NCBI GenBank assembly: GCA_963514005.1
Contig: OY740782.1
Coordinates: 135,842,001 to 135,906,000, forward strand
From: Raja brachyura
Taxonomy: Eukaryota
DNA: 64,000 nt
Direction: 5' to 3'
Below the pieces are notes generated by a model. That model was not told the origin of the DNA. It was given only the letters and a program-made list of their open reading frames with translations, and did no database searches. The translations under genes and the position numbers were made by a program. Within the stretch, counting starts at the first letter, position 1, and every line of letters starts with the position of its first letter. Below are positions 1-64,000 of this stretch, one piece after another.

Positions 1-290
1 AAATAGGCCCTTCGGCCCACCTAGTCTGTGCCATCCATCAATCACCCTCTCATGCTAGCTCAATGACATCCCATGTTCTCCACTCCCAACACATTAGGGG
101 AAGTTTCCAGAAACCAATTAACCAACAAACTCACGTCTTTGGGATGTGGGAGGAAGCAGAACAGGCAGAGGAAACCCGCACCCAGCAGCACAGGGATAAG
201 GTGTAAAACTGCACATAGACAGAACCTGAGGCCAGGATCGAACCCGGGTTTCTGGAGCTGTGAGGCAGTAGCTCTACCAACTGTGCCACT
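1..290 (-). mobile_element. tRNA-derived V-SINE (HE1-like), degenerate copy
   Basis: Reverse strand reads GTGGCACAGTTGGTAGAGC (A-box) ... CCGGGTTCGATCC (B-box), then a V-domain-like TTCCTCCCACATCCCAAAGAC and the GGGCCGAAGGGCCT tail shared with CR1 3' ends. Confidence 0.75.
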
Positions 291-299
291 GTACATAGA

Positions 300-655
300 A
301 GTTGCTTCAAATTAGAGAATTCAAAGTTCATACCACCGGGTTGTAAGCTAGCCAAGCAAAATATGAGGTGCTGTTCCTCTAATTTGTGAGTGACCTCACT
401 ATGTCAATGGAGACGGCCCAGGGCTGAATGGTCAGTATGGTAATGGGAGGGGGAATTGAAGTGGTTGGTGACTGCGAGATGCTGTAGGCTGAGGCAGACA
501 GTGCGTGTTCAGTGAAACGCTCACCGAGTCTACGTTCACTCTCACCGATGTACAGGTTGGAGGAGGGACTTGTGAATCTCTGTCTAATCTGAAAGGACTG
601 TCGGGGGCCCTGGATGAAGTCGAAGGAGGAGGTGTAAGGACAGGTGTGGTGTCTC
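300..655 (-). pseudogene. Penelope-like element, GIY-YIG endonuclease C-terminal fragment
   Basis: Minus-strand translation gives TCPYTSS..IQGPRQSFQIRQRFT, YIGESERRLGERFTEH (YIG motif) and LEEQHLIFCLASLQPGGMNFEFSN, the typical C-terminus of vertebrate Penelope/Neptune ORFs; reading frame is disrupted. Confidence 0.8.
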
Positions 656-1085
656 GGGGCGGACGAGCTGCTGTGGCTGGAGCTCCCGAAAAGTCAGTTG
701 CCAACCAGGGACCTGCGAGCTCCTGATGTCACAGTCCATAGAGCCCGCGGTCGAAGCCTCCGAACGTGGAGTTGCAGCCGTGCCGCAGCATGACCACAGC
801 CCCGGAAGTCAGCCAGCTCCGTGATGGTGAGCCCACTGGCTCTGCAACTGGAGCCCTCAAAGTCAATCCTAGCTGGAGGCCTGCCAACCCCTTCATGTTA
901 GGCCGCAGCGCAAACGGAGATACGACACAGAAAAAAGTGGCATGTCCGTTGAACAAAGAGATTTAAAAAAAATTCCCCCCATCCCCAAATAATACACAGC
1001 TAAAAGTAAACTATTACATACATCTCACGCTAACAATAAGACAAAGAAGGACGAGAGACAGACAGACTGCAGGCGAGCGGCTGGT
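655..1085 (-). mobile_element. Unclassified non-autonomous repeat, GC-rich 5' portion related to 33098-34312 and 24624-25265
   Basis: Minus strand begins GCTCGCCTGCAGTCTGTCTGTC, matching GCTCACCTGCAGTCCGTCTGTC at ~34290 (-) and CCTCGCCAACAGTCTGTCTG at ~24642 (+). Confidence 0.5.
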
Positions 1086-1120
1086 GGGGTGAAAGGTGAG
1101 AACCTGGGAAACTCTGTCCA

Positions 1121-1542
1121 CATAAGTTAGGTCTTTATTCTCTGGAGCGCAGAAGGTTAAGGGGGGACTTGATAGAGGTCTTTAAAATGATGAGAGGGAT
1201 AGATAGAGTTGATGTGGACAAGCTTTTCGCTTTGAGAATAGATGAAGGTTCAAACAAGAGGACATGACTTTAGAATTAAGAAGTTTAGGGGTAACATGAG
1301 GGGGAACTTCTTTATTCAGATAGTGGTAGCGGTGTGGAATGAGCTTCCAGTGGAAGTGGTGGCGGCAGGTTCGTTGGTATCATTTAAAAATAAATTGGAT
1401 AGGCATATGAATGAGAAGGGTATGGAGGGTTATAGTATGAGTGCAGGCAGGTGGGACTAAGGGAAAAAGGTTGTTCGGCACGGACTTGAAGGGCCGAGAT
1501 GGCCGTGTTTCCGTGCTGTAATTGTTATATGTTATATGGTAT
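1121..1542 (+). mobile_element. CR1-clade LINE 3' fragment
   Basis: LGLYSLERRRLRGDLIEVFK ... TRGH ... RVVAVWNELP ORF2 C-terminus followed by a GGGCCG..GGCCGTGTTTCCGTGCTGTA tail; same subfamily as 59818-60452. Confidence 0.85.
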
Positions 1543-2654
1543 TGTCTGGGGGGAGGGGGCATGAGTAGAACTATGGGGCAAAGAGGAGACATGAATGAGG
1601 GCCTCATCTATGACAGACGGGTGAAACCCTTAAGAATGAGGGTATCTCGGATATCCTAGTATGGAATACCTCATCTTGGGAGCAGATGCGGCGGAGACGG
1701 AGAAAACCTTGCCTGCAGCAAAATCCTTGAAAGGAATATCATTATCAGCCTGAGATAGGCTTGGGCGACATTTGCTACTTTCAGGTCTGTTATTAAGGAT
1801 GCCAAAACAAAATTTAAAATGCTTCGCTAGACTATCTATTCCCACGGGACAGCCCACTTCTGCAGGCATTTTCTGCCATGTGGGAACTCAGTTTGCAGCC
1901 GCATTTCCATCCTGCGAACTGTTTTGGTTTTAGTTCTCAGCAACCTGGTGAAGACCTCTAAAAATGCAATGCCTGCCATGGAGTGCTGTGCCTGCAAAGC
2001 ACAGGTCAATATCCCAGCTTTGCAATAACGAACAGTTACTGCTGTTATTAACCGTGGAAAAATAAACTCCCGGCAAGTTAACCTGAACAACAACATGTGT
2101 ACTGGCTGTGCTAATATCTTATTCATCATAAGCATGCAAACAACTCCCTCGGGCTGCATGTTTTGACAGTGAAACAAAGAGATGAGTAAATATGTCATGA
2201 CTAGCACTGTCATATTATTAGGTCTGCCACTCTGTGGGATACCTTGTCAATGAGCATGTCTCACTGTTGCACAGCGCCTCTCCAGTAGGTTTGGCAGGCA
2301 TCTAATTATACTGCCTAGCAGATTGAAGGTGCTGCAGACAGAACCGGCAGTCTGCACCAGGCCCAGACGAAAGACAAAACTATCTTCTGCCAGCAACTAA
2401 CTAGGTGTTATTCACCAAGCTAAGCCCTTACATTCCTCCCCGCATTAGCCATCCTTCAGCTTGCATTCTGTCGAGTGCCAGCAGATCTGTCATCTCTAAT
2501 GTTGATGGACTGGTGACCCTCGCCAAGGAATAAATTGCCTTTCTTCACCTTCCATTAGTGACGGTACCTTGCGGATGGATGGATGTGCTGAATAGCTGCA
2601 TCCAGTTGCCACTTTTAAAGCTACCCCTGACATCTTTGCCAAAATAGAGAAGTG

Positions 2655-2937
2655 TGCCCCTGTCCCACTTAGGAAACCTGAACGGAAACCTCTGGAGATT
2701 TTGCGCCCCACCCAAGGTTCCCGTATGGTTCCCAGAGGTTTTTGTCAGTCTCCCTAATGGTCGAAAGTGGTTTCCGCATCTTCTATGTTCTATAGAACAT
2801 AGAACATAGAAGATGCGGAAACCACTTTCGACCATTAGGGAGACTGACAAAAACCTCCGGGAACCGCACGGAAACCTTGGGTGGGGCACAAAGTCTCCAG
2901 AGTTTTCCGTTCAGGTTTCCTAAGTGGGACAGGGGCA
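2655..2937. mobile_element. Fold-back MITE, PIF/Harbinger-related TIR
   Basis: Near-perfect ~283-bp palindrome TGCCCCTGTCCCACTTAGG...CCTAAGTGGGACAGGGGCA; TIR identical to the right end of the MITE at 41635-42007. TSD unclear (GTG/GTA). Confidence 0.8.
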
Positions 2938-4082
2938 GTAGTTTCACGTCGCAGAATCGGCCCAACAACTGGGCATTTACTTTCCTTCACACACCCTTAT
3001 TTGGTCTAACTCACGCATCCCCTTGCTTTTCCCTCAAATCCTTGACAATTTCTCATTTTCAAACAGGTAACTACTTTTCAATATGGATGCACTCTATTTC
3101 TACAATGGTTTGCGACAGTAGAATTCAGTGCTCCCACCATTTTTCAGTGGAAAGACATGATTGTGCGATTGACAGTCAATCGCAGTCGGTGAAGATGCGG
3201 GTGAGAGGGACACGAGTGAGTTGTAGACAAGAGCAACACTGTTTCGATGGCCAACCATTTCAGTCCAGGTTTGTTCATTGTTAAAGCTTTTGTTGCGTGC
3301 TATCCAGTCAGCAGAAAGACAATACACGATTACAATCGAGACGCTTACAGCGACATGATAAGGGAATAATGTTTAGTGCAAGGTAAACCCAGCAAAGTCC
3401 GATCAAGGATGATGGTTTTGATAGGGTGTCTACCCAGGAGTGAGATGGAGGAATGAATTGGGTCATTTCACATCTCTTTTTATATTGGAATATAAGTGGT
3501 ATAAACGGGTAAACATCTGGAGTAAACATTGTGGAAAAGTATCCAGTGAGTTAGCAATCCATCTATACATAATTAAAAGTCTGATCTTGTGCTCTTCCTG
3601 TTTGTGAGGGTTATTTGCGAAAGACGGTACACGATGGCGCTATGATATTTCGCCAGGTTACTCATCGTTCTCCTGTGCTGTGAGTTACATTCCGATCGGT
3701 GGTATATTGTAAAAGTTATCGAGGTTTAAAAATCTTGAAAACCGCGCATGCGCAGATTCCTCTCTTCTCCTGTCAGTCAATGCCACGGCTGGGATGGCGA
3801 CGCCACTTCCTGCCCGCCTCAGAGAGGAGTTTGTCCCGCCTCACTCACAAATTCCTCTCTCCCCTCCTCACAGTAACTTGTCTATCGTATATCCCACCAC
3901 CGGTGGCGGCAGCGAGGGGGGGGGGGGGGGGGGTCAGTGAAGGCCCAGTGGAGGCCCTGGTCCCGTCTCTCTCTCCCTCATCACTCACCCCTCTCCCCTG
4001 TCCGCCCTCTGCGGCAATGGCGGCCCAGTCTACCCGCCCCCCCGGATCCGTCTCGTCCGCCGCCGCCGTTGCGGTAACTCAC

Positions 4083-4163
4083 CCTCACGGCCTTCTCGGA
4101 GGAGAACTTCTCCACCAGCTCATCGAAACCCGTGGTGCCCACCGTGACGAGCACCGACTCCAT
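4083..4163 (-). pseudogene. ALG13: Captured first coding exon of ALG13 (UDP-GlcNAc transferase subunit), isolated fragment
   Basis: GAGGG-ATG-G start, 27 codons MESVLVTVGTTGFDELVEKFSSEKAVR, then phase-0 donor AGG|GTGAGT. Resembles the ALG13 N-terminus (human, as recalled: MKCVFVTVGTTSFDDLIACVSAPDSLQ, also 27 aa). No further ALG13 exons seen. Confidence 0.75.
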
Positions 4164-4454
4164 CCCTCCCCCCGCAGCCAGGCGGCGGCAGCGAGCAGGC
4201 AGGCAGGTGGGCTGGGCGGAGAAGGGCCGAGCGGCAGCAGCGGGCAGTCGGACAGGATGGGGACAGGCTGAGCGCGGCTGAGCCGGAGTGGGCAGAGGGA
4301 GTCGGGTTGCAGGGTGGCCAAGTAGTTTGCGAGGAGTTTGAGTAACGCACGCACGCGCGCTCACACACACAATGCAAACTGGTCCAATCGTCAAGTCAAC
4401 AGGATCTAAACTACAGCTACAATGAAAGATCTGTGGAGGAAGGAACTGCTTTTT

Positions 4455-4862
4455 ATGGATGGAGGGAGGAAGGAAGGGAGTGACAGAGGGTAGAGGAAAG
4501 TAGAGGGAGGGAGAGGTAATGGGGGGAGAGGAAGGGATAGGGAGGGAGGGGGTAAGTGTGGGAGGTGAGGAGAGTTGGGGAGGAGGAGGGGGAATTGAGG
4601 GAGAGGAGGGGGAGTGGAGGAGGTTGGGAGTGGGGAGAGCAGTGGGGGATGTCAGGAAGGGTTAGTGAGGAGGATAGGGGGAGGTGAGGAATGAGGGATA
4701 GAGGAATAGGAGGGGGGGTAGGGAGGGGAGTTATTGAGGGAGGGAGGGAGTGACTGAGGGTAGCGAGAAAGGAGAGGGTGGGAGAGGTGAGAGGGATTGG
4801 GGGAGGGGAGGAGGAGATGGGAAAGAAGAGGAGGGGGAGAGAGTGCTGGGGGATGAGGGGAA
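4455..4862 (+). repeat. G/A-rich low-complexity polypurine tract within the Helitron
   Basis: ~400 bp dominated by G and A, with many GGG/GGGG runs. Confidence 0.85.
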
Positions 4863-5771
4863 ATGAGCCCTGCCTGCGCAGTTGGGGGCTATGCGTGAGT
4901 GGTGCAATATTGTGTTGGGGGGACGGGTTGCATTGAGGGCACGGGTGAGTGGTGGAATATTGCATTGGGGGGTTGCGTTGGGAGACAGGTCTCCCGTGTG
5001 ACAGGGACCCAACGGGACCCACTTAGTCGAGTAGGTTAATTAAAAATAACTTATCAGGATCACATCTCCATTTTTGCTATATTACAATGACCTGTAGAGC
5101 GCTTCATTTAGCGTTCCATTTTCCAGGAACATATCTATAGCATGAATCCAGGTATTACTACACTCCCTCAAAATGTTGTCGATTTCAGCCAAGCAAGCTG
5201 TAATTGTCCTACCCAGTCTTTTGGGAGAAGCTTGTTGCAATTGTTTTTTTTCTGAAGTGCTTCCTGATTTTTTTCCCATATGGCCCATCTTGTGGTACAT
5301 CCGAACCAGATTATGCAAGGAAATTGTGGCAGGTTCTGTGTTTTACTCTGCTAATTCAACATTTTTACCCTCATTCTAATGTTGGCACCACCCACAATGA
5401 TATACTGCCACTTTTAAACAGAACAGAGGGAGCTGGAAGAGGGAAGTAGACTTTCATTTTTCCATGTCAATCAGAGATCATATTTGTCATAATCTTCCAT
5501 TATATCAAGTACAACTATTGGATGCAAAAACCAAACTGCTAGAAGAACTAAATAGATCAAGCATATATGGAGGAAAGGAGATGGTCAACCTTTCCGTTTG
5601 AGATCCTGTATCAGTTGTGGCCTTGACCTGAAATGGCTTTGATCCACTGAGTTCTTGTAAATATTTGTTTCTGTTCCGTATTCCAGCATCTGTAGTCTCA
5701 TGTCTCCTGACATCTAGTCATTAAAATCCAAATTACAACAGTAGGAATGACAAGTTTGATGGAACATCCTA

Positions 5772-6065
<294 letters not shown>

Positions 6066-6224
6066 CTAGAAGATTAGTTCACTTGTTAGAAACTGGTGAT
6101 TAATCCTGTTGCAAGAAGTTAATGTATCTAGCGTAACGGAATCCTACCACTTAACAAAGTCATTCCAAAACATTTAAAACAAAGGCTTTTTTAAACTTGT
6201 TTTGCATATCTTTCATTCATTGTT

Positions 6225-6690
6225 CTGTATCTCTCTCCATCATCGTCTTTATCTCTCGTTTCCTTTATACCTAACCAGTCTGAAGAAGGGTCTCGACCAG
6301 AAACGTCGCCCATTCCTAATCTCCAGAGATGCTGCCTGTCCCGCTGAGTTACTCCAGCTATTTGCGTCTACCTTTGGTGTAAAACTGAAGAAAGGTAGCT
6401 AATATGTCTTAAAAAAGGTTACAAAATCTGAGATATCAAAATAAATATCTCACTTCATGCTAAAGTTATATGCCAAAGATCTCACTAAGAATGATCAACC
6501 ACTATCATAATGAGGCATACAATTATAATCTGTTGTTCCCACGAGCTGGTAAATGGGATTAGTGTAGGAAAGAACTGCAGATGCTGGTTTAAATTGAAGA
6601 TAGACACAAAATGCTGGAGTAACTCAGCGAGACAGGCAGCAGCTCTGGAAAGACATTTTGGGTCGAGACCCTTCTTCAGACTGATTATCA
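6225..6690. mobile_element. Penelope pLTR-derived repeats (one on each strand) with hammerhead-like cores
   Basis: CTGAAGAAGGGTCTCGACCAGAAACGTC at 6280-6307 followed by AGATGCTGCCTGTCCCGCTGAGTTACTCCAGC; an inverted copy lies at ~6563-6683. Confidence 0.6.
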
Positions 6691-9309
6691 GCAAGAAACA
6701 TAGTGGCTGAATTGTCTTTTCTTGGGCTGGATAGCTCGATATACATCTAGTCAAGGAAGAAAGTGAATCACACAATTAGCCAAATGAAAGAGTATTCAAT
6801 GGTGCACAATCTCAGCACAATGGATTTGTCTGGAACACATATTTAACTGTCTAGAATAGGACTGCTCAGTAATTAGCAGTGTTGTTAATGGTCATATGAG
6901 GAATAGAACTTTAAATAATGTCCCTTCACATGATCTCTCTCTGTAATAAAACTTCCTTCCTCCCGCATGTTGCCAATACTGCTCTGGAGTATCTGACATC
7001 AACAAGTAGCCTGTTTGAGTTGGAATCAATTCCTGCGCCTCTTCCCTTGCTCAATCTCTGTTCCACATCAAGTGTCCAGCACAGATATCTGCCCCTTCAT
7101 TTTCTACAACTGGTCGTGATAACCATTAGATAACTACCTTTCTCATCTCTTCACGTTTGAGGCATGGTTTGAGTTAGTATGTGTGTGCTATTTTCATATT
7201 TCATATTTATTTTAGTTGTTTATCTTTTTAATATTTTATCTTGTATGTATCGTTAGCTTTTATGGGTTTGAATGGTGCACTGACTGGCTGACATTTTTAA
7301 ATTTCGTTGTACATGGTTCATGTTACAATGACAATAAAGAAACTATTCTATTCCATGGGCTTCATGTGATAAAGTGGAAAAGCACTGGTTATAAAAAAAG
7401 TTTGTCCCACAGGCTGTCTCACTGCCTTTTCTTCTCTCAGTCTGTACTGCCCTCCAAACACATACAGATATGTAGGTAAATTGGCTTGGTATAAGTGTAA
7501 ATTGCCTAGTGTGTGTAGGATAGTGTTAATGTGTGGGGATCGTTGGTCGGTGCGAACACAGTGGGCCGAAGGGCCTGTTTCGGTGCTTTATCTCTAAACT
7601 AAGATATGTTGGGGACCTCATGCAAAGAAAACTCTGGAATGATTAGCATTTATTTAGTATCTTTTACAACTCGCCAGTTGTAAAACAGTTTATACCCAAT
7701 AATGTACACATGAAACATAGTCAGCGTTTTAACGTGAGGAAGAAACCAACTAAGTCGTAGCCCTTCTCCTAGCTAACAATGGTCTATTCCACATTTTCCG
7801 TGAACTACATCCACTTTGATGTCTCATTTTCATCTTGCACTTCCTTATCTCGGTATCACCCTCTCCCCTGACTCTCAGACTGAAGAAAGGTCTTGACCCA
7901 AAATATCACCCCTTCCTTCTCTCCAGAGATGCTGCCAGTTCCACTGAATGACTCCAGCATTTTGTGTCTATTTCCAACTCAGTCGTAGACCACATTTGGG
8001 GCAACATCACTTTCAGCATTGGGGTGGCATGGTGGTACAGCAGAAGAGTTACTACCTTACAGCGCCAGAGACCTGGGTTCGATCCTGACAACGGGTGCTT
8101 GCATATACATAGTTTGTACGTTCTCCCCGTGACCGAGTGGGTTTTCTCCGAGATCCGAGGTCGGCTTGTACTCGCTAGATCGGCCTGCACTCGCTAGAAT
8201 TTAGAAGATTGAGGTGGCATCTTATAGGAACTTACAAAATTCTTAAGGGGTTGGACAGGCTAGATGCAGGAAGATTGTTCCCGATATTGGGGAAGTCCAG
8301 AACACGGGGTCACAGTTTGATGATAAGAGGGAAATCTTTTAAGACCGAGATGAGAAAAACATTTTTCACACAGAGAGTGGTGAGTCTCTGCAATTTCATT
8401 TCGGAGTCACGTGAGTGACTTCGTGAAGAGCCCGCCGGCGCGCATGCTCGACATATCGTCGTACCGCGTTGCTGCGACGGCTGGCGGTGGAGCGCGCTCC
8501 TCGCCAGCCCTTCAGAAGGGGCCACGGAGGTAAGGATTCTACCTTTAGTTGGTGGTCCTTGTTGTTGGTTTTGTCTTGCAGCAAGGACATGGATGGGAGT
8601 TCCAAGGGCCGGAGGACGTCAGGACGAGTTCGCCGGTCAACAGTTCCGGGGCCTTTACCATCGGCAGTACCTGCATCGCAGGCCGGGACTCAGGCGGAGA
8701 TGTGGGTAAGCCCTGTGTTTACAGGTCCAGATCCGCCAGCACACCACAGCTCGGAGGAGTTCGACGAGGAGGAGTGTGGTGTGCCGCCAGAGCAGGGGGA
8801 CCCTGCCATGGCAGTCAGGTCGTCAGCGGGCTCGCTGGCGACCTCGAGCTGGGTGCGTGCGGCTGCACGGCCTGTTCCACTCCGAGAAGGGGAAGGGCAG
8901 GAGCCCAGAAGCCTAACCCTACCAGGGCTAAGGCATTGCCTGACACGGAGGAGCGGTCAGGTTCCAGGGAAAGACCCGGGGCGGCTGTGAGGTCCAGCCG
9001 GCACGCCCCGACTCTCGACGCCGGGACGGGTCGGTCGAGTCGGGTCTCGTCACGGTCGCCGAGCCCCCCATGGATGGGTGGGCGAGACCATGCGTCGGCA
9101 ACGTCCACGATGTGGGCAGCCGGCAAGACTGCGCGGGCCCCAGGCAGCCATGCTTCGGCTGGTGCCGACACCTCGCCGCAACTGCCCTTAGTGGCAGCGG
9201 CTTCAGCTCCCGCTAAACGGAGGCGGTTGAACACGCCCGCGCAGGAATCGCGCAGTTCGCCTCGGCGGCTGTTAGCGACAACTACCGGCACCGGCAGGGC
9301 CTCGACGAG

Positions 9310-10158
9310 GTGCGGGCCGATGACAGGAGCCCGGTTTTCTTTTCAGAGCCGGAGGACTCCGACCACCTGAGTGTTCAGGGTGAAGGGCGTATTGACCGTA
9401 TGGACCGGCTGCTGGAGCTCCTGCTTCAACGTCAACAACAGCAGGGCAGCAACAGGCACAGGGCGTCTTCACAAACATCTACTATCAGCCTGGAGCAGCA
9501 GGAAGAAGTCCTCATCCAGGCAATGAGCCGTCACAAGGCTCCATCCAATTGCAACTCCCTCAACGTGCCTGTGGTCAACACGCCGATATGGGGCAACATC
9601 AGTGCGGCTATCCGTCAACAGGAGGTAAAACTGCAGCGGATCCTGAAGCTCCTCACGGCCGGTATTACCGCCTTTGTGCGGTCGGTGGACGGGGACGAAT
9701 TGAATTTGGACCAGGGAGATGCCCTGGCCCTCCTGTGCGCGACCCAGCACGAAATTAACGGGTTTCGCAAAACCAGCATCCGCCCAGCGCTCAATCCAAA
9801 GTTTGCAGGAGTGTGCAAACCACCGCCGCCGCCCCCGCCCCGTCAGCTCTTTGGGAAGGACCTCTCGAAGAGAGTCAAAGAGCTTGACGAGCAAGCCAAA
9901 ACGGTGGGGATCATGCGCCCTCAGAGTGCCCCCACACCGTCAGGCTCAAAGTCTCCATACATTCGATCACGAGGGTCTGCCAGTACCTCGACGAGGACCC
10001 ACCCTCAAGCTCCACAACGACAGCAACATCAGACCCAGCACCAGGGGTCTTTTTTAGGACAGGGTCGGCAGAGACCCTGGTGGGAAACGAAGACGCAGCG
10101 CCCTCAAGCCAACCCAGCACCTCCACGTCCACACACGCGTGTCAAGGACCGCCGGTAA
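9310..10158 (+). CDS. DIRS gag-like ORF1 (C-terminal open part; upstream part from ~8590 probably frameshifted)
   Basis: NCNSLNVPVVNTPIW...ALALLCATQHEINGFRKTSIRPALN...LFGKDLSKRVKEL, a typical DIRS1 gag segment, located immediately before pol. Confidence 0.7.
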   Translation: MRADDRSPVFFSEPEDSDHLSVQGEGRIDRMDRLLELLLQRQQQQGSNRHRASSQTSTISLEQQEEVLIQAMSRHKAPSNCNSLNVPVVNTPIWGNISAAIRQQEVKLQRILKLLTAGITAFVRSVDGDELNLDQGDALALLCATQHEINGFRKTSIRPALNPKFAGVCKPPPPPPPRQLFGKDLSKRVKELDEQAKTVGIMRPQSAPTPSGSKSPYIRSRGSASTSTRTHPQAPQRQQHQTQHQGSFLGQGRQRPWWETKTQRPQANPAPPRPHTRVKDRR

Positions 10159-10199
10159 CCACGGAGGTGAGGGGGTCTGGTTCTCTCTTTTCTCTCTGT

Positions 10200-12086
10200 T
10201 TAACTTCACATGTTGGTGGTCACCTTCGGTGGTTTTTTGGGTGCATGAGGTAATTTCACTGGTGACGAGTATGTGTTGCAGAATATTCAGGGGCATAAAA
10301 TTGAGTTTATTAATGGCGACATTCCTCCATCCCAGCACATGCCCGCTCGAACATTTAAAATTATCTGCTGCAGAACAGGCAGCCGGCTATAAGGAATTGT
10401 TAAGTCTTGAGCAAAGGAGTGATTAAGAGAGTGGTGCATGAGCCAGTTGAATTTGTTTCGAACATATTCACCAGACCTAAGAAGGATGGAAGTTGTCGTG
10501 TCATTATTGATCTAACCCGTTTGAATACTTTTGTAACATATTCTCATTTTAAAATGGATACGATGAAACAACCAAATCATTGATTTCTCATGGTTGTTTT
10601 ATGGCATGCATCGGTTTAAAAGACGCATATTATTCCGTATCCGTCCAGAAATGTGACAGAAGGTTTTAAAAATTCATCTGGATGGGGCAACTCTGGCAGT
10701 ACAAGGCTTTGCCTAATGAGCTCACCACAGCCCTAGATTGTTCACTAAATTAGTGAAGCCAATTATGGCTTATTTGAGACAACGACACCATATAGTATGG
10801 CCTATTTAGATGATGTCTTAATTGTGGGCCACACCCTGGAATTGGCTGAACAGGGTGTTGCAGCTGCTGTCAATATATTTCAACAATTGGGGTTTATTGT
10901 CCATCCAGAGAAATCAAAGTTCTACCCTGCCCAGGTGATTAATTACCTAGGGTTCACGGTGAACTCTATAAGCATGAGGGTTACCATTCCAATTAACAAG
11001 ATTGAGGAGGTTACCCAGGTGTGTCAAGATTTAATCCGCACCAATATACCATCGATTCGGCACTTAGCTACAATAATTGGGAAGCTGGTAGCTTTGTTTT
11101 CGGCAGCGCGATATGGACCTTTGCATTATCAGAATTTGCAAAGAGCTAAAATTGCTGCGTTAAAACAGAACGCTGGTTATTATGATCGGTCCATGCAGCT
11201 GCCGCCCGAAGCGATAAATGAGTTGCAATGGTGGGTGTGTCACATTAGCAACTCATTCAAGCCTATTAGGGAGGCTAATCCGGTGGTATATTTGCAAACT
11301 GATGCAAGCTCCAATGGTTGGGGATCCACGAATAATTGCTCTAGTTGTGGTGGCAGATGGGACACCCTTGAATCAACGATGTTGTTAACTCAAGGGATTA
11401 ACTATTTGGAGTTGCTGGCAGCATTCCACGGACTTCGTGCGTATTGTTCTAAGCTTGTTGGAGCACATGTCCGTCTCCAAATAGACAACACCACAGCAGT
11501 AGCATATTTAAACCATATGGGTGGTACCAGGCCTGTTTCGTGTGACAAATTGGCAAACTCAATTTGGCTCTGGTGTGTTCAAAGAGACATTTGGATTTCA
11601 GCTACCTATTTGCCAGGTGAGCTTAATACTGTGGCGGACACCAGGTCACGCAAATTTAATGACAACATTGAATGGATGTTGCATCCTGAGATCTTTTCTA
11701 AAGTCACAGCCAAATTTGGTAAACCGGACATTGACCTCTTTGCGTCACGGTGGAACCATCAGGTACCAACCTACGTTTCATGGGAACCAGATCCTGGGGC
11801 AATAGCGCTAGATGCATTCTCGCTGGACTGGGGGAAGTGGTTTTTCTATGCCTTCCCCCCATTTTGCCTCATCAGTCGGGTATTGGGAAAGATTCAGGCA
11901 GATGCTGCCAAGGGCATCCTTATTATACCCGACTGGCCCACACAGCCTTGGTATCCGGTGGTCTTTGACATGCTCAACGAACCTTGGGTCCTTTTGAAGG
12001 GTTGCCCACAATTGGTTACTCACCCTGTCTCAGGGGAGCCGCATCCCTGCCATGGCTATTTAAATTTGTTGGCTTGCAGGTTCTGA
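10200..12086 (+). pseudogene. DIRS pol: reverse transcriptase, RNase H and methyltransferase-like domain (5' part broken; open 10797-12086)
   Basis: RT: YLDD, INYLGF. RNase H: QTDASSNGWG, INYLELLA, QIDNTTAVAYLNHMGG, PGELNTVADTRSR. MT-like: DIDLFASRWN...DAFSLDW...YAFPPF. Upstream RT motifs (FVSNIFTRPKKDGSCRVIIDL, LKDAYYSV) are interrupted by stops and frameshifts. Confidence 0.92.
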
Positions 12087-13063
12087 ACAGGCCGTTAGTC
12101 CAATACGGCCTCTCGGCTCGGACCATGGATACCACCGGGGCGTCGTGTCGAGAGTCTACAAGGCGAAGATACCGCTCGCATATTAAGAAGTGGGAAGCCT
12201 ACTGCAGCCGCTCTCGCATCACGTACGATGACGTGACAACAACCGACGTCCTGGAATTCCTCGCGGGGTTGCACCATGATGAACACTTAAGTTACAGTGC
12301 CATCAACAGCGCCAGAAGTGCGCTATCATTCTAGCTCAGTTTGGAGGTAGGATCCAACAGGCTAGTGTCCAGACTCATGCGGGGTATATTCAATATGAAT
12401 CCGCCTACACCACGCTATAATATCACCTGGGATGTCAGGGACGTATTAACCCTGCTCAGGACGTGGTCACCCATGGAAGGGCTCCAACTGGACCAACGCA
12501 CCATGAAGCTGGTGATGTTACTAGCGCTGACTTCAGCTCAGAGGGTACAGACACTACACAAACTTCGTGTCGACAGAATGACGTCTACCCCCACAGAAGT
12601 AGTCTTTTTCATTGACGAGCTACTAAAGCAGCATAGACCTGGGTGCACAGGGCTGCAGCTGAAGTTCCCGGCATACCCCGCAGATGCTAGGCTATGTGTA
12701 GCCTCACATATCCGCCACTATGTCAAGGTGACGGCACGCATCAGAGGAATGGAGCGATACCTGCTTGTCACTCATAAGAGACCTCATCATCGAGTGACAG
12801 TCCAGACGCTATCCATGTGGCTTCCAGTCGTTTTGGGTAAGTCAGGTATCGACACTAATGTGTTCAAGTCTCTTTCCAACAGGGCTGCATCGACGTCAAC
12901 GGCGAGGGTCATGGAGGTGCCCATGGACAAAATTCTCGCCACAGCAGGATGGGCTAATGAAGCTGTGTTCCAGCGTTTTTATAACAAGCCTGTTGCTGCT
13001 CCTCTACGGTTTACAGAAGCCGTGCTGAATGCAGGTCACGAACGTGGAGATGTCCCCGCATGA
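11984..13063 (+). pseudogene. DIRS tyrosine recombinase (in-frame stop at 12332-12334)
   Basis: LSYSAINSARSALS, RLMRGIFNMNPPTPRY..TWDV, LALTSAQRVQTL (catalytic R), KSLSNRAAST (degenerate HSTR), AGW, FQRFY (catalytic Y). Confidence 0.9.
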
Positions 13064-14205
13064 GGGGTTTTGATTTGTTATTAATAACTCTGCTCTTGTT
13101 TTGCAGTATGAACTATTGAGCAAGTTTGTTCCTCCCATCCATCCCTGGTAGTGGTGTGTCAGCATGGACGTGGTCCAGGGCGTGTAATCACAGAAGCTTT
13201 GAAGTCTTCACGAAGTCACTCACGTGACTCCGAAATGAAATAGTAAGATTGAACGAGAACTTACCAGTTCGAAGGTTGATCTTTATTTTATGAGGAGTCG
13301 AAGTGAGGGATTTCGTGCCCTCCTCGCCCAACCCTCAATCACCTTCATCTGGTAATCTTAGTCACTTCAATCTTACTATGCGAAGTCATTTCTTTGTTGG
13401 TTTCTGTGATTCCACGCCGCTACTTTGAAGTATGTCGAGCATGCGCGCCGGCGGGCTCTTCACGAAATCCCTCACTTCGACTCCTCATAAAATAAAGATC
13501 AACCTTCGAACTGGTAAGTTCTCGTTCAATCTTACTATTCTCTGCCACAGAAGGTAGTTGAGGCCAGTTCATTGGCTATATTTAAGAGGGAGTTAGATGT
13601 GGCCCTTGTGGCCAAAGGGATCAGGGGGTATGGAGAGAAGGCAGGTACAGGATACTGAGTTGGATGATCAGCCATATTGAATGGCGGTGCAGGCTCGAAG
13701 GGCCGAATGGCCTACTCCTGCACCTATTTTCTATGTTTCTATGTTTCTATCTTAGGTTTACTCCCACACTCCAAAGATGTACAGGTTTGGAGGTTAGTTG
13801 GCTTGGTATAAATGGAAAAATTGTCCCGAATGTGTGTAGTAAGGTAGTGTTAATGTGTTGGGGTCGCTGGTCGGTGCAGATATGGTGGGCTTAAGGGCTT
13901 GTTTTCACTCTGTATCTCTAAAACTAAAACTGCTGTTTGAGTCAATGTGCTGACCTCTTGCCCTCTATGTATTGGATGTCTCTGATGCCACTGTTGATGG
14001 AAACTCTTAATTTAGGGATCTCCTTCCCAGCCATGGATTGCCAATAAAAGTTGCTTCTTGTTAGGCAATGTCAATCTGTAAATTAATCATCGCCACTCCA
14101 GCCCATTTTAAAGGCGATAAGGGGAATTAATGCTGCAATATTGCATGTCCAGAACTTGACATATTTAAACCCCTTAAGAATTAAGATGTTGCTGATTCTT
14201 TTACA

Positions 14206-15115
14206 AGGGCGGCACAGCGGCAGTATTCTTGCTGCCTTAAGGGCCTGTCCTACCAGCATCCGACTCCATGCGATGAGCACGATCAAACTAGAAGCGGGGG
14301 CCGTGTGGAGGTCGGGTGATCCCCTGTACAGGGCCGTTACCACCAGCATGCGCCTGCATGCGGCAAGCGCGACCAAACCGGCAGCGAGGGCCGTGCGGAG
14401 GTCGGGTGAGTGGCGCAACGCGGCGCAAAGTGAGGCAAACTTGGAGCAAAGTCTTAAGGTAAGTTCGCCAGGACAGAGAGGGGCACACAGAGAGGGGCAC
14501 AGAGGCACACACACAGAGGGCCACGGAGCCACACACAAAGAGGGTCACGGAGGCACCTACAGATAGGTTCACGGAGGCACGATGTCGAGGCGGTGTGTAA
14601 TGCGTCGAGGCGACTGCGAGCCGCGCGGAATTTTTGAACATAGTCAGTTCTTCGGAGCCCCGCGCGATGTCGGGACGAACTCCGCACAATTCCGCACGGC
14701 TCCGGCAATTGAAGTGGGACCGGCCCCGCGACGCCGGACGGCTCAAGCGACAACGTTAGGTCGCGCTCATCGCATGGAGTCGGATGCTGGTAGGACAGGC
14801 CCTTTACAGTGCCAGAGATTCCCTCAGTGCCTTTCTAATGTGACATACTATTTCCAGTGCCAGAGACCCAGGTACGATCCTGACTATGGGTGCTGTCTGC
14901 ACTGTTGTTTATGTTCTCCCTGAGACCGTGGGCGGTTTCTCTGGGTGCTCCGGTTTCCACACACATTCCAAAAACATGCTGGTTGTAGATTAATTGGTTG
15001 ACCTCTGAAAATGGACTCTAGGGTGTAGGTTAGAACTGGTGTATGGATGATCGTAAGTCGTAGGATTTGGTGAACCCAAGGACCTGTTTCCAAATTGTAT
15101 CTCTAAACTAAACTA
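14206..15115 (+). mobile_element. V-SINE (HE1-like) interrupted by a Harbinger MITE
   Basis: GGGCGGCACAGCGG...TGCTGCC|TTA|CAGTGCCAGAGA, then V-domain and CTAAACTAAACTAA tail. Confidence 0.75.
14240..14803. mobile_element. PIF/Harbinger MITE, family A
   Basis: TIRs AGGGCCTGTCCTACCAGCATCCGACTCCATGCGATGAGC / reverse complement; 3-bp TSD TTA (14237-39, 14804-06); internally homologous to 50701-51189. Confidence 0.88.
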
Positions 15116-15739
15116 ATAATCTAAGGACTTCCATTTCATTTTCTTTCTAAACTCCTTAAATCCACCTCTGGTCATTCAGTAATAGTCCCACGTTTAATGG
15201 AGGAGAGAAGGCAACCAGACTGGAAATAATATGTCACATTAGAAAGGCACTGAGGGAATCCAGTATGGTTGGAGGGGATGAAATATTAAACCACTCCCTG
15301 CACTCACTCCCTGAGATGTACGGAAAAGATCCCCCAAAAAAAATCAGTAGTGCACTCCAGCAGTTCTCTGGACAATGTCTCTCCTTCAACCAAAACCGCA
15401 CAATAAAAAAAAGGACTGTTGTTCTGGATATTTTTATATTGTTGCCTATGTGACTTGTTACAATAAATGATGTGACCATAATTCAAAGGATCAACTCAAA
15501 GGTCTGCTCTCCTGCCACGTCCAGTTATGAATAGCAGAGGACAATTAAATAAGTAAAGGGATGATAAGACTTCAAGAACGTACACATCCACAACGCAGAT
15601 AAGGTGTGGCAAGTGGGTAGCAAAGACAATATTAAAGCATTTCCAAACATTAAGTCGAGCGATAGCTTTTGATATTAATTCCTTCAAAGGTAGCAGTGTT
15701 AAGATGTCTGATTCACTCCAAACGATTTACAAGCACACA

Positions 15740-16190
15740 GCATTTCAAGTGCAAAGGGTGCAGACTCCAATAATGTCCTGGCTGTGCTGCCCAGAACTAG
15801 CCTCCGGATGAACTGCCCCTATATAATTACATTGGCGTCTATCCAAAACCGTGAAAAATTCCTGCAGAATGTCCTGTCCACAAAAGCAGGGAAAATCTAT
15901 CCGGCCAATTACTGCCTCATCACCCTACTCTCAATCATCGCCAAAGTGATGGAAAGCATTGTCGACAGTTCTATCAAGCAGGACCTGCTCATCAATAACT
16001 TGTTCACTAATGCTTAGTTTGGGTTCGACAACAACTACTTACTCCAGACCTCATTACAGCCTCAGTTTAAATGTGAGCATGAGCTGAATTCTCAAAGGTG
16101 GGTTGACACCAAGGACGCATTTGACTGAACGTGGCATCGAGTGCTATTAAAACGGAAGTCTGTGAATCGGAGGACAAATTCTGCATGGGC
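15740..16190 (+). pseudogene. Old CR1/L2-group LINE RT fragment
   Basis: PANYCLITLLSIIAKVMESIVDSSIKQDLLINNLFTNA*FGF...PDLITA...AFD*TWH-like RT N-terminal motifs with stops. Confidence 0.65.
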
Positions 16191-16280
16191 TGAAAAAGTA
16201 CCAAGTATACAGGAGCACGATAGCACTCGAGGGAGACGAACCATCAACGCCACAATTTGTTTTGTCCTGACCAACAACAG

Positions 16281-16598
16281 TTTAGGTTAGTTTAGTTTAG
16301 TTTAGAGTAGCAGTGCGGAAACAGGCCTTTCAGTCCATCGGGTCAGTGCCAACCAGCGACCCCCCGCATATTAACACTATTTCACACACACTAAGGACAA
16401 TTTTTACATTTTTACCAAGGCAATTTACCTACATACCTGTACATCTTTGGAGTGTGTGAGGAAACCAAAGATCACCCAACCCAAGCAGTCACGGGGAGAA
16501 GGTACAAACTCCGTACAGACAACACCTGTAGTCGGGATCAAACCCGGGTCTCCGGCACTATAATGCAGCAACTCTACCCCTGTGCCACGGTGCCACCC
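16281..16598 (-). mobile_element. V-SINE (HE1-like), near full length
   Basis: (TTTAG)n tail at left, V-domain, B-box CCCGGGTTTGATCCC, head GGGTGGCACCGTGGCAC at right. Confidence 0.8.
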
Positions 16599-17084
16599 TA
16601 TGTGATGTGTAGCAAGGAACTGCAGATGCAGGTTTAAACCGAAGATAGACAAAACCCTGTCCCGAACAGCTATGTGATACTGAGGTCATAAGACAGGTGG
16701 GGGGGGAGCTTGTAATTCATTTATTGTTCAGTTTCATTCACGGCTCCTTAGACAATAAACGATTCCCTGCCATTACAGTAGAACAGAACAACATTGTTCA
16801 TAAGTATGGAGTAACTATTTCCTACTGACATTCAAGGACATTATCATCACTGAGTTCCCTCACCAGCAACATCCCATAGGTCACCATTAACTATAAATTT
16901 AACCTGATACATAAGTGCAGTGGCTGCAAGTACATGTCTCGAACAAAATATTTTGCGGCAAGCAGCACCTCTTTCGATTGCCCAAATGTTCCCCTATTAA
17001 TAGGGACATCAGACGTATGATAGAACGTTCTGCATTTCCTTGGATGAGTCGAACTCCAGCAACACTTAAAAACACTTAGGACTG

Positions 17085-17303
17085 TTATGGGGAAAAAAAA
17101 AATCATCCAGCGAGTTGTGAATCTGTGGAATTCTCTGCCACAGAAGACAGTGGAGGCCAATTCACTGGATGTTTTCAAGAGAGAGTTAGATTTAACTTGG
17201 GGGTAAAGGAATCAAGGGATATGGGGAACAAGCAGCAACCGGATACTGATTTTAGATGATCAGCCGAATGGCCTTCTCCTGCACCTATTTGTTTATGTTT
17301 CTA
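17085..17303 (+). mobile_element. CR1 3' fragment
   Basis: RVVNLWNSLPQKTVEANSLDVFKRELD, then a GCCGAATGGCCT...CCTGCACCTATTT tail. Confidence 0.75.
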
Positions 17304-17558
17304 AGCACATTTGTGTCTTTTTTTAGCAGATACAAGAGCATTTAATTGTTTATTTGTTCAGTTGCTCATATGTACTGGCAACAGAACAATGAATCTTACT
17401 TACAACTCCTTAACAGGCCCATAAATGCAACACACCCCAGTAAACATAATAATAAAAAATATGATAAACGCGGTCACGGGGAGAACGTACAAACTCCATA
17501 CAGACAGCACCCGTAGTCGGGATCAAACCTGTGTTCTCTGGCGCTGTAAGCACTGTAA

Positions 17559-18143
17559 AGAGCCTGTCCCACTCGGGCGTCATTTGTGCATCATTTACGC
17601 GACAGGCCGGTAGTGACTGTCGCGCGAAAATCATCTAGCAGTCGGCAGTCGTGTGCTAAGTGCTCTTGAGGGCCCTGCTTCTTTTGGGAACCATTTGCGA
17701 TGTCGTTCGTACTTAGTCCGATCTCCATGGCAAGGATTTTCCCAGTGAAAAATTTTCAAAACAACGCGCACTTTATACCCGGGTGGTCACATGATGCGGC
17801 GCTCAAATGACTTGCAAATGGCGCGCCGACGGCGTATGGGCGGCACATGGTTACGGACGTTGACGCACGGTGACGCTTAATAATTTAGCATAGGCAATGT
17901 TCGTGCGTCACCGTGCGTAACCATGCGCCATCACGCGCTACACGTACGCCATCAGTACATCAGCGTACGCCATGAGTATGGCAGCGTGCGCAAGGGATAC
18001 GTCACGCAGGTGGTGCGCAAGGATTTTGAGCATTCCAATACTGCGCATCACTGAATACGCCACCACAACCTCACCACGCGCCATGCGCGTGTCACAACGC
18101 GCCGTAAATGACGCACAAATGTCGCTCAAGTGGGACAGGCCCT
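17559..18143. mobile_element. PIF/Harbinger MITE, family B, inside a minus-strand V-SINE (17469-18180)
   Basis: TIRs AGAGCCTGTCCCACTCGGGCGTCATTTGTG / CACAAATGTCGCTCAAGTGGGACAGGCCCT; TSD TAA (17556-58, 18144-46); CpG-rich interior. Confidence 0.85.
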
Positions 18144-18215
18144 TAAGGCAGCAACTCTAACGCTGTGCCACCGTGCTGCCATTTTGCTGTTTGCTCAAAA
18201 AATGTGGAACTCTAC

Positions 18216-21200
18216 ATTTTATATCTAAGTCTCGTGATGAGACTACGTGAAGAACCTGCCAGCCCACATAGGCGTCAATACATCGACACATGGCGCGGGA
18301 TTCAGAGCAGTTCGAAACTGGAACTTTCAGGATGGGCCACTGCTCTGAAAATAGGTGCAGCGGGCCTGGAGAAGCTGGCACAGCCTGTGCAGCTACCGCC
18401 GTGGAGGCTCCCTTAAGTAGCAAGCAGCCGGATTCAGTAGGCTGACGGCACGGCCGGTGCAGCTACCGCCATTGAGGCTCATCTCCATTTTGGGGTCCAA
18501 GGGAGCAGGCGGCTGGTCACAGAGAGCTGACGGGTGCGGTCGTACAGACACCTCTGTTGAGGCTCAAAAAGGGAGCCAGCCAGATGCCTGAAGGAAGCAA
18601 CACCTGGTTCAGGGTTGCTTTATATTCCTCCCCTCTAGACTTCGTTGAGGCTCCAGAAGGGAGCAGGACCGGACTTGAAATCATTAGCCGGGCAACCTGT
18701 CCAGTAAGTATATAATAGAATTGTGCTCCTGGCTCAGGAAACACTTACAGGATGCTCCAGTCAGATGCCTCTGTTGAGGCTCAAAAAGGGAGCCAGCCAG
18801 ATGCCTGTGGAAGCAACACCTGGCTCAGGGTTGCGTTATATATCTCCCGCCCAGAAGCAATACCTGGCTCAGGTTAGCGTTACAATAGAAAGCAACACCT
18901 GGTTCATGGTTGCGTTATTTTATCTTGCGTTATTTTATCTAGCTCAGTAGAGAGGATTACTGGAGATTATTACAAAAGTAACTCCGACTACAGGGATATC
19001 GACAAGGAATTAGAATCCCCTGAACTTATGGGGGATATGTTGCAGTTTAATCATATGAAGGAGTTCTGGCTCTTGTCACATAATTTGCCATCCCTTCGGG
19101 GATAGGAGATCCACTGGAGGAGATCTGGCTAAGACCATCAGTGATTTAACTTCTCATCAGCTAAGGATATGCTGGATACAACTGGGAAATATGCCAGTCC
19201 AGATGAACTGCCTGACTTTGGATGTTCCAAAAGTCAATCTCACCATTTGGGATATCTCAGTGGTGATGTGTGGGCATAGAATTAAAATTTCAGGGTATCC
19301 AAAGCCTGTTCACTGATGTCATTATGGCCTTTGCAAGGACAGTAGATGGGTTCAGCTTTCGGTAGTGAAGAAGATGCATTAGCACTTCTATGTAATACGC
19401 AGTTGGAGCGAAATTGCCTTTGCAAAATGGTATAAGGCCTGAGGTAAAAAAAAATCCTAAAAATTTGCTCATTTATGCAGGGCTAGTAACATGCAGCCTG
19501 CAAAGTATCTCTTCAGAGTGGGCTCATGTTAGCAAGTTTAAGACTTGCAGGAAGAATTTTTGGTGGCTGCGGGGGTGGTAGAACCATCCTATTTGGTTAG
19601 GGCTTCAATACTCCGGCGGGCATACCACCTCTATATATAACTAACAGCAGGAATCATTACTCTGAGGCTGGTTGGAACACCAGGCCTACTCAATTCAGAC
19701 CTAGCCAGAGGCCTTTTATAGGCCAGGGCCATCGCGCTCAACTTGGTGAAGAGAATGTGTTGCGCTCTCTGGCGACTGAGATAGGTCGTTCCAGGCAGAG
19801 GACTGTGGCATCAATTCCTGGTTCAGGGTTGCTTTATGATATTTTCCACTCTGAGGGTAACTCTGACTGTGAGGAACTGACAGGGGACTCGTATTCCCAC
19901 ACTAAGTGGATGCTACGCTTCAATTCTAGTCGCATAAGGATCTGATGTATGTTCTGATTCTGTCAGACACTGGAGGTTAGTAGGTTAATGCCATCAGTTG
20001 AGGCAAAATCAAAGTTGAAAGGCTTTAACCCCAGAGAGTTTGAGACGTGTCAGGGAAGGATTCGGCTTGTACAAGGTCAGTAGAGGGTACTTCTCGGTTA
20101 TACGTAGTCTAAACTCAATTCGGCTAGGATGATATAGGCCTGAGGCTTATCCAATTTCTGCTAAATTTTCTCAAGAGAAAGAGGCTGTGATGGGCGTGGT
20201 AATACACCCTTTGTGGGTAGACCCGTTTACCTGCATACATTTCACCTCTACGTAGTGAGTGACAGATACCGCTCCACGGAGGCTGGTTGGAGCACCAGGC
20301 CTACACTACTATCGAGGGCTTTTACTCACAAGTTCAGCGCTCACCATGGTTGCTGTACTATCCTCATACTCAGTACTGTCCCCAGCGGTTCAGGATGCCT
20401 GTGCAAGGAGATAAGAGCAAAATCTAGGATCATCTGTCTATTAGTCTTCTGCCTGAGGCCAAATTTTTTGGTGGTGTCAGGTATTGCTGGATCTTCGTGG
20501 TAGGGGGTGATATCATCTTTTGTCTATTATTCTATATGCAGGCTTGGTGGTTTTTATAGCAAAGGCTTTCTCAGACACTGCCTAGATCACATCTACAGTC
20601 ACCATCTGTCTTGTCATGGACAGCAAAGCAACAATGAGGCGAAGTTTGTTGAGAATGGGAACGTTATTACATCCGACGCATGAGATGTGCTGTCGGTATT
20701 CAAGTCAGCGATAGGTAAGACGGTTCGACAAATAGGTCGCGACAGATAACCTCCGAATTTTCCATTTCACAAATCATAAACGGTTAAAAGTTTCAGTTTT
20801 CTGGTTAAACATAGAAACATAGAAAATAGGTGCAGGAAGAGGCCATTCGGCCCTTTGCGCCAGCACCGCCATTCATTGTGATCATGGCTGATCGTCCCCA
20901 ATCAATAACCCGTGCCTGCCTTCTCCCCATATCCCTTGATTCCATCCCTAGAGCTCCATCTAACTCTCTCTTAAATTCATCCAGTGATTTGGCCTCCACT
21001 GCCCTCTGTGGAAGGGAATCCCACAAATTCACAACTCTTTGGGTGAAAACGTTTTTTCACACCCCAGTCTTAAATGGCCTCCCCTTTATTCTAAGACTGT
21101 GGCCCCTGGTTCTGGTCTCGCCCAACATTGGGAACATTTTTCCTGCATCTAGCTTGCCCAGTCCTTCTATAATTTTGATATGTTTCTATAAGATCACCCC

Positions 21201-23342
21201 TCATCCTAAACTCCAGTGAATACAAGCCCAGTCTTTTCAATCTTTTCTCATTTGACAGTCCTGCCATCCCAGGGTTCAATCTCGTGAACCTATGCTGCAC
21301 TGCCTTAATCACAAGGATGTCCTTCCTCAAATTAGGAGACCAAAACTGCACACAATACTCCAGATGTCTCCAAATAATTCCTCCGCGGCAAGAGAAGCCA
21401 AGATTTCTGTATCTTTGGTTCAAAGAGGAAACTATGGCTATCCAAGTGAAAACAAAGACATCTCACAAAGGAAGGGCAGTCTGCCCAAGAACTAGAGGGG
21501 TATATTCTAATATTTGCTCAAGTTTGAAGAAAAATGGAGGATGCCAAATCAGGCTTGGATTTGGCTAGTCTGATCGTGTGGTTTGTATAACCAGTTTTAA
21601 AATGAATAATTGCCATTCAGCAATTTAACTGATTACAGAGGGTTTAGGGGCCTCAATCAACCTTGAAGATGTATACCTTTCCATATCAATATATGAGAGT
21701 TTTATGGCAAGGCCAGTTTTGGAAATTTTAGGTTTTACCTGAGAGGTTGACTTCAGTCCCAGGCTATTAAAAAAAATTCTAAAGTTAATGCTGTCCTACT
21801 CAGATCTAAAGGGCATTTTATCATGGAGTTTATAAACGACATGAATTATAGTAGTGCCATTTTGGCCTACTCAACCAGGGCTTCCATTATCGCTAAGTCT
21901 GCCGAAAGAAACCCCTATACTTGCTCCAAGACACGACTGGTGGCTAATTCAGCCTATTTCTCGTGCATCTATCATTGCATGGTTGTATGGAAAGTTTGTG
22001 AAGAGATACATGTGAGTTACTCCAAACAAAAAGTAGCAGAGGTTTGTGGTTCTTTCAGTTTGGGTTTAAGAGAAGCGATTATGTTGTAGCGCAATTGACA
22101 CTGCTCTTGCTGCTTTGTCATTGTATCTAGTTCTACAAGTGGGACAACAAATGATTGGTTATTCACCCACTAGTAACTAAGGTTATGAAAGGTGTCGGTT
22201 ATATGAACACTCTAAAGCCTAGATTCAAAGTAGTGTGGAATGTGTGATCAGTATAAATTATTATGCAGATATTCATCCACTGTATTCCTAATGTTCGAGC
22301 AGTATCTTTTGAGTTAATTATGCTTATGACAACTGATTTCAGTACAAAGAGCACAGTCTTTACGCGATCTCCGTCTGGATCTTTGGGTCATATCTGACAT
22401 AAGGATAGCCTTTATGAATGAACTCATAAAGCAAACTGGCACGGTTGGGTAAGTTGGAGTTGGCAGCATACCCACCGGATCGGAGATTGTGGGTGTTGAT
22501 TATGTAAAAAGATACACTGAGCTTACTAGTACCCTATGAAATGAAGGATAGTTTCTTCATAGTTATTTAGTAATTTCACAAAAGATTTTTGGTACAGACT
22601 ATTTCAAGATGGAAAGAGTGTAAGCAGCTAAAGGCGGGAGAGAATTCAAATAATTTCAAGTCTCACTCTACCAGGGTGGCTGGCTCGTTAGCAGGGAATA
22701 GCATGGATTTTCCCCTTTGATCATCTTCTTGCAACAGCAGGAGGCTCAGATAAGCGCACTTTCAGAAGTTATAAAATTTCGTTGAAGATGTCTCCATGGT
22801 TGCAGATAGAATTCTGAACAGTGTTGCATGAGCTATTGTCTAACCCAAAGGCAATTGGGACTGTGTTCCGATTAAGGGCAATGTACATGTATGTAAGTTA
22901 GCATCATGTTGTTAATAGCCCATGTCTTTTCTACCATTTATGGTTTATCTGTTTAAGTGTTTCACACACAGATTAGTTTACTGCATGAAACCACAGAGCT
23001 TCGAAGGCTTCACATAGTCTAATCACGAGACTTCGATATAAAATAGAAAGATTAAACGAGAACTTACCATTTGAAGTTTGATCTTTATTTTATGAGAAGT
23101 TGAAGTGAGGGACTACGTGCCCTCCACTCCCAACCCTGAATTTATAAAGATCATTTGGTAAGTTAAGGGTTATTAAACTTTCTATGGTTTAGGTTCGTGC
23201 AAGTGGTCTGTGGTTTCATACAGTTGCTCTGAAGACTGACGCGCATGCAGGCTGGTGGGTTCTTCACGTAGTCCCTCACTTCAACTTCTCATAAAATAAA
23301 GATCAAACTTCAAACGGTAAGTTCTCATTTAATCTTTCTATT
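18216..23342 (+). mobile_element. Second, highly degenerate DIRS1-type retrotransposon
   Basis: Left end ATTTTATATCTAAGTCTCGTGATGAGACTACGTGAAGAACC; ICR ~23010-23120 complementary to both ends; right ITR plus extension ~23236-23342. Decayed gag (~19130-19750), RT (~21380-21860) and YR (~22090-22830) remnants. Confidence 0.85.
20806..21370 (-). mobile_element. CR1 3' fragment inserted in the second DIRS
   Basis: (AAACATAG)n tail; HLEYCVQFWSPNLRKDIL...LGLYSLEFR. Confidence 0.85.
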
Positions 23343-24623
23343 AAATAGGAAAGTACCTTCCTCATATGACACTGGCAGTCAGAAGGTCATTCATTGCTTC
23401 AAGAGAACGGGGATTGGTGCCGAAGTTGGCCTTACCACAAACAATAAAGAAAATAGCAGATAAAATCTGCAAGACACAAGGAATTGCAGAGAATCTTGAG
23501 TAAAAGTGCTGAAGTAACGGAACAGGTCAGGCAGCATTTCTGGAGGACATGGAGAGGCAACATTTCGGGCAATGACCCAAACAACTTTTCAAAAACCGTA
23601 CAAGAAAGAGAAGAATCTCCACTAGGGTTCGAATAAATGTCCCCATAATATGAAAATAAGGCATTGCACACAAAGTACAATGGTACACAGAAGTGAACTT
23701 AAATTACAGGTAAACTGGTATTACTTGTAGGTGAAAAAATGAAACTAAACTTCCAGGATGCTGGCACAGAATGAAAAAAACTTAAGTTGTGAGCCATGCT
23801 GTTTGAAGATCTACATTGATTGTTTCTTCCCAGCCGCCTTTGGAAAGCTGATCATGAATTATCATCTTGAATCGCTAATACTTCTCAATCAAGCCCTGAG
23901 GATCAAGCATGACTTATTTCCACTTTCATTTTGTGGATTCAGAGATGGAAAATGAGAACAATGTTGGAACTGTAGACTCTTTAATTGACTGGGAAGAAAA
24001 TGGCTGCATGCTTCGTGTTATCCTGAATGCTCCTTCTACATCTTGAGTGGTTAGAAGCCAATGATTGTGATGAGTCAGCGAGGAAGTTGCATCTCTACAG
24101 GGAAGCTTTGAGAATATCATTCAACAGTTTTGTCTGCTTTCCTTGTAAACTTTTCTCAGAAGAGAAAGATTATTTTTGAAATCTGGTTTCAAGCACAAAT
24201 CTGACCTGGCCTGCCTAGTATGCCTGACAACGCGTAACATACACGGAAGGTACACTTACAACACTGTAAAGAAGAAATTCCAATATTTTAACCTGGCAGG
24301 CTTAAAGGAATCACAATGAATATTTAAATTGTGTGCGACTTAGAAATGGATTTTAATGCAGTAGAACCTCCAACAGAAAGATCTCACTCGAATTAAGTAT
24401 TCATTGTGACTCCTTTACGATACGACACAATATAATTTTATTCTTCCCCAGTCTGCCAACAGTCATAACACACAATAAGGTACACGAAAACTTGAAGTTT
24501 AAATTAATTAATTAAATCCATTGTTCTTCACGGCGGGCTCCCACCCAATTGCCAATTGCTCATCATTCGAACTGTTACTATACTTATACTAAAAATGATT
24601 AGTTAATTTAACTGAAAAGCGCA

Positions 24624-25265
24624 TTGGCGCCAGCAATGGCTGCCTCGCCAACAGTCTGTCTGCCCCTTACTTCTTTGTTGTTCTTTTAGTATGTGTTAAA
24701 TGTATGTTAGTGTTCCTTAGCTTGTTTTATGTGGGGGGTGGGGGATGGGGTTGGGGGAAACTTTTTAATCTCTTACTTCAACGGAGATGCGATGTTATTC
24801 CATATCATATCTCCGTCTACACTGCGGTCTAACATTGAGGAGTTGGCGGCCTTTGCTGGAGATCGAGAGATCCACCGAGAGAGCCGGCAGACTTTAATAT
24901 CATGGAGTTAGTGATCCTTTTATCATGGATTGACCTCTGAGCTCTACTGCGGGAGCTGCGGACTTCGGGAACCAAGTCGCAGGAGCTTTGACTGCCCTGA
25001 CGCGGGGGATTCAATCGCCACGACGCGGGGGTTTCGATCGCCCCGACGCGGGAGCTTCGACCGCCTGCTGCGGGAGCTTCGATCGTCCTGACAGATGATT
25101 CGACCGTGGGAGAAAAATGAGGGAAGAAGATTGGACTTTATTGCCTTCCATCACAGTGAGGAATGTGGGGAGTCAGCTGTGGTGGATGTTTATGTTAACT
25201 TTTATGTAGTTGTGCGTCTTTTTTGGTATGGCTATATGGTAACTCGCATATTACTGTACCTTGAT
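24624..25265 (+). mobile_element. Unclassified non-autonomous repeat with short internal tandem repeats; relative of 33098-34312
   Basis: Shared 5' segment, repeated GCGGGAGCTTCGA-like units at ~24948-25105, and shared block TTGCCTTCCATCACAGTGAGG...CTGTGGTGGATGTT. Confidence 0.55.
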
Positions 25266-26031
25266 TGAGACCTTTGAATGTCCCGACGTGTGAAAGATGT
25301 TATAAAAAGGAAACTCTTTCCTGATATTGTTAGGGAGCTGTCGGAACAAAGCCTTTGAAGAAGGGTCTTGACCTGAAACGTCACACATATCCATTGCTGT
25401 GTTTGGAAGGGCCAGCTTTCGAGGCATAGGAGGCTGAGAAGAATATAATAGGGTGTCCCATTTATAGCCATCGACATCAGCATCAATAAAACCAAGGGCA
25501 TTTATTCTTAAACCAACATCAAAGACAGATGAATAAATCAGTCAGCCGTAATTCCTTTGTAAAAATTGTAGATGCTTGTTGCGATTGCGCAGGAAACACT
25601 AGAGAAAATAATAAGCACTGAAATGTTTTTCATCCATTTCTTAAAGGAGTTGGTTAGTTTGTTGCCTTCCTGGTCACATTCCAAATAGGACAGTGAAAGC
25701 CACTTTCATGGAGATTAATGCAAACATTGTGACCAGGCGCAATATGTGATTTATGTTCTTACAAGTAAGGTTGCCCTTATAAATAAGTTATGACCACCCC
25801 GGAGACAGTGAGATATAAATCATACTCTCAGACGAGAAAGTTATAAAACCAGCTCGGCATGCTTTATTTGTGAAACAGTGGTCAATGTTTCTAAATATTT
25901 CCTTCCATTTTTAAAATTCATTTATTAGGTGTGAGGGACACGAGCAAAATCCACATTCATTCTCAATCCCTAGCTGCCCATCAAATATAGTGCTAAACTG
26001 TCACTTGAACCACTGCAGCACGCTCATAGAG

Positions 26032-27061
26032 TGGCAATGTTACAAAATTTTGAGATTTAAAAAATCAAGTCTGCAATTTATCCCATCAGATAAAGCATAA
26101 AAATAAGTTTAATTTGACACCTAATTTACTTTCATATCTTCAGTATTAAGAAAGTTATGGCCATTTTCATACTCGGAAATTAGCATCTTGCTCCCCATTG
26201 CCTTTCAATTGACTTAACTCAAAAGCTGTGATCTGGAAAAGTTAAAAGCCCATAACTTTCTTAAAAATTAAGAGAACTCAATGAAATTTTCAGTTATTAT
26301 AGATTGAAGCATTCTGAAACAAATATTAAACAATCTTACTTGGATTACCTGAAATTAAAGCATATAATTAGTTAGTTATCTAATTGTAGCTAATTACAAA
26401 ATTCAATGAGTAGATCTAAACATCTATCCATTTCTTAAGAAAAGATAAACTTTTTTTAAATTGCCTAAGTGTCCAAATAACATTCACACAATAATCCACA
26501 ATATAACATAATTTTTAAATCTCATTTTCATGAATTTCTGGGCCAAATGGAAGGAATTTAGTGCTTGATTCCTGTAAATTAATGGCCATTTAAATCAACT
26601 AGCGAGCGGGTTTTAGTGGAATGCGGTGGATTGGAACGTTGCGGTTAGCGGTGAAGTCGGGAGGAAAAATACTGTTTGTTCATAGATTTTTTGGGACCCC
26701 ATTTCGCAACATAAAAATATTATTAAAGCCTCCCGAAAAACCAACTTTTAATATAAAAATAAACTACCTTTTTTTCTCCCCTACGGAAAATCCTTCCGGT
26801 TGTCAGCGCTCACGGCTTTTGAAGGTGATTTTTAAATTACTCTAGTTAATAAATAATTTAGAGTAATTTAAAAATACCTTCATTGATGAAATGTCGGAGC
26901 GATTTTTCTTCTGCAACAAAATCGCCCGACATTCATCGATTATCCCAGTCTGTCGAAAAACGGCACTTTAAGCCCGCCCCCCTCTGAAAGGCGCCAAAGT
27001 CGCGCACACGGGGAACGGCAGAACTGCAGCGCCGCTAAAGGTAAGTTTTGCAACATACCTA
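26032..27061. mobile_element. Non-autonomous DNA transposon, superfamily uncertain
   Basis: Flanked by direct repeat CATAGAG(T) (26025-31 and 27062-68); imperfect TIRs TGGCAATGTTACAAAA / TTTTGCAACATACCTA; AT-rich interior. Confidence 0.65.
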
Positions 27062-27272
27062 CATAGAGTGATGGATCTCACATATAACTCTTACATGGGA
27101 CGTATGCACAATGATAATAAAGAAGGCCGTTACAAGTATACTGCACTCTTGGGCTGATGACCTTCAGGGAAACCAGACCCTACTTAGTAAACTCCTCAGA
27201 GCTGGACTAGCCTGCCAAGGACTCGTGAAAATGATGTCAATCGTGGACCTCCGTTTTTAGATTCCGAGCCTA

Positions 27273-27566
27273 GTGGCGGCACAGTGGTACAGCGGCAGAG
27301 TTGCTGCCTAGCTCCAGGGACCCGGATTCGATCCTGACTACAGGTGCTATCTGTACGGAGTTTGTATGTTCTTCCCACGACTGCGTGGGTTTTCTCCTGG
27401 ACCTCCGGTTTCCTCTCACCTCCAAAGACGTGCAGGTTTGTAGGATAATTGGCTTCGTAAATTGTCCCCAGTGTGTAGGATTGTACAGGGGTGATCGCTG
27501 GTTGGCGCTGGTTGGTGGGCCAAAGAGCCTGTTCCCACGCTGTATCTCTAAAGTCTAAAGTAAAGT
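27273..27566 (+). mobile_element. V-SINE (HE1-like), full length
   Basis: GTGGCGGCACAGTGGTACAGCGGCAGAGTTGCTGCC head, GGATTCGATCC B-box, V-domain, CTAAAGTCTAAAG tail. Confidence 0.8.
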
Positions 27567-27774
27567 CTTTAACTCAATCTGAACGTTCAGTTAACACTGC
27601 AATATTGGTGTAAACTAAATGAGCCTTTCGAGTTAGAACAGATTTCATTTTAATCATAGTGAGTAAAGAAATGCAAATTTAAGGCTATTTAAAAAAAAAT
27701 TAAAAAGACAATCACTATTTCCAATATACTTTAAGAATTTGGAATTTCAGCAGAAGAAATAAACAATTATTACC

Positions 27775-28020
27775 TTTAGTTTGGAGATACAGTGCGGAAA
27801 CAGGCCCTTGGCCCACCGAATCCGCACCGACCAGCAATCCCCACACACCAACACTATCCTACACATACCAGGGACAATTTATACATACACCAAGCCAATT
27901 ACCCTGCATACCTGTCTTTGGACTGTGGGAAGAAATCGAAGATCTCGGAAAAAACCACATGGTCACGGGGACAATGTACAAACTCCATACAGGCAGCACC
28001 CGTGGTCAGGATCAAACCCA
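27775..28020 (-). mobile_element. V-SINE, 5'-truncated
   Basis: GATACAGTGCGGAAACAGGCCC tail and V-domain, both in reverse. Confidence 0.75.
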
Positions 28021-28890
28021 ATTCTTGGCAAAATCAAAGCTCCATCCCATTATTCATGGAAATAATCAAATGAAGGGTGTGGTGAATTAAAAAAACATTG
28101 CTCCAATTGGTATTCCTTATTGTTAAGGGGGTTCTTTCAAGGAATGGAATCAGCATTCCTTGAAAGCACTCCAGTCATTCATCTCACATTTGGACAGGTA
28201 GAAGAACATAGAAACACGGAAACTAGGTTCAGGAGTAGGCCTTTCGGCTCTTCGAGCCAGCACCGCCATTCAATATGATCTTGGCTGATCATCCAGAATC
28301 AGTGCCCCGTTCCAGCTTTCTCCCCATATTCCTTGATTCCATTAGCCCTAAAAGCTATATCTAACTCTCTCTTGAATCCATCCAGCGAATTGGCCTCCAC
28401 TGGCTTCTGTGGCAGGTACATAGGTGGGTAAGATTTAGAGGGCTATGGGCCATAGGCAGGCAGGTGGAACTAGCTTACATTGGGTATCTTGGTTAGCATT
28501 GACAACTTGTGCCGAAATGCCTGTTTCTGTGCTATATCATTCTATGACTCCAAGTAACCAGGCATAACATTTCTGCATTCACATTAAGAACCAATGCAGC
28601 TTATTTAAAAAAAACCATTTAAAATAAATCAAAGTTATTCCTTGTGATGTTGCTATTGCTTCCAATTTTTTGCAGCGCAGTATGAAAGCTGAAATTACTA
28701 TCCTGTTAATCAACTGATTGTAATTGAGAACATTTACATTAATCTTCTTGTCTGACCTTTAGTTGAGTCCATCGTCAGTTTCAGCAATGTTAATCAACCC
28801 AAGGTCAAATACCATGACCCTGCTGACCATGGGCTCTTTCCCTAATTAGCACGATATCTTCCATTAATAATGCATGTAATATGTTCCAAT

Positions 28891-31638
28891 CATAGAAACA
28901 TAGAAAATAGGTGCAGGAGTAGGCCATTCGGCCCTTCGAGCCTGCACCGCCATTCAATGTGCTCATGGCTGATCATGCGTATCCCGTACCTGCCTTCTCT
29001 CCATACCCCCTGATCCCTTTAGCCACAAGTGCCACATCTAACGCCCTCTTAAATATAGCCAATGAACTGGCCTCAACTACCTTCTGTGGCAGAGAATTCC
29101 AGAGACTCACCACTCTCTGTGTAAAGAATGTTTTCCTCATTTCGGTCCTAAAGGAATTCCCCCTTATCCTTAGACTGTGACCCCTTGTTCTGGACTCCCC
29201 CAACATCGGGAACAATCTTCCAGCATCTAGCTTGTCCAACCCCTTAAGAATTTTGTAAGTTTCTATAAGATCCCCCCTCAATCTTCTAAATTCCAGCGAG
29301 TACAAGCCGAGTCTATCCAATCTTTCCTCATATGAAAGTCCTGACATCCCAGGAATCAGTCTGGTGAATCTTCTCTGTACCCCCTCTATGGCAAGGATGT
29401 CTTTCCTCAGATTTGGAGACCAAAACTGTACGCAATACACCAGGTGTGGCCTCACCAAAACCCTGTACAACTGCAGTAGAACCTCCCTGCTCCTATACTC
29501 AAATCCTTTCGCTATGAATGCTAGCATACCATTTGCTTTCTTCACTGCCTGCTGCACCTGCATGCCTACTTTCAATGACTGGTGTACCATGACACCCAGG
29601 TCTCGTTGCATCTCCCCCTTTCCTAATCTGCCACCATTCAGATAATAGTCTACCCTCATGTTTTTGCCACCAAAGTGGATAACCTCACATTTATCCACAT
29701 TATACTGCATCTGCCATGCATCTGCCCATTCACTCAGCCTATCCAAATCACCCTGCTGCCTCCAAGCATCCTCCTCACACCTAACTATACCCCCCAGCTT
29801 GGTATCATCTGCAAATTTGGAGATGTTGCATTGAATTCCCTCGTCCAAATCATTAATATATATTGTAAATAGCTGGGGTCCCAGCACTGAGCCTTGCGGC
29901 ACCCCACTAGTCACTGCCTGCCATTCTGAAAAGGACCCGTTTACTCCTACCCTTTGCCTCCTGTCTGCTAGCCAGTTCTCTATCCACATCAATACTGAAC
30001 CCCCAATACCGTGTGCTTTAAGTTTGTATGCTAATCTCTTATGCGGGACCTTGTCGAAAGCCTTCTGAAAGTCTAGATATAACACATCCACTGGTTCTCC
30101 CTTATCCACTCTACTAGTTACATCCTCGAAAAATTCTATCAGATTTGTCAGACATGATTTACCTTTCGTAAATCCATGCTGACTTTGTCCAATGATTTCA
30201 CCACTTTCCAAATGCGCTGCTATCCCATCTTTAATAACTGACTCTAGCAGTTTCCCCACTACCGATGTTAGACTAACTGGTCTGTAATTCCCCGCTTTCT
30301 CTCTCCCTCCTTTTTTAAAAAGTGGGGTTACATTAGCTACCCTCCAATCCTCAGGAACTACTCCAGAATCCAAGGAATTTTGAAAAATTATCACTAATGC
30401 ATCCACTATTTCTGTGGCTACCTCCTTGAGTACTCTGGGATGCAGACTATCTGGCCCTGGGGATTTATCGGCCTTCAATCCGTTCAATTTACCCAACACC
30501 ACCTCCCGGCTAACCTGGATTTCACTCAGTTCCTCCATCTTATTTGACCCCCGTTCCACTGCTATTTCCGGCAGATTATTTATGTGTTCCTTAGTGAAGA
30601 CAGAACCAAAGTAGTTATTCAATTGGTCTGCCATGTCCTTGTTCCCCATGATCAATTCATCTGTTTCTGACTGCAAGGGACCAACATTTGTTTTAACTAG
30701 TCTCTTTCTCTTCACATATCTATAAAAACTTTTGCAGTCAGTTTTTATGTTCCCTGCCAGTTTCCTTTCATAATCTATTTTCCCTTTCCTAATTAAGCCC
30801 TTTGTCCTCCTCTGCTGGATTCTGAATTTCCCCCAGTCCTCCGGTAGGCTGCTTTTTCTCGCAAATTTGTATGCCTCATCTTTTGTTTTTATACTATCCC
30901 TGATTTCCCTTGTTATCCATGGATGCACCACCTTCCCCGATTTATTCTTTTGCCAAACTGGTATGAACAACTTTTGTACTTCATCCATGCAGTCTTTAAA
31001 TACCTTCCATTGCACATCCACTGTCAACCCTTTAAGAATCACCTGCCAGTCTATCGTGGCCAATTCACATCTCATACCTTCAAAGTTACCTTTGTTCAAG
31101 TTCAGAACCCTTGTTTCTGACTTAATTTTGTCACTCTCCATCATAATGAAGAACTCAACCATATTATGGTCACTCTTGCCCAAGGGGCCACGCACAACAA
31201 GACTGCTAACTAACCCTTCCTCATTACTCAATACCCAGTCTAGAATAGCCTGCTCTCTCGTTGGTTCCTCCACATGTTGGTTGAGAAAACTATCCCGCAT
31301 ACATTCCAGGAAATCCTCTTCCTCAGCACCCCTGCCAATTTGATTCACCCAATCTACATGCAGATTGAAGTCACCCATTATAACCGTGTTACCCTTGTTG
31401 CACGCATTTCTAATTTCCTGTTTGATGCCATCCCCAACTCCAATACTACTGTTAGGTGGCCTGTACACCGCTCCCACTAGCGTTTTCTGCCCCTTAGAGT
31501 TTCGCAGCTCTACCCATATCGATTCCACTTCCTCCACGCTAATGTCCTTCCTTTCTATTGCATTAATCTCCTCTCTCACCAGCAACGCTATCCCACCTCC
31601 TTTTCATTTTCATCTATCCCTCCTGAATATTGAATATC
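28891..31638 (-). mobile_element. Young CR1-clade LINE, 5'-truncated within the endonuclease domain
   Basis: CATAGAAACATAGAAAATAGG tail, 3' UTR GGGCCGAATGGCCT motif, uninterrupted ORF2. Confidence 0.93.
28973..31585 (-). CDS. CR1 ORF2: APE endonuclease (partial) + reverse transcriptase, 870 aa open
   Basis: EN: VYRPP, MGDFN, ILDWVLSN, SDHNMV. RT: KSPGPD, NYRPVSLTS, YLDFQKAFDKV, GVPQGSVLGP, FADDTK. C-terminus RRLRGDLIETYK. Confidence 0.95.
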   Translation of the reverse strand: MLVREEINAIERKDISVEEVESIWVELRNSKGQKTLVGAVYRPPNSSIGVGDGIKQEIRNACNKGNTVIMGDFNLHVDWVNQIGRGAEEEDFLECMRDSFLNQHVEEPTREQAILDWVLSNEEGLVSSLVVRGPLGKSDHNMVEFFIMMESDKIKSETRVLNLNKGNFEGMRCELATIDWQVILKGLTVDVQWKVFKDCMDEVQKLFIPVWQKNKSGKVVHPWITREIRDSIKTKDEAYKFARKSSLPEDWGKFRIQQRRTKGLIRKGKIDYERKLAGNIKTDCKSFYRYVKRKRLVKTNVGPLQSETDELIMGNKDMADQLNNYFGSVFTKEHINNLPEIAVERGSNKMEELSEIQVSREVVLGKLNGLKADKSPGPDSLHPRVLKEVATEIVDALVIIFQNSLDSGVVPEDWRVANVTPLFKKGGREKAGNYRPVSLTSVVGKLLESVIKDGIAAHLESGEIIGQSQHGFTKGKSCLTNLIEFFEDVTSRVDKGEPVDVLYLDFQKAFDKVPHKRLAYKLKAHGIGGSVLMWIENWLADRRQRVGVNGSFSEWQAVTSGVPQGSVLGPQLFTIYINDLDEGIQCNISKFADDTKLGGIVRCEEDAWRQQGDLDRLSEWADAWQMQYNVDKCEVIHFGGKNMRVDYYLNGGRLGKGEMQRDLGVMVHQSLKVGMQVQQAVKKANGMLAFIAKGFEYRSREVLLQLYRVLVRPHLVYCVQFWSPNLRKDILAIEGVQRRFTRLIPGMSGLSYEERLDRLGLYSLEFRRLRGDLIETYKILKGLDKLDAGRLFPMLGESRTRGHSLRIRGNSFRTEMRKTFFTQRVVSLWNSLPQKVVEASSLAIFKRALDVALVAKGIRGYGEKAGTGYA

Positions 31639-31879
31639 ATACATTCACAAAATATTTAGAGAGAAGATAGACATGGCAACTGTGGAATTGTCTGCATCAA
31701 ATGCCTATCTTATAGTGTACTTTTAACTAACGTTGTGTCAGAAATGAGAACGAGGAACCCACTTGCACATACGTAATGGGGAGAGGTTTGATGTGGATTG
31801 GAATATGTACTGCAGAGTTTTAGATGAGCTCCGGGTTATGGAGGATGGAAAGCAGCCAAACTATCATGCTGGTGATAAC

Positions 31880-32355
31880 ATAGTCATACGGTCTTACAGC
31901 GTGGCAACAGGCCCTTCAGTCCAATTTGCCTAGACCGGCCAACATATCGCATTTACACTTGTCCCACCTGCCTGCATTTGGCCCGTAACACTCTAAATCT
32001 GTCCAATCCATATACATGTCTAAATTGTTTCTTAAGTGTTGCGATAGTACCTGTCGCATCTACTTCCTCTGGCATCTTGTTCCATATACGTACCACCCTT
32101 TGCATGATAAAGTAACCCCTCAGGTTCCTATTAAATCTTTCCCTCCCCCCTCACCTTAAACCCATGTCCTCTGGTTCTCAATTCCCATACTCTGGGCAAG
32201 AGACTCTGTGCCTCGATCCAATCTATTCCTCTCAATATTTTGTACACCTCTGTAAGAACACCCCTCATCCTCCTGCACTCAAAGGAATCGAGTCCTAGCC
32301 TGCTTAACTTATCTCTACAGCTCAGGACCTCAAGTCCTGGCAATATTCTTGTAAA
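31880..32355 (-). mobile_element. CR1 3' fragment (second subfamily)
   Basis: PGLEVLSCRDKLSRLGLDSFECRRMRGVLTEVYKI...RTRGH plus tail. Confidence 0.75.
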
Positions 32356-32469
32356 CGCAGATGAAGAGCAGTGAAGGAGACAGGAGCAGGTGCATGCAAT
32401 GCCACTGAGGTAGAACTAAGCAGCTTTGATGTTGGAATGAATGCAAACATCAACCTTAGGATCCATGTG

Positions 32470-32700
32470 TTAGAATGAACTGCAGAAGTGGGTTTAAACT
32501 GAAGATAGACACAAAAAGCTGGAGTAACTGAGTGGGACAAGCAGCATCTTTGGAGAGAAGGAATGGGTGATGTTTCGGGTCGAGACCCTTCTTCAGGCTG
32601 CAGTCTGAAGAAGGGTTGCGATCCGAAACGTCATCATCCCTTCTCTCCAAAGATGCTGCCTGTCCTGCTGAGTTACTCCAGCATTTTGTGTCTAACTTCA
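32470..32700. repeat. Head-to-head inverted pair of Penelope pLTR-derived repeats with two hammerhead-like cores
   Basis: ...GTTTCGGGTCGAGACCCTTCTTCAG-gctgcagt-CTGAAGAAGGGTTGCGATCCGAAACGTC..., with ~100-bp inverted arms. Confidence 0.7.
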
Positions 32701-33097
32701 GGATCCAAATGGAAGTGAAGGTGTGAATGACTAGGTTCAGCATCAGACGGCAGCTAAGGAGTTGTCCTACACACTATGGACAATTTATAACCTTATTGAA
32801 GCCAATTGACCTACAAACCTGTACGTCTTTGGAGTTGCCGGCTAGTAAAGTGGTTTCAAGGTCTGTGGCACCGTTGGGTTCAATAATGAGCTGAAGGCTT
32901 TCTCCTCATGAAGTGCTTGTTCCTTGACAAGCAGTAAGACAAAATACAAGGTGGTGGTGGGTTAAGCATTCAAGTAGTACCTGATGCGGACTTTCCAAAC
33001 TACGATGATGCCAGGACGAACTATATAGAGGGGGAAATACGATGGGAGACAACAACAGATCTTGTGAGTGTCAGTGTGGGTAAAGGGAGCCGGGGTT

Positions 33098-34312
33098 TAG
33101 AATTGAATTGAATGCCTTTATTGTCATTCAGACCTTTCGGTCTGAACGAAATTTCGTGCCTGCAGTCATACATATATAAAAATAACAATACCATACAATA
33201 AACACAAAATTAACATCCACCACAGTGAGTTCACCAAACACCTCCTCACTGTGGTGGAAGGCAAAAGTCTTAGGGTCTCTGTCTTTTCTCCCCTCCTTAT
33301 TCTCCCTCTGCGCTGAGGGGATCCAGGCCGCCGCCACCGCTGACGCCGGAACACCGCCACGGGGCCCGCCGCCGGAACGTCGCTGGAGCACCGCAGCTCC
33401 CGAAAGCCAGACCGCCACTGGAGCACCGCAGCTCCCGAAACCCAGGTCGCCGCTGGAGCACCGCAGCTCCCGAAACCCAGGCCGCCGCTGGAGCACCGCA
33501 GCTCCCGAAAGCCAGGCCACCGCTGGAGCACCGCAGCTCCCGAAACCCAGGCCGCCGCTGGAGCACCGCAGCTCCCGAAACCCAAGCCGCCGCTGGAGCA
33601 CCGCAGCTCCCGAAAGCCAGGCCACCGCTGGAGCACCGCAGCTCCCGAAACCCAGGCCGCCGCTGGAGCACCGCAGCTCCCGAAACCCAGGCCGCCGCTG
33701 GAGCACCGCAGCTCAGAGGGAGCCAGGCCGCCGCTGGAGCACCGCAGCTCAGAGGGAGCCAGGCCGCCGCTGGAGCAACGCAGCTCAGAGGGAGCCAGGC
33801 CGCCGCTGGAGCACCGCAGCTCCCGACACCCAGGCCGCCGCTGGAGCACCGCAGTTCCCGACACCCAGGCCGCCGCTGGAGCACCGCAGCTCCCGACACC
33901 CAGGCCGCCGCTGGAGCACCGCAGTTCCCGTCACCCAGGCCGCCGCTGGAGCACCGCAGCTCAGAGGGAGCCAGGCCGCCGCTGGAGCACCGCAGCTCCC
34001 GAAACCCAGGCCGCCGCCGGAAGCCAGGTCGCCGCTGAAGCTCTGAAGGCCGTGCCGCTGCCTCTGGAAGCCGGAAGGCCGTCACCAGGGCCTCAGCACA
34101 GACGGAGACGGTGTCGGGGGACACGACAGGAAAAGTCGCATCCCCCCGAAGGGAGAGACTAAAACCCCGTTTCTCCCACCCTCCCCCCCCCCACACACAT
34201 ACACAACCCGACAAACCAAAAATAAACACCAAAAACAGGGACGAGGACAAAAATAAAATAAAAGACAGACGGACTGCAGGTGAGCCGCAGCTGACAAGCA
34301 GCGCCGCCACTC
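33098..34312 (-). mobile_element. Non-autonomous LINE-like element with an internal minisatellite
   Basis: Minus-strand 3' end AATGACAATAAAGGC(ATTCA)n; 14-bp stem-loop at ~33216-33258; 5' segment shared with 655-1085 and 24624-25265. Confidence 0.6.
33381..34020. repeat. GC-rich minisatellite, 35-36 bp unit, about 18 copies
   Basis: Unit CGCTGGAGCACCGCAGCTCCCGAAACCCAGGCCGC with variants (..AGAGGGAGCCAG.., ..CCGACACCCAG..); no unique spacers. Confidence 0.95.
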
Positions 34313-34932
34313 ACTTTTATCAGAGAAGTAAATCAAAATTGAAGACCTTAGTAGCTGAAGCGACAGCCACCATCAGTGGAATAATGGAGCAAAATATGTG
34401 CAGGAACCTGTGTTCTGAGGATTTTAAAGATATTGTAAATGGGGGGTTTGGACGATATATGAAAGAGCAAGGCCATATTAGGGCTTGAACACAAGAGTGA
34501 GAAACTGAAAATGAAGTGCTGGTGGACCCGAAGCTATAGAGATGATACATGGTGGCACCAAAATACAGATATCTTAGTGTAATTCTTCATATTAAATAAA
34601 GGCTGTCACGACTCTGTTATTTAATCTCTGCTGTTTTCATACTGGCAATTCTGTGAAGAAAAAGGAGAATAGCTCCACAAGAAAGCCAGTTTACATGTTC
34701 ACAGTAGGAACCACATTTATATTAAATAAGTGGCAGCAGCTGGTATGCAAAATAAATCTCTGCTCAAGAAGAATATTCAGGTTGTTCCAAAGGGCTCCTT
34801 TGAAGAAAATGATTTGATCTAAAAGCTAAATTTTGTGTGCTACATACAAAACACTTTGGGGACGAACAGATTTGCAGATAGAAGATTTAGAATTCAACAA
34901 CACATCTGGTAACATTTCTGTGTCATGTTTTT

Positions 34933-35250
34933 AGGTTGATTTAGTTTAGTTTAGAGATACAGTACGAAGACAGCCAGGTACTGCGGCCTACCGAGTCTGA
35001 ATCGATCAGCGATCCGTACACAACCAATGTCCTACACACTATGGACAATTTATAACCTTATTGAAGCCAATTGACCTACAAACCTGTACGTCTTTGGAGT
35101 GTGGCAGGAAACTGGAGCACCAGGAGAAAATCCATGCAATCACAGGGAGAATGTACGCACTATGCACTGAAGGCACCCAGAGTCAGGATCAAACCTTGGC
35201 CTCTGGCGCTGTAAGGCAGCAACTCTACCGCTGCGCCACCTTCCCGCCTA
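34933..35250 (-). mobile_element. V-SINE (HE1-like), full length, uninterrupted at the CTGTAAGGC site
   Basis: (TTTAG)n tail, V-domain, TGGCGCTGTAAGGCAGCAACTCTACCGCTGCGCCACC head. Confidence 0.8.
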
Positions 35251-35707
35251 AAGTGTGGCTTGTGGCCACACATGTAGCCTTTGTGCAGCTGTGAAAGGGG
35301 AAGAGGCAAACAGAACTGTGCTTCCCCACCCCACATGTTGCGGTCGCACTTTGAATTAGCCCCGAGGCTACTGCATTATTCATGACCCTGAATGGCTGCT
35401 CTGGCAACGCTGGGCGCGCGAGGTACAGAAAACTACATGTGGCAACCAGGTCACAGGTGGCAGAAAGCAAACAGATTGTCCCGATGGCCTTCCGACAACT
35501 CATGCTTCATCGATGAAGAGAGACACGGAGTTAAAGCTAGTATATACATTAAATTAATTGGAACGTAATTCCACAAAAAACACTGGCAATATGCAATTCA
35601 AAACATCAGTGCTAATTAAAAAAACTTCCAAAAAAAAAGTTTAATGATCAATAATCAAAATTAACTGGTGTGCTTCAATCTCTTGACATAGTAAATGACA
35701 GAATATA

Positions 35708-35910
35708 GGCACAAAAAGCTGGAGTAACTCCAGCGGGAGAGGTAACATCTATGGAGAGAAGGTGTGGGTGATGTTTCGGGTCATTCTGAAGAAGGGTCTC
35801 TGACCCGAAACGTCACCCAATCCTTCTCCCCTGAGATGCTGCCTGTCCCACTGAGTTACTCCAACTTTTTCTGTCTATCTTTGATTGCATTTGCAGTTCC
35901 TTCCTACACA
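35708..35910. repeat. Inverted pair of Penelope pLTR-derived repeats
   Basis: GCTGGAGTAACTC...GTGATGTTTCGGGTC / CTGAAGAAGGGTCTCTGACCCGAAACGTCACCC...GAGTTACTCCAAC. Confidence 0.65.
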
Positions 35911-36123
35911 TTTGGTAAATGACAGAATGCCCATGGATGCAATGGCAGTCTAGGGACAGAGTGAGAGGCCAGATTTCCTCAGTGAGGTGCAGCAAGTTAA
36001 TGGTGACAATGCAAGCCAGCTAAAGGCCTAACTGGTTGCTTTGAACAGCTTCTCTCGTTCAATTCATCAGGCTGATACCAATTATATCCAATTCCAACAC
36101 AAAAACTGACTTTTGTGACTTGT

Positions 36124-36151
36124 CTGAAGAAGGGTCTCGACCCGAAACGTC
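36124..36151 (+). ncRNA. Minimal (Penelope-type) hammerhead ribozyme-like core
   Basis: CTGAAGA-A-GGGT(CTCG)ACCC-GAAA-CG-TC: conserved core boxes, helix II and a palindromic ACGT in place of helix III. Helix I pairing is weak. Confidence 0.45.
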
Positions 36152-37677
36152 GCCTATCTCCTTCGCTCCTTCGATGCTGCTGCACCCGCTGAGTTTCTCC
36201 AGCTTTTTGTGTAACCCACAAAAACTGACTTTCTTTATACATATGTTGCAATTTTAAAGGCATCAGGCATTTCTTGGATCCAAACTGCAGTGGACCAAAC
36301 AGCATCACCTCAAATGCAAAAGTGATGTTACAGCACTTAAGACCTGCAACGGGGGTTAAACATATGGCTTTCTGACTCAGATGTAAATGTGTCAGTGCTG
36401 AGCTCCAACTAACACAGTTGATCCTGCATGCTCCATATCTGGTAGGGTGGGGTAGCTTAGCGGCACAAGCAGTGGAGCTGTTATCTCACATCTCCAGCAA
36501 CACAAGTTGAATCCTGACCCCAGGAGCTGTTTGCACATTTTCTGTGACTGCTTGGGTTTCCCCTGGATGCTCTGGTTTCCTCCCACATACCAATAATGTG
36601 CAGGTAAGTGGGTTGACATAAAATGCTGGAGTACCTCAGCGGGACAGGCAGCATCACTGGAGAGAAGGAATGGGTGATGTTTCGGGTCGAGGCCCTTCTT
36701 CAGTTTATAGGTTAATTGGAACTGTAAATTGTAATAGCACGGAACAAAAGCTTTCCACTGTACCTCGGTACATCTCACAATAAACTAAACTGAACTGATT
36801 GTCATTACAAGTTCAGACATTGTTTTACTGAAGTTGGGAGCCATCGGCTGCTGAAAACATGAGGCGCAAACACGCCTTTTGAGTCAGTGAGCATGCACAA
36901 TGTTGTCTATTGGTCACTACTTGCCTTAACCTTGTTGTTGAGACATTGACATCACACCTATTGCACAAATGAAGCAAATGCAGTCCACCAATGGCTACAC
37001 TTTTCTCCCACAAGAGGCTACAAACACTGGCAATTGATGCCATTAAAGATTGTAATGCTGCCAGCATATGCATGGCTTGTTTACACTTCCATTTCTTCAA
37101 ATGATGAGAAACTGAGCAAGTAGCAGTTAACACTATAATTAGCAACTATATTAGCTTCCGCTGATTTCAATATTCAAAATAATCACTTTGAAGTTTATAA
37201 GAGACAAACGACAACTTTCAATGGCATATCTGTGGACTTCTTATCTGTGCACTGTCGACAGCATAACTATATTCATGTATAGTCTTTTCTTTGACTAGAT
37301 AGCACACAAACAAAAGCTTTTCACTGTACCTTGGTACACATGATAATAATAAATGAAACAAAACTAAACTAGGGTTCGGATACACTATTTGTGCTGGAAA
37401 GGCATTGAACTGACCAATAATTGCTCCACACAGCTGACTACTTGCAGTGGAACACTAAAATTTTTGAGAAGGAGATTGATGAATTGATTGAAAGATTCTG
37501 CAATAAAACAGGTCCATCGACCCACAGTGTCCACACTAACCATCGATCACCTGTTCACAATAGTTCCACTCTCGACACACGAGGGGCAATTTACAATTTA
37601 ACTATAAACCCGCACGTCTTTGGGATGTGGGTGGAAACCAGAGCACCTGGAGATCATTCATTTCAACAGCACAGTCA

Positions 37678-37878
<201 letters not shown>

Positions 37879-38559
37879 TTAACATGATACTGCGTTATTC
37901 AAGACCTCATTTATGCAGCAAAACACATGCAATATTTTCTGAACAATGCACAGCCAAACTGAAGAAATGCATCCCATGTTATTGCTTGTTATGCCTTTGC
38001 TTGTATTTTAAATGCTGAAAGTAAACGTGTTGGCATTGGCACGACATATCTCACCATGCATAAATCTGACTTCATTAAAGCCATTTTACATCATATCAAT
38101 GAACTGTTTCATGATTAAATCTGTCCCCCAGAGATTTCACAATCGTTTATTCGCTCGAGATTCAACAACACAAACACACATAAAATGGTTAGGAGTGCAA
38201 TGCGAGGAATAGCACAAATGCGGATAAACACACGTCAGCCAAGGAAGTGAACAAATGAAAATGAATTAATGGCATGGTAGGTACTGGACCAAGAGGTTCA
38301 ACCCCAAAATCAATTTCCTACATTCACTGAGATGACAGCTGATCACATCTTAATTCCAACAACATGCCTTGGCCTTCTAATAGCCCTAGTTAGCAAATCT
38401 CAGAATTGAGCAAAGATCTGTTGTGTTTTGAGAGGAAGTGTGCCACTCTACTACCCTTTGCGTAAAGGATTTAAACCTATAACCAACTGCCCAGACTCCC
38501 CCATCATCCAAAAGTAAATGCCTGCGTTCATCTAATCAACTTCATCCAAAATTATGAAA

Positions 38560-40345
38560 ACTTTAAACCATAAGGACCATGAAATTGAAGCAAGAGCTGG
38601 TCATTCAGCATCTCACACCTGTTCCACCATTCAATGTCATGACTAGTCTTCATCTCAGCATCATTTTCCTCAGCAATCCTATAATTACCATAATGTCCAA
38701 AAAATCTGTTCATCTCCATCCTTAATATAACTCAGCAATTGAGTCTTCACAGTCTTCCTGAACATAGACTTCCACAGATTCACAGCTATTAGTTGGAAGA
38801 AATTCCCTGCAGAAAATGCCCGAAATATGCAGCAGGACAGGATATCGTTAATTTGGAAAGTGTGCTAAAAAAATGTGCAAGGATGTCACTGGGTATGGAG
38901 GCTTTGAGCTACAAGGAAAGGTTGGATAGACTGGATCTCTTTTCCTTGGAGCGTAGGAGCCTGAGGGGTGACCATAGAGAGGTACATAAAATCATGACGA
39001 GCAGAGATAAAGTGAAGAAGGGTTTCGCCCCGAAACGTTGCCTATTTCCTTCGCTCCATAGATACTGCTGCACCCGCTGAGTTCCTCCAGCATTTTTGTG
39101 TACCTTCGATTTTCCAGCATCTGCAGTTCCTTCTTAAATAAAATGAATAGCCTATAGGTAAGTCTTTTCCCCAGGGTATGGAAGTCTAAAACTAATGGGT
39201 GCTGTTAAGGTGAAACAACAAATATTTAAAATGGACCCGAGGGATTTTTTCACAAAAGGGTGGTGTATACATGGAACGAGCTGCCAGAGGGAGTGGTAGA
39301 GGCAGATACAATTTTGATATTAAAAAAAACCCACCCAGACAAATACAAGGAGAGGAAAGAGTGGGACTAGCTCAGTTCGGCAACTTGGTCACATGACTAA
39401 GTTGAGGCGAAGTGCCTGTTTCCATGTTGTACAGCTCTGCAACTATGATTCTAGGTCAGGCTACATCTATGGGAAGGGAAAGAAAGTTAACCTTTCAGGT
39501 CAAAGACCCTTCGCCAAAATCAGTTTCAGACCTGAAATGTCGATTCGGTTTATCTTTGCACTGATAGATTGATCTGTCGATTTTTTCTGGCATTTTCTGC
39601 TTTCGCTTAGTTTTCCAGCATTTCCAATTTTTTTTAGACTTTCAGCTATTTAGAATAAATTTCTTCTTATCTTTGACCGGAGGTCCAACTCCTTATTCTG
39701 AACCTGTGGTAACTGTTTCTGGACATCTCAGCCAGAGGAAACATCATACTTGCATTGACCTAGTCAAGGCCCTTACGAATTGCATATGCAGTAATGGCAT
39801 CACTTCTTATTCTTCTAAACACATGCGAGTATAGGCATAGTCTATTTAATCTGTCCCCGTGTGACAGCCTTTCCCACCTCATGAATCAGTTTGGTGAATT
39901 TTTATTTCAATTCTGCCTTTCCACATTTATATTCTACATTTCTCTTAAGGCAGTGAGAATGGACGACCACAATTTTCTAGGTGTGGTCTCACTAGGGGCC
40001 TATATAACTGCAGTAGGAAACATAGAAACATAGAAAATAGGTGCAGGAGTAGGCCATTCAGCCCTTCGAGCCAACCCGCCATTCAATATGATCATGATCA
40101 TCCTAAATCTGTACCCCATTCCTGCTTTCTCCCCATATCCCATGATTCTGTTAGCCCAAAGAGTTATATCTAACTCTCTCTTGAAAACATCTGGATTCAC
40201 AACTCTGTGGGTGAAAAATGTTTTTCCTCATCGCAGTCCTAAATGGCCTAACCTTATTCCTAAACTGTGACTCCTGGTTCTGGACTCCCTCAACATTGGG
40301 GGGAAAATTTCCTACATCTAGCCTGTCCAATACCTTAAGAATCTT
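38560..40345. mobile_element. Cluster of old CR1 fragments (both strands) with Penelope-derived inserts
   Basis: YKERLDRLDLFSLERRSLRGD at ~38905-38975, hammerhead-type repeat at 39013-39135, CR1 tails at ~39400 and ~40018. Confidence 0.65.
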
Positions 40346-41634
40346 CAAGATATCTTCAGTCCTCTTAGAATAAAGATCAATATACAATTTCTCATTCTAA
40401 TTGTTTTCTGTAGCTGCACTTTTATAATCAGCAACGGTATGCAAGAATTTCCAAATCCCTCAGAATACGAACATCTCCCAATAGCACTATTCTTTTTTTT
40501 CCTTCTAAATTGGACAGTTTTCAATGCAATTCCACCTGCCACATTTTCTCCCATTCACGTAACCTCAGCCATCAAATTTTCAAGAAGTGTCAATCTATTT
40601 TATATGTTAGTTCCTCAAAATGCTCCCTTTCAACCTCTGGTAAAATTTTGATGAATTCCCCTATGCCAAAAAAAAGTGCCAAGATATTGTTTGTCTTAAC
40701 TAATAAAGGGTGCTCCAGATGATGCTTAAACCTACAAACTGAAGAGATTTTAATGATGTTCTTTCCTTTATATTCTCATCCTCTTGACATGAAGGCTACC
40801 ATTCTATTTGTGAAGGAAGGAACTGCAGATGCTGGTTTACATCAAAGATAGACACAAAATGCTGGGGTAACTCAGTGGGTCAGGCAGCATCTCTGGAAAA
40901 AAGGAATAGGTGACATTTCAGGTCATGACCCTTCTTCAGACTCTACTTGTGATTTTGATTTTGTTTTGTACCTGCTTGATATATTTTAGTGATATTCTAT
41001 CTTTTGAAGTACACACTGAGATCCAGTATTTTAGTTCATTTATTTCATTAAAATGGTGATAGCATTTGCAATTACATTTGTTAAATGTTTGGGCATTTGA
41101 CGCACTTTAACAATGTTAATAGTTGCCAACAGTTCTAGATGGAGATTTGTCATGTGTTGTCGGATCAGCTTGCTCCTATTTGCTCGGTTCTGTCTGTGGA
41201 TGTCCTATCTCCACTCAGAACCTCACCACTTTGCCTCGGATAGTTTAATCCATTCCGAATAGAAGGAATAAATTTAGGGCAATGTGAAATGCAAGAGGCA
41301 TGGCCCAATGTACTGATTCAGCCATTGGATTGAGAGAGACCTGAAAGTCCAGTGTGACTAGGTTACATTAAATTACTTTTGAGATACAGCGCGGAAACAG
41401 GCCCTTCGACCCGCCGAGTTTGTGCCGATCACTCAATGCACTAACTCTATCCTACACACGAGGGAACATTTATAATTTTACCGAAGACAATTCACCTAAA
41501 AACTTGTACATGTTTGGTATGTGGGATAAAACCGGAACACCTGGAGAAAACCCATGCGGTCACAGGGAGAAGGTACAAACTCCTGACAGACAGTCCCTGG
41601 TGTCAGGATCAAACCCAGCTCTCTGGCACTGCAA

Positions 41635-42007
41635 TGGGCCTGTCCCACTTAGGCTATTTTTAAGCGATTGCTGGCGACTGGATCCCTTTTCTACATAAAA
41701 TTTGAAATAGAATCATTACTTTAACAACAAAAAAAAACAAAGTCAGCACCAACGACAACCTACGTCATCCTAGTGACAACCTACGTCAGAAGTCAAGCTA
41801 CGCTCATTGGCGTCAAGCCAACTGTCGCCGACTGTCACTGAAAGGTTTTGAACTTTTCAAAATCCAACGGGAACCAGAAAAACACTACGATTCTTTGGGC
41901 GACTGAGGAGACTACTCAAGTCCACACAGGCGACACCCCGGCGACCATGTGGCGACAGCCTAGTCACCTGTAGCCGCCTAAAAATTTGCCTAAGTGGGAC
42001 AGGGGCA
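41635..42007. mobile_element. PIF/Harbinger MITE, family C, inside a minus-strand V-SINE (41378-42040)
   Basis: TIRs TGGGCCTGTCCCACTTAGGC / GCCTAAGTGGGACAGGGGCA; TSD CAA/TAA (41632-34, 42008-10). Confidence 0.82.
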
Positions 42008-43062
42008 TAAGGCAGCAGCCCTACCGTTGCACCACTGTGCCACTGTAATTTAAACTTATTAAAGAGTTTGAGTGAAATCATCAGTATTGGATTGGGTAAA
42101 GTTAGACCAAAAGTGGCAGAGACCAAACATGAAAACAGAACTGAGTGGGAGAGAATCAACAACCTTGAAAACCAGCCTGTTTAACTTAGAAGATTAACCA
42201 CCAGCAACAGTGTGCAGAAGACTTTGCAGACTGCACACTACTAAATAAATATGTACGTTTCATAATCCTGCATTACATTATTCACATTTGTTTCAACATC
42301 TGTATGAAAACTCAGCTGCCACATTTTCAAATGGGTTCAAAGTTTTTTATTTATATTTTAAATATATAAATAAATAACAAATCACATTTTCAATAACGGT
42401 CATAATAATCATTTAAACATTATGAAGCAGCTAACAAGCCACTTAAATCAATCAATATTTTATAAAGCAGCACATTATAACTGTTGTTCTCAAAAACGAT
42501 CCACACCAGAATTTAAACACCATTTTTAACAATATCAGGATGTCCAGAGCACCTTACAATTATTCAAATACTTTTTCACGTCTATCAGTCGCCGTTGTAA
42601 AACAGGTGAGACCAGATATCCACACACAGCAGCAAGAAAATACTCAAATACTTGTCATTGTTAATAATGTTAGTTCAGTACTGGGGCCTTTTACATTCAT
42701 TTGACACGATTTTGGTTGAACAGCTCACCAAATGGTGTCACCTCCAAAGGTACTCTGATATAATGCTCCTGTAAATGACGTGCTTCAATCTCTGGGGTTT
42801 CAATGCCCCAGCTCCTGATTCATGAAGGGAGTGCCTGTTTTTTTCCTAACCCATTTAATAAAACAAAAGACTGATGACTAAAAGAGCCAGACACAGGAAA
42901 CAAACTATCAAAGTTCATTGTTTGTAGTTTCATGTACTTGTTTGATCTTCAAGATCATACAGAATCTGGGTAATTATATCATCAGCACATCAATGAAAAT
43001 CTCAACAACCGTTGAGGATGTAGAGGGATCGGTTACCCAATTGAAGAATTATTGTAATAACA

Positions 43063-43218
43063 ATACCATATAACCATATAACAATTACAGCACGGAAACA
43101 GGCTCTCTCGGCCCTTCCAGTCCGTGCCGACCATTTATTTTCCCCTAGTCCCATCTACCTGCACTCAGACCATACCCCTCCATTCCCTTCCCGTCCATAT
43201 ACTTATCCACTTTACTTT
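43063..43218 (-). mobile_element. CR1 extreme 3' end
   Basis: Reverse complement of the 60300-60452 tail. Confidence 0.75.
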
Positions 43219-44122
43219 TGCATCGAGGAAATGCATCGACGGAACAGATAATACAGCTACCATGTGGATGGATATATTTTGAAACATTGCATATGGGAAT
43301 GTAAACAATGTTTGCCAATTCTACGTGAATGTAATCCAAAAGGTTTCAAAATATGACCGCTCGCCTCCAGTTGCATCTCGAAAATATTGAGCATCTTTTC
43401 AATTAATAATCAAAAGCTGTCAATTCAAATAAAAGATTCATACAATATTTAATTAATGCGCTAATGATTTTTTTTTGTTCTTCAGGTAATTTGTAGCAGT
43501 CTCGAGAATACTAATTTTTGGACATTTTTGGAAGTTGGGGGTCTTGGAGTAGAGCTGTAACTAAGCGAGATAGATCATGGAAGAGAGCAGAATTAGTCAA
43601 GCGCATAACAACGGTCGTGATGGGCATGGATCATTAGCCAGAATCAATCAACACAGTCCTGTGGTGTTAAGGCAAGCATCTGCAATTAATTCCAAAGCTC
43701 ACATTGCACCCCAATTCAATCCATACAAGGACCAAGAAGCAGCACTTTGGGACTGCACGCGATTCAGGCACTTGGACCAACAGATATTCACCAAATGTCA
43801 TATTTCAGCAATTATATGGTGATAGAGAACAGCATATCACATGCTAATTAGTGCATTATGTTACGGCAACAATGCATAACTTAAAAGGCTGTGATAGCAA
43901 TGGCAAGGAAGTTACTGCAGGTCCAGTATGCTTCACTGAATTAAATACAAGACCAATTGCATAAACATTACTTTATGGACGCAGAAGCAAATGGCTATTA
44001 TTAATAATCACCTGCCTGCATATAGCTGACTGTTCCGATTCCCTTGGTCTTTTATTTCAACAAAACATGATTACCTGATTGCTATTTTTTAGGATATAAC
44101 AATAAATACACAAACACACAAT

Positions 44123-44628
44123 CACCAGACTGATTCCTGAGATGTACCAGACTGATTCCTGGGATGTCAGGACTTTCATATGAGGAAAGATTGGATAGAC
44201 TCGGCTTGTACTCACTGGAATTTAGAAGATTGAGGGGGGATCTTATAGAAACTTACAAAATTCTTAAGGGGTTGGACAAGCTAGATGCTGGAAGATTGTT
44301 CCCGATGTAGGGGGAGTCCAGAACAAGGGGTCACAGTGTAAGGATAAGGGGAATTCCTTTAGGAACGAGATGAGGAAAACATTCTTTACACAGAGAGTGG
44401 TGAGTCTCTGGAATTCTCTGCCACAGAAGGTAGTTGAGGCCAGTTCATTGGCTATATTTAAGAGGGCGTTAGATGTGGCACTTGTGGCTAAAGGGATCAG
44501 GTGGTATGGAGAGAAGGCAGGTGCGGGATACTGAGTTGGACGATCAGCCATGATCACATTGAATGGCGGTGCAGGCTCGAAGGGCCGAATGGCCTACTCC
44601 TGCACCTATTTTTCTATGTTTCTATGTT
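44123..44628 (+). mobile_element. Young CR1 3' fragment
   Basis: Nearly identical to the reverse complement of 28891-29365; (CTATGTTT)n tail. Confidence 0.88.
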
Positions 44629-44675
44629 TATCCTCATCTTACTTTTTTATGTACAATCATTCCCATATTACATTA

Positions 44676-45487
44676 TGGCGTCACGGTGGTGCAGTGGTAG
44701 AGTTGCTGCCTTACAGCACCAGAGACCTGGGTTCGAACCTGACTATGGGTGCAGCCTGTACAGAGTTTGTACGTTCTCCCCGTGACCCATGTGAGTTTTC
44801 TCCGGGTGCTGTGGTTTCCTCCCACAATAGACAATCGATGATAGACAATAGGTGCTGGAGCAGGCCATAGGAGATTAGAAAATTGGTTGGCAGACAGGAA
44901 TTTGTCACTCACCCAACCTGTCCAAGTCACCCTGCATTCTCATAGCATGCTCCTCACGTTTCACACTGCCACCCAGCTTTGTGTCATCTGTAAATTTGCT
45001 AATGTTACTTTGAATCCTTTCATCTAAATCATTGATGTGTATTGCAAATAGCTGCGGTTCCAGCACCGAGCCTTGTGGTACCCCACTAGTCACTGCCTGC
45101 CATTCTGAAAGGGACCCGTTAATCCCTACTCTTTATTTCCTGTCTACCAACCAATTTTCTATCCATGTCAGCACTCTACCCCCAATACCATGTGCCCTAA
45201 TTATGCCCACTAATCTCCTATGTGGGGCCTTATCAAATGATTTCTGAAAGTCCAGGCACACTACCTCCACTGGCTCTCCTTCTCCATTTTCCTAGTTACA
45301 TCTTCAAAGAATTCTAGAAGATTAGTCAACCATGATTTCCCCACTACAAAGACGTACAGGTTTGTAGGATAATTGGCCTCTGGAAATTGTCCCTAGTGTG
45401 TAGAATAGTGCTAGTGTGCGGGGATCGCTGGTCAGTGCCGAAAGCCCCCATTTCTGCGCTGTATCTCTATTAACTAAACTAAACTTA
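44676..45487 (+). mobile_element. V-SINE split by a CR1 RT fragment (44828-45342, mostly minus strand)
   Basis: SINE ...GGTTTCCTCCCACA| resumes |CTACAAAGACGTACAGG at ~45344; the insert encodes GVPQGSVLEP, KFTDDTK. Confidence 0.75.
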
Positions 45488-48400
45488 ATTACAGGCACCA
45501 TTCCATTATTTCATTTGATATGGATCCCTCACATTTCAGTATGTAAAGTGAAAGAAAAAAGGGGAAAATAAATAACTTTGTTATCAGCTTCAAAGCTATA
45601 ATTCTTGAGCAAGGCTTTTGAAGAAAATTTGGATAGTATTCACCCAATTCTAAAGGACATATCACAAATCAAATTGGTGGCAACTTTGCTGTTATCATTA
45701 AGGCTGACCAGAAAGTAGATTAAATGGTTCAGGGAGGAGAAGACAGGACACATGCTGCTGGACTGCTTTCCAAGGCTGTGGTTTGCCGCCACCCACAATG
45801 TGCATCTGCCAAATGTCCTGTCTGATTTATTAGCTTGTTACTGATTTCAAATAAGAAAATGGCCGATATTCCACTTTTCACGGGCCAGATGCCTTGCACA
45901 AACTCCAAATGCGAGTTGTTTAGATCATGGAAACAGACCACTTGGACCACCAAAAATCATATAATTGCTTATATTTCTCACAAGTCTCTTCCCATGCTTT
46001 TTTTCATTTCATTAATTCATTAACATGTGGTTCTTAATGCCCATTTCAAACTACCTAACATAAATGCATTCATGCTTTTTATTGCAACAACTTCCAGTGG
46101 TTGAAAATTTCACTTTCTAAACAATTTCTGGATGATTAAGTTGTTTATGAGTTTTTGATTGTATCAATTAATTACTCAGTAATCATTCAGATATCTTCTC
46201 CACATCCAACCAATTCTTCTTCAACCAAAGTGATACAGTCTAAAGTCATAAAGCCATTTTAATGGATGCAACAACATGCATTTTGCTGTTACTACCTTGT
46301 AATCAAAATAATTTTAACAGATTCTTATACAAAAGACACATTGCCAGCCAAAGTTCAGAAATGGCATTCTTACCAAAAGTCCAATGATTGTCCCATTGCA
46401 GGGATTTCAACACAAAATCCAAGTGGCCATTCTCAATAAGGTACCAAAACTGTGCTCTATGGTCAGCAGGGGATGTTAATCTCTTTTCTGGAAGTGTTAA
46501 ACCAAGACCATATCTCCCCTCTTCAAAAACTCCTTGAGCTCCATCACAACAAACAGTAACTCTCCCAGTCACTGAACCTAGACTTGGTAAAGTCACTCCC
46601 ATCCGATTCAGCCTTGTAAAGTCCTTCCCCACCAATCCCAGTGCTCTATGCCATATTTATAGTTAAACCCAATCAAACATATGACTGATTGCTAATTCAT
46701 CATACTTTGCTGTAAGGAAATGACTGCTTCATGTTCAATATTTCAACAAGGACATCACTTCATTAAAATGCTTCATCGGCTACAATATGCTTTGCAATGT
46801 CAGATGTTATTGAAGATGTTGGGCAAATACAAATTCATTATTTTACTTTATGAGAGCGGGTTAAACCGTGGTCACAACAGAACACGAATAGCCCTTGTAC
46901 CAATTCAAGGCAAAAAGTTATAAGAATAGAAACATAGAAAATAGGTGTAGGAGTAGACCATTCGGCCTTTCGAGCCAGCACCGCAATTCAATATGATCAT
47001 GGCTGGTCATCCAGAATCAGTATCTTGTTCTGCTGAAGCAAGAATATCCTTCCTCAAATTAGTAAACCAAAACTGCACACAATACTTCAGGTGTGGTCTC
47101 ATCAGGGCCCTGCACAACTACAGTAGGATCTCCTATACTCAAATCGTTACGCTATGAAAGCCAACATGCAATTTGCTTTCTTCACTGTCTGCTGTACCTG
47201 CATGCATACTTTCAGTGACTGGTGCACAAGGCCACCCAGGTCTCGTTACACATTCCCTTTTTCCAATCTGACACCATTCAAATAACAATCTGCCTTCATG
47301 TTCTTGCCAACCGAAGTGGATAACTTCACATTTATCCACATTATACTGCATCTGCCATGCATCTGCCCACGCACCCAACTTATTAAATTCACCCTGCAGC
47401 CTCATAGCATCCTCTTTGCAGCTCACACTGCCACCCAGTTTAGGGTCATCCACAAACTTGAAGATGTTACATTTAATGCCTTTTTCGTTAATATGTATTG
47501 TAAATAACTGGGGTCCCAGCACTAAGCCTTGCGGCACCCCATTAGTCACTGCCTGCCATTCTGAAAAGGACCTGTTAATTCCTACTTTTTGTTTCCTGTT
47601 TGCCAACCAGTTCTATCCATGTCAATACCCCATTCCCAATACCATGTGCTCTAATTTTGCACACTAATCTCTTGTGTGGGATTTTGTCAAAGCCTTTTTG
47701 AAAGTCCAGATCCACCACATCCACTGGCTCTCCATTATCCATTCTACTTGTTACATCCTCAAATCATTCCAGAAGATTAGTCAAGCATGATTTCCCCTTC
47801 ATAAATCCATGTTGACTTTGACTGATCCTGTTACTGCTTTTCAAATGTGCTGCTATTACATCTTTAATAATCGACTCAAGCATCTTCCCCACTACTGATG
47901 TAAGGCTAACAGGTCTATAATTCCATGTTTTTTCTCTTCCTCCTTTCTTAAAAAGTGGGGTTACATTAGCTACCGTCCAGTCCACAGCAACTGATCCAGA
48001 GTCGAGAGAACATTGGAAAATTATCACCAATGCATCCACAATTTCTAGGGCCACCTTGAGTACTCTGGGATGCAGACCATCAGGCCCTGTGGATTTATCT
48101 GCCTTCAGTCCCAACAGTTTAATACAACACCATCTCATGTCTAATGTGAATTTCTTTCAGTTCCTCCCTCACGCTAAATCCACGATCGCATAGTATTTCT
48201 GGGAGATTGTTCGTATCTTCCTCTGTGAAGACAGAGCCAAAGTACTTGTTTAATTGGTCTGCCATTTCCTTGTTTCCCATTATAAATTCACCTGTTTCTG
48301 ACTGTAAGGGACCTACATTTGCCTTCGCTAATCTTTTGCTCTTCACACAGTCAGTTTTTATATTCCCTGCAAGCTTTCTTTCATGCTCTGTATTCCCCCT

Positions 48401-49012
48401 CTCAATTAACCCCTTTGTCCTCCTCTGTTGAATTCTAAATTTCTCCCAGTCCTCTGGTTTGCTGCTTCCTCTGGCCAATTTATATGTCTCTTCCTTGGAT
48501 TTAACACTATCCCTAATTTCTCTCATTAGCCATGGTTGTGCCGCCTTCGCTGTTTTATTTTTACGTCAAACAGGGATGAAAAATTGTTGTAATTCATCCA
48601 TGCGACCATTAAATCTTTGCCATTGCTTATCCACCGTCAACCCTTTCAGTATAATTTGCCAGTCTATCCTAGACAATTCCCATCTCACCATCTCATACCA
48701 TGAAAGTTCTTTAAGTTCAGGACCTGAATTGTCTTTGAATTAACCGTGTTACTCTCCATCTTAATGCAGAATTTTACCATATTATGGTCACTATTGCCCA
48801 AGGAGCTTTGCACAGTAATATTGCTAACTAATCCTTCCTCATTACACAATCCCCAGTCTAGGATGGCCTGCCTTCCAGTTGGTTCCTCTATATATTGGCT
48901 TAGAAAACCATTCCGTATAGACTCCCGGAAATCTTCGTCCTCAGTGTTGTCACCAATTTGATTGGCCCATTCTATATTTAGATTAAAGTCACCTATGATA
49001 ACTGCTGTACCT

Positions 49013-51835
49013 GTACAAAGAAACATAGAAAATAGGCACATGGGGAGGCCATTCAGCCCTTCAAGTCAGCACCACCATTCATTGTGATCCTGGCTGATCA
49101 TCCACAATCAGTAACCCGTGCCTGAAAATCCCTTGATTCCGCTAGCCCCAAGAGCTCTATCTAACTCTCTTTTAAATGCATCCAGTGAATTGGCCTCCAC
49201 TGCCTTCTGTGGCAGAGAATTCTACAAATCCACAATTCTCTATGTGAATTTTTTTTTTTCTCACCTCAGTTTTAAATGGCCTCCCCTTTATTCTTAGACT
49301 GTGGCCCCTGGTTCTGGACTCCCCCAAACTTTGGGAACATTTTTCCTGCATCTAGCTTGTGCAGTCCTTTTATAATTTTATACGTTTCTATAAGATATCC
49401 TTGCATCCTTCTAAACTCCAGTGACTACAAGCCTAGTCTTTCCAATCTTTCCTCACATGACAGTCCCGCCATCCCGGGGATTAACCTTGTGAACTTACAC
49501 TGCACTGCCTCAATAGCAAGGATGTCCTTCCTCAAATTAGGAGACCAAAACTGCACACTATACTCTAGATGTGGTCTCACCAGGGCCCTGTACAACTGCA
49601 GAAGGACCTCCTTACTCCTATAACTCAAATCCTCTCATTATGAAGGCCAACATGCCATTAGCTTCCTTCTCTGCCTGCTGTACCTGCATGTTTACTTTCA
49701 GTGACTGGTGTTCAAGCACACCCAGGTCTCATTGCACTTTCTTTTTCCTAATCTGACACCATTGAGATAAAATCTGCCTCCTTTTTCTTGCCGCCAAATT
49801 GGACAAACCACGTTTATCTACATTATACTGCATCTGCCATGCATCTGCCCACTCACTCAACTGTCTAAGTCACCCTGTAACCTCCTAGCATCCTCTTTGC
49901 AGTTCACACTGCCACCCAGCTTTGTGTCATCTGCAAATTTGCTAGTGTTACTTGTGATCCCATCATCTAAATCATTAATATGTATAATAAATAGTTGTGG
50001 CCCCAGCACCGAGCCTTGTGTCCCCCAGTTGTCACTGCCTGCCATTCTGATAGGGACCCTCATTGTTTCCTGTCTGCCAACCAATTATCTATCCATGTTA
50101 ATACCAACCCCCAATACCATGTGCTCTAAATTTGTCCACTAATCTCCTGTGTGGGACCTTATCAAAGGCTTTCTGAAAATCCAGATACATGACTCCACTG
50201 GCTCTCCCTTGTCCATTTTACTTGTCACAGCCTCAAAAGATTCCAGAAGATTAGTCAAGGCGGATTTCCCCTTCATAAATCCATGCTGTCTTGGACCAAT
50301 CCTTTTACTACTATCCAAATGTGCCATTATTACTTCTTTAATAATTGACTCCAGCATCTTCCCCACCAACGATGTCAGGCTAACTGATCTATAATCAGCC
50401 GTGATCACAATGAATGGTGGTGCTGGCTCCAAGGGCCGAATGGCCTCCTCCTGCACATATTTTCTATGTTTCTATGTTTTTATAATTCCTCTCATTCCTT
50501 TCTTGAAAAGTGGGATACATTAGCTACCCTCCAATCCACAGGAACTGATCCTGAATCTATAGAACATTAGAAAACGATCACCAATACGTCCACAATTTCT
50601 AGACCGACCTCGTTGAGTACGCTGGGATGCAGACCTTTAGGCCCTGGGGATATATCAGCCTTCAGTCCCATCAGTCTACCCAAAACAATTTCTCGCCTAA
50701 AGGGCCTGTCCCACCAGCATGCGATTCCATGCGGTGAGCGCGACAAAACCGGCAGCGGGGGCCGCGCGGAGGTCGGGTGAGTGGCGCAACGTGGCGCAAA
50801 GTGAGGCGAACTTGGAGCGAAGTCTTAAAGGTAAGTTTGCCAGGACAGAGAGGGACACACAGAGAGGGGCACAGAGGCACATACAGAGAGGGCCACGGAG
50901 CCACACACAGAGAGGGTCACGAAGGCACCTACAGATAGGTTTACGGAGGCACAACGTCGAGGCGGTGCGTAATGCGTCGAGGCGACAGCGAGCCGACAAG
51001 CCGTTGCCGCGCGGAATTTTTGAACACGGTCAGTTTTTCGGAGCCCCGCGCGATGTTGGGACGAACTCTGCACAATTCTGCACGGCTCCGGCGATCGAAG
51101 TGGGACCGGCCCCGCGACGCCGGACGGCTCAAGCGACCACGTTAGGTCGCGCTCATCGCATGGAGTTATATGCTGGTGGGACAGGCCCTTAATGCAAATT
51201 TCTTTCAGTTCCTCTGTCTACCTAAATCCTCTAGCCTCTAGTATATCTGGGAGATTGTTTGTGTCATCCTTAATGAAGACAGAACCAAAGCACCTGTTCA
51301 ACTCTTCTGCCATTTCCTTGTTCCCCGGAATAATTTCACCTGTTTCTGCCTACAAGGGACCTACATTTGTCTTTACTAATCTTTTTCTCTTAACATACCT
51401 AAAGCTGCTTTGACTATTCTTCTTTCTATTCTTGGCCAGTTTACCCTCATACTTCATATTTTCACCCAATATTGCCCTTTTTGATACCTTTTGTTGTCCT
51501 TTGAAAGTTTCCCTATCCTCTGGCTTCCCGCTACTCTTTGCTATGTTATACACATTTTCTTTTAGTTTTATTCCATCCCTAACTTCCTAGTTTTATTCCA
51601 TCCCTAACAGAGCCACGGTTGCCTCTTACTCCCCTTAGAATCTTTCTTCCTCTTTCGAATGAAATGATCCTGCATCTTCTGGAATATGCCCAGAAAGTCC
51701 TGCCATTGCTGTTCCGCCGTCATTGCTGCTGGGGTCCTTTTCCAGTCGACCTTGGCCAGCTCCTCTCTCATGCCTTCATAGTCCCCTTTGTTCAACTGCA
51801 ACACCGACACTTTGGATTTAACCTTCTCCCTCTCA
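49013..51835 (-). mobile_element. Nested CR1 (degenerate ORF2), carrying a Harbinger MITE and a short inverted CR1 tail (~50390-50478)
   Basis: Own AGAAACATAGAAAATAGG tail at ~49019; LYRALVRPHLEYSVQFW, SKFADDTK, LNKGDYEGMREELAKVDW. Confidence 0.8.
50701..51189. mobile_element. PIF/Harbinger MITE, family A (second copy)
   Basis: TIRs AGGGCCTGTCCCACCAGCAT / ATGCTGGTGGGACAGGCCCT; TSD TAA (50698-700, 51190-92); the host CR1 is contiguous as cgccTAAtgc. Confidence 0.9.
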
Positions 51836-52334
51836 TTTGCTACACACATCCCTAATTTCCTGTTTGATGCTATCCCCAACCTCACTACTGCTGTTTGGTG
51901 GTCTGTACACAACTCCAACAAGCGTTTTCTGCCCTTGGCTATTTCACAGTTCTACCCACACGGATTCTACAGCATGTCTCTCCTTACTATTGCATTAATC
52001 TCCTCTTGAACCAGCAATGCCTCCCAACCTCCTCTTTGTTTCTGTCTAACCTTCCTTAGTATTGTACACTCCTGCATATTGAGCTCCCAGCCTGGAGCCA
52101 TGTTTCCGGAATCCCAACTATATCATATCCATTAACAACTAACTTCTCATTCAATTCATCCACCTAATTACGAATGCTCCTCGCATTAAGGCACAAAGCT
52201 TTCAGGTTTGTTTTTCTTTTCTTCCTTTAACCTTTTGTTTCTGCCCTCATTTTATGGTCCTCTGTCGCCCTGCATTGGTTCCCATCCCTCTGCCATATGC
52301 GTTAAACGCGACCTTTCCTGCATTCTCGTTCCTA

Positions 52335-53306
52335 TTAACTGTACACGTACCCTTCCACCTGCCCCCCCCCCACTTTATAGTTTAAGCCCACCCGTGTAGC
52401 ATTAGCAAACCTGCCTGCCAGAATGTAGCTCCTTCTCCAGTTAAGGTGCAACCCATCCCTTTTGTGCAGGTCACCACTGCCCCACAAGAGATGCCAGTGA
52501 CCTAGAAATCTAAATCCCTGTCCCCTGCACCAACTACTCAGCCACACATTCAACTCGCCTATCTCCTTGTTCCCACCCTCACTAGCACGAGTTACTGGAA
52601 GCAACCCAGAGATAACCACCCAGGAATTCCTGCTTATCAGCCTCCTACCCAGTTCTCTATACTCACGTGCAGAACTTCCTTCCTCTTCTTACCTATATAG
52701 TTTGTGCCTACATGCACAACGACTTCCGGCTACTCCCCTTCTCTCTCTCTCAAGGATGCCTTGAAATCAGTTTGAGACGACTTGGATCCTGGCACCAGGG
52801 AGGCAACACTCTATCCTCGAGTCCCGCCTGTTTCCACAGCATCTCCTGTCCGCACCTCTGACTATGGAGTCATCCACCACTATGTCTCTGCCTGACGTCG
52901 ATCTCGCAGGTCGAGCCTCAGCTCCAGGATTCGAGTCACAGACCTGTCTGCCGCTCGGACTGGAAGTGTTGTCTGCCCCGACAGCTCCCAAGAGAGTGCA
53001 CCTGTTTTCATGAGGTACATCCACTGAGGTGTCCCGCACTCGCTTCATCCCCTCCCTTGCTGTGTCTAACCGTCACACCTCCTGTACTCTAGGTGTGATT
53101 ACCTGACTGTAGGTCCTGTCCAGGAAGCTTTCGTTTTCCCGGATTGTCTGCAGGTCATCCAGCTGCTGCCCCAGTTCCTTAACTTGGTCCTTGAGGAAAT
53201 GCAACTGGACACAGTTCCTGCAGGTGTCGTGGTCAGTGACACCAGCCGTGCCCCTGACTTCCCACATCCTGCAAGAAACACACTGCCACAACATTCCTGC
53301 CATCAC
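52335..53306 (-). pseudogene. CR1 ORF1 remnant: N-terminal Cys-rich zinc finger/leucine zipper + SGNH esterase-like domain
   Basis: QCVSCRMW...TCRNCVQLHFLKDQVKELGQQLDDL; IVVDDSIVRG (GDS-like), CCLPGARI; VISGLLP...KRDGLHLN (DxxH). Confidence 0.8.
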
Positions 53307-54677
53307 TGCAATAAGTCATGTATACCAACTGGAGCCCCTTCGGCCAGTTGAGTCTGTGCGGGCAATTTGAAAGAATAACCCAATTAGAAACACCCTTCTG
53401 CTCTTTCCCTATCATTATTTTTGTTGCACTTTCAAGTCTTATCCAATCCCGTTTTGAAAGATACAATAGCACCAGCTTTCTCCAACCTTTCAGGCTGCCT
53501 GTTTCAAGTGAAGGCGTCACAAAACGACAATCCATTAGATCTTGTGCCTTGGGTTAGCTGAGTTAGTTGGAATGTTAGCTTTGTTCCACTGCACTGCACT
53601 CGTGCGGAGGCACTAAACACTGCTTTGTTGCAATCATTGACTGTTGGATGACATGCTTGAACTGTGGTCCTGGCTGCTGGTTCCAGAGTTCCAGACAACA
53701 TTCAAAATATAATGTTTTATGAAGGAAGAGGCGAGAGGTCTTTCCGATATCCAGATTGACATTCCTCCCACACTTTAGATTGCCAGCTGCAGTGATCAAT
53801 TTGTTATTATCTCAAGGATGCCTGTCAGATGTTGCTGGCACAGAATGGATGCTGCGATGTGGAGCACAGGCTCAGGCATAAACATTGAAACCCTTACACT
53901 ATAATGTTCATGGTGATCCATGTCTTGATTCCATCTACTAGCCTTGGTTCAGGGAACCTAAATGGTTGAACCTAACAAAAACCTATACATTTAATTTTGA
54001 AGCTTTCAATGGACTCAAATCCCATAACTTGGAGGGTCAAGTTTCAGATTTCAACTCACTGTCAGGATATCCTTCCTCACAGTCCCAGTATAATATGAAG
54101 GTAATGCACTCAACTAAGAATATAGGCTGCGCTACCAGAGAATAACAATGAATGAATGAATGAAAGAATGAATGAAAGAATATACTTTATTGTCACATGT
54201 GACAAGTCACGTGATATTCTTAGTTTCCTACCATCATCATCTACACTTTAGTTATCTGAAACACTTTAATTTGATCATCTATGCTTGATGTAATGCAAAT
54301 CTAGCTAACATGATCTTGCTTATTAATCAACTTCAATATATTTAAATGATTTGCTGGATGGTTCATAAATGCAAGAGTTATTTATCGATAACACAGAGAA
54401 AAAAGACAAAGAATCTGCATTTTTGCATTATCAATTTTCACGTGTACATTCTGTACAGCAGTCCACGTGAAACAAGTTCAGCGGTAACTACACTCCTTCC
54501 TCATCTTGTCAATGCTGGTAAAAGTGTTTAATTAAGCATGAGATTATCTGGGCAATCAACATGTGCCTTCGTATACTGGTTCAGGTAACTCACTTCAGCA
54601 GAAGGCACCATTAAAATTAACTCAGCCCTGAATCCCTGGTTCCTAATCCCTTGCCATGCACTTGGTTCTGCCTCTCA

Positions 54678-55550
54678 TCTATATATAATTGAAAGTCTCA
54701 TCTTGACCACTTTCTGTTAGCACTGCATATTGATTTTAGAAAAAGCGTTACCACTTATGGCTGTGATTTTTGGCCATCTTACTCAGAGTCCCCCTCCGCT
54801 GCGCAGGACAAGAGGGTTTTTACCATCGATAAAAATAAAAGTTATTAGTGTTTAAAAAAGATTCTCTCTCCTGTCAATCACCGCCATGAAGGCCATGCCC
54901 CTTCCGGTAGGGTGGGGGGGGAGGGACTATAAAACCCGGAGTGTGGGCATGGCTCAGTCTCTGCAAGATGGGGGAGGGAGAGGTCAGCTTGGTGGCCTTG
55001 CACCCTGCTTGAAATGGTAGGAAACTGCTTTTGAATTTGGTGGCCTTGCACCCTGCTTGAAATGGTAGGACACTGCAGTTGAATTTGGTGGCCTTGCACC
55101 CTGCTTGAAACGGTATGAAACTGTTTTTGAATTTGGTGGCCTTGCATGCTACTTGAAATGGTAAGAAACTGCATTTGAATTTGGTGGCCTTGTACCCTGC
55201 TTGAAATGGTAGGAATCTTCATTTGAGTTTGGTAGCCTGCACTCTGTTTGAAATGGAATTTCAAGGAATAGCCGTGAGTCAACTGCCAGCCCACCTGCCA
55301 TGAGTGAGTGAGCTGCCAGCACACCAGGCTTGAGTGACTGAGCTGCCAGCCCAAGAATCCATTTGGCCCACAATGTCCATACTAGCCCTCTGGAAACCAG
55401 TCCCTTCAGCCCACAACACCCACACTAGTGCTCCAGAAAGCCCCCCCCCATTGGCCACCAATATTGGAATTGGTGGAAAGGTGTAATATTGAGTTGGGCG
55501 ACCAGCCCTCCCGTGTGAACATGGGACCCAACGGGTCCCACTTAGTCTAG
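54678..55550 (+). mobile_element. Non-autonomous Helitron
   Basis: A|TCTATATATAATTGAAAGTCT ... TGGGACCC-AAC-GGGTCCCA hairpin (55522-55540), CTTAGTCTAG|T; no TSD. Confidence 0.88.
54989..55258. repeat. 48-bp minisatellite (~5.5 copies) inside the Helitron
   Basis: Unit TTGGTGGCCTTGCACCCTGCTTGAAATGGTAGGAAACTGCTTTTGAAT; seen as a 16-aa repeat in the ORF track. Confidence 0.9.
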
Positions 55551-56732
55551 TATTTTCTAGAAATCTACCTGCGTTTGTTTTCATGCTCCCCTGAAACTTA
55601 TTTCCCACACTCCCTTCAACATACCAAGTTCTTATTCTATTGTAGAATGTAGCATCTAAAAACAGTGAATAAAAAGCATGTTGGAATATTGATATGTATC
55701 TCATAGTCTGGATAATTTAGTAGTCTGGCACCAAAATTCCAAGCAGGCTGGATTAATGTAGTTTCATGTATTATGATGCTATTCTATTCTGGTACAGACA
55801 ATGTGTTTAACCTATGTCAATGATCCAGGAGGTTGAAGGAAAATGTCACCAATAATCTCTTGACATTCTTTTTTGATATTTTCTATATCAACAATTCAAA
55901 TCAAGTATTTTCTGGAAATTCATTATCTGTTCTATATCACTAAATGGACTAGATTGTAATAACAGCATGTCAAGCTTTGTCTTCTGAATTATGCTCAATT
56001 GAAGTTAATGCAATTGAATTATGAATATAAAATATAATGTGTCATTGTTAAAGGTTATACTTTACTTATAAATTGAGCATTTAGAACCAGGAATGAACTT
56101 CTAGCCATGCATCTTCTAATGAATGAATGAAAGAGACAAGTTACAGCACCAGACACCATGTGGTTATGGTGAAGTGAACATTTTCCTTTTGAGCAGGGGA
56201 GAAATATAGACGATTTAGCCAACTTGACATTGTTCTCATCCACACGGGGCCCAGATTTTGTGAGAATACTGTTCATTGTATCTACAAGGCACAAATTAGG
56301 ATTGTTGTGGAACACTCTCCACTTGCCAAGATCAGAGCAGCGCCAATAATACTGGGGAAGCTCGGCACCATCTAGCATAAAGCAGTCTGCTTGATGCCAC
56401 CCCATCAACCACTAAACATTTGTTGCTTCCGCCACCAACTCAAAATAGGTGCAATGTGCACTAAACCCACTGCAGTTGTTTACTTCAGCTACTCTGACAG
56501 CACCTCCCAAACTTTGCACCACCAAGAAGGACGCGAAGAGCCAGGTTCCCAGGTGTTCTGCCCAATATCCATCAACCAACATTACCCACTTCAGATTCAC
56601 ACTCCAAGTAACCACAATCCTGTCTTGTAAATATATAATGTCCTTCATCATTGCTGATGTAAATCCTGGACTTTCCTGTCCAACCACACTGAGGAAGTAC
56701 CTTGATCAGAAGACTGCAGCAGTCAAGAAGGT

Positions 56733-57271
56733 ATCTGGTCTCCAAATCTGAGGAAGGACATTATTACCATAGAGGGAGTGCAGAGAAGGTTCACCAGACT
56801 GATTCCTGGGATGTCAGGACTGTCTTATGAACAAAGACTGCATAGACTCGGTTTATACTCTCTAGAATTTAGGAGATTGAGAGGGGATCTTATAGAAACT
56901 TACAAAATTCTTAAGGGGTTGGACAGGCTAGATGCAGGAAGATTGTTCCCGATGTTGGGGAGGTCCAGGACAAGGGGTCACAGCTTAAGGATAAGGGGGA
57001 AATCCTTTAGGACCGAGATGAGAAGGACTTTTTTCACACTGAGAGTGGTGGGTCTCTGGAACTCTCTGCCACAGAGGGCAGTTGAGGCCAGTTCATTGGC
57101 TATATTTAAGAGGGAGTTAGATGTGGCCCTTGTGGCTAAGGGGATCAGAGGGTATGGAGAGAAGGCAGGTACGGGATACTGAGTTGGATGATCAGCCATG
57201 ATCATATTGAATGGCGGTGCAGGCTCGAAGGGCCGAATGGCCTACTCCTGCAACTAATTGCTATGTTTCTA
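56733..57271 (+). mobile_element. Young CR1 3' fragment inserted in an older LINE (~56220-57345)
   Basis: Open 134-aa ORF2 C-terminus QRRFTRLIPGMSGLSY...EKAGTGY; the older LINE reads GCAGTCAAGAAGG|...|CTCACCACCA across it. Confidence 0.85.
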
Positions 57272-58647
57272 TCTCACCACCATTTTGTTTAGGGAAATTA
57301 AAGATAGGCTCTAAATGCTGGCCTTGCCAATGACACCAATGTCACAAAAATAAATGCAATACAAAATCACAGAGTGGCATCCTAAGCCCAATGCATCAGA
57401 GTTCTCAATCTCACCAACAAAAGAAACAAACCAAAAAAATGTATCACTTGCGCATAGTCGCCTCTAATCATCCCACCAGCCCTGCTTTTGTTACAGAGAT
57501 GTGCCAACAGGAGTGTGGTCTTTTGGATGATGCTGTATTTTCCTTTCAGGTGGAAGCAGGCCATGGCAGGGCATTATTTGTCCTGCAGGTTCAGGTTCTC
57601 CTGGCTGCTGGCCTTTTTTTCCAACCATCACTAAAACAGATAACCTAAGTACAGTGTTACTTTTTGTCGGGCCTTGCCCTGTGCCAAACGGCTGCTGCAC
57701 TTGTCTACAGTAAAAGGAAACAACACTTCAATAGCTATGAAGCATTTAGGGTATTGCAAGATAGTGAAAGGCACTGCGGGGAAATCTGTTCAAAAATGAT
57801 CATTTAAATACAAAATTGACAACCAGAGATTGAAAGAATAATAAAGTTACTTGCGGTGATCTTTGGATCACCTTCTTTCAAACACATCCTTTTTCACAAA
57901 TTGATTCCTGCCTGGCAATTGCGAAAGCAATTATAAAATTAGCATCCTTGGTAACCCACAAAATATTCTTGGACTAAGAGTCTTAAGGGAAAATAAACTA
58001 TTATTTGACATCTCATAAATTCTTGGTGAAGCTAATTGGCCACAGACTATTAAGCATCTGACAATTATCTACAATAACTCATTTTAGTTGTCCAAATAAT
58101 CTTCAAGAATACATAATGATGAACTTGAGCGATTAGTATAATCTTGTACCACATGTTATAGTTACATTGTGCAAGCTTTATTTTATGATGTGATTTGTTG
58201 ATGTTACAATGCATTTTAATTTGGATTGAAAAACATCTGTTAACGTTTCTCCTGCACACTTCACTGTGAAAAGTAAAGGGTTTTCAATTATTTCTCCATG
58301 GAATCACTGATGAAATAGTGTTGCCTGCAATATATTATTTCATTTTCTGGTTGTTTGCATGCACTGGATTAACTCCTTCCATTTTGGTTTGACAAACGGA
58401 GAGAGGGCCGAAGCAAATGTATAAAATGGAAGTTAATGCAATATTCCCTGCAATCAAGATCCAAGGAATCGAACATTACAATTGAGCTGTTCGTTCATCC
58501 GGAGAATCCACCTGCCTCCATTAATCACCCCTTAGCAACATTCCCCAAAAGTAACTCCACAAAGGTAAAATTTGCAATTAAGAGCAGAAAATGCTGGAAA
58601 GACTCAGCAAGTCAAACACCATCTGTGAAAAGAGTTAATGTTCAAGG

Positions 58648-58858
58648 TGAAGACAGACACAAAATGCTGGAGTAACTCAGTGGGACGGACAGCATCTCTG
58701 GAGAGATGGAATGGGTGACGTTTCGGGTCGAGACCCTTCTTCAGACTCTCGACCCGAAACGTCACCCATTCCTTCTATCCAGGCATGCTGCCTGTCCAGC
58801 ATTTTACTCCAGAATTTTGTATCTATCTTCAGTGTAAACCAGCATCTGCAGTTCCTTA
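58648..58858. repeat. Inverted pair of Penelope pLTR-derived repeats; perfect hammerhead-like core on minus strand at 58717-58744
   Basis: GACGTTTCGGGTCGAGACCCTTCTTCAG followed by inverted TCTCGACCCGAAACGTCACCCATTCC. Confidence 0.7.
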
Positions 58859-59817
58859 CTACCATTAATGTTTCAGATGAATGGCTTTTCAACAGAAAAG
58901 CCTTAATAGTCCAATGGTTCAAATAAAATACCCTTGATCTGAAATAGAAATAACACAATTTCTCTCTTCACACATATTGCCTGACTTGCTGGGTATATGA
59001 GGCATCTTCTGCCTTTATCTTAGATTACCAGCATTTGTAGTTTTGTGCTTTTTAATTTAAGGCATCACGTTAAATACCTTATGCTTTACAGAAACTATGC
59101 AACAGAAGGCAAGTTATGACAGCACATTTTCATTCATGACAAAAATTAAATGAATCTTTCCGTTGACTCTATGACAGTGAAACTTGTGTGTGTGTGTGAG
59201 TGCTTGCAATCACTGCTAAATCACGATGAAATAGATGACTGTGGGTATTGGTGGCACATTTACCTCTTGAACTATCCTATAGTGGGTTTAAATCCTATTC
59301 CAGCAAAATAAATCTAGGCTGATAATCAAGTGCAAAACAAAGGGAGTGTGAAATCGAGAAGGCTTATTTGCTCTTTCAAGTGTGCGTAAAAGGGCCCTTG
59401 GAAAAGAAAGGAGATTTATTCCCAATGTCTGAAATAATAGACACCTCAACCAACATCACAAAAACTGACTATCAGTCACGGCTAACTTGTTGAAACAAGG
59501 AACTACAGATGGTGCTTTACACAAACGGATACAGATGCTGGAGTAACTCAGTGGCTCAGGTAGCATCTCTGGAGACCATGGATAGGTGCGTTTTCAGGTT
59601 GGGAGAAGACTCACAACCTGAAACGACATCTATCCAGTTCTTCAGAGATGCTGCCAGAGCTGCTGTTACTCCAGCACTATGTATACTTATATTACTACCT
59701 TGTTCTTTGTAGGAGCTTGGCTGCTGGGCTTCCCATATTAGAATTGACCACATTTTAAAAAAAATCATTGGATATCAATTATTTAGGAATAGACTAAAGT
59801 TGTGAAAGGTGCTAAGC

Positions 59818-60452
59818 TTTTGGTGTGCTGGCCTTTATAAATCAGAGCATTGAATTTAGGATTAGGGAAGTAATGGTTAACATTGTACAAGGCATTGGTA
59901 AGACCAATTCTGGAGTATGGTGTACAATTTTGGTCGCCTAATTATAGGAAGGAATGTCAACAAAATAGAGAGAGTACAGAGGAGATTTACTAGAATGTTG
60001 CCTGGGTTCCAGCAACTAAGTTACAGAGAAAAGTTGAACAAGTTAGGTCTTTATTCTTTGGAGCGCAGAAGGTTAAGGGGGGACTTGATTGAGGTCTTTA
60101 AAATGATGAAAGGGATACAGTTGACGTGGATAAGCTTTTCCCATTGAGGGTAGGGAAGATTCAAACAAGAGGGCATGACATGAGAATTAAGGGACAGAAG
60201 TTTAGGGGTAACATGAGGGGGAACTTCTTTTCTCAGAGAGTGGTGGCTGTGTGGAATGATCTTCCAGCAGAAGTGGTGGAGGAAGGATCGATTTTAACAT
60301 TTAAAAGTAAAGTGGATAGGTATATGGACGGGAAGGGAATGGAGGGGTATGGTCTGAGTGCAGGTAGATGGGACTAGGGGAAAATAAATGTTCGGTACGG
60401 ACTGGAAGGGCCGAGAGGGCCTGTTTCCGTGCTGTAATTGTTATATGGTTAT
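59818..60452 (+). mobile_element. CR1 3' fragment
   Basis: IERVQRRFTRMLPGFQQLSYREKLNKLGLYSLERRRLRGDL...GYGLSAGRWD* and tail. Confidence 0.88.
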
Positions 60453-61373
60453 AATACAAGTCTCTCTTTGTTCCTGATCGGCATCATCTATTCTCCTAAT
60501 AGAGCTGCCAGTCTTGCAACACTATCCAGGATTCTCCAGGGATGGGAAATCCTGCAGGGCAGAGGTGCAGGCAACCCAGGGGAAAAATAAAAGCAACATA
60601 AAAAATTATTTACTCCCACGTTTTAATTTTCTGGTTGTGAAAATATTGGTGCTGGGGGACAAGTTAGCTAGCAACCAAGAACAATAATAAGGTAGTATAG
60701 AATCTATTCCCTTTGCCATGGGCATTTGGCAGTAGGGCCAATTACATTATTATGTGGTAGGATTAGTTTCAGGAATGATATCCTAGAAAATGCATAGCTG
60801 GAGTCGGCAACCCCATACCTTAGCCCTGCCATCAATTTCAGTGTTCATAAATGATAGGAGCAGAATTTGGCCATTTGGCCCATCAAGTCTACTGTGCCAT
60901 TCAATCATGGCCGATCTATCTCTCCTTCTCAGCCCCATTCTCCTGCCTTCTCCCCATAACCCGTGACACCCGTAATAATCAAGAATCTATATATCTCTGC
61001 CTTAAAAATATCAATTACTTGGCCTCCACACCCTTCCATGGCATTGAATTTCACATTATGGAATTATAGTGCTGTGCAATTTGATATTGGTGAATCAGTT
61101 GAGTACACATGTGGCACAGGCTTTGTGCCTGTCTTTTCTTGGATGCTTGTATACTGGCTAACTTCAGCAAACTAGAATAAAGTGAAGTGAGATAAATTAA
61201 CAGCACAACACGCCACAGCCACTACCATTACCCCAAGTAGGAAGCAAGAAATAATTTAAAAAAACTTGCATTCCTATTGCCCTCTTCGTAGCTCAGAAGT
61301 AATGAGGTGAAAAGAGCAATGTTTTTGCAGACAATTGTAATAAATCTTGGAAACCTATATGAACAAAGCAAGA

Positions 61374-61920
61374 GTCATAGTGTCATGGAGTGATACAGTG
61401 TGGAAACAGGCCCTTCGGCCCAACTTGTCCTCACGGGCCAACATGTCCCAGCTACTCTAGTCCCACCTGCCTGTGTTTGGCCCATATCCCTCCAAACCTG
61501 TCCTATCCATGTACCTGTCTGACTGTTTCTTAAATGTTGGGATAGTCCCTGCTTCAACTACCTCCTCTGACATCTTGTTTCATACATCCACCACCCTTTG
61601 TGTGAAAACGTTACCCCTCAGATTCCTATTAAATATTTTCCACTTCACCTTAAACCTATGTCTTCTGGTCCTCGATTCACCTACTCTGGGCAAGAGACTC
61701 TTTGCATCTATCGGATCTATTCGTCTCATGATTTTACACACCTCAATAAGATCACACCACATCCTCCTGTGCTCAAAGGAATAGAGATCCAGCCTACTCA
61801 AACTCTCCCTATAGCTCAGGCCCTCTAGCCATGGCATCATCCTTGTAAATCTTCTCTGTACCCTTTCCAGCTTGACAACATCTTTTCTATAACAAGGTGC
61901 CCAGAAGTGAACACAATAAG
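61374..61920 (-). mobile_element. CR1 3' fragment
   Basis: YCVHFWAPCYRKDVVKLERVQRRFTRMMP...RVVDV and a GGGCCGAAGGGCCTGTTTCC tail. Confidence 0.82.
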
Positions 61921-64000
61921 TCATAGAGTGGTAATGATCTAGTAACCAGGTTGGATACCAGTATAAGTTCCATCTCAGCGTTGTGTTGTGCCAGGGTCTC
62001 TTTAAAGCTCATTTAAGAGTGCTGGTGGAGCCTCTGATGGCGTCATCTAAAGCAGAGTTTGTCTCCCCGAGCACCATAGCACTGCTCTGGCATGCAGTCA
62101 AGATTACTTTTTAACATTTCAAAGAAACAAACTATAAATGACCAGAAGGTGAAATCTACGATTTATAAGAGTTTTTTTTTATAAGAATCTCATTAAGATT
62201 GCACTGGATTAAAAAAGTTATACATAACAAAAAATAATGCCAAATGTATCCAAGTCACTAGATTTGTGGCTCCCTATCTAGTGAAGTTAAAGCCCATTGG
62301 TCTGGAGGAAATTTGAATTGGGAAGTAGTTTTGCTGAACGTATTTGGGCATCATGATTTCCACCCTGTGTTGTCCAAGAGTTAAGCTTATTGATTCTTAG
62401 GATGTTGGCATCAGCTAACAAAGCCACCGTTTATTGTCTTTCCTTAAGTTTCCTCAAGAAGGTTGTGGTCAGGTAAATTCTAGCTTGAACAGCTGCTGTT
62501 GGAAGGTGAATGGACCCCAACTATGTTATTAGATAGCTTCCTTGATTTGGATAGACACAAAATGCTGGAGTCACTCAGTGGAACAGGCAGCATCTCTGGA
62601 TAGAAGAATGGGTGATGTTTCAGGTTGAGACCTTTCTTTTGTTCTTGATTTGGTGCACACAAAAGGAGCAGTAACATATGGCCAAATCAGAACAGTGTGC
62701 GATGTGCAGGCACCCATATGCCTGTTGACATTGTCTCTTTTGGATGATAGAAGTTGCAGGTATTGGACTTGCTCGGTCTGAAGCTTGGATGGATTAGTAT
62801 GATACATCCTTACTCAGTGCATTCTGTGGCCATGGTGCACTGGCAATGGGGAATATGGTTGCTTAAGGTGGTTTTCAACAGACCACACGCATTATTCTAG
62901 ATGTACAAAGACAGCATATTAAGACATAAATACAGAGCACTAAGCAACCACAAGAGTAGCAATCCTCATCCCTTCCATATACATTTTCAGACCTTAACTC
63001 TGTTGCAATATGAAAATGCCCAGCATAGGATACAGATAGGGTTATGCAGCAGCTCGGTGGGCTTGTAATCTACTACAAGTTCCCTGTCAGTATCTGAGAA
63101 CAGCACCAGCAATCAGCAGGGAATGCATGGCAAAGCTCAAGATAGGTATAGCACACAAAACATATTGTTCAGCATCTCATTTGGTGAAAACTTGCAAAAG
63201 ACCAAAATGCCTTGCTCTCTCCCCACAAATCTGCCTCAAATATTGTATCTATTTTGTCCCTTATAGGTACGTCTGTCCTAGTCCCTCAACACACTCTTCA
63301 AAACCTTCATCTTTAGGAGACTGCTCCTAAATCTCTCCTCATTCTCATTGTGAGCAGACAATCTCATCACTGATACTCCAGACCAGAGAACTAGGCTTCA
63401 TTGAGTTCATAAGTTCATAAGAGCAGAATTAGGCCATTCGGCCCATCAAATCAACTCTGCGATTCAAACATGGCTGATCTATCTTTCCTTCTCAACCACA
63501 TTCTCCTGCCTTCTCTCCGTAGCCTTTGATCCCCTTATTAATCAAGAACCTGACACTCCTCCATAAAAAAAACCCAATGACTTGGCCTCCACAGCCAAAT
63601 TGTACAGATTCACCTCCCTCTGTCAAATCTGAATAGAGTTTGGAAAACTCACTTGTCCTGAGACATTAGAGTCAAGTTCACCCACACCACCTGCTTGAGT
63701 GAAACATCTGTCCCTTGAAGAAGTTGCCTAGAGTGGATCCTATTTAAAGCAATGTGGGGATTTTAAAGGTTGCCAGATTAATCAAACTTTCTAAGAGCAC
63801 CCACCGTCCAGCCGAGCACAGGTAATGAACTGCCTAGAGGGTTACGTATTTTCCAACATAACAGAGTTGTGTCTTATTGCCTACCAAATGCTGTAATTCT
63901 CGATCTGAAGGTTCTACCTGAGAGATTGAAGACAAACAATTGCAAATGTGGGCAATAGACGCCACAAATGACAGAAGATGTTTAATGCCGATCAACCAGC

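Follow-up and report, generated by a model that had tools for sequence, protein, structure and literature searches.

A probable Helitron-borne cassette carrying the 5' end of ALG13 at hundreds of sites in a skate genome

The window analysed here, a stretch of 64,000 nucleotides from contig OY740782.1 of Raja brachyura, holds within an intron of CTNND2 a short open exon that reads like the start of ALG13 and is followed directly by a consensus splice donor, which raises the question of how this exon came to lie there and whether it serves the gene around it. An earlier note on this DNA had proposed that a Helitron captured ALG13 exon 1 and sits inside the intron in the orientation of CTNND2. 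Our reading, to which we assign a probability of about 0.88, is that the element belongs, as one copy among many, to a non-autonomous Helitron family bearing the host ALG13 5' end at hundreds of sites, which likely stems from a single capture at the DNA level with an old burst of copying after it, and whose copies are likely neutral passengers.

The element and its host intron

Table 1. Features of the window (positions in the window)
Feature	Position	Strand	Remarks
Putative non-autonomous Helitron, 1,470 bp	3562..5031	+	Sits between host A and T
Helitron 5' end, begins TC, right border approximate	3562..3890	+	68% over 190 columns to L082 5' end; common to 54678-55550
Captured start of ALG13 intron 1	3959..4082	-	Donor GTGAGT at 4082-4077; parent splices at equivalent position
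Captured ALG13 exon 1 coding part, 27 codons, open, phase 0	4083..4163	-	Parent homology; annotated skate ALG13
Captured ALG13 5' UTR and upstream region, GC-rich	4164..4446	-	GC box 4221-4214; promoter role suggested by position
G/A-rich low-complexity tract, borders approximate	4460..4860	+	Also in other family copies
Helitron 3' end, hairpin 5004-5020 with one broken pair, then CGAG	4973..5031	+	81-82% to 3' ends of RepHel loci L070, L074/L075
CTNND2 armadillo exon, 214 nt, ends in phase 1	5852..6065	-	100% identical to catenin delta-2 of skate and shark
Preceding CTNND2 exon, armadillo repeat	37702..37834	-	Armadillo exon
Second putative non-autonomous Helitron, related ends, without ALG13 piece	54678..55550	+	Both ends in common with 3562-5031

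The host gene is CTNND2, as the earlier note had it, and the element lies 820 bp into the 46.8-kb intron that follows the exon at 6065-5852; the exon that comes next also opens in phase 1, and the captured ALG13 piece is sense to CTNND2, both being on the minus strand. The 3' junction of the element is crossed by contigs of organisms B, C and E with at least 31 letters on each side and by a contig of organism D with 28, the organism B contig also spans the 5' junction, and the flank differs by ~4% in organisms D and E. Since the contigs of B, C and E cross the Helitron 3' junction at the CTNND2 site, the insertion is common to these three other organisms and older than the splits from them. 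Elsewhere in the window, open frames at 9217-13063 on the plus strand resemble what we take by eye to be a DIRS-type retrotransposon, with an RT/RNase H frame at 10749-12086 and a recombinase-like frame at 12335-13063, and a long unbroken open frame of 876 aa at 28973-31603 on the minus strand was labelled by eye as a LINE-type element.

The element starts with TC at 3562 behind a host A at 3561 and ends with CGAG at 5028-5031 in front of a T, and no target duplication is visible in its flanks. Its hairpin has arms at 5004-5010 and 5014-5020 with one pair broken; the form typical of the family is CTAG with a 7-bp stem, from which the window copy deviates in having CGAG and the broken pair. The second Helitron, at 54678-55550, displays a perfect hairpin stem and CTAG followed by T, and the match between the termini of the two elements that had been claimed from the letters is real: both ends are alike, with 85% identity over the last 62 columns, and the middles differ. 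Tandem units of ~45 bp are found inside this second element, at 54990-55250. The parts of the window element follow one another in the order 5' end, intron, exon, promoter and 3' end, and the captured ALG13 DNA runs antisense to the element that carries it.

A search with PF14214 gave 96 matches in the same genome, and among the ten of these loci that were fetched, L082/L083 carry the two ends, pointing the same way, and between them PF14214, an HUH-like motif (identified by eye) and pieces of a PIF1 helicase, and L070, L074 and L084 have the 3' end in common with the window element. Because L082/L083 are interrupted by stops and frameshifts and are only 68% alike at the 5' end, they would represent a relative of the mobiliser and not necessarily the mobiliser itself. 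The family thus displays a TC start, a CTRR-type 3' end with an upstream hairpin, insertion between A and T and a RepHel element with related ends, and on these features 3562-5031 appears to be a non-autonomous Helitron with ends that match those of RepHel-coding elements in this genome. A paralogous empty site was suggested by one of 16 flank joins, a weak match at 68% identity, and no orthologous empty site was present among the 15 joints listed. Near-identical RepHel matches lie ~120-160 kb apart at C47:4.0-4.4 Mb, and four matches to the ALG13 cassette lie ~105 kb apart at C5:78.89-79.21 Mb; both arrangements suggest large tandem duplications.

The parental ALG13 gene and the captured piece

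The ATG at 4163 on the minus strand opens 27 codons (MESVLVTVGTTGFDELVEKFSSEKAVR) and the GTGAGT donor follows directly, so that the GC box, the 27-codon exon and the donor described in the earlier note are all present, and neither a TATA match nor an upstream ATG was found in the upstream block 4164..4446. The profile check that the note had called for gave a divided answer: on its own, the 27-aa peptide reaches 15 bits (E 0.025) against PF04101, below the Pfam cut-off of 22, whereas 21 of its 27 residues are identical to exon 1 of the genome's own ALG13 and 22 of 27, compared by eye, match the N-terminus of an annotated skate ALG13.

That ALG13 gene lies on another contig, C13, with exon 1 at 8803051-8803131, exon 2 from 8808926 and exon 3 near 8811493. 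Among the annotated proteins of cartilaginous fish, exon 2 matches those of ALG13, the best at 93% to a skate, and exon 3 matches solved ALG13 structures. Searching the genome with the PF04101 profile gave 19 matches, of which two were translated, one being the ALG13-type exon on C13 and the other a different glycosyltransferase; exon 2 has a single match genome-wide, at the parent locus. Window positions 3959-4446 align to C13 8803236-8802732 at 71-78% identity, and the captured ~490 bp therefore comprise ~280 bp upstream of the ATG, the 81-nt exon, the donor and ~120 bp of intron 1. The homology with the parent stops upstream at the edge of a common repeat, which indicates that the entire unique stretch before the ATG was captured. 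In the parent, the upstream region (L036 890-1030) holds three copies of a 45-bp GC-box unit, of which the family copies hold about two, and intron 1 (L036 1290-2000) opens with a long GC-rich minisatellite just beyond the capture border.

The position of the parental donor is confirmed by a contig of run X19, in which the exon up to place 4083 continues straight into 30 letters that are the first ones of parental exon 2. This parental ALG13 junction is the only one at 4083 among those listed in two contig sets, guessed to be RNA, from one study; the two runs are without coverage of the CTNND2 exon, and the unspliced pieces of other copies that they contain may be DNA or read-through.

Within 100 kb around the parental gene the Helitron ends gave no match, only short low-complexity hits. 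With a parent that is without Helitron ends and an exon 2 that is single-copy, we conclude that the 5' end of ALG13 was taken at the DNA level from the single true ALG13 gene, as the note had proposed from the retained donor. The observations that bear on that proposal agree: the peptide is that of ALG13 exon 1, exon 2 is found only at the parent and related organisms carry the Helitron end at the CTNND2 site. At position 2, the Helitron family and the ALG13 of another skate have Glu, whereas the genome's own parental gene has Ala; since the family keeps the Glu2 of the other skate, the capture is likely older than the change from Glu2 to Ala in the parent.

Size and evolution of the family

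The cassette is repeated throughout the genome. A DNA search returned 751 candidates, and all 40 that were scored match, those other than the window copy itself at 75-83%; exact matches genome-wide numbered 190 for an exon pattern and 59, the parent included, for an upstream pattern, with no match for the reversed controls of either. On contigs C1-C8, to which the capture-recapture calculation was limited because both match lists are complete there, 6 of 36 upstream-pattern matches coincide with exon-pattern ones, which gives ~1,140 copies (interval 580-2,980), a figure that presumes independent decay of the two motifs and is inflated by partial copies. We conclude that there are at least 190 copies, and roughly 1,000 by capture-recapture.

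We sampled 49 loci, 20 from the DNA search (the window copy included) and 29 of 30 from the exon pattern, one duplicate having been removed. In all 49, family sequence flanks the captured block on one side or both (5' side in 43, 3' side in 40), so that the other Helitron-embedded copies expected by the earlier note, besides a multi-exon parent, do exist; the same element lies on both sides of the block and the outer flanks differ among copies. The 5' motif was found in 39 of the 49 loci, in some loosely, and the 3' motif in 26, the others being truncated or having it outside the fetched flank. At scorable ends, the host base before TC is A in 13 of 19 well-matched 5' ends, and a T follows the 3' end in 21 of 25. 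In L091, L112 and L094 a CTAG end is joined directly to a 5' end, and the flanks suggest head-to-tail or nested Helitrons.

The ATG is retained in 33 of the 49 copies, the open frame in 27, the GT donor in 42, and frame and GT donor together in 23; the window copy retains ATG, frame and donor and differs by 4.7% from the family majority at non-CpG sites. Across the copies, outside the pattern used for selection, 229 non-synonymous changes were seen against 224.5 expected and 110 synonymous against 114.5 (N/S ratio ~1.05), and the first 20 loci alone gave 85 against 84.0 and 40 against 41.0. As these counts are near expectation, the captured exon evolves neutrally, and no selection on the 27-aa peptide was detected across the sampled copies; such neutral coding change carries no information on promoter use. 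A tree of the copies (37 rows, 13 of 50 having been left out for high divergence, probably through truncation) is star-like, with long tips and 3 of 34 inner branches well supported. This is the shape expected for a single old burst and all copies have the same borders; more than one capture may also be compatible with the tree.

Taken together, the anatomy of a promoter capture is present, a large number of copies carrying an upstream region together with exon 1 and its donor. Of the mobile promoter and first-exon cassette that the earlier note had envisaged genome-wide, the amplification is borne out; a working promoter or first exon would be a further step, and the coding part is neutral.

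Alternative readings, mechanism and known systems

Could the exon belong to a genuine ALG13 gene or paralogue nested in the CTNND2 intron? The open frame, the good start context and the consensus donor would suit one, but exon 2 occurs nowhere outside C13, the exon-3 match to PF04101 is confined to C13, the one other translated match being a different glycosyltransferase, and hundreds of similar copies are changing neutrally; we give this reading almost no credence, and single-copy exon 2 rules it out. Retrocopies are generally frequent in vertebrates, and this general frequency is what speaks for the copies being processed pseudogenes or segmental duplicates of ALG13 into which Helitron ends landed separately. 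Against this very improbable origin, the donor and ~120 bp of intron are kept, exon 2 is single-copy, and the same element lies on both sides of copies with differing outer flanks; the shared ends and retained intron rule it out.

A further reading accepts the Helitron origin and holds that the window copy, or a subset of copies, has been co-opted by host genes, in the present case CTNND2, to act as an alternative promoter, first exon or poison exon. The window copy is co-oriented with the gene and has start, frame and donor intact, its insertion is common to B, C and E, a candidate acceptor at 4416 would define a 334-nt frame-shifting exon, and copies of the bat element HelibatN3 start transcripts (PMC4778049). 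The captured block also has a CpG observed/expected ratio of 0.79, like the parent (0.78) and above the whole window (0.50), and keeps 32 of 43 CpGs, the highest retention of the 49 copies. This retention is, however, the top of a continuum (next 0.72, 0.70 and 0.70) in a ranking where 19 of the 49 loci were chosen for likeness to the window copy, and a part that is not a promoter, the 5' Helitron body, is equally CpG-rich (0.96). Splicing to the next CTNND2 exon is out of frame, as the note had predicted from the phase 1 junction, and reaches a stop after 11 further codons; this predicted stop is placed two bases ahead of an in-frame CTNND2 ATG (counted from two translations). If the window copy fired, its transcript would splice 45 kb downstream to yield a 38-codon frame and would likely be removed by nonsense-mediated decay. 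In the bat study, a transcript start lay inside the insertion in 3 of 46 candidates (PMC4778049). A 40-aa query for chimeras among annotated proteins gave 24 candidates, of which none scored, and as this query also missed the true ALG13 proteins, its outcome carries no information. We consider recruitment unlikely, and most copies are likely without function.

For the reading that we prefer, a capture spread as a non-autonomous Helitron, a RepHel transposase would have copied the element in trans. For the capture itself we lean towards end bypass: a Helitron that lay in ALG13 intron 1, in the orientation opposite to the gene, would have missed its terminator and read through across exon 1 and the promoter to end at another 3' end. 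This fits the order of the parts, as does repair-type filler capture, a somewhat less favoured but serious possibility: end bypass requires family ends near the parent at the time of capture, and the 100 kb around the parent now hold no remnant of these ends.

This mode of capture is already known from bats, and the skate ALG13 case repeats the bat pattern. According to two bat reports (PMC4224331, PMC4778049), HelibatN3 of Myotis carries the promoter and 5' UTR of NUBPL together with its first exon and a part of intron 1, donor included, and exists in about a thousand or more copies; in that bat, Helitrons captured the promoters of 15 genes. Both families are non-autonomous, bear a host-gene promoter, first exon and donor in about a thousand copies, and have 5'-TC and CTRR-3' termini and an A/T target. 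They differ in gene, host and length (NUBPL, a bat and six captured codons against ALG13, a skate-like fish and 27 codons), and promoter activity and exon trapping, the latter in cells, have been demonstrated for the bat element, whereas the skate cassette is known here from its sequence anatomy. HelibatN217.1, which captured TMBIM4 and later gained a second, retrogene piece (PMC4224331), has in this second piece something without a recognised counterpart in the skate element. ALG13 had no hit among the bat captures in four supplementary files of PMC4224331. In Xenopus laevis, PMC12001565 describes Heli1Xen1 as a young element whose 64 insertions carry 19 fragments, none of them in more than 17 copies, with 17 of the 19 coming from the 5' gene end; it resembles the present family as a non-mammalian vertebrate Helitron capturing gene pieces, mostly 5' ends, but it is young with many fragments in few copies, whereas the skate family likely represents one old capture in hundreds of copies. 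We found no report of such a Helitron capture in cartilaginous fish in the freely accessible literature searched.

With the ALG13 family, high-copy Helitron capture of promoters and first exons reaches beyond bats and frogs into cartilaginous fish, and the bias to 5' gene ends gains support from a third group of vertebrates. The family also carries a warning for annotation, since most first exons in skates that look like ALG13 are copies of a repeat. That some of the ~thousand ALG13 promoter-plus-donor cassettes are now fixed alternative first exons in skates, and that the CTNND2 copy drives an intronic transcript which, with an in-frame ATG so close behind the stop of its short ALG13 frame, might give a truncated delta-catenin or adjust the level of this protein, we regard as improbable. 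The family provides a test set in which a single housekeeping promoter stands in varied genomic settings, in dated copies that number hundreds; about half of those in our sample keep start, frame and donor.
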